Shown: positions 1 to 64,000, counted from the stretch's first letter. The stretch: 64,000 bases of DNA from Rhodothermales bacterium (GCA_963740755.1 CAVUFJ010000002.1:3383-67382); one strand, 5' to 3'. Notes: generated by a model from the sequence alone, not told the origin. Numbers and translations: made by a program.

Positions 1-850
1 TGTTGGTGTTGCCCGTCTGCGTGACAGAAGCGTCGTTGAAGGCGCGGAGGTTCTGGTTGATCGTGGCCGCGTTGCTGACGCCGCTCTGGCTGATCGTCCC
101 CTGCGAAGACAGAGAGATAGCCTGGTTGACGAAGGCCATGATGTTGCTGCTACCACTCTGCGTGACGGTGCCCGAGGACCCCGAAGCATTGGTCTGGTCG
201 ATCGTGCTGGCGTTACCGGAGCTGCTCTGCGTCAGGTTGGCTGTAGACGAGAGCAGCGAGTTCTTCTGGAAAATATGGCCGGTGTTGCCATTGTCGCTCT
301 GCGTCAGGTTGGCCGTGGCTCCCTGGGCGTTCTTCTGGTCGATGTCGCCGCTGTTAGAAATGCCACTCTGCACAGCGGTGGCGTGGTTGCCTCCACCCGC
401 CGGCGCCGTCCCACTCTGCACGATGTCGATGAAAAGCCCAGTGCCGTCCTGCGTAAGCGAGGCCGCGTTGTTGGTACCGGCCTGCTGCACGCGACCGCTC
501 GAGTAGGTCTGCCCATCACCCGTGCTCTGTGAGCCTTCGAGCGAGTTGCCAGAGCCCGTCTGTGCCACGCGCAGGCGCGAGTTCGTCTGCTTGAAGGCAT
601 CCGCAGCGGTGCCCACGCTGTTGCCGGAGCCCGTCTGGGAGATGGCTGCACGGCTCTCCGTGGAGCCGCTGGTCGTCTGGTTGAGGTTGGCCGTGTGGCC
701 TGCGCCAGCGGTCGTCTGCGCCTGCGTCACCGTCGCGCAGCTCGCGCCGGCGTTGGGCGTGCACTGCGTCGGGAGCGCCGGCAGGGCCTGCGCGGCAGCC
801 GTGCCAACGCCTGCGAAGGCGAGTGCGGCCAGTGTGAGAGTCTTCTTCAT
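1..850 (-). CDS. Curlin-repeat protein (CsgA/CsgB-like); 3' end runs off the window
   Basis: ATG at 850-848 on the minus strand. My translation is MKKTLTLAALAFAGVGTAAAQ... (signal peptide), then repeated Q-x-G-x-x-N-x-A/S-x-x-x-Q units (ISQTGSGNSVG, VAQTGSGNSLEG, LTQSDNGNTGHIFQ, VTQSGSSNIMAFVNQ). The frame stays open to position 1, which explains its absence from the ORF track. Confidence 0.8.
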   Translation of the reverse strand, partial: MKKTLTLAALAFAGVGTAAAQALPALPTQCTPNAGASCATVTQAQTTAGAGHTANLNQTTSGSTESRAAISQTGSGNSVGTAADAFKQTNSRLRVAQTGSGNSLEGSQSTGDGQTYSSGRVQQAGTNNAASLTQDGTGLFIDIVQSGTAPAGGGNHATAVQSGISNSGDIDQKNAQGATANLTQSDNGNTGHIFQKNSLLSSTANLTQSSSGNASTIDQTNASGSSGTVTQSGSSNIMAFVNQAISLSSQGTISQSGVSNAATINQNLRAFNDASVTQTGNTN

Positions 851-940
851 GGAAGGGTTGGATAGAGTAGGAAGCGAGGGGGCGCGAGCGGCAGCCTCAG
901 GCGAAACGGATCCCGAAGCTGCCGGCCGCGCTGCGCTGGA

Positions 941-2059
941 TTACTGCTGCTTGACGATGATGGTGTTGCCGGCCCCGGTCTGCGTCAGCGTGGCCGTGTT
1001 GCCGTTCGTGAGCTGGCGCAGCGTCATCGCGTTCATCCCACCGCCGCTCTGCGACAGCAGCGCCACGTTGCCGTGCACCGCCGCGCCGTTGGCACCCTGA
1101 CGCGCGTCGATCATGTTGCCGGTGCCGCCCGACTGCAGCGAGACCGTGGCGGAGTTGCCCACGCTCAGGCCGTCGCCGAACTGCTTGATCTCGATCGAGC
1201 CGCCGCCGCGCTGGTCGGACACGAGCGCGCTGCTGCCGTCGCCCGTCTGCGTGATCGTCGTGGTGGACTTGATGGCTGCGCTCACGCCGCCATTCTGGTA
1301 GACCGTGGCGTTGTTGCCGTTGCCCGTCTGCTTCACCGTGGCGTCGTTGTAGTCGCCGCTATTCTGCAAGGCGTTGGCGTAGTTGTTGTCGCCGGCCTGC
1401 GTCACGCTGCCCGTCGAGCCGGTCGAGTGCTGCTGGTTGACACCGCCATAGTTGTTGTCGCCGCTCTGGGTGACACTCGCCGTCGAGCCCGTCGAGAACT
1501 CCTGGTAGATCTGACCGGTGCTATTCGTGCCGCTTTGCGTGAGGCTGCCCGTCGAACCCATCGCGTCATTCTGAGAGACATTGCCGCCGTTGTTCGTGCC
1601 GCTCTGGTCGGTCGTGGCCGTGTTGCCCGTGCCGCTCTGGATGATCTGCGCGAACAGGTTGGTGCCGTCCTGCGTCAGCGACGTCGCGTTGGTCGTCCCG
1701 TCCTGCTGCACCGTGGCGCGCGAGGCCGTCCCGGTGGAGACCTGCTTGCCGGTGAGCGAGTTGCCCGTGCCCGCCTGCGCCGCCAGCAGCTCCGCGTCGG
1801 TCTGCTTGAAGGCCGTGCCGGTGGTGCCGACCGAGTTGCCCGAGCCGGTCTGCGTGATCGCCGCGCGCGAGGAGCTCGTGCCGGTGCTCGTCTGGGTGAG
1901 GTTGAGCGTGTGTCCGGTGCTGCTGGCGCCGCCCTGGGTCTGCGAGACGGTGGCGCAGCTGGCGCCGGCGGCGGCGGTGCACTGCGTGGGCAGCGTCTGA
2001 GCCGAGGCCGTGCCGATGCCTGCGAAGGCGAGGGCGGCCAGTGTGAGAGTCTTCTTCAT
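941..2059 (-). CDS. Curlin-repeat protein (CsgA/CsgB-like), 372 aa
   Basis: ORF track 941..2059. Signal peptide MKKTLTLAALAFAGIGTASAQ. Many curlin repeats (VKQTGNGNNATVYQNG, ITQTGDGSSALVSDQ, VSLQSGGTGNMIDARQG, LTQTGAGNTIIVKQQ). Confidence 0.85.
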   Translation of the reverse strand: MKKTLTLAALAFAGIGTASAQTLPTQCTAAAGASCATVSQTQGGASSTGHTLNLTQTSTGTSSSRAAITQTGSGNSVGTTGTAFKQTDAELLAAQAGTGNSLTGKQVSTGTASRATVQQDGTTNATSLTQDGTNLFAQIIQSGTGNTATTDQSGTNNGGNVSQNDAMGSTGSLTQSGTNSTGQIYQEFSTGSTASVTQSGDNNYGGVNQQHSTGSTGSVTQAGDNNYANALQNSGDYNDATVKQTGNGNNATVYQNGGVSAAIKSTTTITQTGDGSSALVSDQRGGGSIEIKQFGDGLSVGNSATVSLQSGGTGNMIDARQGANGAAVHGNVALLSQSGGGMNAMTLRQLTNGNTATLTQTGAGNTIIVKQQ

Positions 2060-2348
2060 GTCTGGTTTCTTTAACCGAGGGGTTAAGCTTCTTCAGGAGC
2101 CACCGATATAGATGGATGGGACTCCCTGCTTGGATGGATCGCCCGCGCTTCCCGTTGGTATTGCTGCCCTTCAGAGGGCACACATCTGCCAGGATGCTTA
2201 CCGGGAGTGTGCGTGGCGAGGACTGAGCGTGGCGTCTGGTGCTGTAAGCCGAAGGGCCTGCTCAGTGATAGGTTGGGGAGGAATGGAGAGGATGTTCGCT
2301 AGGCATCGGGTTGGTTAAGTGTGAACGAAAGGGGCGTTATTTGGGGAC

Positions 2349-3922
2349 TTATTGTCTGGTACTATCTGACGGCGCGGGCACGTAGCCGGGAGGGCGGCGG
2401 CGGATGCCGGTCGGGTCATTGATGTTGCCGGGCGGACGAACACTCGGGGGCAGCTGCTGCGGAGGCGGCGTAACCACCGGGCGCCGCACCGGGCGGCTGC
2501 GTCCCCCAAACGGGTAGACGATCAGGCCCGACTTGAGCTGCCAGACGTTGTCATGAATCCGCCCGCGCTTGACCCCGTCGAGGCCTTCCACCAGGGGATA
2601 GGTGTTCTGCAGGCCGACACTGAGGCCCATCCGGCGGCTGAGCATCCATTCGAGACCCCCTCCGGCCAGCAGGTACGGGTACGTGCCCTGTCCCTTGCCG
2701 GCGTCACTGCCTTGCACCAGGGCGCCGCCGCCTACGGTCACGAACGGAGAGAGGCGCAGCCGGGGCACCGCGTAGAGGAGCACCTGTGCATCTGCGGCGC
2801 CAAATGTGTGGTCAAAGCTCCGCTCGGCCGCGATGCCGCCTGCCGAGGCGCCCACGCCCAGCGCCGCGTAGCGCGAGAGCGGGATCCGGAGCGCCGCCTC
2901 GCCCACCGGGCGCGTCAGCGGGTTCTTGTAGTCGCCCTGGTAGCGCTGCGCGCCGCCCAGAAACGCCAAGCCCACGCCGGGACGGTTTTGCTGCTGCGTG
3001 AAGCCGAAGTAGTCCTGCTGCTCCGAGGCCGCGCGGTCGGCATCGTACTCGGCAAAGGCGTCCGAGCGGATGTCCCCGGCATTCTGGAGCGCCCACAGGT
3101 TGCCGCGCACGCCCTCGATGATGAGGCCCCGTACCGCTTCCTCGATCGCCTCGGTGACGGCGATCACCGTGGGCTCGTTATAGCTGTAGCCGAGTTCGGT
3201 CTCCAGCAGCCGCCGCGTGTCAACGTAGCGGAATAGGCCGCCGTCGAGCTTCTGGGTGACGATGCGCTTGGTCGTCTGGGCAATGGCTTCAACACCTGCC
3301 CGCTCTGCGTCGAGACGGCGCGCAGGTAGACCGTCACCTGGTCCATGCGGAACTGCCCCAGGCGCCGGCGCCGGAAATAGCGCACGCCCGCGCCGCCGGT
3401 GAGCACGTTCGTGTCGTAGCCGATGATGCCGCCTTCGAGAATCAGACCGGCGTAGAGCAGCGGCGGCAGGTTGCCCACACCCTGCCCGTCGGGGTCGGTG
3501 TGCTGCTGCCGCATCGAGGAGATGATCTGCCCGCTCGTTGAGCAGGTTGGAAAGCCCTTCGCGCTCGATGGGGATAAACCAGCCGGACTCGTCGAGCGCG
3601 CGGATGAGGATCGACGTGGCGCCCTGCGTGACGGCAGTCGAGAAGGTCGAGGCGCCCTCGGCAGGTTTGTACTGCCCCGTCTGGTCGCGGAAGCGGTACA
3701 CCGCCGCCACGATCTGCTCCTGTGGCGGCGGCAGGGTCGTGAGCGCCTGAATTTATTGGACTCGGATTCCTGGCGACGCGGGTCGCACGCGGAACGGCTG
3801 GAAATAGTTGGCGCACCCACCCAGCAGGAGGCACAGCGAAAGCGAGGCCAGCACCCGAGCCGTACGCGCGCGGCGCGACGGCGGGCGACAGGCTCCGCTC
3901 GCTGGACTTGCGCCAGGGTCAT
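2349..3922 (-). CDS. csgG: Curli secretion channel lipoprotein CsgG with an extra C-terminal beta-barrel-like domain; disrupted in this assembly
   Basis: Lipobox VLASLSLCLLLGGC (frame of ORF 3753..4100). The CsgG core is VYRFRDQTGQYKP...FSTAVTQGATSILIRALDESGWFIPIEREGLSNLLNER (ORF 2349..3710). It continues as QIISSMRQQ...IIGYDTNVLTGGAGVRYF...LRAVSTQSGQVL in the frame of ORF 3164..3943, then returns to the first frame at TKRIVTQKLDGGLFRYVD...YSYNEP. This is colinear with E. coli CsgG as I recall it. There are at least 3 frame switches plus an in-frame TAA at 3753-3755. Confidence 0.8.
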
Positions 3923-3942
3923 GTGCGTCTGGACAGCATCCA

Positions 3943-4363
3943 CTAGAATCGGGGATCGACACGGTCGACTCAGCGCCTGTCAGGATGTTGAAGATGCGGA
4001 TGCTGATGGCGTCGAGACCCGGCGTGATCTGGATCTGGAAATCGCCGAGGTCGAAGGTGCCGGCTTTGGTGAGATCGAGCGAGCCGAAGCGGTTGAGCAC
4101 CAGTTCGCGCGAGTAGCTGGGAGAGGATCTGGCTCTGCAGGCTCCGCTGGAAGTCGGCCAGCGGGTCGCGGTTGAAGGCGCTCGATGCGGACGTGTCGAG
4201 CTTTTTCTGCGCCTCCGCCGACTGCATGAGCCACGAAGAGTTGGACGAGAACCCTCCGAAGGCGGGGTTCTTCGGCTGGTAGATCAATCTGCTCGCCGTT
4301 TGCGACCGGGCACATTACCAGGACGCCCAGGGCAAACAGGCCCGCGAGAACACCGTGTTTCAT
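3943..4363 (-). CDS. csgF: Curli assembly component CsgF; frameshifted in this assembly
   Basis: MKHGVLAGLFALGVLVMCPVANGEQ (signal peptide), then LIYQPKNPAFGGFSSNSSWLMQSAEAQ...DFQRSLQSQILSQLL (ORF 3970..4287). This resembles the E. coli CsgF motif FQFRNPNFGG...SAQAQ...QAIQSQILGGLL. The C-terminal part, NRFGSLDLTKAGTFDLGDFQIQITP...STVSIPD, lies in the frame of ORF 3753..4100. The stop is reached only if one T is restored near 3946 (GATTTCTAG). Confidence 0.75.
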
Positions 4364-4931
4364 GGAGAGAGAAGGACAGGGGTGGCAGTTGGCGAGGACG
4401 CCCCGGGGGCGGCCGGATCCCGAGAGCCCGGTGTATAGAGGCCTACGCCGAGCCACGCGGCCTCTTCTAGCGCCTCATAGCGTGGCTGGAGCTGCGTCTG
4501 GTAACGAACTCGTCGCCCAGGCGCACGTTGACGATCGTGCCCAGGCTAGGGGAAGGCTGCTCGCTGATCGTGATCGTAAACCGCTTGGCCCCCGGAGGTA
4601 CCTGCCAGGAGCCGTAGAACAGTTCGTAGAAGTCGCGCCCTAGCTTGGTGATCGTCTCGTCAAGCACGAGCCCGTCGAGCTCCAGGACCGGATCAGGTCG
4701 GTTTGAGGGCGATGAGGCTACAACGGCGGGAGCAGCCGGCGGGGCAGGGCGCCGCGTCTGGGCTAGAGACGCCGGGGCCCAGAGCCCAAGCACTAGCACG
4801 CACAGGTGCTTTGCGGTGCAGCGCGCGCGCGCCGACTGTCCGAAGGCCGTGGCGTCCTGTGCGAACGCGCTCGCTCCCGCTACCCGTCGGCCGGGCGCAC
4901 GCAGGAAGGGCGTTGGCACAGGGGAGAACAC
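4360..4931 (-). CDS. csgE: Curli assembly chaperone-like CsgE; frameshift near 4497; start codon uncertain
   Basis: ORF 4467..4931 contains LDGLVLDETITKLGRDFYELFYGSWQ...FTITISEQPSPSLGTIVNVRLGDEFV, matching the CsgE core (GLL.D.T.S..G.DFY..F...W...LTI.ERPS). After a 1-nt shift it continues YQTQLQPRYEALEEAA... to a TGA that overlaps the csgF ATG (ATGA). Confidence 0.7.
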
Positions 4932-5341
4932 GGCGCTGAGGAGGGTTGCTGGAAGATCGGCACTGAAGATTACGCCCGTTGCACGTCCGTTGCATTAAAG
5001 CTGCATGAAAGCGCCCGATTACTGAGGGCCTCTGGACCCCTGGGAGCCTGTAAGGATGTGCTTAAATTATAAGACTTTGCCTTGGGTTTGGGGGGGGCCC
5101 GGCCAGGTGAAAGGATTCTATCCTATCAAGCGAAAAGCGATGCTGCTCGAGCGAGTCTCTCGCCGAACGGCATCGCTTTTCCTCCCGCAGTCCCCGAACG
5201 GGCATCTCCACGCACATTGAGAGCGATAGGAGCCACGTTGGCGCTCAAGCCGACCCAGAGGTAGCAGGAGTGAACGAGCAGAGCTCCAAGGCTTTCTCCT
5301 GGCCCCCGTATCGAAGCTTGACGAACAGGGAAGCTTAAGGC

Positions 5342-5372
5342 GTGTCCTCCTCCCGGGATAGGAGGAGGACAC
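5342..5372 (-). terminator. Strong hairpin immediately downstream of the 5382..6602 curlin gene
   Basis: GTGTCCTCCTCC-cgggata-GGAGGAGGACAC: a perfect 12-bp stem, 10 nt after the stop codon. There is no clear U-tract, so an intrinsic-terminator function is inferred only. Confidence 0.5.
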
Positions 5373-5381
5373 ACCCTGGCC

Positions 5382-6602
5382 TCACTGCTGTTTGAGAATC
5401 GTGGTGTGCGCGTTGCCCGTCATCTGGACAACGGCGGAATTCGAGTTCACGGTCTTCTGCGTGATGCTCAGCACGTTGGCATTGCCCCACGTGCTGCTCT
5501 GCGCAAGGTTCAGGTTCGAGCTCTGCGTGACCGTGACCGAGTTGCCGGTACCGCGCACGTTGAACCCGTCCACGACCGTGCCATTGAAGGAGTTGGCCGC
5601 GTCAGAGGCGCCGATGAACACCTTCCCCACGCGGTTGTTATCCCCGTTCTGGGAAACCGTGATGGTGTTGTTTACCGCCGCCGAGTTGAGCCCCGTTTCG
5701 ATGAAGCCTTCGATCATGTTGCTGTTGCCAACCTGGCTCATCGTCACCGTGTTGTAGTTCGCGTAGTCACCGCCGCCAGGGCTGGTGTCCCCGCTCCCGT
5801 TGCCGGTGGCATTCATGTAGGCCTTGTTGCTGTTGCCCGTCTGCTCAGTGGAGATGCTGTTATAGTTGCCCTTCACGCTGATGCGGCTATCGTTGCTGTT
5901 CCCGGTCTGGGTCTGGCTGATCGTCTGGTTGTGATAGCTTTGATAGAGCACGTTGCTCACCGAGACCGTGAGGGTGGCCTTGTTGGAAGCACCGTCCTGG
6001 ATCTGCGACGTAGAACTGCTGCCGCCACTCACGTTGGTGATGGCGCTGTTGCTCGTGCTCCCTTGCTGCGTGATGCTAGACGTGTTGGAGCCAGAGGCGC
6101 CTTGCGTAATAGACGCATAGTTGCCATTCGAGAGCTGCGTCACCGTACCCGTGTTGCCGGTAGCGCCGGGAGCGATCTGGATGATCTGGGCAAAGCTCGC
6201 CGCGCTAGCACCGCTGGCGCCCTGGTTGATTGTGGCGGTGTGGCCGTTGCCCGTCTGGGTGATCTCCGCACCATGGGTGGCATAGAGCCCATTGAGCGTG
6301 TTGGCGCCTTTGGAGCCGTACTGATCCACCGTGGCCTGGTTGCCCGTACCGCCTACGGTGCTCGTCTGCGTAATGACGCCCCGGCTGTCCGTCTGCGAGC
6401 CGTAGGCCCGGTTGTTGTCGTTGACCTGGGTAATCGTTACCGTGCTGGCACCCGACTGGGTGAAGGCACCGGAAGCACTTGCAGCCGACTGGCCCACCTT
6501 GTTGTTGGTGCCTGTCTGCGTGATGGTGACTACGCTCTGGGCGTTGACCGTGAGGCCGCCGCAGCCGAGGAGCATGAGACAAGCAATGAACTGCTTAGAC
6601 AT
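5382..6602 (-). CDS. Divergent curlin-repeat protein, 406 aa
   Basis: ORF 5382..6635. The likely start is the ATG at 6602 (MSKQFIACLMLLGCGGLTVNAQS). Repeats include VTITQTGTNNKVGQ, AEITQTGNGHTATINQG, GTVTQLSNGNYASITQG, ITVSQNGDNNRVG and AVVQMTGNAHTTILKQQ. G+C is visibly lower and A/T-ending codons more frequent than in the other curlin genes. Confidence 0.8.
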   Translation of the reverse strand: MSKQFIACLMLLGCGGLTVNAQSVVTITQTGTNNKVGQSAASASGAFTQSGASTVTITQVNDNNRAYGSQTDSRGVITQTSTVGGTGNQATVDQYGSKGANTLNGLYATHGAEITQTGNGHTATINQGASGASAASFAQIIQIAPGATGNTGTVTQLSNGNYASITQGASGSNTSSITQQGSTSNSAITNVSGGSSSTSQIQDGASNKATLTVSVSNVLYQSYHNQTISQTQTGNSNDSRISVKGNYNSISTEQTGNSNKAYMNATGNGSGDTSPGGGDYANYNTVTMSQVGNSNMIEGFIETGLNSAAVNNTITVSQNGDNNRVGKVFIGASDAANSFNGTVVDGFNVRGTGNSVTVTQSSNLNLAQSSTWGNANVLSITQKTVNSNSAVVQMTGNAHTTILKQQ

Positions 6603-6623
6603 GGTAGTTTTTGTATTTGTGCA

Positions 6624-6662
6624 TAGCACAGCCACATCATCATTTATGATGTGGCTGTGCTA
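6624..6662 (-). terminator. Perfect 17-bp hairpin between two curlin genes
   Basis: TAGCACAGCCACATCAT-cattt-ATGATGTGGCTGTGCTA. It sits 10 nt downstream of the stop of 6672..7925 and about 20 nt upstream of the ATG at 6602. On the minus strand an A/T-rich tract follows it. Confidence 0.55.
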
Positions 6663-6671
6663 GCTATGGGA

Positions 6672-7925
6672 TTACTGCTGCTTGACGATGATGGTGTTGC
6701 CCACCCCGGTCTGCGTCAGCGTGGCCGTGTTGCCGTTCGTGAGCTGGCGCAGCGTCATCGCGTTCATCCCACCGCCGCTCTGCGACAGCAGCGCCGCGTT
6801 GCCATGCACCGCCGCGCCGTTGGCACCCTGACGCGCGTCGATCATGTTGCCGGTGCCGCCCGACTGCAGCGAGACCGTGGCGGAGTTGCCCACGCTCAGG
6901 CCGTCGCCGAACTGCTTGATCTCGATCGAGCCGCCGCCGCGCTGGTCGGTCACGAGCGCGGTGCTGCCGTCGCCCGTCTGCGTGATCGTCGTGGTGGACT
7001 TGACGGCTGCGCTCACGCCGCCATACTGGTAGACCGTGGCGCTGTTGCTGTTGCCCGTCTGCTTCACCGTGGCGTCGTTGTAGTTGCTTGGGCCCTGCAC
7101 GGCGTTGGCGTAGTTGTTGTCGCCGGCCTGCGTCACGCTGCCCGTCGAGCCGGTCGAGAACTGCTGGTTGACATAGCCTTTGTTGTTGTCGCCGCTCTGG
7201 GTGACGCTTGCCGTCGAGCCCGTCGAGGCATACTGGTAGATCTGCCCCGTACTATTCGTGCCGCTCTGCGTCACGCTGCCGGTGGCACCGGTAGCGCCAT
7301 AGTTGTTGACACTGCCGATGTTGTTCGTGCCACTCTGGGTCACACTGCTGTTTGAGCCGATCGCAGCCGTCTGATCGAGATAGGCCTGATTGTCGGAGCC
7401 GCTCTGCGTGATGCTGCCGGTGCTACTGGTGCCGGTCTGGGTGAGGACGGCATTGTTGTTTGTGCCGCTCTGATCGGTCGTGGCCGTGTTAAGCGTGCCG
7501 CTCTGGACGATGCTGACGAACAGGTCGGTGCCGTCCTGCGTCAGCGACGTCGCGTTGGTCGTCCCGTCCTGCTGCACCTCGGCGCGCGAGGTCGTCCCGG
7601 TGGACACCTGCTTGCCGGTGAGCGAGTTGCCCGTGCCCGCCTGCGCCGCCAGCAGCTCCGCGTCGGTCTGCTTGAAGGCCGTGCCGGTGGTGCCGACCGA
7701 GTTGCCCGAGCCGGTCTGCGTGATCGCCGCGCGCGAGGAGCTCGTGCCGGTGCTCGTCTGGGTGAGGTTGAGCGTGTGTCCGGTGCTGCTGGCGCCGCCC
7801 TGGGTCTGCGAGACGGTGGCGCAGCTGGCGCCGGAGGTGGCGGTGCACTGCGTGGGCAGCGTCTGAGCCGAGGCCGTGCCGATGCCTGCGAAGGCGAGGG
7901 CGGCCAGTGTGAGAGTCTTCTTCAT
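6672..7925 (-). CDS. Curlin-repeat protein (CsgA/CsgB-like), 417 aa; paralog of 941..2059
   Basis: ORF 6672..7979. The start is taken at MKKTLTLAALAFAGIGTASAQ (ATG at 7925). The N-terminal ~140 aa and C-terminal ~115 aa are nearly identical to 941..2059, and the centre carries extra repeats. Confidence 0.85.
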   Translation of the reverse strand: MKKTLTLAALAFAGIGTASAQTLPTQCTATSGASCATVSQTQGGASSTGHTLNLTQTSTGTSSSRAAITQTGSGNSVGTTGTAFKQTDAELLAAQAGTGNSLTGKQVSTGTTSRAEVQQDGTTNATSLTQDGTDLFVSIVQSGTLNTATTDQSGTNNNAVLTQTGTSSTGSITQSGSDNQAYLDQTAAIGSNSSVTQSGTNNIGSVNNYGATGATGSVTQSGTNSTGQIYQYASTGSTASVTQSGDNNKGYVNQQFSTGSTGSVTQAGDNNYANAVQGPSNYNDATVKQTGNSNSATVYQYGGVSAAVKSTTTITQTGDGSTALVTDQRGGGSIEIKQFGDGLSVGNSATVSLQSGGTGNMIDARQGANGAAVHGNAALLSQSGGGMNAMTLRQLTNGNTATLTQTGVGNTIIVKQQ

Positions 7926-8555
7926 GTCTGGTGTTGAGAATAGGTCGATTTCTTCGGAAGGCACCGGTAGCACGGGCATCCGAAAGTGGTAGGAAGAATG
8001 TCGCCGGGTGACGACGGGTCAGGAGCTACATAGGCGTAGAGGAAAGGCTGAACCTCGCAAAGGAGATCAACTTGCGCGCTTTATCCTTGGGGAGGGCAAT
8101 AGCAACCCTTCCACCGCACCCATCAGGCGCATGGTCGGGATAAGGGCGGGGATGGTAACTGCTGCCCGCACGTTGAGCACTGGCACCGCACCTTCGGGCG
8201 AAGGGCCTTGGAGCCAAGCGGCGGGCAGCCAACGAGCGCCAGGCTAGCCTGGGGGCTTATCGTAATGGCAGTATGCTTAGCCGTGCTTCAGAAAAGAGCA
8301 CCGGCGAGCATATCGCAATGAGAGCTCGATCAGCAGAGGCTGAGAACCCTTGGATGAAAAGCGGAAAGGAGGCGTGGTAAGACGCGGTACAGAGGGCCTT
8401 CTTGAACGTTTGCACGTTGACTCATGCGAGGGGCGCAGTGAGAGCAGGGGGCTCGGCAAGCAGAATAAGTCGGCCAGTCGGGTCGCGCATTAAAGTGAGA
8501 TTAAAGTGCGCAATCTGGTAGAGCACTTCGTGCACGTATCCCGCACGGGGCCCGT

Positions 8556-9248
8556 TTGGCCCCAACTGAACCGGCGGCAGGCGGCAACGTTGGGCCCGGA
8601 CGCTCAATACCTGCTCGGTTGAACCTCATCGCCTCGGCGCCCGTCACGTTCACACTTCTCGTGGTCAACGTCGGCCTCAGCCTGTACGTGCTGCTCGCCC
8701 GTCCGGACCTGTTCGCGCGCTATGCGCTGCGTCCCCGCGAGGTGCTGCACGGGCGCGAGTGGGACCGCGTGGTGCTGTCGGCCTTTCTGCACGTCGGCAT
8801 CGGGCACCTGCTCTTCAACATGGTGTCGCTCTACTTTTTCGGACCCGTGCTGGAGGCGCTTCTGGGGCCGTGGCGCTTTGCGATCCTGTACATAGGCAGC
8901 CTGCTCACGGCCTCCGCGCTCACGCTGTGGCTGCAACGCGGCGCCGCCGAATACTCCGCCGTGGGCGCCTCCGGGGCCATTTCGGGGGTGATCTTCGCCT
9001 TCTGCCTGTTTGCGCCCTTCGAGAAGATCTACCTCCTGTTCGCCCTGCCGCTGCCGGCCATCGTGTTCGCCCTGCTCTACGTGATCGGCTCGGCGTGGGC
9101 CATCCGGCAGGGCCGCACGGGGGGCGACACCGGCGGCATCGCCCACGAAGCGCACCTCGGCGGGGCCCTCGGCGGACTGCTCATCACGGTGGCGCTCGTG
9201 CCGGCGGTCGTGCCGCACTTTCTCCACCAGATCGGACTGCTCGGATGA
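8556..9248 (+). CDS. Rhomboid-family intramembrane serine protease
   Basis: ORF 8556..9248: FLHVGIGHLLFNMVSLYFFG, the catalytic-serine motif GASGAISGV, and HEAHLGGALGG. Multiple transmembrane segments. Confidence 0.8.
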   Translation: MAPTEPAAGGNVGPGRSIPARLNLIASAPVTFTLLVVNVGLSLYVLLARPDLFARYALRPREVLHGREWDRVVLSAFLHVGIGHLLFNMVSLYFFGPVLEALLGPWRFAILYIGSLLTASALTLWLQRGAAEYSAVGASGAISGVIFAFCLFAPFEKIYLLFALPLPAIVFALLYVIGSAWAIRQGRTGGDTGGIAHEAHLGGALGGLLITVALVPAVVPHFLHQIGLLG

Positions 9249-9898
9249 CCACCGCCGCGCCTACGGTGGCCGCGTGCATCGTGCACTTCAATACGCCGGA
9301 GCTGCTCCGGGCTGCGGTGGACACGTTCGTGGCCCACGAGCCCACCGTGCCGCTGCGCGTGCTCGACAACGGCTCCGACGCCGCTTCCGACGCCGTGCTC
9401 GCTGCCTGCGACGCGTGGCCGTCCGTGACCGTCGAGCGGCTCGGGGCCAATCGCTTTCACGGCCCGGCGATGGACTACGCGCTGCGGAAGCTCAGCACTG
9501 ACCTCGTCCTCTTCCTCGATTCGGACACCGAGACGCGCGCGCCCTTCGTAGCCGCGATGGCCGCCCGCTTTGCCGCCGACCCCCGGCTGTACGTGCTCGG
9601 GCAGCTCTTCCTGGTGGACAAACGCGGATTTGTCGGGCCGCGCGGGACGATCCCGGTGCCGCACAGCGCCCACATGATGCTGCGCCGCAGCTCTTACCTC
9701 GCATTGCCGCCTTTCGCGCACCACGGCCTCCCTGTGCTGCGCAACCTGCGCGCGGCGCACGCGGCGGCGCTCACGGTGGCCGCCCATCCCATCGAACAGG
9801 CTGTGTGGCACAAAGGGCGCGGCACGGCGGGCCGCTACGGCTACGGCCTCGGCTGGCGCAGCCGCCTCGACTACCTCCTGCACCGCCTCGGCCTCTGA
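9245..9898 (+). CDS. Glycosyltransferase family 2-like protein
   Basis: ATG at 9245 overlaps the rhomboid stop (ATGA). ACIVHFNTPELL...VLDNGSDAASD...VLFLDSDTE is typical of the GT2 N-terminal fold. Confidence 0.65.
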   Translation: MTTAAPTVAACIVHFNTPELLRAAVDTFVAHEPTVPLRVLDNGSDAASDAVLAACDAWPSVTVERLGANRFHGPAMDYALRKLSTDLVLFLDSDTETRAPFVAAMAARFAADPRLYVLGQLFLVDKRGFVGPRGTIPVPHSAHMMLRRSSYLALPPFAHHGLPVLRNLRAAHAAALTVAAHPIEQAVWHKGRGTAGRYGYGLGWRSRLDYLLHRLGL

Positions 9899-10007
9899 AA
9901 AGTGGAAAAGCCTGGGTTGGTGATTTGTCCGTCGCCTGTCGCCCGTCGCCTGTCGGCCTGTCGGCTGTCGGCTGAATCCACCGCCCGGGCCGAACGTTGG
10001 GGCCCGC

Positions 10008-10586
10008 ATGATCCGCCTCGCCCCACTCGTCCTGCTCGGCATCGCCCTCGCCGCGTGCCGCCCTGCGTCCACTCCCGCCCCGGCGGTGTCGCCTGCCGAG
10101 GACGTTCAGCCCGCCCCGAGCGCGGCGGCGCCGGACGTGTCCGCCATCGACCTGCGCCTGGTCACGAGCCAGGACGTGCTTGCCTACGTCACCGACCGGC
10201 GGGCGCCGCTCACCGTCGTCAACTTCTGGGCGACGTGGTGCCATCCGTGCGTGGCCGAGTTTCCGGCCCTGATGCGCGCCCGCGCGGCCCTGCGGGCCGA
10301 TTCCGTGCGGTTCGTGTTCGTGTCGGTGGACGACATGAATGTGCGGGCCGACGTGCTGGCCTTCCTGGCGCGGCAGGGCGTGCGTGGGGTGGCCTTCCAG
10401 AACCGGGAGGCCGATCAGCAGGGCTTTGCGCGTGCATTTTCGACGCGTTGGGGCCAGTCCGGCACGCTTCCTGCCACGTTTGTCTATGACCACGCCGGCC
10501 AGCAGGTCGCCTACTTCGACCATCCGGTCACGTTCGAGGCGATCACGGACACCGCGCGGGCCCTTTTGCGTACCTCTGCTCTATGA
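10008..10586 (+). CDS. TlpA/ResA-like thiol-disulfide oxidoreductase lipoprotein
   Basis: Signal/lipobox MIRLAPLVLLGIALAAC and the thioredoxin motif VVNFWATWCHPCVAEFP. Confidence 0.8.
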   Translation: MIRLAPLVLLGIALAACRPASTPAPAVSPAEDVQPAPSAAAPDVSAIDLRLVTSQDVLAYVTDRRAPLTVVNFWATWCHPCVAEFPALMRARAALRADSVRFVFVSVDDMNVRADVLAFLARQGVRGVAFQNREADQQGFARAFSTRWGQSGTLPATFVYDHAGQQVAYFDHPVTFEAITDTARALLRTSAL

Positions 10587-11155
10587 AACGACCCCTGCTG
10601 CTCTCTGCCCTCGCCCTTGCCGGCTTCGCCCTGGCCGCCCGTCCGGGCCGCGCGCAGGAGCTGCCGCTCGGCTCGGCGATGCCCGTGATCACGTCGCTGA
10701 CGGCCACGGATGGCGCTTTGGCATCCACGGCGACCCTCAGCAAGCCCGGCGGCACCGTCTTCGTGACGTGGAGCAACGCCTGCCCGTGGGTAGACCGCGT
10801 AGAGGCCCGCCTCGTGGACCTCGCCGGGCAGTACGGCGACCGCTACGGCTTTGTGCTCGTGGGCACCGGCGCGGCCGAGCAGAACGGGCAGCGGGCCACG
10901 GCCAAGGGCTATCCGTTCCCCTACCTCACCGACACCGGCAGCGCCTTCACGAAGGCCCTCGGCGCCCAGCGCACCGCCACGTTCTACGTGTTCGATGCCA
11001 ACGGCTCGCTCGCGTACATCGGCGCCCTCGACGACAGCCCGACCGACCCGGCCCGCGCCACGGCGCACTACCTCAAAGATGCCCTCGACAGCATCACGGC
11101 GGGCCGTCCGGCGCCGGTCACGCGCACCGAAGCCCTCGGATGTCTGATCCGCTGA
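10583..11155 (+). CDS. Secreted thioredoxin-fold (redoxin-like) protein with a degenerate active site
   Basis: ATGA overlap with the previous gene. Signal peptide MKRPLLLSALALAGFALA. VFVTWSNACPW sits where CxxC would be. The motif YPFPYLTDTGSAFTKALGAQRTATFYVFD is typical of the redoxin family. Confidence 0.65.
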   Translation: MKRPLLLSALALAGFALAARPGRAQELPLGSAMPVITSLTATDGALASTATLSKPGGTVFVTWSNACPWVDRVEARLVDLAGQYGDRYGFVLVGTGAAEQNGQRATAKGYPFPYLTDTGSAFTKALGAQRTATFYVFDANGSLAYIGALDDSPTDPARATAHYLKDALDSITAGRPAPVTRTEALGCLIR

Positions 11156-12156
11156 CCGCCCCGTACGCGCTCGACGCCCTCCTCGGGCTCGGCGCCGCCG
11201 ACGAGGCCGCCTTCGACCATCTGGCCGAGGCGGCTTTTCGGTTTCAGCAGGCCGCCAACCCGGTCTATGCCGCCTTCAGCGAAGGCGCCGCGTGGCGCGG
11301 ATGGCGCGCCGCGCCGTTCCTGCCGGTCGAGGCCTTCAAGCTGGCCGAGGTGGCCGCCTTCGACGCAGCGGCCGCGCAGGCCGAGTACCACTCCAGCGGG
11401 ACGGGGCAGGGCGCGTCCGCCCGGCGCCTCGTGGCGGATCTCGGGGGCGAGCACCGGCTCTCGGCCGAAGCGTTCGCGCGGCTCGTGGGGCCGGGGCCGT
11501 ATGTGATCGCGGCGCACCTGCCGGGCTACGCCGCACGCGGCGCCCACTCGTCGCTCGTCTCGATGGCGCGGCACTTCGTGACGCAGTTCGGCGCGGCGGG
11601 GAGCACGTTTTTCCTGGACGACGCCGCGCCCTTCGCGGCCGCCCTCGACGCGAGCCGGACGAGCGGCACGCCCCTGCTCCTGCTCGGGGCGGCCTTCGGA
11701 CTGCTTGGCCTCGTGGAGGCGCGCTCCTGGACGCTCCCCGAGGGGGCACGCGTGATCGAAACGGGAGGGATGAAGACGCACCGCCGCGAGATCGCCCGCG
11801 CCGACCTGCACGCGCGGCTGGCGGAGGGGTTTGGCGTGCCGCTTTCGGCCATCGGCAGCGAGTACGGGATGTGCGAACTCGCCTCGCAGGCGTGGGCGCG
11901 CACGGGCGAGCACTTCGAGACGCCGCCGTGGATGCGCGTGCAAATCGTCGATCCGGCGGATCCTACGCGCGCGCTGCCGGACGGCACGCCCGGCCAGCTG
12001 GCCGTGTGCGACCTGGCGGCGCTCCACAACAGCCCGTTCCTGCTCACCGAAGACCAGGCCGTGTGCGACGGGCGCCGCTTCCGCGTGCTCGGACGCCTCC
12101 CGAAGGCGGCGCTCCGGGGGTGCAATTTCCTCGTCGAGGCCGCGCCGCGCGGCTGA
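11140..12156 (+). CDS. LuxE-like acyl-protein synthetase / acyl-adenylate-forming family protein
   Basis: C-terminal 338 codons of ORF 10339..12156, starting at ATG 11140 (MSDPLTAPYALD...). FLPVEAFK...HSSGTGQG...IETGGMKTHRREI...YGMCELASQ resembles the LuxE family. Confidence 0.6.
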   Translation: MSDPLTAPYALDALLGLGAADEAAFDHLAEAAFRFQQAANPVYAAFSEGAAWRGWRAAPFLPVEAFKLAEVAAFDAAAAQAEYHSSGTGQGASARRLVADLGGEHRLSAEAFARLVGPGPYVIAAHLPGYAARGAHSSLVSMARHFVTQFGAAGSTFFLDDAAPFAAALDASRTSGTPLLLLGAAFGLLGLVEARSWTLPEGARVIETGGMKTHRREIARADLHARLAEGFGVPLSAIGSEYGMCELASQAWARTGEHFETPPWMRVQIVDPADPTRALPDGTPGQLAVCDLAALHNSPFLLTEDQAVCDGRRFRVLGRLPKAALRGCNFLVEAAPRG

Positions 12157-12210
12157 TCCCGGCACCGCCGCGCGGGCCCATGCGTTGCACGCCCATCCCT
12201 CCGCTGCTGC

Positions 12211-13667
12211 GTGGCCGACGTTCTCGCCCCTTCGCTTTTTGCTGCCCGTGCCCCACGGGCGCCCCTCGCCGACCGGATGCGTCCGCGCGTGCTCGACGAC
12301 TTCGCCGGGCAGCCGCACATCCTCGGGCCGGGCAAGCTGCTCCGCCGCGCCGTCGAGGCGGACCGGGTGACGAGCGTGATCTTCTACGGGCCCCCCGGCA
12401 CCGGCAAGACGACGCTCGCGCGCATCATCGCCAACACGACCCAAAAGCACTTCACCACGCTCAACGCCGTGCTCGCGGGCGTCAAGGACATCCGCGAGGC
12501 GATTGACGCGGCCAAGCAGCGCCGGGCGACGAACGGGCAGGGCACGATCCTGTTTGTGGACGAGGTCCACCGCTTCAACAAGGCGCAGCAGGACGCGCTG
12601 CTCCCGCACGTCGAGAACGGCACGGTGACCTTCATCGGGGCGACGACTGAGAACCCGTACTTCGAGGTCAACAAGGCGCTCGTCTCGCGCAGCCGCATCT
12701 TCGAGACTGCAGAGCCTCACCGAAGACGACCTGCGCGGGGTGGCCGTGCGCGCGCTCCACGACCCCGAGCGCGGCTACGGGCAACTCGACGTGCGCGTGG
12801 ACGACGACGCGCTCGCGCACCTCGCTACGACCGCCAACGGCGACGCGCGGAGCCTGCTCAACGCGCTCGAACTGGCCGTCGAGACCACGCCGCCGGACGA
12901 AGCGAACGTCGTGCGCGTCAACCGCACGGTGGCCGAGGAGAGCATCCAGCGGCGCGCCGTGCTCTACGACAAGGAGGGCGACGCGCACTTCGACACCATC
13001 TCGGCCTTCATCAAGAGCCTGCGCGGCTCCGACCCCGACGCGGCGCTCTACTGGATGGCGCGCATGGTCTATGCGGGCGAGGATCCGCGCTTCATCTTCC
13101 GGCGCATGGTCATCTTCGCCGCCGAAGACGTGGGCCTCGCCGACCCGCGCGCGCTCCAGATCGCCCTCGCGGCGGCCGCAAGCGCACGACTACGTGGGGA
13201 TGCCCGAGAGCCGCTTCCACATGGCCGAGGCGTGCCTCTACCTCGCCACGGCGCCCAAGAGCAACAGCCTGTTCTCCTTCTTCGACGCCCTCGCGCACGT
13301 TGAGAAGGAGCAGACGCGCGACGTACCGAACCCCCTCCGCGACGCCTCGCGCGACAAAAAGGGCCTCGGCCACGGCGAGGGCTACCTCTACCCGCACGCC
13401 TTCCGCGACCACTACGTGGCCGAGCAGTACCTCCCCGACGCAATGCAGGGCGTCTACTTCTACAACCCGGGCACCCTCGGCTACGAAAAGACCGTCGCCG
13501 AACGCCTCGCCTACTTCCGGCAGCGCGACGAAGCCGAAAGCATCGAAAAGCGCGCCCGCCGCTACGCCGAGACGCCCGAACCGCCGCCGCCGTCCGCTGC
13601 CGCCGAGGTTGAGGTAACACCTGAAGTGGCCAAGCCTAAACGCAAGCCGCGTAAGAAGCAGGAGTAG
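12211..13667 (+). CDS. rarA: Replication-associated recombination protein A (RarA/MgsA); 2 frameshifts in this assembly
   Basis: Walker [14 protein letters not shown] and Walker [21 protein letters not shown] in ORF 12211... It continues LTEDDLRGV...[11 protein letters not shown]...[18 protein letters not shown] in ORF 12740..13303, then YVGMPE...[10 protein letters not shown]...[10 protein letters not shown] in ORF 13071..13667. There is an extra A at ~12706 and an extra G at ~13179. Confidence 0.9.
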
Positions 13668-13673
13668 CCTGTC

Positions 13674-14348
13674 TCAGCTGCCTTTGATGAGGCGCATAAA
13701 CTCGGCCCGCGTGTGGATGTTGTCGAGGAAGACGCCGCCCATGGCGCTCGTCGTTGTCCACGAGTTCTGCTTTTCGGCCCCGCGCATCATCATGCACAGG
13801 TGCTGGCACTCCACCACGACCGCCACGCCCTGCGGCTCCAGCACGTCCTGGATGCACGACCGGATCTGGTGCGTGAGCCGCTCCTGCACCTGGAGGCGCC
13901 GCGCGAACACGTCCACCAGGCGCGGGATCTTGCTGAGCCCCACGATGCGCCCATTCGGGATATAGGCCACGTGCGCCTTGCCAAAAAAGGGCAGCATATG
14001 ATGCTCGCACATGCTATAAACTTCGATGTCGCGCACGACGATCATCTCGCTGTACTCCTCGTGGAAGAGCGCCGAGCGGAGGATGGCCTCGGGGTCGAGT
14101 TCGTAGCCGTGGGTGAGAAACTGCCACGCCTTCGCCATGCGCTCGGGCGTCTTGAGCAGCCCCTCGCGGTCCGGGTCCTCGCCGACGAGCCGGAGCACGT
14201 CGTGGGCGCGGTCGCGGAGGGCGTCAGTGGTGGCCGGGTCGTAGTGGTCCTGGCGCTCGTAGTGGCGCGCGGGGCGGTCGAGGCCCCCCATGCGGTCTTC
14301 GAGGGGCGGGCGCTCGGGCGACACCGGGTCGCGGTCGGAATCAGGCAT
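13674..14348 (-). CDS. folE: GTP cyclohydrolase I
   Basis: ORF 13674..14348: [49 protein letters not shown]. Confidence 0.9.
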
Positions 14349-14361
14349 CAGGCGGGCAAAT

Positions 14362-14790
14362 TCAGAGCAGGGGGCGGTCGCCGTAGTAGTCGGCGAAGTT
14401 GCGCTCGGTCTCGATGAGGCGGATCCGGTAGAGCGTGGCCGGGGCCGCGATGTGCGGGGCGAGCCGCTCCCAGAACGCGATGCAGAGGTTTTCGGTGGAC
14501 GGCATGATGCCCTCCAGAAAGTCTACGTCGAGGTTCAGGTTGCGATGGTCGACGTGCTCGACGATGTGCGCTTCGATGAGGTCGCGCAGCACGACGAGGT
14601 CCATCACGAAGGCGGTGTCCGGGTCGGGCGGGCCGGCGACGGTCACTTCGAGGACGTAGTTGTGGCCGTGCCAGTTGGGCAGGTTGCACTTGCCGAACGT
14701 GGTCTGATTCCAGGCGTCGGACTTGGCCGGGTTGTGCAGCCGGTGGGCCGCGTTGAAGTGGGCGCGGCGGGTGACGTAGACGGTGGGCAT
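14362..14790 (-). CDS. queD: 6-carboxytetrahydropterin / 6-pyruvoyl-tetrahydropterin synthase
   Basis: ATG at 14790 within ORF 14362..14916: [10 protein letters not shown]...[16 protein letters not shown] (PTPS family). Confidence 0.8.
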
Positions 14791-14930
14791 ACGGGCGATG
14801 GGTGCCGCCCCAACGGCCGGGCCGGGCGAGAGGTTCGCCGGTGCCGACCGCGTCACGGGCACCGGGCGTCTCCCCCATTCCGTCCTACCTTGGGGCGCCG
14901 GCCCGCCGCTGCCCACTGTTTCCGACGACC

Positions 14931-15272
14931 ATGGCCAAGACCCTCTTCCAGAAGATCGCCGACCGCGAGATCCCCGCGCAGATCGTCTACGAAGACGACC
15001 AGTGCCTCGCCCTGCGCGACCTCCACCCGCAGGCGCCCGTGCACGTGCTCATCGTGCCCCGCACGCCGATCCCGAGCCTCGACGCGCTCACCGAGGCGGA
15101 GGCGCCGCTCATCGGCCACCTGTTCGTCGTCGCCCGGCAGATCGCCGCGCAGGAAGGCCTTGCGAACGGCTACCGCACCGTCTTCAACTGCGGCGCCGAT
15201 GCCGGGCAGAGCGTGGACCACCTGCACCTGCACCTGCTCGGCGGGCGGCCGCTGGCGTGGCCGCCCGGCTGA
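14931..15272 (+). CDS. HIT-family (histidine triad) protein
   Basis: MAKTLFQKIADREIPAQIVYEDD...HVLIVP...VDHLHLHLLGG (HxHxHxx motif). Confidence 0.9.
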   Translation: MAKTLFQKIADREIPAQIVYEDDQCLALRDLHPQAPVHVLIVPRTPIPSLDALTEAEAPLIGHLFVVARQIAAQEGLANGYRTVFNCGADAGQSVDHLHLHLLGGRPLAWPPG

Positions 15273-17230
15273 TGCGGCGCTGGCTGCTCGTGGCCTTCCT
15301 CGGCGCCGGGGCCTCCGGCGCCCATGCCCAACCTGTAGCCGATTCGCTGCGGGGCGTGCAGACGCGCTTTGTGCGCGACGTAGGACGCTACCGCTACGAA
15401 GGGAGGCTCGGCTACGCGGCCACCGTGGGGCCGTGGCGCCTCCACACGCATGGGCGCCTCGTGAGCGACGCCTTCGAGGGGGCTGCAGGGGACCTCTCGT
15501 TCCGCGACGAATGGGAGGGGCAGGGCTCGCTCTGGCGGGGGCGCGCAGAGACCGGGTCGGTGGGCGTGCAGGTGCAGGCCTCCGGCTTTCCGCAGAGCCA
15601 GGTGTACACGCACGGCGCGCAGGCCGCCTACCGGCGGCTAGGCGCAGAGTACGCCGTGGAGGCGCGCGGGGGGCTCGCGCTCGAAGGGCGTCCGGGTGCG
15701 CCGCTCGGGACGGTCTCCGCGCCCGTGCTGCGGCTCGATGCCGGCCCCGCAGCGGGGCTCACGCTCGCGCTCCAGGGCGCTCTCGGCACCTATGCCTACG
15801 ACCTGCAAACGCGCATCGAAGGGGCGGTGGTCGGGCCGCGCCGCAGCCGCGATGCCCGCGCCGAACTGCACCTGGCGCTCCCCGACGCGCCCGGCCGCTT
15901 CGAGGGGCGCGTGCGCGCGACCTCGGTGCGGCGCGATGCCTACGGGGCCGCGTCGTTCCTGAACCGCACGCAAACCCCGGCCGAGGCCATCGAGGCGACG
16001 ATGAGCGATACGCTCGACGCCGGGCTCGCTTTCGAGGCGCCGCTCTGGGGGCGCCTGCGCTGGTCGGTGGCGACAGAGGGCGGCGTGGTGCGGCGGCGCG
16101 TGCGGCTCGGCAAGGCCCCGGACGGCGCGCTCGTCTTCGACACCGACTTCCGGCGGCAGCGGATCGACGCCGAGGGCGCGCTCGCGTACGCGCACGGGGC
16201 CTCCGAGGCGCGCGTGGCGGTGGCGTCGGGGGCGGCGCGCGAGGACCGGTTGCTCGTCAATGCGGCGGCGCTGCCCGTGGCCGAGGCCACGCAGAAGGCC
16301 GACCTGCTCGACCAGGCGGATTTTGCGCAGGGGGATCTGGGCGTCTCGGCGCGGCTGCGCACTGCGTGGGGCCGCCTCACCGCCGCCCTCGACGCCCGCC
16401 AGAGCGTCGCCCGCCTCGACACGCCCGACCTCAACCCGGACGACCGCGACGAGGCGCGCGGCGCCGCCACGCTCACGCTCGGCTGGCACGCCACGCCCAC
16501 CGTCACCTTCGGCACCGACGTGGCGGCGGCGGACCTGCAAACGGTCTACCTGCGCCGCCTCCGCTCGGCCGAAAGCCAGCGCCGCCGCAGCCTGAGCGTC
16601 CGGCCCTTCCTCGACGTGAACACCCTCGCCACGCGCCTGCGCCTCACGAGCGAGGTGCGCGCCACCTACACGCGCGACCGCTTCCGCCTGCCCGCGCGCG
16701 AACCGGCAGACGCGAGCGCCCGCGAGTGGCGCACCGAGGCCGACGCCACCCACCGGATCGCCCCGGACCTGCGCCTCGACGTGCTCCTGACCGCCTCCGA
16801 CCTCCGCCTCGGCCGCCTCGCCGTCGACCGCTTCGCCGAAGTCCCCACCGACACGATCCGCACGCTCGGCCTGCGCGCGCTGCTCGTGCGGGGCACACGG
16901 AGCCGCGTGGGCTTCGGCGTGCGCCTGTTCGAGCGGAGCGACTACGACCGCAGCCTCACGGTGCGCTACGTCCGCGACGGCGCCGAGGGCACCTTCACGC
17001 GCGCCGGGCGCAGCCGGCTTCGGCAGCTCGGCCCACTCGCGCTCGTCGTCGTGCCGGTCCATGCGCAGTCGTCGGTGCAACTCGAAGGGTGGGTGGCGCG
17101 GCAGCACACGTGGATCGCCTACGACGGGGCGCTGCCCGAGGCTGTGGCTGCACCGGTGCGGGCGGCGGCACGAACAGGCACGGCGCGGATGCGTCCACAG
17201 GTGACGCTGCGCGCCGACTGGCGATGGTGA
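15272..17230 (+). CDS. Hypothetical outer-membrane beta-barrel protein, 652 aa
   Basis: The ATG overlaps the HIT stop (TGATG). Signal peptide MRRWLLVAFLGAGASGAHA. The sequence alternates in an amphipathic R/T/A-rich pattern and ends ...TLRADWRW (aromatic C-terminus typical of OMPs). I recognise no family. Confidence 0.55.
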   Translation: MRRWLLVAFLGAGASGAHAQPVADSLRGVQTRFVRDVGRYRYEGRLGYAATVGPWRLHTHGRLVSDAFEGAAGDLSFRDEWEGQGSLWRGRAETGSVGVQVQASGFPQSQVYTHGAQAAYRRLGAEYAVEARGGLALEGRPGAPLGTVSAPVLRLDAGPAAGLTLALQGALGTYAYDLQTRIEGAVVGPRRSRDARAELHLALPDAPGRFEGRVRATSVRRDAYGAASFLNRTQTPAEAIEATMSDTLDAGLAFEAPLWGRLRWSVATEGGVVRRRVRLGKAPDGALVFDTDFRRQRIDAEGALAYAHGASEARVAVASGAAREDRLLVNAAALPVAEATQKADLLDQADFAQGDLGVSARLRTAWGRLTAALDARQSVARLDTPDLNPDDRDEARGAATLTLGWHATPTVTFGTDVAAADLQTVYLRRLRSAESQRRRSLSVRPFLDVNTLATRLRLTSEVRATYTRDRFRLPAREPADASAREWRTEADATHRIAPDLRLDVLLTASDLRLGRLAVDRFAEVPTDTIRTLGLRALLVRGTRSRVGFGVRLFERSDYDRSLTVRYVRDGAEGTFTRAGRSRLRQLGPLALVVVPVHAQSSVQLEGWVARQHTWIAYDGALPEAVAAPVRAAARTGTARMRPQVTLRADWRW

Positions 17231-17280
17231 GGGACCGCAGGGCCGCGCGCGCCGTTGGGGGGAGAAAGCAGGTCTCCCTC

Positions 17281-17892
17281 ATGAAAAGTCTCGGCGTCAC
17301 CGGCGGCATCGGCGCGGGCAAAACCACGGTCTGCCGTCAGTTGGAACGCCTCGGCGCACGCGTGTTTTACGCCGACGCCGAAGCCAAACGCCTCATGGTG
17401 GAGGACGACGAACTGCGCTCGGCCCTCGGCGCCGCGTTTGGCGCCGCCACGTTCTTCGCGGACGGGTCGCTCAACCGGGCCTGGCTCGGCGCGCGCGTGT
17501 TCGCCAACACCGCCGCCCTCGCGCGGCTCAACGCGCTCGTCCACCCGCGCGTGCTGGAGGCGTGGATGGCCTTCAAGGCGCAGGCGAAGGCGGCGCGTGC
17601 CCCCCTGGCCGTCCACGAGGCAGCCCTGCTGCTCGAAGCCGGCGGCGCGGCGATGGTGGACGCCGTTCTGCTCGTTGAGGCGCCCCTGGCGCTGCGCGTG
17701 GCGCGCGCCGCCGAGCGCGATGGCGTGCCCCGGGCGAGCATCGAAGCCCGTGCGGGGCAGCAGATGCTGCCCGAAGACGCCCGGAGCCATGCCACCTACG
17801 TGCTCGTCAACGACGGCGATGAGGCGGCCCTGGCGCGCGAGGTGGCGGCGCTGTTTGCGCGCCTAACTTCGGCCCATTCTCCACGCGCCTGA
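17281..17892 (+). CDS. coaE: Dephospho-CoA kinase
   Basis: MKSLGVTGGIGAGKTTVCRQLERLGARVFYAD...VHPRV. This is the last 203 codons of the otherwise spurious 1200-aa ORF 14290..17892. Confidence 0.85.
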   Translation: MKSLGVTGGIGAGKTTVCRQLERLGARVFYADAEAKRLMVEDDELRSALGAAFGAATFFADGSLNRAWLGARVFANTAALARLNALVHPRVLEAWMAFKAQAKAARAPLAVHEAALLLEAGGAAMVDAVLLVEAPLALRVARAAERDGVPRASIEARAGQQMLPEDARSHATYVLVNDGDEAALAREVAALFARLTSAHSPRA

Positions 17893-18491
17893 TGCTGCAC
17901 CGCCTCTACCCCCTCTGCCTGCTCGTCCTGGTTGCCGGCGGGGCCGGCTGTGCAGCTGATCGTTTCGCTGCGATGGCCCCCGTCCCGGCCCAGGTGCCGG
18001 AGGAGGTGACGACGATCTACCTCGTCCGCCATGCCGAACGGGCGCCGGGGCAGGGCGACGTGTCCATCTCGGAGGCGGGGCGCCTGCGCGCGCTTGCCCT
18101 GCGCGACACGCTGCGGCGGAGCGGCCTCGATGGCCATCCTCGTATCCCAGTTTCGGCGCACGGCAGAGACCGCCGCGCCGCTCGCCGAGGCGCTGCACCT
18201 GACGGTCTCGCCGCGTCCGCTCAACATGTTTGGCATCGCCGCCGCTGCCGATTCGCTCGCGCGCACACTGCCCGCCGCCTTTGCCGGGCGCACGGTCCTC
18301 GTCGTCGGCCACTCGAACACGATCCCCGTCATGCTGGCCGCGCTCACCGGCACGCCCCACGCCGCCTTCGACGACGGAGATTCGACGGCCTCTACCGGGT
18401 GCGCCTGGTGCGCGGCAGCGTCGTGTCGAGCACCCGGATGCGCTACGGCGCTGACGACGGCGTGCCCGACCCCATCGAACCGCCGCGCTAG
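17892..18491 (+). CDS. Histidine phosphatase (SixA/PGAM-like) lipoprotein; 2 frameshifts
   Basis: LLVLVAGGAGC lipobox and IYLVRHAERA (RHxxR-type motif) in ORF 17892... The middle, ILVSQFRRTAETAAPLA...VLVVGHSNTIPVML, is in ORF 18031..18663. The C-terminus returns to the first frame. Confidence 0.7.
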   Translation: MLHRLYPLCLLVLVAGGAGCAADRFAAMAPVPAQVPEEVTTIYLVRHAERAPGQGDVSISEAGRLRALALRDTLRRSGLDGHPRIPVSAHGRDRRAARRGAAPDGLAASAQHVWHRRRCRFARAHTARRLCRAHGPRRRPLEHDPRHAGRAHRHAPRRLRRRRFDGLYRVRLVRGSVVSSTRMRYGADDGVPDPIEPPR

Positions 18492-19334
18492 CCGACGGCC
18501 TCAGCCGCCCACGCTTCCAGCACCGCCGGGGGGATCGCGAGGCCGGTCCACCGCGCAAACGCCCGGTCGGCCTGCCCGGCGAGCATCGGCAGCCCGCCGA
18601 TCACGGTCGCGCCCCGGGCCGCCGCCTCGCGCATCAGCCGCGTTTCGCGGGGCGCGTAGATGAGGTCGTAGACCACCTGCGCGGGGCCGAAGTCGTCCGC
18701 ATAGGGATGGGGCGTGAGGTGCGCCTGCGGAGGCATCCCGAGCGGCGTCGCGTTGACGACGAGCGTGGCCCGCTGCACCGCCGCGCGCACCTCGTCGCCC
18801 GTGGCTACCGTGAGGGCGCCTGCCGGGTCGAGGGGCAGGAAGGCGCCGGCCATGCGGGCGGCGCGCTCGGGCGACCGGGTGGCGAGCGTGAGCCGCGCCG
18901 GGGCAAGCTGGGTGAGCAGGGTATAGAGCACCGCCCGCGCCGCGCCGCCCGCGCCGAAGACAACCATCTCGGTGCCTTCGAGGCGCGGCACGAGGCCCGC
19001 GAGCCCGTCGAAAAAGCCGCCCGCGTCCGTGTTGTCGCCTTCGATGGCCCCATCGTCGCGAAACACGAGCGTATTGACGGCGCCGATGGCGGCGGCGGCG
19101 GGGGTGAGCGCGTCGACGTGGGCGAGGGCGGCCTCCTTGTGGGGGATCGTCAGGTTGGCCCCGGCGGCGCCGAGCGCGCGCAGGCCCGCGATGGCCGCGC
19201 CGAGATCGAGCGGGGCCACGCGGCAGGCGAGGTAGAACAGGTCGAGCCCGACGCGCCCGGAAGGCGGCGTTATGGAGCGCGGGCGAGCGCGAGTGGGCGA
19301 CAGGATCGCCGAGCAGGGCAACGAGGCGGGGCAT
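18488..19334 (-). CDS. aroE: Shikimate dehydrogenase; 1 frameshift near 19265
   Basis: N-terminus MPRLVALLGDPVAHSRSPALHNAAF (ORF 18501..19406 frame). It continues GANLTIPHKEAA...AIGAVNTL...GDNTDAGGF...VVFGAGGAARAV in ORF 18488..20161. Confidence 0.85.
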
Positions 19335-19428
19335 GGGCGAAGCAGGGCGGAGGGGGCTGGCGACGTAGATACAACGATGGCCCGTCGCTGCTCCTCCCGC
19401 CCCCATCCGCTTCCTCGCCCCTGCCCGC

Positions 19429-20463
19429 TCATGGGGGCAGCGCCGGTGCTTCCAGGTTGCGCTGGGCAGCGGCCTCGGCGAGCGCCAGAAGCCCGGGCGG
19501 CACCCCGGAGGCCCCGGCGACCTCGTAGCCCATCCGGAGCGCGTCGCCCTCCGGACCCGTCGGGGCGGGCAGCAGGCGCTCGGCGAGGGCGAACAGGTCG
19601 GCCATCAGCTCCGGGGCGAACGTGTCGAGCGCGTGGGCGAGGCGGGCGTTGAGGGTGAGCGTCAGGCGGGCCTGCCCGGCGCGGCTCGCCGCCACGATGC
19701 GCCGCGCCGCCCGCGCCGCGTTCATCGAGAGGAGCGGGTTGGCGTCGGCCACAGCGAACCACGCATATTCCTTCGCGGCCTGCCCCTTGAAGGCCGCATT
19801 GCGATGCGAGCCCGTGCGCATGAGGCCGGGGCAGACGGTCGTCAGGAAGATGCCCTCGCGGCGCAGGGCGGGCGCGAGCGCGGCCGAGAGGCCGGTGAGG
19901 GCGAACTTGCTCGCGGCGTAGGGAATCAGGTGGGGCACCGCCACGAGCCCGCCCACGCTGGAGATCGTCACGATGCGCCCGCGCTGCGGTTGGGCCCGCA
20001 TCAGGGGCACGGCGGCTTCGATGGCCTCGTGCGGGGCGTGCAGGTGCAGGGCAAAGGCGTCCTGAAAATCCTCGTCCGTCAGGTGCTCGCGGGGGGCGGC
20101 TTGGATGATTCCCGCATTGCACACGAGCACGTCGAGGCGCCCTCCGAGGGCGTGCGCCCACCGTACCGCTGCCGCTGCCGCGCCGGGCACGCGCAGATCG
20201 GCCGCGCGCACGTCCACCTGCGTGCCGTGCGTCTCTACGCGGGCCTTCGCCTGCAGGAGCCGGCCGTGGTCCCGTGCCACGAGGGCGATGCGCGCCGCGC
20301 CCGCGTCGGCGTAGGCCCGCGCGAGTTCAAGGCCAAGGCCGCGCGAGCCGCCGAGAATGAGCACGGTAGCCCCGCGCAGGGGGAAGCGGCGCGTGAGGCG
20401 CGTGCCCGCGCGGTAGGCGGCATAGGCCGCGAGGGGGGTTAAGAGCGCGGCCGAGCGGCGCAT
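19429..20463 (-). CDS. Short-chain dehydrogenase/reductase (SDR) family oxidoreductase
   Basis: ATG at 20463: [15 protein letters not shown] (TGxxxGxG-like), NAGI, and SSVGG...YAASKFAL (YxxxK). Confidence 0.8.
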
Positions 20464-21651
20464 CAGGCGGTCGGGTCGAGCACCACCTTGACGCAGCTCT
20501 CGCGCTCGTCGCGGAAGGTCTTGTACATCTCCGGCGCCTTCGAGAGCGGCGCCCGGTGGGTGATGAGGAAGCTCGGGTCGATCTTGCCGTCCACCACGTA
20601 TTGCTGAGCGTGGGCAGGTATTGCTGCACGTGCGTCTGGCCCATCTTGAAGGTGAGGCCCTTGCCGAAGGCCGCGCCGAAGTTGAGCTTGTCGAGCGAAG
20701 CCGCCGTAGACGCCGGGGATCGAGACGGTGCCGCACTTGCGGCAGGCCTGAATCGCCTCGCGCAGCGCCGTGGGCCGGTCGGTGGCGAGGCGCAGGCCCA
20801 TCTTGATCTGGTCGTAGCGGGCGGCGATGCCGAAGCCGTGCGCCTCCATGCCCACCGCGTCGATGCAGCGCATCCGGCCCGCGCCCGGCGGTGCGGTCGC
20901 GCAGTTCGGTCCGAGCACCGAGTCCTCGTCGGCGTAGTTGAGCGTTTCGGCGCCGGCCTGCTCGGCCAGCGCGAGGCGCTTCTCGTAGCGGTCGATGGCG
21001 ATCACGCGCTCGGCGCCGAGCAGCTTCAGGCTCTGGATGGCGAACAGGCCCGACCGGCCCGCAGCCCCACACCGCCACCGTGTCGCCGGGCTCGATCGCC
21101 GCAGTTCTCGGCGGCCATGCCAGCCGGTCGGGAAGATGTCGGAGAGGAAGAGCACCTTCTCGTCGGGCAGGCCGTCGGGCACCTTGATCGGGCCGACGTC
21201 GGCGTAGGGCACGCGCACGTACTCGGCCTGCCCGCCGGCGTAGCCGCCCAGCATGTGCGAGTAGCCGAAGAGCGCCGGCGCCGCGAGTAGCCCGTAGGCC
21301 GTTTCGGCGACGCGCGGCGTTGGGGTTCGAGTTGTCGCAGCGCCGAGTACAGCTCGCTTCTGCAGAAGAAGCAGTTGCCGCAGGCGATCGGTGAACGGGC
21401 ACGACGACGCGGTCGCCCTTCTTGAGCTTCTTCACCTCGTGCCCGACCTCGACGACCTCGCCCATGAACTCGTGGCCGAGGATGTCGCCCTTCTCCATCG
21501 TCGGGATGACGCCGTCGTAGAGGTGCAGGTCCGAGCCGCAGATCGCGGTGGCCGTGATGCGGATGATCGCGTCGTGCGGGTTGAGGATCGTCGGGTCGGG
21601 CACGGTTTCGACGCGAACGTCTTCCTTGCCGTACCAGCAGAGGGCGCGCAT
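20463..21651 (-). CDS. Zn-dependent alcohol/formaldehyde dehydrogenase family; at least 5 frameshifts
   Basis: [22 protein letters not shown]...[11 protein letters not shown]...[12 protein letters not shown] (ORF 19429..21651 N-terminal part). It continues [26 protein letters not shown]... and [20 protein letters not shown]...[10 protein letters not shown]... (ORF 20463..21254) with further switches. The stop overlaps the SDR ATG. Confidence 0.8.
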
Positions 21652-21691
21652 AGAGGCGGGGCGATAGGAGAGGGGTTACGGAGTAGGAGCG

Positions 21692-22414
21692 TCAGTCGCC
21701 CTTGGGCTGGCCTTCGGTGGTGGGCACCTCGCCGGCTTCGAGGAGCGCGCGGAAGCGGTTCAGATCGCCCCGGATCATGGCTTCGAGCGCCGGGGTGACA
21801 AAGCGGGCGGCGGCGCCGGTGCCCGCCGGGGCCGCGTAGCGCCACGTCACGCGCACCTCGGTGCCGCGCCCGGCGGGGGCGTCGTCGAAGCGGACGCGCC
21901 CGGCGTGGTCTACGTCGCCCTCGACCGTGCGCCAGCCAAGAGCGCGGTCGGGCGCGGCTTCGGTCTCCTCGGCCACCCACGTGAGCGTGCCGTGCTCGCC
22001 GGGTCCGGAGGCCGTCCAGCGCGAGCGTCCACCGCCGAGGTCTTCGACGGACTCGACGTGCTTCATGGCGGCCTCTAGGGTCTCGAGGCGGCGCCAGGCG
22101 GCGTATACCTCCGCGCGCGGTCGGTTGATGGTGAGCGCCGTCTCTAGGGTCACCGTGGCCGGGTGGGCGGTCGAGTGGCCGAGGGCGCCGTAGGCCGGGC
22201 AGTAGCCCGTCGTGCCCCGAAAGGCGAGCACACCCCCGGCAGCGGCGAGCAGGGCGCCGCCCCACGACTTCCGTGCGAGCCCCACGCCGACAAAAGCGGC
22301 CCCGAGGGCGGCACTGGCCAGGCGTTCGGCACCCCCGACGTTGACCGGCAACGCGTCGATCGGGTGGGCCAGGGTGCTGGAGAGGGCGGTGAGGGGCGCG
22401 GCGCGGTCGGCCAT
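21692..22414 (-). CDS. SRPBCC (cyclase/dehydrase) domain protein with an N-terminal DUF2892-like membrane segment
   Basis: ORF 21692..22414: ...AFRGTTGYCPAYGALG (YgaP/DUF2892-like), then INRPRAEVYAAWRRLE...WTASGPGE...WRTVEG. Confidence 0.6.
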   Translation of the reverse strand: MADRAAPLTALSSTLAHPIDALPVNVGGAERLASAALGAAFVGVGLARKSWGGALLAAAGGVLAFRGTTGYCPAYGALGHSTAHPATVTLETALTINRPRAEVYAAWRRLETLEAAMKHVESVEDLGGGRSRWTASGPGEHGTLTWVAEETEAAPDRALGWRTVEGDVDHAGRVRFDDAPAGRGTEVRVTWRYAAPAGTGAAARFVTPALEAMIRGDLNRFRALLEAGEVPTTEGQPKGD

Positions 22415-22520
22415 GGGAGCAGCGGGTTAGCGCGCCTCCTACCGAACCTCTCCGCGTTCAGAGCCCCGCCGCAGGAGGCATTCCCGAGGCCTCACATCCT
22501 CCACGTATGTGTAACGTGTA

Positions 22521-23240
22521 TCACAGCGCCGCCATGCGCGCCTGCCCGGTGGGGCACAGGTCGAGCAGCACGCAGCGGTCGCAGGCCGGCTGGCGGAAAA
22601 AGCACACGCGCTGTCCATGCAGCATGAACACCTCATGGTGGTCGTACACCGCCTGCGCGTCCCAGCCCTCGGGCATGAGCGCCTCCAGAAGCGCATGGGC
22701 CGGACCGACCGGCGTGCGCGCGGGGATCAGACCGAGCCGCTCGGCGACGCGGTGGTGGTGGCTGTCGACGGGCAGGGCGGGGCGGCGCAAGCTGGAGAAC
22801 GAGCAGCACCGCCGCGCTCGTCTTGGGTCCACGCCGGGCATGGCTTCGAGCCACGCGCGGGCCTCCGGCACGGGCAGCGCGGCCAGAAACGCGAGGTCCA
22901 GGGCGCCCGTGCGCTCGGTGATGGTGCGCAGCACCGCCTGGAGGCGCGGCGCCTTCTGCTCAGGCCACGTGGCCGCCGAGATGGCCGCCTCGACGGCCTC
23001 CAGCGGGGCGTCGCGCACGGCTTCCCACGCCGGCAAGGCCGACCGGAGCGCGTGGTAGGCGCGCGAGGAGTCGGCGTTCTTCGTGCGGTGCGAGAGTAGG
23101 GCCGAGACGAGTTCGGAGAGCGGGTCTTTGTCCGAGAAGAAGGGGATCGGGCACCCGTATACGCGGCACAGCCGCGCGTGCACCTCCAGGGCGTGCGCGC
23201 GGCGGGCGTCGGCCCCGGGCGCCGTCTCGTCCGGACTCAT
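22521..23240 (-). CDS. Endonuclease III-like HhH-GPD base-excision repair protein
   Basis: LVSALLSHRT...WPEQKAPRL...ALPVDSHHHRVAERLGL. A cysteine cluster CFFRQPACDRCVLLDLC indicates a 4Fe-4S loop. The HhH region (~22795-22832) is out of frame locally (see findings). Confidence 0.75.
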   Translation of the reverse strand: MSPDETAPGADARRAHALEVHARLCRVYGCPIPFFSDKDPLSELVSALLSHRTKNADSSRAYHALRSALPAWEAVRDAPLEAVEAAISAATWPEQKAPRLQAVLRTITERTGALDLAFLAALPVPEARAWLEAMPGVDPRRARRCCSFSSLRRPALPVDSHHHRVAERLGLIPARTPVGPAHALLEALMPEGWDAQAVYDHHEVFMLHGQRVCFFRQPACDRCVLLDLCPTGQARMAAL

Positions 23241-25276
23241 CCGAGCACGAGGAGGTGCGCCGGCATCTCCGGGGTGAGCCGGACAAAGTGCGAGGTGCCC
23301 TGCCAGGTGTAGTGTCCGCCTGTGAGCCCGTCGGTGGCGCGGAACGGCATCCAGCTATCCAGGCCCACCGAGGACGGATCGAGCTGCAGCCAGCCTTCCT
23401 CGGCGTCGTGGGCGTTCAGGCTCACCACCACGAGCACGCGGCTCTGCCCGGCCTGCTTGGTGTAGGCGATGAGGTTCGGGTTGCCGGTTTCGACGAACGT
23501 GAGGTGGCGGCCCTGCTGGAGGGCGGCGTGGGCACGGCGCAGCTCGTTGACGCGCCGGAAGAGCGGCTGGAGGCTCCACGGGTCGTGCCAGTTCCACGCG
23601 CGCACCTCGAACTTCTCGTTGTCGGCGTACTCCTCCTTGGTCGGGTGCGGGGCGGCGTAGGCGTGCTCGTAGGGCGGCCCATAGATGCCATACACTGGCG
23701 AGAGCGTGGCCGCGAGCACGAACCGGGCGATGTGCGCCGGGCGCCCGCCCTTCACGAGGGCCTCGTGGAGGATGTCGGGCGTGTTGGGCCACAGGTTGGG
23801 GCGGAAGTACTCGGCCTGGTCGGTGTGCCAGAGCGTGGTGCCGTACTCCTCCAGTTCCGCCTTCGTGTTGCGCCAGGTGAAGTAGGTGTACGAGTTGTTG
23901 AAGCCGAGCTTGGCGAGCCCCTGCATGATGCGTGGGCGCGAAAACGCCTCGGCCAGGAAGATCGTCTCGGGGTGCTCGCGCTGAATCTCGGCGAGGCACC
24001 ACGCCCAGAACGCGAACGGCTTCGTGTGCGGGTTGTCCACGCGGAAGATGGTCACGCCGCGGGCGATCCAGAAGGTGAACACCCCCTTGAGCGCGTCCCA
24101 GAGCGCGGGCCACTCGGCGCCCTCGAAGTCGAAGGGGTAGACGTCCTGGTACTTTTTGGGCGGGTTCTCGGCATAGCGGATCGAGCCGTCGGGCCGGTGG
24201 CGAAACCAGCCTGGATGTTCGTCCACCCACGGGATGGTCGGGCGCGGCCTGAAACGCGATGTCGAGGGCGACGGCGAGGCCGAGGCGCTGCGCTTCGTCG
24301 CGAAAGCGCTCGAAGGCGGGCATCCCGCCGAGTTCGTCGGCCACGTCCATGTGGCCGCCCTTGCGTCCGTCGCTCAAGAATCCGCCAATCGCCCACGGGC
24401 TGCCCGGCTCACCCTCCTGGGCGGTGAGGGCGCCGTCTTTGCCCTTGCGGTACTGCACGCCGATGGGGTGGATGGGCGGCAGGTACACCACGTCGAACCC
24501 CATCTCGCGGATGCGCGGCAGGCGCCGGGCCGCATCGTCGAGCGTGCCGTGGACGGGGCGCCCGTCCGGCCCCGGATCCGCCGCGGAGCGGGGGAAGAAC
24601 TCGTACCACGCGGCAAAGGTGGCCAGGGGATGGTCTACCTGCACCGGCTGCGGAGCGCTCGTGACGAGCCCGGCGCGCGGGTCGGCCTGGGCGGCGAGCG
24701 CGGCGAGCGCGTCGTCGAAGGCCGCGGCGGTGTCGCCGCCCTCGAGGCGCTTGGCGTAGGCGGTGAGGGCCTTGCGGGCGGGCGTGCTCAGTGCCGGGCT
24801 CCACGCGCGCAGGAGCGCCGCCACGTCGAGCAGTTCGGCCTGGATCGAGCTCCGCCGACTCGCCCCCGTCGAGGCGGCGGCGAAACTGCTCGCGCCACGT
24901 CCCGAAGGCGTCGATCCACGCGCGGACGTGGTACGTCCACCGGCCGAGGGCGTCGGGGGCAAAGCGGGCGGTGTACTCGTCGTTGAAGCGGAGGGGCATC
25001 GGCAGCACCGTCTCGCGGCCCGACGGATCGGTCACGACGAGTTCGGCGGCGATGCGGTCGTGCCCGTCCGTCACGAAGCCCGGCCACCACCTCCACGGTC
25101 TCGCCGAGGCTGCGGCGCAGCGGCCACAGGCCCCCGTCGAGGCGCGGCTCGAGCGTGGCGAGCACCACGCGCGACCACGCGGGCGGGGCGCCGGGCTGGT
25201 TCGCGGGCATGGTCCCGGCGCCGGCCGGGTTCCACGAGAGGGCGTCAGGGGCGATTCCGAGGGGGTGCAGGGGCAT
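23237..25276 (-). CDS. glgE: Alpha-1,4-glucan:maltose-1-phosphate maltosyltransferase (GlgE); 3 frameshifts; start is 25276 or 25210
   Basis: Pieces in order: ORF 24788..25342 (SRVVLATLEPRLDGGLWPLRRSLGETVEV), 24409..25074 (VTDGHDRIAAELVV...WTYHVRAWID), 23355..24962 (FAAWYEFFPRS...RIREMGFDVVYLPPIHPIG...GSPWAIG) and 23237..24226 (HPGWFRHRPDGSIRYAENPPKKYQDVYPFDF...TIFRVDNPHTKPFAFW). Confidence 0.9.
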
Positions 25277-25384
25277 GGCGCGGGCGTGTCCGGACAGGAT
25301 TCTGAGCGCGTAACTTAGCAGAGCGGCCCTAGACTTAAGCAAATGTGCAGGCGCGGCCGATGAGTTCTTCCTGACGCTTCACCG

Positions 25385-27337
<1,953 letters not shown>

Positions 27338-27341
<4 letters not shown>

Positions 27342-27568
27342 GCAAGAAAAACGCCCCTGCTGAGACGGAATCCGCCCACGCCCCCAAGCGCAAGGAGCGC
27401 GAACGGCTGCTCGTGGCGCGCGTCGAGGCGCTCGAAACCCAGGTCGCTGCCCTCACGCAGGTGGTCGACGAGGCCATCCGTGCGTCCATCGCGGCACGTC
27501 CCAAGGCCACCGAGGTGAAGTCCCGGCGCCGCGCTCAGGCCGGCAAGGACGCCCCTGCGGGTCCGTAA
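27338..27568 (+). CDS. Hypothetical small charged coiled-coil protein (76 aa)
   Basis: The ATG overlaps the kinase stop (ATGA). MSKKNAPAETE...RLLVARVEALETQVAALTQVVDEA. No homology that I recognise. Confidence 0.35.
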
Positions 27569-29308
27569 AGCACGGCCCGAGGCCCGTCCGCCGCGCCAGA
27601 AGCTCCCCAGCGCGGGTCGTCCGTGCAGAGCAGCGCCTCGCCGGCGGGCTCCGGAAGCGTCACCCCATCGCGCAGGGCACACGAGGAGCGTCCAGCCGCC
27701 CCGCGTGAGGCGCAGCGCGTCGTCCGAGAGGGCCTCGGCGGTGAAATTGGCGGGCAGCGTGGGGCGGAGGCGCAGCAGGGAGCGGTAGAGGGCGCGGACG
27801 GCTGCGTGGGGGGGCCGCGCGGCTTCGTCCCAGTCGAGGCGGGCGGCGGCGAAGGTGGCCGCGTCGTCGGGCACGGGGAGTGCGCCCTCGTACTGCCACC
27901 ATAGGTCGCACTCCCGCTGCCGGCCTCCGCGCACGGCCGCCGCGAGGCCCGTTTCGTGGTCGGCGAAGAAAGGGAAAGGGCGTGGTGGCGGCCCATTCCT
28001 GCCCCATCCACAGCAGCGGCAGCTCGGGGGCGAACAGGAGCACCGCCGAGAGGGCGCGGTAGAGCGCGGGCGAGATCGTCGCCGTGAGCCGGTCGCCGTG
28101 GGGGCGGTTGCCCGTCAGGTCGTGGTCGTCGAGGTAGTGCGTAAAGCGCGGGTACGGACCCTCTGGGGGGCTGCCCACGAGGTCGTCCTGCTTGCGCGCC
28201 ACCTTGTCGGCGTGGGTCCAGCCGCGGGCGAGCGTTTCGGCGATCTGGTGGGCGGTGGCGCCGTCGTAGTGCGACCAGTACGCCTCGCCCGGCGTCGCGT
28301 AGGCGCGCACCTGCCCGTGCAGGTCGTCGATCCACTGGGAATCCAGGCCGTAGCCGCCATCGCTCCAGCGGGCGGGTGACGGTGGCGCGGTTGCGCAGGT
28401 CTTCGGCGATGAGCACGCGGCGCGGGCCGGGGAGCGCCGCAGCAGCCTCGGCCATCTCGGCGAGCAGGTGGGGCGTGCCGGCGTCGAGCAGGCGGCTGGT
28501 GGCGTCGAGGCGGAGGCCGTCGGCGTGGTACTCGCGCAGCCACAGCATCGCCGCTTCGAGCAGAAAGCGCCGCACGCCGGGGTCCCCGAGGTTGACGGCG
28601 TCGCCCCAGGGGGTGACGGCGGGCACGAGCATCGGCGCGAACGCGTTGACGTAGGCGCCATCGGGCCCGAGGTGGTTCAGCACCACATCGACCACGACGG
28701 CGAGGCCGAGCGCGTGCGCGCGGTCCACGAGGCGCCGGAGGCTGTCGGGGGTGCCGTAGGCGTCGGGCACGGCCCAGAAGGCGGCCGGGTCGTAGCCCCA
28801 GTTGAAGCGGCCCGGAAACGCGTGCAGCGGCATCAACTCAACGGCGGTGATGCCGAGGTCGCGCAGGTAGGGCAGGCGCGCCATCGCGGCGGCAAAGGTG
28901 CCCTCGGGCGTGAACGTGCCGACGTGCAGTTCATAGAGCACGTAGTCTTCCAGCGGCACGCCCGTCCATGCTTCGTCGGTCCACGCGAACGCGTCCGGGT
29001 CTACCACTTCGCTCAGGCCGTGGACGCCGTCCGGGCTGGGCGCGGCTGCACGGGTCGGGGAAGGGCGGGCCGAGGGGCGCGCCGGGCGCATCGGCCAGGC
29101 GGAGGCCGTAGCGGCTCCCCACGCCCGCCCCGGGCACGAAGGCCGCCCAGTAGCCCTCGCCCTCGGCGCGCATCTCGGTCTCCGCGCCGTCCATGACGAG
29201 CACCACCCGCGCTTTGTGCGGCGCATAGACGCGCACCTCGACGCCCCCGTCGCGCAGCGTGGCGCCCAGCGGGGGCGTGTAGAGCGGATGCGTGCGCGAA
29301 GCAGCCAT
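27535..29308 (-). CDS. treZ: Malto-oligosyltrehalose trehalohydrolase (TreZ, GH13); about 4 frameshifts
   Basis: ORF 28931..29308 (MAASRTHPLYTPPLGATL...) is followed by ORF 27535..30657 (YELHVGTFTPEGTF...GITAVELMP...WGYD...VVVDVVLNHLGPDG...DGLRLDA). Next comes 27660..28661 (GYGLDSQWIDDLHG...LDDHDLTGNRP...LLWMGQEW), then 27290..27934, and finally the C-terminus back in the 27535 frame. Confidence 0.85.
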
Positions 29309-29324
29309 GCGCGGCGCGGACAGG

Positions 29325-30956
29325 TCAGGCGTGGAGGCGCCCTGAGGCGGCCGTGACGTGGCGGAGCCAGGCGAGCGCGTCGTCGGTGAGCGCGTCCGGG
29401 CGCAGGCGCCACGCCCACTGTCCGGAGCCTTCGCCGGGCGTGTTCATGCGCGCGTCGGTGCCGAGGCCGAGCACGTCCTGCACGGGCAGCACCACGAAGC
29501 CGGCGGCGGAGGCGAGCAGCCGCTCCAGGAACGGAGGCACCTGCCCCTCGGCGGCGTGCGCCCACCGGTGCGCGAGCTGCGCCGATGTGCTCCGCTCGGG
29601 GTCGGCAAACCAGCCCGCGAGCGTGTCGTTGTCGTGCGTGCCCGAGTAGGCGACGAGGTTGGGCGTGTAGTGGTCCGGGTGGTGCTCGTTCTCGGGGAAG
29701 CCGAACTGGAGCACGCGCATCCCCGGAAACCCGCATTCGTCCATGATGCGCCGCACGTCGGGTGTGATGACGCCGAGGTCTTCGGCGACGGCCGGGAGCG
29801 GGCCGAGGCGTTCGGTGAGCGCGTCGAAGAGGGGCTTGCCGGGGCCGGGCATCCAGTAGCCGCTCTGCGCGGTCGGCGCCTCCGCCGGTACCTCCCAGTA
29901 GGCCGCGAAGCCCCGAAAGTGGTCGAGGCGGACGATGTCGTAGAGGTAGAGCGCGCGGGCCATGCGGCGCGTCCACCAGTCCAGGTTGTGCGCGTTGAGC
30001 GGCGCGTGCTGGATCTGCCCCTGCACCGCTTCCGACGCGATCCAGCCGTAGGCGGCGTCGTGGGCGTGGGGCAGGGGGACGCGCTCGTACACGTCGCGCA
30101 TCTCGTCGGGGGGCGCCCAGTCGGAGAACGGCGGCTGGTGCCACCAGTAGAGCGGGTTGCCCCACTTCTGCCCGACGGGCGTGAAGTGGTCCGGTGGGGC
30201 GCCGGAGACGACGAACGGCACGCCCTCGGGCGTGAGCTTGAACAGGTGCCGGGCGCTCCAGGCGTCCGCCGAGTCGTGGGCGACGTAGATCGGCAGGTCG
30301 CCCAGGATGGCGATGCCGCGCTCGGCGGCGTAGGCGTGGAGCGCCTGCCACTGCGCCTCGGCAACGCACTGGTAGAATGTGTGCCGCCGGATGGCGACGG
30401 CGTGCTCGTGCCGGGCGCCCGCGAGCGCGTCGGGGTGGCGGTCGCGGAGGGCGGGGGCCCAGTCGGTCCACGGCAGGTTTTCGTGGGCGTCCGAGAGCGC
30501 CATGAAGAGCGCGTAGTCGGCCAGCCAGGCGCCCTCGGCTTCCTGAAAGGCGAGCAGGCGCTCGTGCCACGGCGAGTCTGCGGGCTCCTCCAGCGCCTCG
30601 AACCGCTCGAACGCTTTTTCCAGCAGCGCGCGCCGGAACGGCACGACGGTCTCCCACGCGACGTGGTCGGCGGGGAACGCGGGCGCCTCGGCCACATCCG
30701 CCGCCGTGAGCAGGCCGTCCTGCAGCAGCAACTCGGGCGAGATCAGTAGGGGCGAGACGGCGAACGTGGACGGGCTCGAGTACGGCGAGTGGCCGTAGCC
30801 GGGGGGCACGAGCGGCAGCACCTGCCAGATGCGTTGCCCGGCGCGCGCGAGCTGGTCGGCGAACGCGTAGGCGGTGGGCCCAAAGTCGCCCATGCCGTAG
30901 GGGCCGGGCAAAGAGGTCAGGTGCAGCAGCAGCCCGCTGCGGCGGTCAGGCGTCAT
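29325..30956 (-). CDS. malQ: 4-alpha-glucanotransferase (amylomaltase)
   Basis: Intact ORF 29325..30956: RRSGLLLHLTSLPGPYGMGDFG...WQVLPL...SPYSS.S.FA..PLLIS...DIVRLDHFRGF...HDNDT. Confidence 0.9.
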   Translation of the reverse strand: MTPDRRSGLLLHLTSLPGPYGMGDFGPTAYAFADQLARAGQRIWQVLPLVPPGYGHSPYSSPSTFAVSPLLISPELLLQDGLLTAADVAEAPAFPADHVAWETVVPFRRALLEKAFERFEALEEPADSPWHERLLAFQEAEGAWLADYALFMALSDAHENLPWTDWAPALRDRHPDALAGARHEHAVAIRRHTFYQCVAEAQWQALHAYAAERGIAILGDLPIYVAHDSADAWSARHLFKLTPEGVPFVVSGAPPDHFTPVGQKWGNPLYWWHQPPFSDWAPPDEMRDVYERVPLPHAHDAAYGWIASEAVQGQIQHAPLNAHNLDWWTRRMARALYLYDIVRLDHFRGFAAYWEVPAEAPTAQSGYWMPGPGKPLFDALTERLGPLPAVAEDLGVITPDVRRIMDECGFPGMRVLQFGFPENEHHPDHYTPNLVAYSGTHDNDTLAGWFADPERSTSAQLAHRWAHAAEGQVPPFLERLLASAAGFVVLPVQDVLGLGTDARMNTPGEGSGQWAWRLRPDALTDDALAWLRHVTAASGRLHA

Positions 30957-31011
30957 CGGCGGCGGTCAGGCCAGGAGGGGTGAGGCAGAACGGATCGGGC
31001 GGCGGGCCCGG

Positions 31012-32025
31012 TCACTCCATCGCGAACACGCGGTCGTAGATGAAGGCGAAGGAGAAGCTCTTGGTCTGGCTGCGCGTCTCGATGAACTCGGCCACGCGTC
31101 CGAGGCGCTTCGGGATGGCGAGGATCTTGTCCTGCGCCTTGCGCCCGGCCTCGTTGAGCCCTTCCATGAGCTCGATATTCCAGAACGCGATGGCCTCCTC
31201 GACGATCTCCTTGTAGTCCCACGGGCCGTAGATGCCGCTGCGGCGCACGACATCGGCCATCTCCTTGAAGTCGGGCATCGAGATGCCGGGCATGTCGATG
31301 GCGGGCATCACCGCGAGCGCGCTCTGGAGGGCGCGGTTGGGGTCGAGTTCGAGGAGCGCCTTGAAGACGCGCCGGTAGAACGAGAAGTGCTTGGCCTCGT
31401 CGGCGGCGATGTTCTGGAAGATGCCCTTGAGCACCGGCTCCTCGTCGCCCACGACGCGGCCCGTGTTGCGGTGCGTGTACTGGGTGGCGCGCTCCTGGAG
31501 CGTCGTGTAGACGAACACGCGGTAGGGGTCCTTGTCCCACTCGGGCTCGAAGCCAGCCTCCTGGTAGGCGTACTGCATCATCTCAACTTCCTTCATGCGG
31601 AAGAGGCGGGAGTCGCGCGCGTAGTCGTGCAGGATGGTGCCGTGGCGGTCTTCCTCGGCCGTCCACATGCGGTTCCACTGGCTCCAGACGGACTTCTCGC
31701 CGAGGTAGTTGGACAGCAGGCGGTGGAAGTGCGGCAGGCCTTCTTCGGTGAGCAGGCCCAGCACGACGGAGACGCGGATGGAGTCGCCGATAGAGCGGGC
31801 GCGTTCGCGCAGGCGCTGGAGCACGCGGATCGAGTCCTCGTCTTCGGCCTCGTCGGCGGGCAGAAAGTCGGAGGGGAACCAGAGGCGCCGCTTGGCGCGG
31901 TGCTCGACCATCAGTTCCTCGACGAGCGGTTCGCAGGCGCGGAGCGCCTCGGCGCGGGCTTCGGCCTCGAGTTGCTCGGAGGGTTCGGCGGGGACGTAGG
32001 CGTGCATGAGCGGTGGCGTAAGCAC
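31012..32025 (-). CDS. Soluble acyl-ACP desaturase (di-iron, DesA-like)
   Basis: Intact ORF: LLTEEGLPHFH, WTAEEDRHG, TLQERATQ, IAADEAKH (paired EExxH/DExxH-type di-iron motifs). Confidence 0.8.
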   Translation of the reverse strand: MLTPPLMHAYVPAEPSEQLEAEARAEALRACEPLVEELMVEHRAKRRLWFPSDFLPADEAEDEDSIRVLQRLRERARSIGDSIRVSVVLGLLTEEGLPHFHRLLSNYLGEKSVWSQWNRMWTAEEDRHGTILHDYARDSRLFRMKEVEMMQYAYQEAGFEPEWDKDPYRVFVYTTLQERATQYTHRNTGRVVGDEEPVLKGIFQNIAADEAKHFSFYRRVFKALLELDPNRALQSALAVMPAIDMPGISMPDFKEMADVVRRSGIYGPWDYKEIVEEAIAFWNIELMEGLNEAGRKAQDKILAIPKRLGRVAEFIETRSQTKSFSFAFIYDRVFAME

Positions 32026-32182
32026 CCTTGAAGGGCGCTGAAGAGGGAGCGTTCCCTGTGAAGGTACCGCACGGTGCGGGTGTGCGCGTTGCCCTCACGT
32101 GCGCTCCACACGGGCGCAGGCCCTGAGGAGGTTACTTTGCGACCTTTCGGCGCTGTATGGCGCCTTTCACCCGCTCCACTCG

Positions 32183-34819
32183 ATGGCCCGTCCGCCCTCG
32201 CGTCGCCCCGCCCGCGCCGCCACCGCCCCCTCCCGCGCCTCGACGGCCGAAGCGCGCCACACGGTCGCCACCGGCCGCCCGGCCTCAGACGGCGGGTCGT
32301 GGTGGAGCCGCCTCTCGTCCCGCACGCAGCACCTGGCGTGCCTGGCGCTGCTCGTCGTGGTGGGCGCGGCCTTTTACGCCCCCGCCGTGTTCGGCGGCAA
32401 GGGCGTCGTGGGCCTCGACACGGTCATGTGGCGCGCCATGGCCGCCTCGATGATGGACGCGCACCGGGCGACCGGGCAGGACCCGCTCTGGGCGACCAAC
32501 CCGTTCGGCGGGATGCCGGGCATCATGGTGGCCTACTTCTCCGTTCCCCCCGGCCCCGACACGCTCATCAACGCCCTCCGCACCCTGCTGGGGCCCCTGG
32601 CGGCGTTCCTGCTGCTCACGGGCGGGGTGTACGGGCTCGTCTACACGCTCACGCGCGAGAAGCTCGCCGCCGTGCTCGCCGCGCTCGCCTTCGGGCTCAC
32701 GACGTATATGCCCATCATCCTCGGGGCCGGGCCACACGGGCAAGTTCATGGCGCTCTCGTACGCGCCGTGGCTGCTGTGGGCGTTTGCGTACGCGCTCAA
32801 GCGGCCCGGCCTGCTCTCGGGCCTGCTCTTTGCCGCCGCGCTCGGCGTGAACCTGCGCGCCGGGCACCCGCAGATCACCTACTACGCCGCCTTCGCCATC
32901 GGCCTGTGGTGGCTCGTGGAGGGGATCGGCGCGCTTCGCGCGAAGGACGCGCGCGCGCTTCGGGAAGGCGACGGCGTTTCTGGCGCTCGGGACGGTGCTC
33001 GCCATCGGGCTCGTGGCGCATCCGTACCTGCTGCAGTTGGAGTACAAAAACTACACGGCGCGCGGTGCGGCCAGCGCGGCCCCCGGGGCTGATGATGCCG
33101 CCTGGGCCTACGCGATGGCGTGGAGCCAGGGCTTCTCCGAACTGCTCACGCTCCTCGTGCCGAACGCCTACGGGGGCGGCGGGCAGACGTACTTCGGGCC
33201 GAAGGTGCAGGGCACGGCGGGGCCGCACTACGTGGGCGGGCTCGTGCTGGCGCTGGCGGTCGTGGGCCTCGTGGCGAGTCGCCGCCGCCGGGCGGCCGTG
33301 GGCCTCGGCGTGGCCGCGCTCGTGATGACGCTGTTCGCGCTCGGCGAGCACTTCGGCGCCCTCAACCGGCTCGCCTTCGACCTCGTCCCCTACTTCAAGA
33401 CGCTTCCGCGTGCCGGAGACGTGGCTCTCGATGGTCGCGCTCGCGGTGGCGCTGCTGGCCGGGCTCGGCGTGGCCGCGCTCGTGCGCGTGGACGATGCGG
33501 AGGATCCCGCGCCCACCGCCGACCGGGCCGCACGCGTGGCCTGGATCAGCCTACTCGCGCTTCTCGGCGTCACGGTGGTGCTGTTTGCGTTCAAGGGCAC
33601 GCGTGCCTACACGGGCGCGGACGAGGCGAACCAGGTGGCGGCGATGATCGCGCAGCAGAACAACGTGGCCCCCGCTGATCCGCGCGTCGTGCAGGCGGCG
33701 CAACAGTATGTGGCCGAGCAGCAGCCCAAGCGCGCCGACCTCTACAGCGGCGACCTGCTGCGCACGCTGCTGTTCCTCGCGCTCGGCGCGGCGCTCGTGT
33801 GGGCATTCCGCCGGGGCCGCGTGCCCGCGTGGATGCTCGCGATGGGCCTGATCCTGCTCGTCACCGTGGACCTCTACGGGGTGGGCCACCGCTACTTCTC
33901 GGGCGACAAGCTCGCCGCCGATCCCGACCCGGCGAAGCAGATCGAGAAATACCCTTCCGACACGTTCATCGAAGGGCAGGTGCAGGCGGCAGGGGGCCCC
34001 GGGCACTTCCGCGCGCTCTCCTTGGAGGGCAGCCCGATGACGAACGCGCGTCCGGCGGCGTTCTACGAGACGCTCGGCGGCTACCACGGCGCCAAGCTGC
34101 GCGTCTATCAGGACTTTCTGGAGCACGTCCTCTCAACGCCCGAGGGCCGGTTGAACCCCGCCGCGCTCCGGCTGATGGGCGTGCGCTACGTGGCCGCGCA
34201 GGGGCCGGTGGCGCCCGGCCTGAAGGAGGTGTTCAGCGAGGCCCAGTCGCCGCTCAAGGTGTACGAGGATTCCACCGCAAAGCGCGCGTGGTTCGCCTCG
34301 GAGATCCGCACCGTGGCCTCGCCCGCCGAGGCCTGGGCCGCGATGCAGGCGCCGGATTTTGACCCCTACCACACGGCGATTCTGCTGAGCGGCACGCAGG
34401 CCACCACGACGCCCCTGGCCGCAGATTCGTCCGGCACGGCGGCCGATTCGGCGAACAGCGTGCGGCTCGAATCCTACAGCGCCCGCGACCTCCGCTACCG
34501 CGTGACGACGGACGCCCCGCGCCTGCTCGTGCTCTCGGAGGTCTACTACCCGGCCGGCTGGGCAGCCACCGTGGATGGCAAGGCCGCGCCGATCCTCCAG
34601 GTGGATTATCTGCTGCGCGGCGTGCAGGTGCCCGCCGGGGCCCACGCGGTCGCGCTCACCTACAGTCCGGCGCGCTACCGGACCGGCGAGACCGTGGCGT
34701 GGCTCTCGACGGTGCTCGTCTATGGCGGCCTCGTACTGCTGCTCGGGCTTGGCTTCGTGCAACATCGCCGCCGGAAGGACTCCGCCGACCCCATCGCCCC
34801 GGAAGGCGGCGAGGCGTGA
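32183..34819 (+). CDS. YfhO-family polytopic membrane protein (putative glycosyl/glycopolymer transferase); 3 frameshifts
   Basis: Pieces: ORF 32099..33325 (from MARPPS...), 32748..33092 (MALSYAPWLLWAFAYAL...HPQITYY), 32995..33678 (...LLTLLVPNAYGGG...) and 33410..34819 (...VYYPAGWAATVDGKAAPILQVDYLLRGVQVPAGAHAV, the characteristic YfhO C-terminus). Confidence 0.7.
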
Positions 34820-34890
34820 TGCAGGGAAGGGCACGATGCATCGTGCCCCTACGGCTCTCGTTCTCTGCCTGTCGCTACTCGCCCATCGGG

Positions 34891-36218
34891 ATGCGCGTTC
34901 TGCTCGTTACGTACTACTACCCGCCTTCCGGCGGCTCCGGCGTGCAGCGGCCGCTCAAGATGAGCCGCTACCTCCCGGAGTTCGGCTGCGAGGTGACGGT
35001 GCTCACGGTTGATCCTGCGCAGGCCGCCTACCCGGACCCGGACCCGTCCATGCTCGCCGACGTGCCCGCCGCGGTACAGGTGGTGCGGACGCCGTCGTGG
35101 GACCCTTATGCGGCGTACGCGCGCCTCACGGGCAAGGCCAAGGCCGATGCGGTGGGCGTGGGCTTTGCGCGCAGCGAGGCGCTCGGGCGCAAGGAGCAAC
35201 TGGCCCGCTGGCTCCGTGCCAACGTGTTCTTGCCGGATGCGCGCGTGGGGTGGGTGCCGTTTGCGATCCGCGCGGCGCGCCGCCTGCACGCCGCACAGCC
35301 GTTCGACGTGGTGCTCACCACCGCCCCGCCGATGTCGCTCCACCTCATCGGGCTCGCCCTCGCGGCGCAGGGCCTCCCCTGGGTGGCCGACTTCCGAGAC
35401 CCGTGGACGGACGTCTACTACCTCAAGGAACTGCCGCGCTCGGCCCTTGCCCGCCGCCTCGACCTGGCGCTCGAACGCCGCGTGCTGCGCCGGGCCACGC
35501 GCCTGGTGTCGGTGAGCGCGAGCGTGGCGGCGGGGCTCGGCGGCAAGGTGGGGCGCCCGGTCGCCGTCATTCCCAACGGCTTCGACCCGGCCGATTTTGC
35601 GGACGCCGCCCCGGCGCTCGACCCCGCCGGGCCGTTCACGCTGTCGTTTGTGGGCAACTTCCTCGGGCAGCAGAACCCGCCCGCCCTCTGGGAAGCGCTT
35701 GCCCGGATCGTGGCCGAACCCGGACACCCCGAGGTGCGCCTGCGCCTGGTGGGGCACGTAGACCCGCTCGTGCTGGAATCGGTGGCACAGCGCGGGCCTG
35801 GCCGACCGGGTCGAGCGGGTGGCGTATGTGCCGCACGCCGAGGCCGTGGCCGAGATGCGCCGGGCGAGCCTGCTGCTGCTGCCCATCAACCGCACGGCGG
35901 GCGCGGCAGGCATCGTGACGGGCAAGCTCTTCGAGTACGTCGCCTCCGGGCGGCCCGTGCTCGGCGTCGGTCCGGCGGACGGCGATGCGGCGGCGCTTCT
36001 CGCCGAAACCGGCGCCGGGCGCCTGTTCGGCTGGGACGATGCGGCGGGCATGGACGGGCTGCTGCGCGCGCACCTGGCCGCGTGGCGCGCCGGGTGCGCC
36101 GCTCATGGGCGCAACACCCGAAGGAGCGCTGCCGCTCAACCGGCGGGCGCAGGCCGGGGCGATGGCGCAGGTGCTGGCGGCTGCGGCGGGCCAGGTGGAG
36201 CCGGGCGCCCCCGCCTGA
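34891..36218 (+). CDS. Glycosyltransferase family 4 (group 1); 2 frameshifts
   Basis: MRVLLVTYYYPPSGGSGVQRPLK... in ORF 34699..36396. Then ...YVPHAEAVAEMRRASLLLLPI...GKLFEYVASGRPVLG in ORF 35819..37474. The C-terminus is in ORF 35985..36218. Confidence 0.75.
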
Positions 36219-36222
36219 GCCC

Positions 36223-37287
36223 GTGCGCCGCGTCCTCTACCTCTACCTCTCGCCCTCGTCGTTCGTCCTCGACGACCTCGCCCACCTGCGCGCCCGCTAC
36301 GAGGTCGTGCCGTTCCACTTCGACGCGCAGCAGGCAAAAGGGGCGGCGCGGGATGGCACGGATGTTGGCGCGTCAGGCCGCGTGGCTGCGCCTTGAACTG
36401 CCGCGCGCCGACCTCGTCTACGGCTGGTTCGCCGATTACCACCTCGCGCTGCCCGTGTGGGCCGCCCGCCGCCGGGGCGTGCCGGTGGCGGTCGCGCTCG
36501 GGGGATTCGAGAGCAACCGCCTGCCCGCGCTCGGCTACGGCGTGATGGAGAGCCGCTGGCGCGCGCCCCTCGCCCGTGCGGTCCTGCGCGGCGCCTCGCT
36601 GCTGCTGCCCGTGGCCGAGGCGCTCCTGGAGGCCGACAACCGCTTCGGCGCCTACCCGGACGTGCTCCGCAACGGCGTGCGCGCCCTCGTGCCGGGCCTG
36701 ACCACCCCCGCCACCGTGCTGCCCACCGGCTACGACGCCGAGGCGTGGCCGATGGGCGCCGCGCACCGCCCCCCTCCATCGTGTGCGTGGCCTTTGCCGA
36801 CCGCGCCCGGAGCGTCCGCCTCAAGGGCCTCGACCTGCTCGTGGCCGCCGCGCGCCATCTGCCGGACGTGCCCGTGCGGATCATCGGCGTCTCCGGCGAG
36901 GGGCGCGATGCGCTTGGAACGGTGCCGCCCAACGTGCGCGTCGAGGGGCCGGTGGCGCGCGAGGCGCTCGCGGCGGCGTATGCGGAGGCGAGCGTGTTCG
37001 CCCTCTTCTCGCGCTCGGAGGGGCTCCCCAACGTGCTCTGCGAGGCGATGCTGTGCGGCGCCGTGCCGGTGGGCAGTGCCGTGGGCGGCATCCCCGAAGC
37101 CATCGGCGAGGCGGGCTTCGTGGTCCACCGCCCCGAGCCCGAACGCTTGGCCGAACGCCTGCGCCACGCCCTCGCCGCCGCCGATGCGCTGCGCCCCGCG
37201 GCCCGCGCGCGCATCGAGCGGACCTACAGCGCCGCGCGCCGCCGGGCGGGCCTGCACGCCGCGCTCGACGGGCTCATGGCACCGTAA
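36223..37287 (+). CDS. Glycosyltransferase family 4 (group 1); 2 frameshifts; GTG start
   Basis: VRRVLYLYLSPSSFVLDD..., followed by LVYGWFADYH...ALGGFE (ORF 35819..37474), then CVAFADRARSVRLKGLDLL...FSRSEGLPNVLCEAMLCGAVPVGSAVGGIPE (ORF 36457..37287). Confidence 0.7.
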
Positions 37288-37311
37288 GCGCCGACCTTGC
37301 CCCTACTGTCC

Positions 37312-38868
37312 ATGCCTGACGCGCCTGCCTCCTCTTCCGCCCCGCTGCTGCGGATGGCGCGGCAGGGCGGGATCTACGCCGTCGGCAACGCGGCGGCGAA
37401 GGCGAGCGGGTACTTCGTCCAGCTGCTCCAGCTCAACACGGCCTACCTCGCCTTCGCGCACTACGGCAAGCTGAGCGCGGCGGCCAACCTCGTGCTCCTG
37501 CTCGCGCCGCTGCTCACGCTCGGGCTCCCGACGGCCCTGCTGCGCTTCACCACCGCCTCCGACCTCGGCGACGACGACCGGGCGGCGCTGCCGTTTACCA
37601 CGCTCGTGGTCGTGGGAGGGCTGGCGGCGCTCGTGGTGGCGCTGGCGTGGCCGTTTGCGGCGGCCATCGGGCGTGCGGGCGTGCTGGGACAGGACCCCGC
37701 CGGACTGGAGGCACAGGCCGCGCTGCTCGGGCGGCTCGTGCTCATGTTCGCCGCCGTGAAAGCGCTCAGCATGCTCGGGCTCGTGACGCTGCAGGCGCGC
37801 GACCGGCCGGGCCTGTTCAGCCTTGCGCAGCTCTCCGAAGCGGTGCTGCTCATCGGGCTCAACGCGTGGCTGCTCGTGGGACTGCGGATGGGCCTCGTGG
37901 GCGTGCTCGTGGCGCAGATTGGCGCGGCGGCGGTGCCGGCGTTCATGCTCGCGGGCTGGATCGCGGCCCGGTCGGCGCGGCGCGTGGCGTGGGGGCTGCT
38001 GCGGCCGCTGCTCCGCTTCGGCCTGCCCGTGGTGGTGGTCGGGCTGTCGCTGCCGATCCTGCAGGCCGGCGACCGTCACGTGCTCAACTGGTGGAAGGTG
38101 GAACCCGAGGCCCTGTCGCTCTACGAGGCCGCCAGCAAGGTGGCTGGGCTCGTCAACGTGGTCCTCATCCAGGCCTTCCAGACGGCCTTTGCCGTGGCGG
38201 GGCTGCAGGCTATTGCGAGTGGCGAAGGGGCGCACCTCCACCGGCGCGCCTTCCGGCACCTGTGCGTGATTGGGGGCGGCTTCACGCTCGGGCTGTCGCT
38301 CTTCGCCTTCGATGTGCTCGCCGTGATGACGCCGAAGGGCTCGCCCTACCTCCAGGCGGCCCCGCTCGTGCTCCCGCTTACGCTCGGCTACTACTTCTAC
38401 GGGCTCTACATCATCGCCGCCAACCCGCTTTATGCGCGAGGACGCACCCGGCAGGTGTCGGTAGGCGTGGCCATTGCGGCGGTGGTGAACCTGCTGCTCA
38501 ACGTCGTGCTCATCCCGCCGCTCGGCGCGGTCGGCTCGGCGACGGCCACGGTGCTCGCCTACGGGGGGCTCGCGCTCGTGACCGCCGCGCGCGTCGGAAA
38601 GGCCGAGGGGGTGCGGTTTCCGTTCGGGGCCGTGGCGGGCACGGTGGCCCTCGTGGTCGGGCTCGGGTGGATCGGGCTCCGCGCAAACAGCTTTGCGCCG
38701 GTGCCGCGCTGGGCCGCCCACTTCGCCCTGATGGTGCTCTACCCGCCCGGCGTACTCCTCGTGCGCGCCTACCGCTGGTCCGACATCCGCGACGGCGCCG
38801 ACGCGCTGTGGGCCTGGCGCGCCCGCAAGCGGGCCGGTGCCGCGCGCAAGCGGGAGGGGCAGCCCTGA
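37312..38868 (+). CDS. Polysaccharide flippase (MOP/Wzx-like oligosaccharide exporter)
   Basis: Intact ORF 37297..38868 with about 12-14 hydrophobic segments. The N-terminus ...GGIYAVGNAAAKASGYF and overall topology are typical of the polysaccharide-biosynthesis (Wzx) family. The ATG at 37312 is preferred over the TTG at 37297. Confidence 0.65.
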   Translation: MPDAPASSSAPLLRMARQGGIYAVGNAAAKASGYFVQLLQLNTAYLAFAHYGKLSAAANLVLLLAPLLTLGLPTALLRFTTASDLGDDDRAALPFTTLVVVGGLAALVVALAWPFAAAIGRAGVLGQDPAGLEAQAALLGRLVLMFAAVKALSMLGLVTLQARDRPGLFSLAQLSEAVLLIGLNAWLLVGLRMGLVGVLVAQIGAAAVPAFMLAGWIAARSARRVAWGLLRPLLRFGLPVVVVGLSLPILQAGDRHVLNWWKVEPEALSLYEAASKVAGLVNVVLIQAFQTAFAVAGLQAIASGEGAHLHRRAFRHLCVIGGGFTLGLSLFAFDVLAVMTPKGSPYLQAAPLVLPLTLGYYFYGLYIIAANPLYARGRTRQVSVGVAIAAVVNLLLNVVLIPPLGAVGSATATVLAYGGLALVTAARVGKAEGVRFPFGAVAGTVALVVGLGWIGLRANSFAPVPRWAAHFALMVLYPPGVLLVRAYRWSDIRDGADALWAWRARKRAGAARKREGQP

Positions 38869-38917
38869 GGCCGCAGGGCAGGGCGTTCGTATCGTGTCCC
38901 CGTCCGCTCTCCGTTCG

Positions 38918-39907
38918 ATGGCCCCTCGCTCTGCGCTCTCGTTCCCGCGCCGCCTGGTCCGGCAGGTGCAGGCGTGGACGGCCGCGCCGGCCCACACGGC
39001 CAACCCGCGCGCGGCGGCCATCTGCGTGCTGCTCTCGCTCCTGCTCTGGCTTGCGCTCACGCTCCGGCAAAACCACGTCCAGGGCTTCGAGGCGCGGACC
39101 GAGATCGTGAGCCTGCCGCCGGGCGAGGGCCTGGCCGCGCCGGTGCCCGCAAGCGTGCGCGTGCTCGTCGAAGGCACCGGCTTTCGCCTGCTGCCGCTCT
39201 TCTCGTTCCCCCCACGCCTGACGATCAACGCGACGCAGCGTGAGGTGAACCTCGAATCCCAGCTCTGCCTCGCTACCGCCCGACGTGCGGCTGCTCGGCG
39301 TGAGCCCGCGCACGATTCGCCTCAGCACCGAAACCCTCATCACCCGCCGCGTGCCGGTGGGCCTGCGCGCGCTCCTCGACTTCGCCACGTCGTTCGACTT
39401 TGCCGGGCCGATCCGCGTGGCGCCCGAGTCGGTGGCGGTGACGGGGGCGCGCTCCATCGTGGAGGGCCTGCGGGCGTGGCCGACGCAGCCGTTCCGCTAC
39501 TCGTCCGTGCGCGACACGCTCCGCCTGACGATCGCGCTTGCCGACACCCTCCAAGGCCTCGCCGCGCGGCCCGCCGCGACGGTGTTCGTGCAGGTGCCGG
39601 TGGCCGCGTATACCGGCGGCGAGCGCGAAGTGGAGATCCGCATCACCGGGATGCGCGCGGGCGGCGAGTCGATCTCGCTCTCGCCCTCTACCCTGCGCGT
39701 GCGCTTCCGGGTGCTCCTTGGCCAGTACGACGAAGCCCTCGACGCGCTCGACTTCTAGCGACGATCCCGTACGACGAGATCGAGCGCAACCAGTCCGGGG
39801 TGCTGCGCCCGAACCTCCACCTCCCGCGCGGCCTGAGCGTCCGCGACGCGGTGCTGGTGCCGGAGACGGTCACGTACTACCGCGTCATCCGCAGCGAGGC
39901 GCGCTGA
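38918..39907 (+). CDS. YbbR-like domain protein (membrane-anchored); 2 frameshifts
   Basis: TM anchor [17 protein letters not shown]. Repeated units of the form 'V...V.V.G....L' ([12 protein letters not shown]; middle part in ORF 39285..39758; C-terminus back in the ORF 38837..39907 frame). The family assignment is tentative. Confidence 0.45.
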
Positions 39908-39935
39908 GCGCCCGGAACCCGCCGTGTCGCCCGGC

Positions 39936-40277
39936 ATGGACCAGGGCACCAAGCCCTTCGATGCGATGGATGCGTTTACGCGGGAAGTCCTTGACGCGAG
40001 CCGGGTCAAACCGGTGGTGGTAGATTTCTGGGCGCCGTGGTGCGGGCCGTGCCGCGCCCTTGGCCCTGTGCTCGACCGGCTCGCCCGCGCGAGCGGCGGG
40101 GCGTGGCGCCTCGTCAAGATCAACGTGGACGCGCATCCGGCCCTCGCGCAGCGCTTCAGCGTGCGCGGGATTCCGGCCGTCAAGCTGTTTCGGGACGGGG
40201 CGGTCGTGGCCGAGTTTGCGGGCGCGCTGCCCGAGGGCGAGGTGCGCCGCTGGCTTCAGCAGCACGCCGGCGTGTAG
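39936..40277 (+). CDS. trxA: Thioredoxin
   Basis: [21 protein letters not shown]...[24 protein letters not shown]. Confidence 0.9.
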
Positions 40278-40372
40278 GGTCAGGGATCACCAAACCCACT
40301 TCCTGCGCCGGTAAGCCCAGATCGTGTGGCGCTCAATCCAACCGTCTGCTCCGAACACTCGGAGCGGCCCGC

Positions 40373-40993
40373 TCAGGCCCATCCGAAGGCGTAGAGTACG
40401 AGCGCGCCCACGAACGGTACGCGCAGGTTGTCGTTGAGGGGGACCGGGAGGGCTTCGGCGAGCGCCATCGCGCCGGCGGCTACGAGTGCGGGCAGCGCGC
40501 CCGGCATCGCCACCGGCGCGGCGCGCGGGAGCAGCAGCAGCACGGCCGTCGACACGAGGGCGAAGGCGGCCGACCCTTCCAGGGTGCGCGACGTGCCCGG
40601 CCAGCGGTGCCGCCCGGCGGCGCGCCCGACGAGCGCGGCGGCGGCGTCGCCGAGCATGAAGGCCGCGAACACGGGCACCGCCAGGCGGAGCGGGAGCAGC
40701 ACCGCGAGGAGCAGGGCCGCGATCGCAACCCACGTCGAGCCATTGAGCGTGAGCGGGCCGGTGCCGTCCGGGTGTTCTTCGGCGCGCATCATCCACCCGA
40801 AGTGCTGCCCGATCCAGCGCCCGAAGGCGGGCACCTTCGCGCGCAGCACGTCGCCGCCGAGGGTGAGCGCGACGAGCAGCGCGGCCAGGCCGATGAGCCA
40901 CGCGCGCCCGAGCGGGAAGAGCAGCACCGGCAGGAGCGCGGTGACGACGTGCAGGGCTTTGCGGCCGAGTTCTGCGCGGAACGTGATCGGCAT
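40373..40993 (-). CDS. Dolichol/phytol kinase-like (CTP-dependent polyprenol kinase, DGK1/VTE5/SEC59 family) membrane protein; start uncertain (40993 or 41074)
   Basis: ORF 40373..41074: ELGRKALHVV...GDAAAALVGRAAGRHRW...RTLEGSAAF...AEALP, with 5-6 TM helices. Confidence 0.55.
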   Translation of the reverse strand: MPITFRAELGRKALHVVTALLPVLLFPLGRAWLIGLAALLVALTLGGDVLRAKVPAFGRWIGQHFGWMMRAEEHPDGTGPLTLNGSTWVAIAALLLAVLLPLRLAVPVFAAFMLGDAAAALVGRAAGRHRWPGTSRTLEGSAAFALVSTAVLLLLPRAAPVAMPGALPALVAAGAMALAEALPVPLNDNLRVPFVGALVLYAFGWA

Positions 40994-41129
40994 GGGCAGC
41001 GAAGGGGGCCCGGTGGAGGGGGCGGGGCGAACATAGGGCGGCATTTGCACGCCGTCTGTACACATATTGGGCATCGGAGCGCTTCGTTACGCGTTCTGCC
41101 TCGCCCGTCGCCCCTCCGCCTCTCTGCCC

Positions 41130-44100
41130 ATGACGCCCGTCGAGCTGCGCCTCCAGAACTTCCTCTCCTACGGCGAGGCGGCGCCCGTGCTCGACTTCGA
41201 AGCATTCTCCGTGGCCTGCATCTCGGGCGGCAACGGGCAGGGCAAATCGAGCTTGCTCGAGGCGATCACGTGGGCGCTGTGGGGGCAGGCGCGCAAGGGC
41301 GCGAGCGCCACCAAGCCCGACGCCGACCTCATCCGCAAAGGCACGCAGCGGATGCTGGTTGAGTTCACGTTCGACCACGAGGGCGAGCGCTACCGCGTGC
41401 GCCGCGCCTACAACGTGTCCGGCAGCGGCAAGACCTCGCGCCCGGAGCTCGAACTGCTCGTGCGCGACGAGGCCACGTACCGCCCGCTCACGGGCCCGAG
41501 CGTGTCGGAGACGCAGAAGACCCTCGACCGCCTGCTGCGCCTCGACTTCGACACGTTCGTCAACGCCTCGTTTCTCATCCAGGGCCGCTCAGACGAGTTC
41601 ACGCGCAAAAAGGCGACCGAGCGCAAGGAGGTGCTCGCGCGCATCCTCGACCTCGGGCGCTATGAAGTGCTCGAAGAGCGCGCACGCGTCCGCGAGGGCG
41701 CTGCCAAAGCCGCCTACGACCTCGCCGAGCGCGACCTCGCCCGCATCGGGGCCGACCTCGCCACGCGCGCGGACGTGGAGGCGGGGCTCGCCACCGCGCG
41801 CGAGGCCGAAGCCGTCGCCCGCGCCACGCGTGAGGCCGAGGAAAGCCGCTGCCAGGTCGCCCGCCGCGCGCTCGACGCCCTCACGGCCGAGGCGCAGCGC
41901 GCCGACGACCTCCGCGCCCGCCTCGCCCGCCTCGACGCCGAGCGGGTCCGCACCGAGGCCGAGCGTGCCCAGGTGGACGCGCGCATCGCCGCCGCGGAGG
42001 CGCTCCTCGAACGCCGCGGCGAACTCGAAGCGGCCCGGGCGCGCTACGACGCCCTCGACGCCGAGCGGCGCACACTCGCCGAGCAGAGCGCCCAGCACCT
42101 CGGTCTGAAGCAGCAGGAACTCGCCCTCGACGCCGACCTCCAGCGCCGCACCGCCGAGCACGACCGCCAGCGCACGCGGCTGGAGGCCGAGCGGAGCACC
42201 GAGGCCCAGCGCCTCGCCGACCTCGACGCCGCGCGCGCCACGCGTCCGGCGCTGCTTGCCGAGCGCGCCGCCGCCCGCACCGCCGGGCACGACTTTGCCG
42301 CCCTCGACGCCACGCGCACGCGCCTGCGCGTTCTCCACGACGAGCAGCGCAGCCTCCAGGCCGACCTCGACAGCGCCCGCCGCGCCCTCGACGCCGAACG
42401 CGCCCGCGCCGAACGCCTCGCCGAAGAGGCCGCCGCCCGTGCCGCGCGCCGCCGCCGGGTGGACGCCGAGGCCGACGCCCTCCGCGACCGCGCCCAGCAG
42501 GCCGACGCCGCCCGCCAGCACCTAGCCCTGCTCCATACGCAGGGCCTGGAGCAGGGCGACCTCGTGCGCCGCCTCAAGCTCGACGCCGAGCACGCCCAGG
42601 CGGCGCTCGACACGCTCCGCACGCGCCTTGACCGGCTCGAAACCGCCGAGGCCGGCGCGTGCCCCGTGTGCGGCACCGACCTGACGCCCGACCACCGCGC
42701 CCACGCCGCCGCCGATCTGCAGGCACAGGGGGCCGAGGCGGAGGCAGAGCTGCGCGAGCGGGCGCGCACGATTGACGCCGAGGAGCGGACGCTCGGCCGC
42801 CTCCGCGCAGACTATACCGCCCAGCGCAGCGTGAGCGCCGAGCGGGCAAACGACGAGGAAGCCTTCCAGCGCCTCAACCGCGAACTCCGCGACACCGAAG
42901 GCGCCGAGGCCGAAGCGCAGGCCGCCGCGCACGCCGCCGAGACGCTCCGCGCCCGCCTCCGCGCCGGCGACGTGGCGCCGGACGTGCGCGCCCGCCTCGC
43001 GGAGATCGCCGCCGACCTCGCCGTCTCGTCTTTCGACGCCGCCCGCTACGAAGCCCTCCGCGCCGATGCCGCCCGCCTCGACGCGCTCGACCACCGGATC
43101 GCCGACCTCGACCGCCGCCTCGCCGAAACGGACGAACTGCGCGGCCGCCTCCAGCGCCTCGACGCCCGCCTCGACGACCTCCGCCGGCAGCACGACGACG
43201 GGCGCCTCTTCGGCGATGTACTCGCCCGCCGCGACCGCATCCGCGCCCGCCTCGACGCCCTCGGCTTCGACGGCGCCCGCTTCGAGGCGGTAGAGGCCGA
43301 GCACGCCCGCCTCCGCGACGTGCCGGAGCAGGTGGCCGCGCTCCTGGCCGCCCGCGAGCAGCGCGCCGACCACCTCGCCCGCCGCGCCGCGCTCACCGAA
43401 GCGCTCGCCCGCCACGCGTCCGAGGCCGATGCACTTGCCCGCGACCTCTCCGCCCTCGACGCCCTCGCCGTGCGCCGCGCCGAGGCCCGCACCCACCTCG
43501 ACGCCGCCGAGGCCGACCTGGCCCGCGCCACCGCCGTGCATGAAGGTGCCCGCGACGAGGTGGCCCGCCTCGGCCTCCGGGCGCAGCAACTCGCCGCCCT
43601 CGCCGCGCACGCCGCCGACGCCGAGGCCGAAGCCCTCCGCGCCCGCGACGAGGCCGCGCTCTACCGCCACCTCCGCACCGCGTTCTCGTCCCGGGGCATC
43701 CCGAGCCTCATCATCGAGGAGACGCTGCCCGAGATCGAGGAGATGGCCAACGACCTGCTCGGGCGCCTCACGGATGGGCGGATGCACCTCCAGCTGCGCA
43801 CGCTGCGCGACAAAAAGACGGGCGGCACCGCCGAAACGCTCGACATCGTCCTCTCCGACGAAAGCGGCGGCGAGCGGCCCTACGAGACGTTCTCGGGCGG
43901 CGAGGCCTTCCGGGTCAACTTCGCGCTCCGCGTGGCGCTCTCGCAGCTGCTCGCCCGCCGCAGCGGCGTGGCCGTGCGGACGCTCGTGATCGACGAGGGC
44001 TTCGGCACGCAGGACGTACAGGGCCTCCAAGCGCTCGTCGAAGCCATCCGCCACGTCCAGGACCACTTCGACAAGATCCTCGTCGTGACCCACCTCGACG

Positions 44101-44183
44101 AGCTGAAGGAAGCCTTCCCGGTGCGCATCGAGGTGCGCAAAGACCCCACACTCGGCTCGACGTTCGAGGTGATCGGGGTGTGA
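41130..44183 (+). CDS. sbcC: SbcC/Rad50-family DNA repair ATPase (1017 aa)
   Basis: LRLQNFLSYGE...ISGGNGQGKSSLLEAITWALWG (Walker A). A long Ala/Glu/Arg coiled coil with the zinc hook CPVCGTDL. FSGGEAFRVNFALRVAL (signature motif). LVIDEGFGTQD (Walker B). The frame is intact. Confidence 0.9.
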   Translation: MTPVELRLQNFLSYGEAAPVLDFEAFSVACISGGNGQGKSSLLEAITWALWGQARKGASATKPDADLIRKGTQRMLVEFTFDHEGERYRVRRAYNVSGSGKTSRPELELLVRDEATYRPLTGPSVSETQKTLDRLLRLDFDTFVNASFLIQGRSDEFTRKKATERKEVLARILDLGRYEVLEERARVREGAAKAAYDLAERDLARIGADLATRADVEAGLATAREAEAVARATREAEESRCQVARRALDALTAEAQRADDLRARLARLDAERVRTEAERAQVDARIAAAEALLERRGELEAARARYDALDAERRTLAEQSAQHLGLKQQELALDADLQRRTAEHDRQRTRLEAERSTEAQRLADLDAARATRPALLAERAAARTAGHDFAALDATRTRLRVLHDEQRSLQADLDSARRALDAERARAERLAEEAAARAARRRRVDAEADALRDRAQQADAARQHLALLHTQGLEQGDLVRRLKLDAEHAQAALDTLRTRLDRLETAEAGACPVCGTDLTPDHRAHAAADLQAQGAEAEAELRERARTIDAEERTLGRLRADYTAQRSVSAERANDEEAFQRLNRELRDTEGAEAEAQAAAHAAETLRARLRAGDVAPDVRARLAEIAADLAVSSFDAARYEALRADAARLDALDHRIADLDRRLAETDELRGRLQRLDARLDDLRRQHDDGRLFGDVLARRDRIRARLDALGFDGARFEAVEAEHARLRDVPEQVAALLAAREQRADHLARRAALTEALARHASEADALARDLSALDALAVRRAEARTHLDAAEADLARATAVHEGARDEVARLGLRAQQLAALAAHAADAEAEALRARDEAALYRHLRTAFSSRGIPSLIIEETLPEIEEMANDLLGRLTDGRMHLQLRTLRDKKTGGTAETLDIVLSDESGGERPYETFSGGEAFRVNFALRVALSQLLARRSGVAVRTLVIDEGFGTQDVQGLQALVEAIRHVQDHFDKILVVTHLDELKEAFPVRIEVRKDPTLGSTFEVIGV

Positions 44184-44187
44184 AGTG

Positions 44188-44264
44188 GTGATCCTAGATC
44201 ATGGATGATGGATCATGGTCCGAGGGGCGCTCTGGCCATGATCCATCTCCAACATCCGTGATCC
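44188..44264. repeat. GATC-rich palindromic intergenic repeat, copy A
   Basis: gGTGATCctaGATCATGGATGATGGATCATGGtc..ctctgGCCATGATCCatctccaacatccGTGATCC. The 22-mer GATCATGGATGATGGATCATGG is identical to 51622-51643. The inverted arms are GGATCATGG/CCATGATCC. It lies between the convergent sbcC and EamA genes. Confidence 0.75.
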
Positions 44265-44267
44265 AAG

Positions 44268-45206
44268 TCACGCCTCAGCTTCGGCCCCGGCGCGCACGGG
44301 CAGGGGCATTTGCAGGCCGCGCCGCATCCAGACGAGGCCGCCGAGCAGCAGGAGCCCCCCGAATACGTGGGGACGCGTGATGGGCTCGCCGATGAGGAAG
44401 TAGGCCGTCACCGCCGTGATGAGGGGGGTCAGGTAGGAGAACGCCGCTGTGGTGGAGGGGCCAACGTGCCCGATGGCGGCGTTCCAGACGGCGAACGTGA
44501 GCCCGACCGAGAGCGATCCGGAGAAGAAGAGCGTCGCCCACGTCACGCGCGAGATCTCGCCGAGCGGGTGCCAGCCCGGCTGGAACGCGGCGACGAGGTA
44601 CAGGCAGGGCAGGGCGACGAGCATCCCCACGAACGCGCCCGTGCCCGGCGGCACCAGCTTTTTGAGCCGTCCGCTGAGCGCTGTGTACACCGACCAGGCC
44701 ACCGAGGCGAACAGCAGCACGACGTTGCCGAGCGCCGAATCCGTGCCGGCGGACTCCTTCGCGGTGGCCACGAGGGCCGTGCCGGCGAGGGCCACGACGA
44801 GGCCCACCCAGCCCGCCGCGCGGAGCTTTTGCAGGCCGAGCGTGTGGGCGATCACGGCCGTCCACAGCGGCGAGGTGGCCATGAGCAGCGCCGCGCTCGC
44901 CGACGACGTGTGCTTGACGCCGTAGATGAAGCCTTCCTGGTAGAGAAAGTAGCCCACGAAGCCGAGCCCCGCGAGCGGCAGTCCGTACAGCCGGACCACC
45001 TCGGTGAAGGACCGCTCCGCCCGGCGCAGTTCTCGCAGCGCGAAGATGCCGAGGGCGATGGTGCCGAAGGTGTAGCGGATCGCGTTGGTCTGCGACGTCG
45101 AGACCTCGCGGAGGGCGATCTTGAGGAAGGGCACATTGGCGCCCCAGATGACGACCGTGGCGAGGAGCGCCAGTTCGTAGCGGTACCGGCGGAAGAGGGC
45201 AATCAC
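44268..45206 (-). CDS. EamA/DMT-family transporter
   Basis: Intact ORF with 10 TM segments and a duplicated EamA-like layout. Confidence 0.8.
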   Translation of the reverse strand: MIALFRRYRYELALLATVVIWGANVPFLKIALREVSTSQTNAIRYTFGTIALGIFALRELRRAERSFTEVVRLYGLPLAGLGFVGYFLYQEGFIYGVKHTSSASAALLMATSPLWTAVIAHTLGLQKLRAAGWVGLVVALAGTALVATAKESAGTDSALGNVVLLFASVAWSVYTALSGRLKKLVPPGTGAFVGMLVALPCLYLVAAFQPGWHPLGEISRVTWATLFFSGSLSVGLTFAVWNAAIGHVGPSTTAAFSYLTPLITAVTAYFLIGEPITRPHVFGGLLLLGGLVWMRRGLQMPLPVRAGAEAEA

Positions 45207-45321
45207 AGAGAGGGGGACAAAGTGGTCGGACGCGCGGCGCGGCGGTGCGTTCTTGGCGAGGCGGGGACGCGGCGTAGATTCCGGCGTAGTTCACGCGCGT
45301 CTGCCCTCCCGCCGCCTGCTT

Positions 45322-45645
45322 ATGTCCGCGCCCGCGATCCCGAAGCTCTATTACAGCATCGCCGAGGTGAGCGCGCTCACGGGCGTCGAGGCGCACGTGC
45401 TGCGGTACTGGGAGACCGAGTTCGACGTGCTGCGCCCGCGCAAGAACCGCTCGGGCCACCGCATCTACACCGACGCCGACATTGTGGTCGTGCGGCGGAT
45501 CGCGCGCCTGATGCACGCCGAGAAGTACACCCTCGAAGGCGCCCGCCAGCGCCTGGCCAGAGACGCGTCCGAAGGAGACCGGCGCGGGCACCTCAGCGAC
45601 CTACGAAGCTTTCTCGTGGGCCTGCGCGACCGCCTCGGCGAGTAA
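45322..45645 (+). CDS. MerR-family transcriptional regulator
   Basis: YYSIAEVSALTGVEAHVLRYWETEFDVLRPRKNRSGHRIYTDADI (MerR HTH). Confidence 0.85.
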   Translation: MSAPAIPKLYYSIAEVSALTGVEAHVLRYWETEFDVLRPRKNRSGHRIYTDADIVVVRRIARLMHAEKYTLEGARQRLARDASEGDRRGHLSDLRSFLVGLRDRLGE

Positions 45646-45875
45646 CGGGGCGGCAAGCCGCTTCCAAACGGGTCAGCACCCCCGCCATCCGCCCACCTGC
45701 AGCAACAAGACGGTTGTGCTGCGTCTTGGCCTCCACGCCTCCCGTACGTCGAGGTGCGTCCTGCAAAACCTCCGCTTGCCCACGATCTGCGGATATGCGG
45801 CACGACGCCACAGATCCGCGGATCGCCCGCACGAGGCCGCGCGCAACTGAAGAGGGGAGTCCGAATAACGCCCTC

Positions 45876-45904
45876 TTGACACCGCACACCTGCAGCACGA
45901 TATT
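45876..45904 (+). promoter_or_regulatory. Candidate sigma70-type promoter upstream of the Shedu-like gene
   Basis: TTGACA (45876-45881), a 17-nt spacer, then GATATT (45899-45904), about 64 nt upstream of the ATG at 45968. This is a sequence match only. Confidence 0.3.
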
Positions 45905-45967
45905 GCCTGATACGCCGCATGACGCGGCATATTCACTGGTTATACCGCCTTCTGAGCCTGCTATCCT

Positions 45968-47082
45968 ATGTCCGAACAGCATCAGAAGGACGCACAGCCG
46001 CGAACAGCCTTTCCGATACGAGCGACAAAGCCAAATAAGGAATCCAAGCCAGACCTTGAAAAGGTCAGTTCAGTAGTCCTATGTGAGGGGCCTCGTTCGA
46101 AGAAAGAGGCCATCTATCTCGTCGTTCGGAGTCGCCATACTGGTGAGATTAAGCACGATTCAATTACCATTAAATCATTTGGCCGGAAGTCTGGTGAGCT
46201 ATATGAGAAGCCGGAGCATTCAGTTACCCTCTCAAGCGAAAAGACTGACGAGATACGAAAGCTAGTTGATTTTACACTGGCATCACGATCCGGCTCGGTC
46301 CCAAATGAATCGGGGGATTTTGTAGTCATAGGAACCTCTGACGGCGTCAGCAAAGACTCTTTGGTTAGGTTTCTAAGTGATTTGTCTGCGTCTGGCAAGA
46401 TTGAAGTGCTGGCCGATGTTTTGGGGCAGATCAGTTACGACCGGCATCTACTCACATCACTCCTTGAACGTGCTGCCCAAAACCCCAAACTTTTTGCTGA
46501 AGCTGCCGCCGCCCTGAATCTAGTAACGTACAAGCAGTCCTTCGATGAGCTCGAACGTCTGGTTGCAAAGGCAAATGTGCAAGAGAGTGAACTACAAACC
46601 CTGCTTAAGGACAATCCGTGGATGTTTAGGAGCAGCTCATAAGCTATCTTCCAAGCAGAAAGCTGACTCGGGATGAGGAGCAGGATTTCATCTTGCGTAC
46701 GACCACAGACGGATACATTGAGATCGTAGAGATCAAAACACCCCTCAACGGCCAAAAGCTTTTCAACTACGACGCTTCTCACGACAGCTATTATCCGGGC
46801 GCTTCACTCGCAAAGGTTATGGGCCAAGTTCAGCACTACTTGGATCTCATTGATGCAGATAGATATGCCATACAATCCAAGGATCAAGAGGACACTTTTC
46901 AAGACGCGGGCCAAGATAATTATAGGCCGCAGTGGAGACGACAAGCAATTGAAAGCAATTCGGTCGCTCAACGGCCACCTGATGAGGATCGAGATCCTCA
47001 CCTCGATCAACTGGTTCAAATAGCCCGGAACACCCTGAATTATCTCTACGCCTCGTTGCGTCCTGCAACTCCGGCGGTCTAA
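45968..47082 (+). CDS. Shedu-like (DUF4263, SduA-type) PD-(D/E)xK nuclease defence protein; 3 frameshifts in this assembly
   Basis: ORF 45968..46642 ends ...ESELQTLLKDNPWMF. After a shift near 46628 it reads EQLISYLPSRKLTRDEEQDFILRTTTDGYIEIVEIKTP...MGQVQHYLD (frame of ORF 46693..47082). After a shift near 46895 it reads LFKTRAKIIIGRSGDDKQLKAIRSLNGHLMRIEILT. Restoring one base at 47003/47004 gives ILTYDQLVQIARNTLNYL... Confidence 0.65.
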
Positions 47083-47199
47083 CCCATCGCTTCAGCAGAC
47101 AGCGGGCGTTAGCGCCTCCGGCCTCGCCCCCACTCCACCGCTCCACTCGCCCCGTTTCAGCCATCGTGGCGTTTGCCCGCTGCGGCTGAGCTTTGTCTG

Positions 47200-48356
47200 T
47201 TATTCGGACGCTGGAAGCCCGGTCTCCGTGTCGAGGCGCAGCGAAAGATCGCCGCGGAGGAGGCGGACGAGGTCGTCGCCGATGAAGGTGCGGCGCCAGC
47301 CGGTGAGCAGGCGGTGGGCGTCGGGGGCCGTGTCGGCGCCGCTGGCGCCGAGGGCGAGCACGTCGGCGCGGTTGGCCACGAGCGCCGGATCTACGCCTTC
47401 GGCGAGGCCGCGGCCCTTGATGAAGGCGAGCATGAGGTCCACCCGCGCGCTGAGCGTGTCGTCTTCGGCGGGGGCGTCGGCAGAGCGCAGGGCGGGTCCT
47501 GCAGGCCCGCCTCCACCGCCTCGGCGATGGCCTCTCGCGTGGCGGCGGGGATCGCGTCGAGGCGCAGCACGGCGTCCTCGGTGGTGGGCTTGCGCTGCGC
47601 GGCCATCACGAGCGCATCGTCCGGCACCACGTGGCCGCGTGGCAGGTCGAGGCGCTGCGCTTAGGCTCGCGCCACGCAGCGATGCGGAGCAGGATGGCGC
47701 GTTCCTTCGGGTGCAGGCGCATCTGGCCCTTGAGGCGCAGGTAGGCTTCGTCGGGCGTGCGCTCGGCCGGCGCGCGTCGGCGTCGAGAGGTCGAGCCTGC
47801 TCTTCGCGGAGCCACGCGAGCGCGCCCGCGCCTCGGTGATGCGCGCGTCGAGCACGGCGCGGCCTGGCGCGAGGTAGCGCACGTCGTCGTGGGCGTAGTC
47901 GATCTGCGCGTCGCTGAGCGGGCGGCGCAGCCAGTCGGTGCGGCTCTCGGTCTTGGCGAGGTGCACGCCGGACGGTGGCCGCGAGCAGGCGCTGCAGCGA
48001 GAGCTGCTCGGCGAGGCCGCGCAGACCTGCGGCGAGGCGCGTGTCGAACACGTTGGCGGCACGGGCCCCGGTGGCGCGGCGCAGGATGGCGAGGTCCTGC
48101 CCGGCGTCGTGGAGCACCTTCTCCACCGCGCGTCTTCGATCAGCGCGCCGAGGGGTGCGAGGTCGAGCGCGAGCGGGTCGAGCAGGAACGTCTGCCGCCT
48201 TCGGTAGCCGAGCTGCACGAGGCCGAGGCGCGGGTAGTACGTCCGCTCCCACACGAACTCGGTGTCTACCGCCACGCGGCGGCTCCGTGCGGAGGCGCGC
48301 GAACGAGCGCGGTCGAGGAAGCGTCGGGGGTCGGTGATCGAGCGGCGTCTCTGCAT
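47200..48356 (-). CDS. rnd: Ribonuclease D; at least 5 frameshifts
   Basis: VAVDTEFVWERTYYPRLGLVQLG (ORF 47661..48872 frame). VEKVLHDAGQDLAILRR...NVFDTRLAAG (ORF 47200..49275 frame). KTESRTDWLRRPLSDAQIDYAHDDVRYL. C-terminal HRDC-like part ...LLTGWRRTFIGDDLVRLLRGDLSLRLD. Confidence 0.8.
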
Positions 48357-49689
48357 CAGCCGCCTCCGAGCAGGATGCCGGCAATGGTGGCCGAGAGGGC
48401 GGTGGCGAGGCTGCCCGCGAGCACGCACTTGAGGCCGAGGCTCGGCAATCTCGCCGCGCCGCTCGGGCGCAAGCCCGCCGATGCCGCCGATCTGGATGGC
48501 GATGGACGAGAAGTTGGCGAAGCCGCAGAGCGCGTACGTCGCCATCGTCACCGAGCGGAGGCTCATCTGGTCCTTCATGCCGGCCAGGTCGAGGTAGGCC
48601 ACAAACTCGTTCACCGACACCTTCTGCCCGAGCAGGGAGCCGAAGAGCAGGATGTCCTTGCTCTCGATGCCGATGGCCCACGCAAACGGGGCAAACAGAA
48701 AGCCGAAGATGGACTGGAACGACAGGCCGGTGAAGCGCCCGCCGGAGGCGCTGGAGATGGCGCCGTTGAGGTCCCACAGGTAGTAGTCGCCAAAGGTCGG
48801 GTGGCCGAGCCAGCCGAGCAGGGCGTTGAGGAGCGCGATGAGCGCGATGAAGGCGAGCAGCATCGCGCCCACGTTGAGCGCCAGCTGAGCCCTCGGAGGC
48901 GCCGCCGGCCGCGGCCTCGATCACGTTCGAGGCCGCCTTCTCGCTCTCCAGCTTCGTTTGCCCGAGCGTGAGCGGCACGCCCGTCTCGGGGATCATCATC
49001 TTCGAGAGGAAGAGCGCCGCCGGGGCGTTCATGATCGACGCGGCGAGGAGGCTCTTGGCGAACTGCGCCTGCGCCGCCGGATCGTCGCCGCCAAGCAGCA
49101 CGATGTAGGAGGCGAGCACGCCGCCCGCGAGCGTGGCCATGCCGCCCACCATGAGCGCGAACAGCTCCGAGCGCGTCATCGTCTTCACGTAGGGCTTCAC
49201 CAGCAGCGGCGCCTCGGTCTGCCCGAGGAAGATGTTGCCCGCCGCGCTGAGGCTCTCGGCCCCCGAGAGGCGCATCGTGCTTCGCCATCACGAGGCCCCA
49301 CGCCGCGCACGATCATCTGCAGGATGCCCAGGTGGTAGAGCACGCTCGTGAGGGCGCCGAAGAAGATGATCGTCGGCAGCACCTGAAAGGCGAAGATGAA
49401 GCCCAGCCGAGCCGCGCCCGACGCCGCGCGCGAGGCCGCCCAAAGACGAAGGCCGCGCCTTCCTGCGTGAAGCCGATGAGGACGTGAAGCCGCGCCCGAT
49501 GGCCCCGAACAGGCGAGGCGCCGAAGCTCGTCTTGAGCACGAAGAGCGCGAAGACGAGCTGGAGCCGCGAGGCCCACGCCCACCGTGCGCCACGGAATGG
49601 CCTTGCGGTCGCTCGACAGCCGCGTAGGCGATGCCGAGGATGACGGCGATCCCGAGGAGGCCGCGCAGGAGGGCAACAGGAAAAGACAT
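48356..49689 (-). CDS. NupC/CNT-family concentrative nucleoside transporter; at least 6 frameshifts
   Basis: [22 protein letters not shown]... [53 protein letters not shown]...[43 protein letters not shown]. These pieces are scattered over ORFs 49197..49742, 47200..49275 and 47661..48872. The stop shares one nucleotide with the rnd ATG (TGATG). Confidence 0.8.
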
Positions 49690-49865
49690 GGCAGGCGATG
49701 AGAAGCGCCGAAGATAGGCGTCCCGGGCGGGCCACGCCCCACGTCGTGTCCGTATCACGTTCGATACAACGCCGACCCGCGCTGCAGGGGCGTGATCCTC
49801 CCCCAACCCTTCGCCCCGCGCCGAACCCCGACCGGCTATCTTGCCTGAAACCGCTCCGGCTGCCC

Positions 49866-51536
49866 ATGCCCGCCCTCGGCTCCCCGCTCCCCGCCACCGA
49901 CGTCCCCACCCGCCGCCGCGCCGACTACGACGCGCTGCTCGGAGGCCACCGAGGCCCGGCGGGCGCGGTCTACCAGGGCGGCGGCGCCAAGGCCATCGCG
50001 CGCGAGCACAGCCGGGGCAAGATGACCGCGCGCGAGCGCATCGCCGCCCTCTGCGACGCCGGGCACGCCGTTCTTCGAACTCGGCACGTTCGTGGGCTGG
50101 GAGCATGTACGAGGCCGAGGGCGGCTGCCCGGCGGGCGGCACCGTGATGGGCTTCTGCACGGTGAGCGGGCGCCGCGTGCTCGTGGTCGCCAACGACGCG
50201 ACCGTGAAGGCGGGGGCGTGGTTTCCGATCACGGCCAAGAAGAACCTCCGCGCGCAGGAGATCGCCCTCGAAAACCGCGTCCCGCTCGTCTACCTCGTGG
50301 ACAGCGCCGGGCGTGTTCCTGCCGATGCAGGACGAGATCTTCCCGGACAAGGAGCACTTCGGGCGCCTCTTCCGCAACAACGCGATCCTGTCGTCGCGCG
50401 GGATTCCGCAGATCGCCGCCATCATGGGCTCGTGCGTGGCGGGCGGCGCGTACCTGCCCATCATGTCCGACGAGGCGCTGATCGTCGAGGGCACGGGCTC
50501 GGTGTTTCTCGCCGGGCCGTTCCTCGTGCGCGCGGCCATCGGCGAGGTGACGGACAATGAGACGCTCGGCGGCGCCGCCACGCACCGCCGAGATCTCGGG
50601 CGTGACCGACTACAAGGTCAAGGACGACGCCGAGGCGCTCCAGCGCATCCGCGAACTCGTCTCGCACTTCCGCCCCAACCCGCCCGCGCTCTTCGCCCGC
50701 GACACGCCGCGCGCGCCCGCGTTCTCGCCGGACGAACTCACCGCCGTCGTGCCCACCACCGGCACCGTGCCCTACGACGTGCGCGAGGTCATCGCCCGGC
50801 TCGTGGACGCCGACTCGTGGACCGAGTACAAGGCCGACTACGGGCAGACGATCCTGTGCGGCTACGCCCGCCTCGACGGGTGGAGCGTGGGCATCGTGGC
50901 CAACCAGCGGAGCGTGGTCAAGGCGCGGCGCTCGGAAGGGCAGGAGCTGCAGGCGGGCGGCGTCATCTACTCGGACTCGGCGGACAAGGCCGCGCGTTTC
51001 ATCCTCAACTGCAACCAGAAGGGCGTGCCGCTCATCTTCCTGCAGGACGTGACGGGCTTCATGGTGGGCAAGCGCGCCGAGCACGGCGGCATCATCAAGG
51101 ACGGCGCCAAGATGGTCAACGCCGTGGCCAACTCGGTCGTGCCCAAGTTCACCGTCGTGATCGGCAACTCGTACGGCGCGGGCAACTACGCCATGTGCGG
51201 GCGCGCCTACGACCCGCGCCTGATGCTCGCGTGGCCGACGGCGCGCATCGCGGTGATGGGCGGCGCGCAGGCGGCCAAGACGCTCCTGCAGATCGAGCAG
51301 GCGAAGCTCAAAAAGCAGGGCAAGGAGATCTCGCCCGAGGAGGAGGCCGCGCATGCTCGCCGACATCCAGGCCCGCTTCGACCGCGCCACGACGCCCTAC
51401 TACGCCGCCGCGCGCCTGTGGGTGGACGAGATCATCGACCCGCGAAGACACCCGCGCCTGGCTCGCGGTCGGCCTCGAAGTGGCCGCCCTCAACCCGGAC
51501 GTGCCCCGCTTCAACCCCGGCGTGATCCAGACGTGA
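49866..51536 (+). CDS. Acyl-CoA carboxylase carboxyltransferase (beta) subunit, methylcrotonyl-/propionyl-CoA carboxylase family; at least 5 frameshifts
   Basis: [85 protein letters not shown]...[38 protein letters not shown]...[16 protein letters not shown]. These lie across ORFs 49841.., 50313.. and 50557... Confidence 0.85.
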
Positions 51537-51620
51537 GCCTGCTGCGCCGCCCGCACTTCGGCGGCGCAGCAGGCCCCGAGGGCTTTGTGTCAAGTCCGGC
51601 CGAAGGGTGGGAACGCCCGC

Positions 51621-51705
51621 CGGATCATGGATGATGGATCATGGCCAGAAGGCAACTCTGGACGTCTCTGACCATGATCGATGATCCGTGATCAACCCGG
51701 TGATC
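51621..51705. repeat. GATC-rich palindromic intergenic repeat, copy B
   Basis: GGATCATGGATGATGGATCATGGcc..ctctgg..CCATGATCgatGATCCGTGATCaacccgGTGATCC. It shares the 22-mer, CTCTGG, CCATGATC and ATCCGTGATC with copy A. Like copy A, it lies between convergent genes. Confidence 0.75.
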
Positions 51706-51729
51706 CCGCCATGCAACCGGATCGGGTTA

Positions 51730-51969
51730 TCATTCCTGCCCGCCGCCGCCGCGCTGGCCCCCGCCCCCGCCGGCATTGCCGCCGCCGCCGCCCTGCTCGT
51801 CGCGGGCCTGCTTGTCGGCGCCGCCGTCCTGGGAGTGGCGATGGTGGGGCTGCTGCGTGTTGTCGCCGCCGCCGGACGAGGCGCCGGGGCCCGTGTCGGT
51901 GTGCGTGTTGGGCTGCTTGCGGGCGTTGTCGTCGCCCTTCTTGGGTTCGTCCTGCTTGCTCAGGCCCAT
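51730..51969 (-). CDS. Hypothetical small Gly-rich hydrophilic protein (79 aa)
   Basis: ATG at 51969 in the frame of ORF 51730..53616: MGLSKQDEPKKGDDNARKQPNTHTDTGPGASSGGGDNTQQ...DEQGGGGGNAGGGGGQRGGGGQE. The composition resembles stress-induced disordered proteins. Coding status is unproven. Confidence 0.35.
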   Translation of the reverse strand: MGLSKQDEPKKGDDNARKQPNTHTDTGPGASSGGGDNTQQPHHRHSQDGGADKQARDEQGGGGGNAGGGGGQRGGGGQE

Positions 51970-52049
51970 GGTCGTGTACTTGAAGGTGGGCCGCAAGATG
52001 GGCACGCCGCAGGCCCTTCGTCTGTGAGGCTCCCGTAACCGATCGTCGG

Positions 52050-52661
52050 TCAGCGCAGCTCGTCGGAGCGCAGGGGCCTGATAGCACTTCCGGTCATGTC
52101 CACGTCCTCGTAGAGTTCGTCGAAGGGCACCTCCAGAGGGGGCAGGCCGGGCAGGGCGAGCGTGAGCGCGCCCTCGGTGACGGGCTCGCCGATCTGCCAG
52201 AGGCCCGCCTCTGTGCGCGCGAACACGTCCGCGTGGCGGCGGTCCTGCGCGATGAGCACGTAGGCGCGCAGCGACGGAATCCGGCGGTACCGCTCGAACT
52301 TGTAGCCCCGGTCGTAGGCCTCGGTGGAGGGCGAGAGCACCTCGAAGACGACGGCGGGGTTGACGAGCGCGCCCCGCACGTACTCGGGCCGCCCGCACAC
52401 GAGCACGACATCGGGGTAGACGTAGCTCGCGCCCTCGTCCACTTCCACGCGCAGATCCGACGAGTTGACGCGGCACGGCTTGCCGCGCAGGCGCCTGCCA
52501 AGCGCGATGGTCAGGTTGTCGGTGACGTTGGCGTGGCTCGGGGAGGCACCCGACATGGCGAAGATCTCGCCGTCGTGGTATTCGTGCTTGGCCTCGACCG
52601 AGGCCTCCTCGAAGGCGAGGTAGTCGTCGGGCGAGAGGAGCAGGTGCGGGGCAGCGCTCAT
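52050..52661 (-). CDS. Uma2-family (DUF820) PD-(D/E)xK endonuclease
   Basis: Intact ORF: HEYHDGEIFAMSGASPSHA...YPDVVLVCG...NPAVVFEVLSPSTEAYDRGYKFERYRRIPSLRAYVLI, the classic Uma2 pattern. Confidence 0.85.
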   Translation of the reverse strand: MSAAPHLLLSPDDYLAFEEASVEAKHEYHDGEIFAMSGASPSHANVTDNLTIALGRRLRGKPCRVNSSDLRVEVDEGASYVYPDVVLVCGRPEYVRGALVNPAVVFEVLSPSTEAYDRGYKFERYRRIPSLRAYVLIAQDRRHADVFARTEAGLWQIGEPVTEGALTLALPGLPPLEVPFDELYEDVDMTGSAIRPLRSDELR

Positions 52662-52694
52662 GGCGGCGGTGGGCTGCAGGGCATACGCACAGCG

Positions 52695-54396
52695 TCAGCG
52701 GCGGCTCCGGAAGCCCGTGTCGAAGTCGTCCTCGAAGGACGCCACCGCGCGGGCGCTGGGCCGCGGGGCGACGGCGTCGAAGAACGCCTGGTCGTAGGAG
52801 CGCGTGCGCACGGCAATCGGCATCGGGACGGCGTGGCCGAGCACGCAGCATCTGCTGCTTCGTGTCGAGCGTGGCGAGGATGCCGCGCAGCGCGCTCGAG
52901 CCGGAGATGCCGGTGAGCACGGCGGCGAGGTCCTTGTCGTCGGAGAGCGCGGCGACGAAGCTGGTGCCGATCTGGCTCATCACCTCGTCGTCGATGGCGG
53001 AGGGGCGCTGGTCCACGACGAGCAGGCTCACGTAGAACTTGCGCATCTCGCGCGCGATCTTGCCAAACGGCGTCTCCTGCGCGATGCCGGGCGCGAGAAA
53101 GCGGTGCGCCTCCTCGATCGTGATCAGCAGCCGGCGCGGCTCGTCGGCGGGGTTCTTGGAGCCCTGGAAGCGCACGGCCATGTCCTCGTACTTGTCGCGC
53201 AAGCCGCCGCGTGACGACGCCCGAGACGAGCAGGTAGGCGTCGAGGTCCTGCACGCCCCCGAACTCGAACACGACCGACTTGCCCGCCGCGATGCTCTCG
53301 ACGATAAAGTCGAGCACGTCCGTTTGCCCTTCGACGGCTCGGTCGAGAAGAAGCCGAAGCGGTTGAACTTGACGAGCTTGCGCCGCAGCGCCGAGAGCGA
53401 CCCCGGATGCGCGCCCGTTTCCTCGGCCATCGCGTCGATCTCGCTCTGCTCGGCGCGCCAGCAGCCGTTCGAGCCATCGCTCGCTGGTACTTCTCGCGGA
53501 GCAGGTAGGCGCTGTCGGCGGCGGTGGCGTTGAGGCCGAGCGTGTTCTGGAGCGGCAGGATGTCGGCAGGCTCGATCTGGTCGGCGTAGAGCGTCGCCTC
53601 CACGTCGCACCGGCACCTGCCGCTGCCGGGCGTGGGCGGCGTCGACGCGTCACGATGAAGACGCGTCCGCCGAAGAGCTGTTCGAGGCCCTGGCACGTAG
53701 CCCTGCGAGCCGCCCGCGCCCTCCTGCGTGCCCTCCCAGCCGTACTCCGAGTGGGCATCGAAGACGAGCACCGAGGCGCGGTCGCGGCGGATCGTGCCCG
53801 CGAGCAGCAGGCGGGTGATGAACGTCTTGCCGGTGCCGGTGCGCCCGAAGACGGCGTTGGAGCGCTCGACGAAGCGGTCGAGGTCGACGCACACGCGGCG
53901 CCGATTCCATGTCGAGCGGGCGGCCGACCTCGAAGTACTGCCGGTCGGTGCGGGCCTCGGCGCCGAAGACGCGCGCGACGTCTTCGGCGGCGGCGCGGTA
54001 GACGGTCGAGAAGTGCGCCGGGACGGTTTTGACGGGGCGGGGCGCTTCCTCGCCGGTGTCGAGTGTCTGGTTGGAAAGCGCGAGGAGGGGCTTGAGCGAG
54101 ACGGTCGCGTAGGTGCTCTGGCCATGGAGCACGCGCCGCAGCAGCGCCCCTTCCGGCGTCGAGGCCGGGGGCGGGTTGAGCAGGATGCCCTCGTTGGCCG
54201 CCTCGATGCGCGCGTCGGTGATGAGGCAGAAGAAGTCGAGCGACTCGCCCTGCACGACGGCGAAGGTGCCGGTGGACACGTCCTCGACCGAGCAGCCCGC
54301 GTCGAGCTTCATCTCGACGCCGTCGAGGAGCGAGCCGTGCGTGATGACGCCGAGGGCGTCGCCCGCGCGGCGCGAGCGGAGGTCGAGGTCGGGCAT
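52695..54396 (-). CDS. HerA-like (DUF87/FtsK-HerA superfamily) ATPase; at least 7 frameshifts
   Basis: The N-terminal barrel-like part is MPDLDLRSRRAGDALGVITHGSLLDGVEMKL...FAVVQGESLDFFCLITD (ORF 53650..54396). Walker A is NAVFGRTGTGKTFITRLLLAG (ORF 53124..54125). Walker B and following sequence is RRLLITIEEAHRFL...FYVSLLVVDQRPSAIDDEV (ORF 51730..53616). The C-terminus is ...VLGHAVPMPIAVRTRSY...FEDDFDTGFRSRR, with its stop at 52695. Confidence 0.7.
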
Positions 54397-54543
54397 GGGC
54401 GGCGAGGACTACGCCGCAAGGTACCACCCCCCGGCGGGTGCGCCACGCCGGGGCCTCCCTTCCGAGGGAAGGGCGGATCTGAAGGGCAGGTTCAAGCAGC
54501 CCCTTGCCGTTGGGCGCGGGGCTTGAGCGAGAGGACGGGCGGC

Positions 54544-54780
54544 TTACGCCTCCAGTTCCTCGGCGGCTTTCTCCGCAAGCAGGCCCGCAATGATGATCGG
54601 AATGGCCTTCAGGATGACGCCCACGAGCATCTTCGTCGTCATGCGGACGGTCAGACGCAGGATCGTCGGCAGGAGCGTGATCGCGAGGGCGCCGCCGAGC
54701 ACGCCGAGCACGAGCTTGCCGGCGTCGGTCTGGGCGAGGTTGGTGGCGGTGCGGGTCAGGCTGGCGGTGGAGGTGGCCAT
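54544..54780 (-). CDS. Hypothetical small membrane protein (78 aa, 2 predicted TM helices)
   Basis: ORF 54544..54780: ...GKLVLGVLGGALAITLLPTIL...LVGVILKAIPIIIAGLLA. Same strand as the HerA-like gene and 148 nt upstream of it. Confidence 0.35.
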   Translation of the reverse strand: MATSTASLTRTATNLAQTDAGKLVLGVLGGALAITLLPTILRLTVRMTTKMLVGVILKAIPIIIAGLLAEKAAEELEA

Positions 54781-54896
54781 GGGAGTGAGGAGCGGAATGC
54801 GCCAAACTAGCCCCGGTGCGTCGCCCGGCCCGTTGACGATCCGGCAACGCTTCGGCGCGGGCGGTGCTACTTTGGCCCACCCCGACCCGTACGCCC

Positions 54897-55862
54897 ATGC
54901 ACGACCCGCTCGCCCCCGCCGCCGTCTCGCGCGACACGCTCAACGACATGCAGCTCTACCTCGTCGACGAGTTCGCCGAGGACTACGCCGAAGGACACCT
55001 GCCACGGCGCGACGCCCTGCGGCTCATCGCGGGCGTTACCGGCAGCCTGGCCTTTGCCACGACCGTGCTGGCCGGCTGTGTAACGCCGTCTCCCGCCACA
55101 TCGCCCGTGCTGCCGCCGCTCACCGGCGACGCCGACCCGGTGACGGTCCCGGAGGCCGACCCGGCGATCCGCGCTGAGCGGGTCACGTTTGCGGGCGAAG
55201 GCGGCGTCACCCTCAGGGGCTACCTCGCCCGCCCGAGCGCACGCGGACGGCATCCGCTCGTGCTCGTGTGCCACGAAAACCGGGGCCTCACGCCCCACAT
55301 CGAGGACGTCACCCGCCGACTGGCCCGCGCGGGCTATGTGGGCCTCGCGGTGGACCTGCTCTCGCGGCAGGGCGGCACGCCTGCCATCGCCGACGCCGCG
55401 CAGGTGCCCCAACTGCTCGGGCAGGCGCCGCCCGAACAGGCCGTGGCCGACTTTCAGGCGGGCCTCCGGTATGCACAGGCGCAGCCGTTCACGGCGCCCG
55501 GTCCGGTGGGGATGACGGGCTTCTGCTACGGCGGCGGCGTGACGTGGCGCGTGGCGACAAAGACGCCCGCCGTCAAGGCCGCCGTGCCGTTCTACGGGCC
55601 GCCCCCGCGCGCCGAGGACGTGCCGGGCCTGCAGGCCGCCGTGCTCGCCTTTTACGGCGAAACCGATACGCGCATCAACAGCATGATTCCGGACATCGAG
55701 GCGGCGATGCGGGCGAGCGGCAAGACGTTCGAGCCGGTGATCTTCCCCGGCGTCGGCCACGCCTTCCACAACGACACGGGCCGCAACTACAACGCCGACG
55801 CCGCCCGCGCCGCCTGGACCCGCACGCTTGCGTGGTTTGACCGCTACCTCCGCCGGAGTTGA
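54897..55862 (+). CDS. Dienelactone hydrolase family protein (secreted or lipoprotein)
   Basis: LVLVCHENRGLTPHIEDVTRRLARAGYVGLAVDL...GMTGFCYGGG...AFYGETD...FPGVGHAFHND. Confidence 0.8.
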   Translation: MHDPLAPAAVSRDTLNDMQLYLVDEFAEDYAEGHLPRRDALRLIAGVTGSLAFATTVLAGCVTPSPATSPVLPPLTGDADPVTVPEADPAIRAERVTFAGEGGVTLRGYLARPSARGRHPLVLVCHENRGLTPHIEDVTRRLARAGYVGLAVDLLSRQGGTPAIADAAQVPQLLGQAPPEQAVADFQAGLRYAQAQPFTAPGPVGMTGFCYGGGVTWRVATKTPAVKAAVPFYGPPPRAEDVPGLQAAVLAFYGETDTRINSMIPDIEAAMRASGKTFEPVIFPGVGHAFHNDTGRNYNADAARAAWTRTLAWFDRYLRRS

Positions 55863-55866
55863 GGCG

Positions 55867-56514
55867 CTACACGGGCAGTAGGGTGTGGCACTGCACGGCG
55901 CCAGGGTGCGTCCCGGCGAGGGCCGCGCAGAACCCCGGCGGAACGGGCAGCGGCGTTACGGACCACGCCCCCGTGACGTCCGGAAGCGGGCGCGCGAGGC
56001 CGAGGCCGAGGCCTTTGGCGAGCGCTTCGTGGCGTGTCCACGCGGCAAAAAACGCCGTTTGCTGCTCGGAGGGTGGGAGCGCTGCCAGCTGCGTCGCCAC
56101 GCCGGCGCCCAGCACGCGCCGCGCCACGCCGAGCGCGTCGGAGACCGGGCGGAGGCGCTCCACGTCCACCCCAACCTCGTGATCGGCGGAGACGGCCACC
56201 AGCGCGAGCCCGTCCGAGTGCGACAGGTTGAAGTGCAGGCCGGGGGCGTCCGGCAGAAAAGGCTTGCCGTGCGGGCCGGTGCCAAAGGCGAGCGCGTCTG
56301 GGGCCATGCCCACGCACGCGCCGAGCAGATGCCGCAGACCGCTGCGCACAGCCCGCGCCCGGGCCCCCCGAAGCGCGGCGCAGCGGGCGCCCTGCGCGGC
56401 TTCGCCGGCGCCCACAGGCGCGTCGGCGGGCCACGCGTCGAGGTCGAGGCGCCACACGGAGACCGTGCCCGGCGCCGGCGCTGTGGGCCAGGCGGGCGTC
56501 CATATCGCCGTCAT
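55867..56514 (-). CDS. 4'-phosphopantetheinyl transferase (Sfp-type)
   Basis: ATG at 56514: GKPFLPDAPGLHFNLSHSDGLALVAVS...VGVDVE...WTRHEALAKGLG. Confidence 0.8.
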   Translation of the reverse strand: MTAIWTPAWPTAPAPGTVSVWRLDLDAWPADAPVGAGEAAQGARCAALRGARARAVRSGLRHLLGACVGMAPDALAFGTGPHGKPFLPDAPGLHFNLSHSDGLALVAVSADHEVGVDVERLRPVSDALGVARRVLGAGVATQLAALPPSEQQTAFFAAWTRHEALAKGLGLGLARPLPDVTGAWSVTPLPVPPGFCAALAGTHPGAVQCHTLLPV

Positions 56515-57842
56515 CGGGGCGGGGCCGGTTGGGCGGTGCGGCGCCACCCGAGGTAGACCGGGACGCCGGTGAGCAGCAGGGCCAGCCCGATGGCGCTCTC
56601 CAGGGGGGCCGCGGCCACGGTGGTGGCAACGATCAGGGCGGCCGCGAGCACGAACAGGCCGGTGGTGAGCGGGTGGCCGGGGGCGCGGAAACCATCGCCA
56701 CGGGCCGGGTCGCGGCGGCGGAAGACGAACAGGGCCGCCCCGGCGAGGCCGAAGAAGACCCAGTCTACGGCGACGACATAGCTTAGGATGCGCTCGTAGG
56801 TGCCCGTTAATGCAATCACGAGGGCTACCACACCCTGGAGCACGATGGCGATCACGGGCGCGTGCGTGCGGGGGTGGACGTAGCCCACGCGGCGGAAGAA
56901 GACCCCGTCTTCGGCCATCGCGAAGTAGACGCGCGGGGCGGTGAGCATCCCCTGCGAGAGAAAGCCGAGCGTGGAGATGGCGATGCCGGCAGCGATGAAC
57001 CGCGCGCCCGTCTCGCCAAAGGCCAGGCGCATGATGCTCGTCGCGGGGGCAGGGGTGTCGCGGAGGCCGTCGGGGCCGAGGGCGGCGAGGCCCGCGAGCG
57101 TGACGGCGACGTAGAGCACGAGCACGCCGAAGACGCCGAGGAGCACGCCGCGCGCGAGGTCCCGGCGCGGGTCGCGCATCTCGCCCGCCACAAAGCTCGC
57201 CGTCTGCCAGCCGCCGTAGGAGAACATGACGGGCGTGAGCGCCGCCCCGAAGGCCAGCCACAGCGGAAGCGTGGGCGCCGGCTGCGGCGCTGTCTGGGGA
57301 GCCGCAGGCGCCGCGATCAGCAGCCCGGCCACGACGAGCGCGAGGATCGCCCCGATCTTGAGCACCATGAGCACGTTCTGCGCGGTCCCGCCCGCGCGCA
57401 CGCCGAGCACGTTCACCGCCACGAGCGCCCCGAGGGCGAGCGCCGCCACGGCCGGCTCGGCCAGCGGCACGCCCGACACCTCGTTGAAGTAGCGCGCGAA
57501 CGTGATCGCCACCGCCGCCATCCCCCCGGACTGCGTGACGAGGAGCAGCCCCCAGCCGTACACGAACGCCACCGACGGGTGGAAGGCGTCGCGGAGGTAG
57601 GCGTACTGCCCGCCCGTTTCGGGCCGCCGGTCGGCAAGTTCGGCGTAGACGAGCGCGCCCGCCAGCGCCACGAGTCCGCCCACGAGCCACGCGCCGAGGA
57701 TGAGCGCGGGCGTGTGGACATACTGCGCCACCACATGCGGCGTCACGAAGATGCCCGATCCAACGATGCCGCCCATCACGATCATCGTGGCGTCGTACAC
57801 GCCGAGGCGGCGAACGAGGTGGGGTGGGGAGGCTTCAGCCAT
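56511..57842 (-). CDS. APC-family amino acid permease
   Basis: Intact ORF: LGVYDATMIVMGGIVGSGIFVTP..., 12 TM segments. Confidence 0.85.
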   Translation of the reverse strand: MAEASPPHLVRRLGVYDATMIVMGGIVGSGIFVTPHVVAQYVHTPALILGAWLVGGLVALAGALVYAELADRRPETGGQYAYLRDAFHPSVAFVYGWGLLLVTQSGGMAAVAITFARYFNEVSGVPLAEPAVAALALGALVAVNVLGVRAGGTAQNVLMVLKIGAILALVVAGLLIAAPAAPQTAPQPAPTLPLWLAFGAALTPVMFSYGGWQTASFVAGEMRDPRRDLARGVLLGVFGVLVLYVAVTLAGLAALGPDGLRDTPAPATSIMRLAFGETGARFIAAGIAISTLGFLSQGMLTAPRVYFAMAEDGVFFRRVGYVHPRTHAPVIAIVLQGVVALVIALTGTYERILSYVVAVDWVFFGLAGAALFVFRRRDPARGDGFRAPGHPLTTGLFVLAAALIVATTVAAAPLESAIGLALLLTGVPVYLGWRRTAQPAPPR

Positions 57843-57888
57843 GGTCGGGGGCGTGTTGGGACGCTTCCCCCTCCGGTCCTTCGGACCA

Positions 57889-57910
57889 CCTCCCCCGATA
57901 TCGGGGGAGG
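57889..57910. other. Perfect 22-bp palindrome (possible bidirectional terminator or protein-binding site)
   Basis: CCTCCCCCGATATCGGGGGAGG, preceded by a second small hairpin GGTCCttcgGACC (57876-57888). It lies between the GH47 stop and the permease start. Confidence 0.4.
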
Positions 57911-57935
57911 ACAGACGGCGGCGCGCGTCCAGCGC

Positions 57936-58002
57936 GAAGCTGTCAGGAGGGGGCCAGCGAAGCCGTCAGGAGGGGGCCAGCGCAGAGCCGTCAGGCGGGG
58001 GG
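57936..58002. repeat. 23-bp tandem direct repeat (2 full units plus 1 degenerate unit)
   Basis: GAAGCTGTCAGGAGGGGGCCAGC / GAAGCCGTCAGGAGGGGGCCAGC / GCAGAGCCGTCAGGCGGGGGG, directly downstream of the GH47 stop codon (58004-58006). Confidence 0.8.
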
Positions 58003-58003
58003 A

Positions 58004-59382
58004 TTACCACGTCCGGCGGAGCGGGTGGGCTTCGGTGTTGAACACGACGTGTTCGAAGTCGAGCGTCTCGGGCGGCGAGAAGAGGAGGTAGAAGTACTTG
58101 AACGTCTCGGCGAACACGAACGACTGCTGCTCGTCGGCTTGCTCCTTTGTCACCACGCTGCGGAGCGTCGCGTAGCCCGCGTCGGTGCGGCAGTAGCGCA
58201 CAAAGTCCTCGAACATCGCCGCGCCCATCGCGAGGTACTGCGGGTCGCGCGTGTAGTGGTAGAGGTAGTAGGCCGACTCCACGATCTCGGGGCGGAGCGG
58301 GTAGCCGGCGCTCGTCACCGAGTCGGTGCGGTAGTTGAAGCGCTCGGGCTCGATGCCGTGGAGGCGCCACATGCGGTAGCCGGAGGCCTGGAGCCGCTGC
58401 GCGCGGTCGAGGTCGCCGCCGAGGGCGAGGAGCGCGGGCATGAAGGCGTCGAGGGCGCCGTAGGTCGTGCTCGTGCGCACGCCGGTGTCCATGTTCGCCA
58501 CGCCGTACCAGAGCTGCCCGCCGGACGTGTCGGCGAGAAACTGGTTGATGGGGCCGATGCTGGCCTCCCACATGCGCTTGCAGTCCGGGTCGCCAAAGAG
58601 CCGGTCGCACTTGAGCAGGTACTCGTAGTACGAGTCGATGCCGCCCGAGATGTGCGACGAGCGGCCCACATACCGCCCGGTCCGCACGTCGATGCGGGAG
58701 CCGACGAGCCCGATGGCCGAGCGGCGGTTGAAGGTCTCCACGAGCGCGCGCCTTGGCGCGGTCGTAGAAAACGGGCTTGCCGGTGAGCTTGGAGAGCGTC
58801 CCGAACTCCAGCAGCAGCGTGCCCGTCTCGGCGGGGTTGGAGAGCGAATCGCGCACGGCCCCCGTGCGCAGGTTGACGTAGCGGTAGGGCAGGCCGGTCG
58901 GCGTGTTGAAGGCCGGCAGCAGGCGCGTGCCGAGGTCTTCGGCGAGCGCGAGCATCCGCGCGGTCGCCGGTGAGCTGGTAGGCCGAGAGGAGGCCGCCGA
59001 GGTGGCGGATCGTGATCTCGAATACCTGCACGCTCTGGTCGTGGTCGAACGACAGGTTGGCGCCGAGAAACCGGCGCACGCTGTCGGCCTCGGCGTCGAG
59101 GCCCATCAGCTTCATCGTGGAGAGCGCGTCCACGGGCGTGAAGTAGATCGGGGCCGCATACCAGTTGTGGCCGCGCTTCGAAAGCGGCCGCAGGTCGTCG
59201 GCGCCCCACGCGTAGCGGCGGTAGCCGTGCCAGGCGTGCAGGAACTCGGCCTGCACGCGGGCGCGCAGGGCTTCGGTGTCGGGCGCGCCCGAGGGGCGGG
59301 GCGCCGCAGGGGCGGCTACGGGGACCGTGCGGGCGCATCCGGCCAGCACGAGGAACGCGAGGCCGAGCAGACGGGCGGGCAT
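58004..59382 (-). CDS. Glycoside hydrolase family 47 (alpha-1,2-mannosidase-like) lipoprotein; 2 frameshifts
   Basis: MPARLLGLAFLVLAGC lipobox. FLHAWHGYRRYAWGADDLRPLS...FEITIRHLGGLLSAY (ORF 58315..59382). LLPAFNTPTGLPY..VNLRTG...NPAETGTLLLEFGTLSKLTG (ORF 57966..58955). SHISGGIDSYYEYLLK...YPLRPEIVESAYYLY...SFVFAETFKYFYLLF (ORF 58004..59953). Confidence 0.8.
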
Positions 59383-59492
59383 AGGGCTGCGGGTGAGGGC
59401 CCCAAACTACGCGCGTGCCGCCTTGAAGCCGTGGCGGCCCAGCACCCTTGGGGAGGCTGCGCCGCTGCACCGCCGCAGCGGGGCGCGCCGGG

Positions 59493-59760
59493 TTACCGCC
59501 ACACGAACAGCCGTTCGGGGCGTGCTTCTGCGCCCGCCACCAGCCGAAGCACGTAGATGCCCGGCGTCGACGCCGACGTGTCAAGGGGCGGGCGGGGTCC
59601 GCCCGCCCCGAGGCTGCCCCGCGCCATGCCAGCGGTCGGTACCCCGGCTGATAGCACCTCCTGCCGTGAAATCCCTGGAGGCGCGGGCCTGCACCGGGGC
59701 GCCGCAGCGGTGCTGTAGCGCCCGGCACGCCAGGGCGAACTTGGCCGGATCCCCTCGGAA
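59493..59760 (-). pseudogene. Remnant of a T9SS C-terminal sorting domain (Por_Secre_tail-like)
   Basis: My minus-strand translation ending at the TAA (59495-59493) is ...LDTSASTPGIYVLRLVAGAEARPERLFVWR*. Upstream fragments in other frames (PRGSGQVR..VPGATAP, RLQGFHGRR) resemble the start of the domain. There is no room for a full gene before rimP. Confidence 0.4.
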
Positions 59761-59843
59761 CAGCCCCCTTCGGCGGACCGTTCACGGGCGTGCTACTGTC
59801 ATCTGCGGACGCGCCCGCCCCGGGCGTTTCTTTTGTGGCAGAG

Positions 59844-59870
59844 AAGGGGGGCCTGCTCCCCTTTTTTGTT
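59844..59870 (+). terminator. Hairpin plus T-tract in the rimP-nusA-infB leader (candidate attenuator)
   Basis: AAGGGG-ggcctgct-CCCCTT followed by TTTTG, ending about 55 nt upstream of the rimP ATG. No plus-strand gene lies upstream for it to terminate. Confidence 0.35.
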
Positions 59871-59924
59871 GGCAACGCGCTTCGGCCCGTGCCCCGCAGC
59901 GTGGCATGGGCTCTTTTTGTCTCT

Positions 59925-60386
59925 ATGCCGCCCTTCGCCTCCCTCACCGACAAGATCCGCGCGTTCGCCGAACGCGTGGCCGCCGAGCGCGACGCCTACG
60001 TGGTGGACGTGGTCGTGCGCGGCACCATCGTGGACGTGTTCGTGGACACGGACGAGGGGATCGGCATCGACGGGGTGGCGAAGTTCTCGCGCACGCTCGG
60101 CGCGCTCGTCGAAGAAGCGGACCTGTTTCCGGGCCGCTACACGCTCAACGTTTCCTCGCCCGGGGCCACGCGTCCGCTCGTGCTCCCGCGCCAGTTTCCG
60201 CGCCACATCGGGCGGGTGCTGCGCGTGCAGGTGCGGGCGCCACTGCCGGAGGCGCCGCCGATCCCGGTCGAAGGCACGCTCACCGGCGTCGAGGGCGGCG
60301 CGCTGCGCCTGACCCCCGCCACCGGCGACCCCGTCGTGGTGCCCTTCGACGACCTTATAGAGGCGCGCGTCGTGCTGCCCTGGTGA
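59925..60386 (+). CDS. rimP: Ribosome maturation factor RimP
   Basis: YVVDVVVRG..VDVFVDTDEGIGIDGVAKFSRTLGALVE...YTLNVSSPGATRPL, positioned upstream of nusA. Confidence 0.85.
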   Translation: MPPFASLTDKIRAFAERVAAERDAYVVDVVVRGTIVDVFVDTDEGIGIDGVAKFSRTLGALVEEADLFPGRYTLNVSSPGATRPLVLPRQFPRHIGRVLRVQVRAPLPEAPPIPVEGTLTGVEGGALRLTPATGDPVVVPFDDLIEARVVLPW

Positions 60387-60457
60387 ATCAACCCTCCTCG
60401 TTCCTGTGATCAGCGCGCCAGCGCTTGCCTCTTCCCGAACGCTGACGACCGACTTCG

Positions 60458-61732
60458 ATGAAAAAATCAGATTCGACCCCGCTTCAGGCCACCTCGCTCG
60501 TCTCTGCTTTTGCGGAGATTGCCCGCGAAAAGGATATCGACCGTGCCAACCTTCAACTCATCGTCGAGGAAGTTTTCCGCACGATGATCAAGAAGCGCTA
60601 CGGCGCCGATGACAACTTCAACTTCGTCCTCAACCCCGACAACGGCGACATCCAGATCATCCACGAGCGGTCGGTCGTGCCCAACTACTCCGTCGAGGAT
60701 CCGGTCACGCAGATCGAGCTCCGGGACTCGGCCAAGATCGACGACTCGCTCGAAATCGGGGATGACGTGGCCGAGGAGCTGTCGATTCACGACTTCGGGC
60801 GCCGCGCGGTCATGATGGCCCGGCAGACGTTCGCGCAGAAGATCCGCGACATCGAGAAGGAGAACGTGTTCGAGGAGTACGCCGAGATGACGGGCGAGAT
60901 CGTCATCGGCGAGGTGTACCAGACGCGGCGCAAGGAGGTGCTCGTGCTCCACGACCGCACGGAGCTGCTGCTGCCGCGCGAGGAGCAGATCTACCGCGAC
61001 CGCTACCGCAAGGGCGACATGATCCGCGCGGTCATCAAGGAGGTGATCCGCGACGCGGCGGGCAACCCGCAGGTGATCATCTCGCGCGCCGATCCGAAGT
61101 TCATGGAGCGGCTCTTCGAACTCGAAGTGCCCGAGATCTACGACGGCATCGTCGAGATCAAGAACATCGTCCGCGAGCCGGGCGACCGCGCCAAGGTGGC
61201 CGTGCAGTCCACCGACGACCGCATCGACCCGGTGGGCGCGTGCGTGGGCATGAAGGGCGTGCGCATCCACGCTGTCGCGCGCGAACTGGCCAACGAGGGC
61301 ATCGACATCATCCCGTGGACAAAGGACGACATCGAGATGATTCGCCGCAGCCTCGCGCCGAGCCATCCGCTCTCGGTGGAGCTCTCGACCGACTCGCGCG
61401 GCCAGCGGCGGGCCAAGGTGGTCGTGCGCGCCGACGAGGTGAGCCAGGCCATCGGCAAGGGCGGCATCAACATCAAGCTCGCCAGCCGCCTCACCGGCTA
61501 CGAGATCGACATCTACCGCGAAGTGGCCGCCTCGAGGACGACGTGGACATCTCGGAGTTCTCGGACGAGCTGCCGGCCGAGGTCATCAACCGCCTCCGCG
61601 AAGTCGGGCATCGATTCGGCCCGCGCGGCCATCGAACTCTCGCCTGAGGAGTTCTCCCGGCGCACGCAGCTCGAAGGCGAAACGGCCGAAGCCGTCCTGC
61701 GCGTCCTGCGCGCCGAATTCGACGATCAATGA
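60458..61732 (+). CDS. nusA: Transcription termination/antitermination factor NusA; compensating frameshift pair at ~61530 and ~61607
   Basis: ITGEIVIGEVYQ (S1 domain). RADPKFMERLFELEVPEIYDGIVEIK. DPVGACVGMKGVRI (KH). AIGKGGINIKLASRLTGYEIDI (KH). The alternate frame between the two indels reads LEDDVDISEFSDELPAEVINRLREVG, which is the expected sequence. Confidence 0.9.
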   Translation: MKKSDSTPLQATSLVSAFAEIAREKDIDRANLQLIVEEVFRTMIKKRYGADDNFNFVLNPDNGDIQIIHERSVVPNYSVEDPVTQIELRDSAKIDDSLEIGDDVAEELSIHDFGRRAVMMARQTFAQKIRDIEKENVFEEYAEMTGEIVIGEVYQTRRKEVLVLHDRTELLLPREEQIYRDRYRKGDMIRAVIKEVIRDAAGNPQVIISRADPKFMERLFELEVPEIYDGIVEIKNIVREPGDRAKVAVQSTDDRIDPVGACVGMKGVRIHAVARELANEGIDIIPWTKDDIEMIRRSLAPSHPLSVELSTDSRGQRRAKVVVRADEVSQAIGKGGINIKLASRLTGYEIDIYREVAASRTTWTSRSSRTSCRPRSSTASAKSGIDSARAAIELSPEEFSRRTQLEGETAEAVLRVLRAEFDDQ

Positions 61733-61778
61733 GCTACACGGGCGTGTATTGGAACGCAGTGTGGCGTAATCTTCCTGT

Positions 61779-64000
61779 ATGAGCGATTTTAAGAAAGTCC
61801 AGCTCTTCAAGCTCGCCAAAGAGCTCGGAGTCACCACCGACCGTCTTGAGGACCACCTCAAGAAGCACGGGCAGGCGTCGGCCCTCAAGGGGTCGGGGCT
61901 GATGGCCAATGTGACGACCGAAGACGCGTATTACGCGCTCCTCCAGGAGTTTTCGAGCGACAAAGAGCAGGTATCCAAGCTGCGGGAGGCAAAGGAGCAG
62001 GAGCGTGTGCGCGCCGAAGCCGAAGTGACCCGCCGCGAGGAAGACGAGCGCCGCCGCGCCGAAGACGAAGCCCGCGTCCGCGCGGAGGCCGAAGCCGCCC
62101 GCCGGGCTGCCGAAGAAGACGCCCGGCTCGCCGCCGAGGCCGAAGCCCGCGCCCGGGCCGAGGAAGCGGCCGCGCCAGCAGCTCGCCGCCGAGGAAGCGG
62201 CCCGCCAGCAGGCCGCCGCCCCGCGCGCCCCCGCCCCAGGCAGCACCCGCCGACGCCCCGCCGGTGCCGGCAGAGGCCGACCGCGCCCGTGACCGCCGAG
62301 GCGACGCGAAGGGGCCCCCGAGGCCGAAGGAACCGCCGAGAGGCAGCCGAGGCGCCCACCGAGGAAGGCGTCATCCGCGCCGACCGCATCCAGCTCGCCG
62401 GCACCAAGGTGCTCGGCATGATCGACCTGAAGAACATCGGCGGCGGCTCCGACCGGCGTGGCAAGCGCACGCGCAAGTCGTCCACCGAGTCGCAGGTCAA
62501 GCCCGACGACGCCCGCAAGGCGCTCCAGGAGGCCTTCTCCTCGACCGCCGCCACGCCGGGCACCACGCCCGCCGCCGGCGCGGCCGCCACGGGCGGCAAC
62601 ACGCGCCGCAAAGACCGCGGCGGCAAGGGCCGCAAGGGCGGACCGGCCGTGGACGAGGGCGAGGTCGAGCAGAACCTCGCCGAGAACCTGCGCGCGATGC
62701 AGCAGGGCACCGGCCGCAGCCGCCAGCAGCTTCGCCGCGCCCGCCGCGACGAACGCGCCGACCAGCGCGCCCGCGACGCCGAGGCCGAGGAGGCCGAAGC
62801 CGGCATCCTGCGCGTGACGGAGTTCATCACGACGGGCGAGCTTGCCAACCTGATGGACGCGCCGGTCACGGAAGTCATCTCGTCGCTCTTTGCGTCCGGC
62901 GTGATGGCGTCCATCAACCAGCGCCTCGACGCCGACACCATCCAGATCGTCGCCGCCGAGTTCGGCTACGACGTGCAGTTCATCCGCGACCTCGACGACG
63001 CGGGCGAGGAGATCGAGGTGAAGCCGGACAACCCGGAAGACCTCGAAGCCCGCCCGCCGGTTGTCACCGTGATGGGCCACGTCGACCACGGCAAGACGAG
63101 CCTGCTCGACTACATCCGCTCGGCCAACGTGGTCTCGGGCGAGGCCGGCGGCATCACGCAGCACATCGGCGCCTACTCGGTGCCCGTGAACGACCGCAAG
63201 ATCACCTTCCTCGACACGCCGGGCCACGAAGCGTTCACGGCCATGCGCGCCCGTGGCGCCCAGGCCACCGACATCGTGATCCTGGTCGTGGCCGCCGACG
63301 ACTCGGTGATGCCGCAGACGATCGAGGCCATCAACCACGCCAAGGCCGCGGGCGTGCCCATGGTGGTGGCGATCAACAAGGTGGACAAGCCGGAGGCCAA
63401 CCCGCCGAAGGTGATGCAGCAGCTCTCCGAGTACGGCGTGCTCGTGGAGCAGTACGGCGGCAACGTGCAGTGCGAGCTCGTCTCGGCCAAGCAGGGCCTC
63501 GGCATCGCCGAACTGCTCGAAAAGGTGGTCCTCGAAGCCGAAGTGCTCGACCTCAAGGCCAACCCGAACCGCGAAGCGCAGGGGCTCGTCATCGAGTCGC
63601 GCCTCGACCGGGGCCGCGGCGTCGTGGCGACGGTGCTCGTGCAGAACGGCTCGCTCAAGGTGGGCGATGCCTTCGTGGCCGGCATCCACTCGGGCCGCGT
63701 GCGCGCCATGTTCAACGAGCGCGACGAGCGCGTGGACCAGGTCGGCCCCGGCGATCCGATTGCCGATCCTCGGCTTCTCGGGCGCGCCCGAAGTGGGCGA
63801 CCGCTTCCACGTCATGGACGAGCGCGACGCCCGCGAGACGGCCCTCCGCCGCCAGCAGATCTACCGCGAGCAGGCCCTCCGCCAGCGCAAGCACATCACG
63901 CTCGACGAGATCGGGCGCCGCCTCGCCCTCGGCGACTTCCGGCAGCTCAACCTCGTCATCAAGGGCGACGTGGGCGGCTCGGTGGAAGCCCTGTCGGACT
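61779..64000 (+). CDS. infB: Translation initiation factor IF-2; 3' end beyond the window; frameshift at ~63763
   Basis: ATG at 61779 ([18 protein letters not shown]...). Ala/Glu/Arg-rich linker. G domain: [33 protein letters not shown]. After an extra base near 63763 the frame shifts and reads [19 protein letters not shown]...[18 protein letters not shown]. It is absent from the ORF track because no stop is reached. Confidence 0.9.

What the first reader, a model, noticed from the sequence alone, without database searches (positions are those of the whole stretch)
45646..47199. Low-GC islet carrying a single Shedu-like (DUF4263) nuclease gene between merR-like and rnd
Base composition drops abruptly from the ~65-70% GC background between about 45.95 and 47.1 kb, where A/T-rich codons appear (for example aaataaggaatccaagccagacc). 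The islet carries a single gene. After repairing three 1-nt indels (near 46628, near 46895 and at 47003/47004), it reads ...ESELQTLLKDNPWMF-EQLISYLPSRKLTRDEEQDFILRTTTDGYIEIVEIKTPLNGQKLF...MGQVQHYLDLID...LFKTRAKIIIGRSGDDKQLKAIRSLNGHLMRIEILT(Y)DQLVQIARNTL. These are the hallmarks of the Shedu SduA C-terminal domain as I know it: NPW-hydrophobic-F, a D...E-x-K PD-(D/E)xK core, Q..Y, IIGR and ILTYD.L. I do not recognise the ~210-aa N-terminal region (MSEQHQKDAQPRT...SGKIEVLADVLGQISYDRHLL), so it may be a new variant of the hypervariable Shedu sensor domain. No integrase, tRNA or flanking direct repeats are visible, so how the islet inserted is unexplained.
Basis: partly seen in the sequence, partly recalled or inferred. 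Interest (0 to 1): 0.7.

Follow-up and report, generated by a model that had tools for sequence, protein, structure and literature searches.

The report
Foreign Shedu defence gene, assembly-damaged
A single, horizontally acquired anti-phage nuclease gene of the already known Shedu (SduA) family sits in a low-GC patch of a high-GC Rhodothermales-like genome, and its three frame breaks are no more than the indel noise seen throughout this assembly, so the finding is real but ordinary.

Summary
A 1.19-kb segment (45864-47049) has 49% GC against about 70% in the flanks. Its GC3 is 0.53, against 0.91-0.93 in neighbouring genes.

Once joined, the gene is clearly a type I Shedu nuclease:
- Pfam SduA_C scores 63.9 bits (cut-off 27).
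- PADLOC SduA model PDLC00402 gives E=8.5e-37 over residues 28-361.
- All PD-(D/E)xK motif residues are present.
- The closest intact homologue models onto the B. cereus Shedu nuclease (TM 0.72).

Two parts of the interpretation fail:
- The N-terminal region is not new. More than 100 full-length homologues from several phyla share it, and so do 94 representatives at 50% identity.
- The frame breaks are not specific to this gene. nupC, rnd, a TreZ-like glycosidase and a HerA-like ATPase are also split across frames, and there are about 46 frameshift-like switches in 64 kb. So the breaks cannot mark the gene as a dead remnant.

One caveat: break 1 lies in a GSEYS motif invariant in 59 homologues, and no single-base repair restores it.

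No empty site, integrase, tRNA or convincing repeats were found, so how the gene inserted stays open. Verdict: a new member of a known kind, low interest.

The parts
45864..47049 (.). Low-GC (49%) foreign segment, the 'islet'
   Evidence: Two-change-point likelihood fit; sliding GC
45876..45904 (+). Sigma-70-like promoter candidate (TTGACA-17-GATATT) at the left edge of the low-GC segment, 64 nt upstream of the ATG
   Evidence: 10 of 12 consensus positions, 1 found against 0.6 expected in shuffles. This is a consensus match only; function is inferred.
45968..46633 (+). sduA piece A: N-terminal beta-rich domain (about aa 1-122), helical linker (about aa 129-200) and nuclease motif I (E206), ending in NPWMF-RS. 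Read as deposited it is a 224-aa ORF ending at 46642.
   Evidence: structure model; alignment
46634..46635 (+). Break 1: one base missing. It lies inside the subfamily's invariant GSEYS motif. The best single-base repair reads RS(E)LIS.
46636..46896 (+). sduA piece B: PD-(D/E)xK core with motif II D240, motif III E255/K257 and motif IV Q287
   Evidence: motif definitions from Gu et al. 2023
46896..46899 (+). Break 2: a TTTT run where homologues (E-D-P/T-F-K-T-R) require TTT, so one extra T
46898..47002 (+). sduA piece C: FKTRAKIIIGRSGD...RIEILT
47003..47004 (+). Break 3: 'T|C' where the nearly invariant Phe (TTC) is expected, so one base is missing
47005..47082 (+). sduA piece D: DQLVQIARNTLNYLYASLRPATPAV and the stop codon
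45322..45645 (+). Left flank: MerR-family regulator, intact. sbcC-eamA-merR synteny is conserved in Rhodothermales MAGs.
47200..48330 (-). Right flank: rnd (RNase D), convergent with sduA, itself split by at least 3-4 frameshifts

Best explanation
This is a horizontally acquired, single-gene type I Shedu (SduA) anti-phage cassette. It belongs to an already catalogued, widespread subfamily (PADLOC model PDLC00402). It probably carries its own promoter. It sits in the convergent gap between a MerR-family gene and rnd in a high-GC Rhodothermales-like genome.

The protein has three parts: an N-terminal beta-rich domain of about 120 aa, a helical linker of about 80 aa, and a C-terminal PD-(D/E)xK nuclease (DUF4263).

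The mechanism is inferred by analogy with the two solved Shedu enzymes. The nuclease domains would assemble into a homotetramer. [quoted passage not shown] In E. coli SduA the signal is free DNA ends. In B. cereus Shedu activation is a switch from tetramer to octamer. The enzyme then nicks or cuts the foreign DNA.

The three frame breaks match the general indel load of this assembly. They are more likely sequencing or assembly errors than evidence of a dead gene: I put about 0.6 on the gene being intact in the organism and about 0.4 on it being genuinely broken.
For: Family membership:
- Pfam SduA_C E=2.5e-17, 63.9 bits against a cut-off of 27.
- PADLOC SduA PDLC00402 E=8.5e-37 over aa 28-361.
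- 266 homologues, the best at 67% identity over full length.
- E206, D240, E255, K257 and Q287 lie in columns invariant across 60 sequences. Their spacing matches B. cereus motifs I-IV.
- The model of the closest intact homologue matches the B. cereus Shedu nuclease 8ti9 (TM 0.72, E=1.2e-7) and 8ti8.

Foreign origin:
- GC 0.49 against 0.70; GC3 0.53 against 0.91-0.93.
- Homologues are also 11-14 GC points below their host contigs, each sits in a different context, and none shares a conserved partner gene.
- One homologue lies in a CTnDOT-like conjugative element and one on a Roseomonas plasmid.

Breaks not specific to this gene:
- Pfam domains are split across frames with consecutive profile coordinates in nupC (at least 5 breaks in 1.3 kb) and rnd (at least 3-4), and in a TreZ-like glycosidase and a HerA-like ATPase.
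- A codon-phase HMM finds 46 frameshift-like switches in 64 kb, 15 of them at 47-54 kb.
- Breaks 2 and 3 are one-base changes in T runs, and repairing them restores the family consensus exactly.
- The joined gene has no internal stop, even at 49% GC.
Against: - As deposited, the gene is broken. The longest ORF gives a 224-aa product that lacks the nuclease core.
- Break 1 lies in a GSEYS motif invariant in all 59 homologues, and no single-base repair restores it.
- The joined protein has 11 mismatches at 87 highly conserved columns. Other members average 3.2 and reach 11 at most. Four of the 11 are at break 1.
- The immediately adjacent left flank (sbcC, eamA, merR, about 4.6 kb) has no frameshift at all. 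The indel load is therefore patchy, and I could not explain why.
- HMM switch sites are not enriched in long homopolymers. The simple homopolymer-error model is therefore not shown.
- Mechanism, oligomeric state and anti-phage activity are all inferred, not tested.
Confidence: 0.75

Rival explanations
1. The gene is a genuine decaying Shedu pseudogene. It was acquired horizontally and then inactivated by real frameshifts, so the locus no longer defends the cell.
For: - There are three frame breaks in 1.1 kb, and the longest ORF stops at 224 aa before the catalytic core.
- Break 1 destroys the GSEYS motif, invariant in 59 homologues, in a way one base cannot mend.
- The gene shows 11 mismatches at conserved columns against a family mean of 3.2.
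- The directly adjacent sbcC, eamA and merR genes carry no indel.
Against: - Essential or housekeeping neighbours (nupC, rnd) carry even more frame breaks per kb, yet keep well-conserved domain sequence. The same pattern appears 20 kb away and 6 kb away.
- The joined gene has no internal stop, and all catalytic and other invariant residues outside break 1 are kept.
- Breaks 2 and 3 are plain T-run length changes.
- Seven of the eleven mismatches are conservative. At least one (D322S) is shared with the closest homologues.
Confidence: 0.3
2. The gene is not a defence gene but another PD-(D/E)xK enzyme, such as a NucS/EndoMS-like repair nuclease or a restriction endonuclease, that merely resembles DUF4263.
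For: - The Shedu nuclease fold is related to EndoMS (Gu et al. 2023).
- The Foldseek list also includes the nicking endonuclease Nt.BspD6I at E=2.7e-4.
- No NCBIfam model matches the protein.
Against: - The Pfam hit is SduA_C only, and well above its cut-off.
- 16 PADLOC SduA models match, one of them nearly end to end.
- Homologues are annotated as Shedu by NCBI.
- The best structural matches by far are B. cereus Shedu 8ti9 and 8ti8.
- No methylase or other partner gene lies next to it.
Confidence: 0.03
3. The low-GC patch is an assembly chimera, that is, a piece of another organism's DNA joined in by the assembler, and not a true insertion in this genome.
For: - The assembly is of poor quality, with widespread indels.
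- The compositional borders are sharp.
- No mobility gene or target duplication is present.
- No related genome with the same junction could be found.
Against: - The patch is only 1.2 kb, holds exactly one complete gene with its upstream region, and sits neatly in an intergenic gap between two convergent host genes. A random chimeric join would be unlikely to respect these limits.
- Close homologues show the same 'single gene, GC well below host' pattern in three independent contigs.
Confidence: 0.05

Closest known systems
Type I Shedu / SduA subfamily represented by PADLOC model PDLC00402 (for example Roseomonas mucosa WP_323874164.1, Anabaena sphaerica WP_190564744.1, Microvirga pudoricolor WP_204214987.1)
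   Same: Same length (350-400 aa) and same three-part architecture. Identity is 42-67% over at least 90% of the length, N-terminal domain included. The conserved motifs match: NPWMFG, DF..R.TTDG.IE..EIKTPL, GQVQ.Y, RAKIIIGR, RIE.ITFDQL. All occur as solitary genes.
   Different: The window copy has three frame breaks and lacks the invariant GSEYS motif. The best hit is only 67% identical, so it is a new sequence within the subfamily. It sits in a Rhodothermales-like host at 70% GC.
Bacillus cereus B4264 Shedu (PDB 8ti8/8ti9; Gu et al. 2023, Type 1A)
   Same: The domain order is NTD, then helical linker, then DUF4263, with similar boundaries (B. cereus 1-117, 118-170, 171-end). The nuclease fold matches at TM 0.72. 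The linker plus nuclease also aligns with 8ti8. Motif I-IV residues are present with matching spacing. Both NTDs are predicted to be beta-rich with a following helix.
   Different: Sequence identity is only 16-19% in the structural alignment. A profile search of PDB sequences does not find 8ti8 at all. Whether the NTD is an sPC4/Whirly fold could not be shown, because Foldseek found no PC4, Whirly or MRP hit. Octamer activation is untested here.
Escherichia coli SduA (PDB 8ps4/8ps5; Loeff et al. 2023)
   Same: It is a type I Shedu with a C-terminal PD-(D/E)xK domain. It is the only PDB sequence the family profile detects (E=0.037, C-terminal 210 residues). Its DNA-end sensing and nicking mechanism is the best experimental model for what such enzymes do.
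   Different: The similarity is marginal and confined to the nuclease domain. 8ps4 did not appear among the top 50 Foldseek matches. The N-terminal clamp domain shows no detectable relationship.

Membership tests
Shedu (SduA, DUF4263) | C-terminal DUF4263 / SduA_C domain above the curated threshold | tested here: met
   PF14082 at 63.9 bits against a gathering score of 27, profile positions 3-159 of 159. 16 PADLOC SduA models match, best E=8.5e-37. The test was done on the joined translation.
Shedu (SduA, DUF4263) | PD-(D/E)xK catalytic motifs I-IV (B. cereus E204, D249, E264/K266, Q295) | tested here: met
   E206, D240, E255, K257 and Q287 are invariant in the 60-sequence alignment and present in the window gene. 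D-to-E spacing is 15 and K-to-Q spacing is 30, against 15 and 29 in B. cereus. The ExK aligns with the 8ps4 'EVKKP' segment. The residue-to-motif mapping rests on spacing and alignment, not on a structure of this protein.
Shedu (SduA, DUF4263) | Nuclease domain fold like solved Shedu structures | tested here: met
   The AlphaFold model of the closest intact homologue P0001 (67% identical; nuclease region pLDDT 90-97) matches 8ti9_C at E=1.2e-7, TM 0.72, rmsd 3.8 A. The window's joined protein itself could not be submitted.
Shedu (SduA, DUF4263) | Single-gene system with no conserved partner gene | tested here: met
   The neighbours differ completely between the window and three homologue contigs.
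Shedu (SduA, DUF4263) | Uninterrupted reading frame encoding the full protein | tested here: not met
   The deposited sequence has three 1-nt indels. The weight of this failure is low, because housekeeping genes in the same window are equally or more heavily broken.
Shedu (SduA, DUF4263) | Protection against phage that depends on the nuclease active site | not testable with these tools
   Needs expression in a laboratory host, phage challenge and D240/E255/K257 mutants.
Shedu (SduA, DUF4263) | Homotetramer through the nuclease domain | not tested
   Only monomer models were made.
Shedu Type 1A of Gu et al. 2023 (sPC4/Whirly-like N-terminal domain) | N-terminal domain with the beta-beta-beta-beta-alpha sPC4/Whirly fold that dimerises | tested here: inconclusive
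   The confident NTD model (pLDDT about 96 over residues 20-120) has strands 15-20, 30-40, 44-54, 61-74 and 77-80, helix 95-108 and strand 116-120, which is compatible in outline. However, the Foldseek PDB search gave no PC4, Whirly or MRP hit and nothing below E=0.009 or above TM 0.22. The paper's classification table is not held.

The most novel reading that the evidence does not exclude
The conserved N-terminal domain of about 120 aa in this SduA subfamily may be a sensor fold with no solved relative. It has no PDB match and no sequence link to the E. coli or B. cereus N-terminal domains. It could therefore recognise a different infection signal from the DNA-end sensing shown for E. coli SduA. 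The subfamily-specific, invariant GSEYS motif between nuclease motifs I and II could be part of that coupling.
Probability: 0.25. Interest if true: 0.4.

Novelty: new member of a known kind. Interest (0 to 1): 0.15.

Why it matters
The finding adds one more Shedu gene, in a Rhodothermales-like lineage, to a defence family that already has thousands of members. That has little importance by itself.

Two practical points are more useful:
- This contig carries indels throughout. Any 'pseudogene' call made from it is unsafe, including calls for essential genes such as rnd and nupC.
- This widespread SduA subfamily has a confidently foldable N-terminal domain with no solved relative. That makes it a reasonable target for anyone studying how Shedu sensor domains differ.

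Tried and rejected
1. Empty-site comparison.
- A genome-contig scan with MerR gave 80 loci. The best are Rhodothermales MAGs at only 57-59% identity. sbcC-eamA-merR synteny is conserved, but none has rnd, nupC or sduA within 10 kb.
- A metagenome scan with EamA gave only a 68% relative on a 1.6-kb contig.
- The test could therefore not be done.

2. The window's own contig could not be retrieved through its 224-aa ORF.

I used the intact 224-aa ORF and the homologue P0001 instead.

4. Classifying the N-terminal domain.
- The Foldseek search gave only weak hot-dog thioesterase and lipocalin beta-sheet matches (E at least 0.009, TM at most 0.22), which I treat as noise.
- Supplementary Table S3 of Gu et al. 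is not held.

5. NCBIfam: no model matches.

6. Phage genomes: no homologue.

7. Flanking repeats. The only candidate is a 22-nt, 82% direct repeat at 45745 and 47047 with a 12-nt exact core. That is about what chance gives in 2.5 kb of GC-rich DNA, and the right copy encodes conserved protein sequence. I rejected it as an att site.

8. Homopolymer test of the error model. HMM switch sites are not enriched in runs of 4 or more: 7% against 23% at random sites. The result is inconclusive at the HMM's resolution of 15-30 nt.

Full report
**1. The observation**

The composition drop is real and sharp. In 300-bp windows, GC falls from 0.66-0.80 to 0.48-0.50 between about 45.9 and 47.1 kb. This is the lowest 1.1-kb stretch in the whole 64-kb window: 0.489, against a median of 0.712. 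A two-change-point fit puts the borders at 45864 and 47049, with 49% GC inside. Third-codon-position GC is 0.53 in the gene. It is 0.92 in sbcC, 0.93 in eamA and 0.91 in merR.

The segment holds one + strand gene (45968-47082), read in four frame pieces:

| Part | Coordinates | Note |
|---|---|---|
| Piece A | 45968-46633 | |
| Break 1 | 46634-46635 | one base missing |
| Piece B | 46636-46896 | |
| Break 2 | 46896-46899 | one extra T in a TTTT run |
| Piece C | 46898-47002 | |
| Break 3 | 47003/47004 | one base missing |
| Piece D | 47005-47082 | includes the stop codon |

After joining, the gene has no internal stop.

**2. What the gene is**

- The joined 372-aa translation hits only Pfam SduA_C (PF14082, E=2.5e-17, 63.9 bits against a cut-off of 27, full profile).
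- It hits 16 PADLOC SduA models. The best, PDLC00402, gives E=8.5e-37 and covers residues 28-361.
- A search of 5.8 billion proteins found 266 relatives. The top 120 almost all cover at least 90% of the query at 41-67% identity. They come from Bacteroidota, Acidobacteriota, Cyanobacteria, Planctomycetota and Alphaproteobacteria, and several are named Shedu or DUF4263 by their sources.
- In a 60-sequence alignment, E206, D240, E255, K257 and Q287 are invariant. Their spacing matches motifs I-IV of B. cereus Shedu (E204, D249, E264/K266, Q295) as defined by Gu et al. 2023.
- An AlphaFold model of the closest intact homologue (P0001, 67% identical) matches the B. cereus Shedu nuclease domain 8ti9 (E=1.2e-7, TM 0.72, rmsd 3.8 A). 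It also matches the linker plus nuclease of 8ti8.

The Shedu assignment is therefore secure.

**3. The N-terminal region is not new**

- It aligns across all 60 family members at 32-66% identity and is part of PADLOC model PDLC00402.
- Used alone (130 aa) against 1.84 billion cluster representatives, it finds 94 proteins at E of 0.001 or better. Most are 350-400 aa with the domain at the N-terminus.
- Its model is confident (pLDDT about 96 over residues 20-120). It has four or five strands, a helix and a further strand, followed by a helical linker of about 80 residues.
- It has no significant match in the PDB (best E=0.009, TM at most 0.22).
- It shows no sequence link to the N-terminal domains of the two solved Shedu proteins.

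So it is an uncharacterised domain, but not a novel one. Whether it belongs to the sPC4/Whirly class (Type 1A) of Gu et al. could not be settled.

**4. The frame breaks**

Frame-by-frame Pfam scans show single domains split between frames with consecutive profile coordinates.
- In nupC, three domains are split between frames. That gives at least 5 breaks in 1.3 kb:
  - Nucleos_tra2_N splits into profile positions 13-30 and 27-72.
  - Gate splits into 1-33 and 35-102.
  - Nucleos_tra2_C splits into 2-60, 61-192 and 180-213.
- In rnd, DNA_pol_A_exo1 splits into 76-126 and 129-162, and there are further shifts before and after HRDC.
- The same pattern occurs in a TreZ-like glycosidase at 27.6-29.3 kb and a HerA-like ATPase at 52-54 kb.

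A codon-phase HMM was trained on sbcC and eamA. It finds 46 same-strand phase switches that do not coincide with a stop codon. Fifteen of them lie between 47 and 54 kb, and none lies between 40 and 45.6 kb.

The 224-aa truncated product is also in the public protein collection, assigned to a 68,385-bp contig (P0005). The indels therefore belong to the deposited assembly.

Genes with five or more frameshifts but otherwise well-preserved domain sequence are what sequencing error looks like, not slow decay. Three breaks in 1.1 kb of sduA is within the local rate. Breaks 2 and 3 are single-base changes in T runs, and correcting them restores the family consensus exactly (EDT-FKTRAK and ILT-F-DQL).

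**5. Evidence that keeps the pseudogene reading alive**

- Break 1 falls in a GSEYS motif that is invariant in all 59 homologues. The window DNA there (AGG AGC AGC TCA TAA GC) cannot be turned into GSEYS by one base. The best repair reads RS(E)LIS.
- The joined protein has 11 mismatches at 87 columns that are at least 90% conserved. The family mean is 3.2 and the maximum 11. Four of the 11 are at break 1.
- The 4.6 kb immediately to the left (sbcC, eamA, merR) has no indel, so the error load is patchy for reasons I could not establish.
- Long homopolymers are not enriched at the HMM switch points.

On balance I put about 0.6 on the gene being intact in the organism and about 0.3-0.4 on it being truly broken.

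**6. Origin and insertion**

- The host is Rhodothermales-like. The best MerR relatives are Rhodothermales MAGs at 57-59% identity, and sbcC-eamA-merR synteny is shared with them.
- None of 80 merR loci has rnd, nupC or sduA within 10 kb. The metagenome scan found no close relative. No empty site is therefore available.
- There is no tRNA, no Rfam element, no integrase and no terminator-like site.
- The only flanking repeat is a 22-nt, 82% match at 45745 and 47047, which is probably chance.
- A sigma-70-like promoter candidate (TTGACA-17-GATATT, 45876-45904) lies just inside the left border, so the cassette may bring its own promoter.
- The gene lies between the 3' ends of merR (+) and rnd (-), a position where an insertion disrupts nothing.
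- Close homologues behave the same way. They are solitary genes, 11-14 GC points below their host contigs, each in a different context. One lies inside a CTnDOT-like conjugative element beside other defence-type genes. One is on a 208-kb Roseomonas mucosa plasmid. No phage genome has a homologue.

This supports repeated horizontal transfer as a single-gene unit. The insertion mechanism itself remains unknown.

**7. Likely mechanism (inferred, not tested)**

The inference follows Gu et al. 2023 and Loeff et al. 2023. The nuclease domains would form a tetramer. [quoted passage not shown] On sensing invading DNA, the enzyme would nick or cut it. In E. coli SduA the signal is free DNA ends. In B. 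cereus Shedu activation is an octamer-forming switch.

**8. Verdict**

The finding is a real feature that was correctly recognised as Shedu. It belongs to an already catalogued subfamily, so it is a new member of a known kind. Its apparent damage cannot be told apart from assembly noise. Interest is low.

Noticed in passing
window 1-64000; clusters at 47.2-49.7, 50.0-51.5, 52.8-53.9, 24.2-25.1, 27.9-29.1, 32.7-33.4 and 35.8-36.8 kb: There are about 46 frameshift-like codon-phase switches across the window. Pfam confirmed them in nupC, rnd, a TreZ-like glycosidase and a HerA-like ATPase. The deposited contig appears indel-rich, so gene calls and pseudogene calls from it are unreliable.
   Followed up: yes
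window 40000-45650 compared with 47200-54000: The indel load is very uneven. There are none in sbcC, eamA or merR (about 4.6 kb), but 4-5 per kb in rnd and nupC just beyond the islet. Uneven polishing or uneven coverage is a guess. The cause is unexplained.
   Followed up: partly
window 45745-45766 and 47047-47068: A 22-nt imperfect direct repeat (82% identical, with the 12-nt exact core TGCGTCCTGCAA) brackets the islet. The right copy starts at the right GC change point (47049) and encodes the conserved SLRPA tail of SduA. It is probably chance, but it could mark a microhomology junction.
   Followed up: partly
window 52000-54900, minus strand: A HerA-like DUF87 ATPase, itself frameshifted, is followed by an intact Uma2-family restriction-endonuclease-like gene about 5 kb from sduA. 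I did not determine whether this is a defence module.
   Followed up: no
L003 1-21128 (ENA ERZ25070591 ctg148001): The 60%-identical SduA homologue P0004 lies inside a CTnDOT-like conjugative element (TraJ, TraM, TraG-type genes). It is next to genes encoding DUF499/HEPN_Swt1, DUF1156 and SNF2-helicase proteins and a PIN-domain pair, which together form a defence island on a mobile element.
   Followed up: no
window 41067-45645 and loci L004, L006, L009, L012: The gene order sbcC-eamA-merR is conserved between the window and distant Rhodothermales MAGs (35-59% protein identity). Everything downstream of merR differs.
   Followed up: partly
window 46628-46650: The subfamily motif GSEYS, between nuclease motifs I and II, is invariant in 59 homologues but is not conserved in E. 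coli SduA. Its role is unknown, and it is the one place where the window gene departs strongly from its family.
   Followed up: partly
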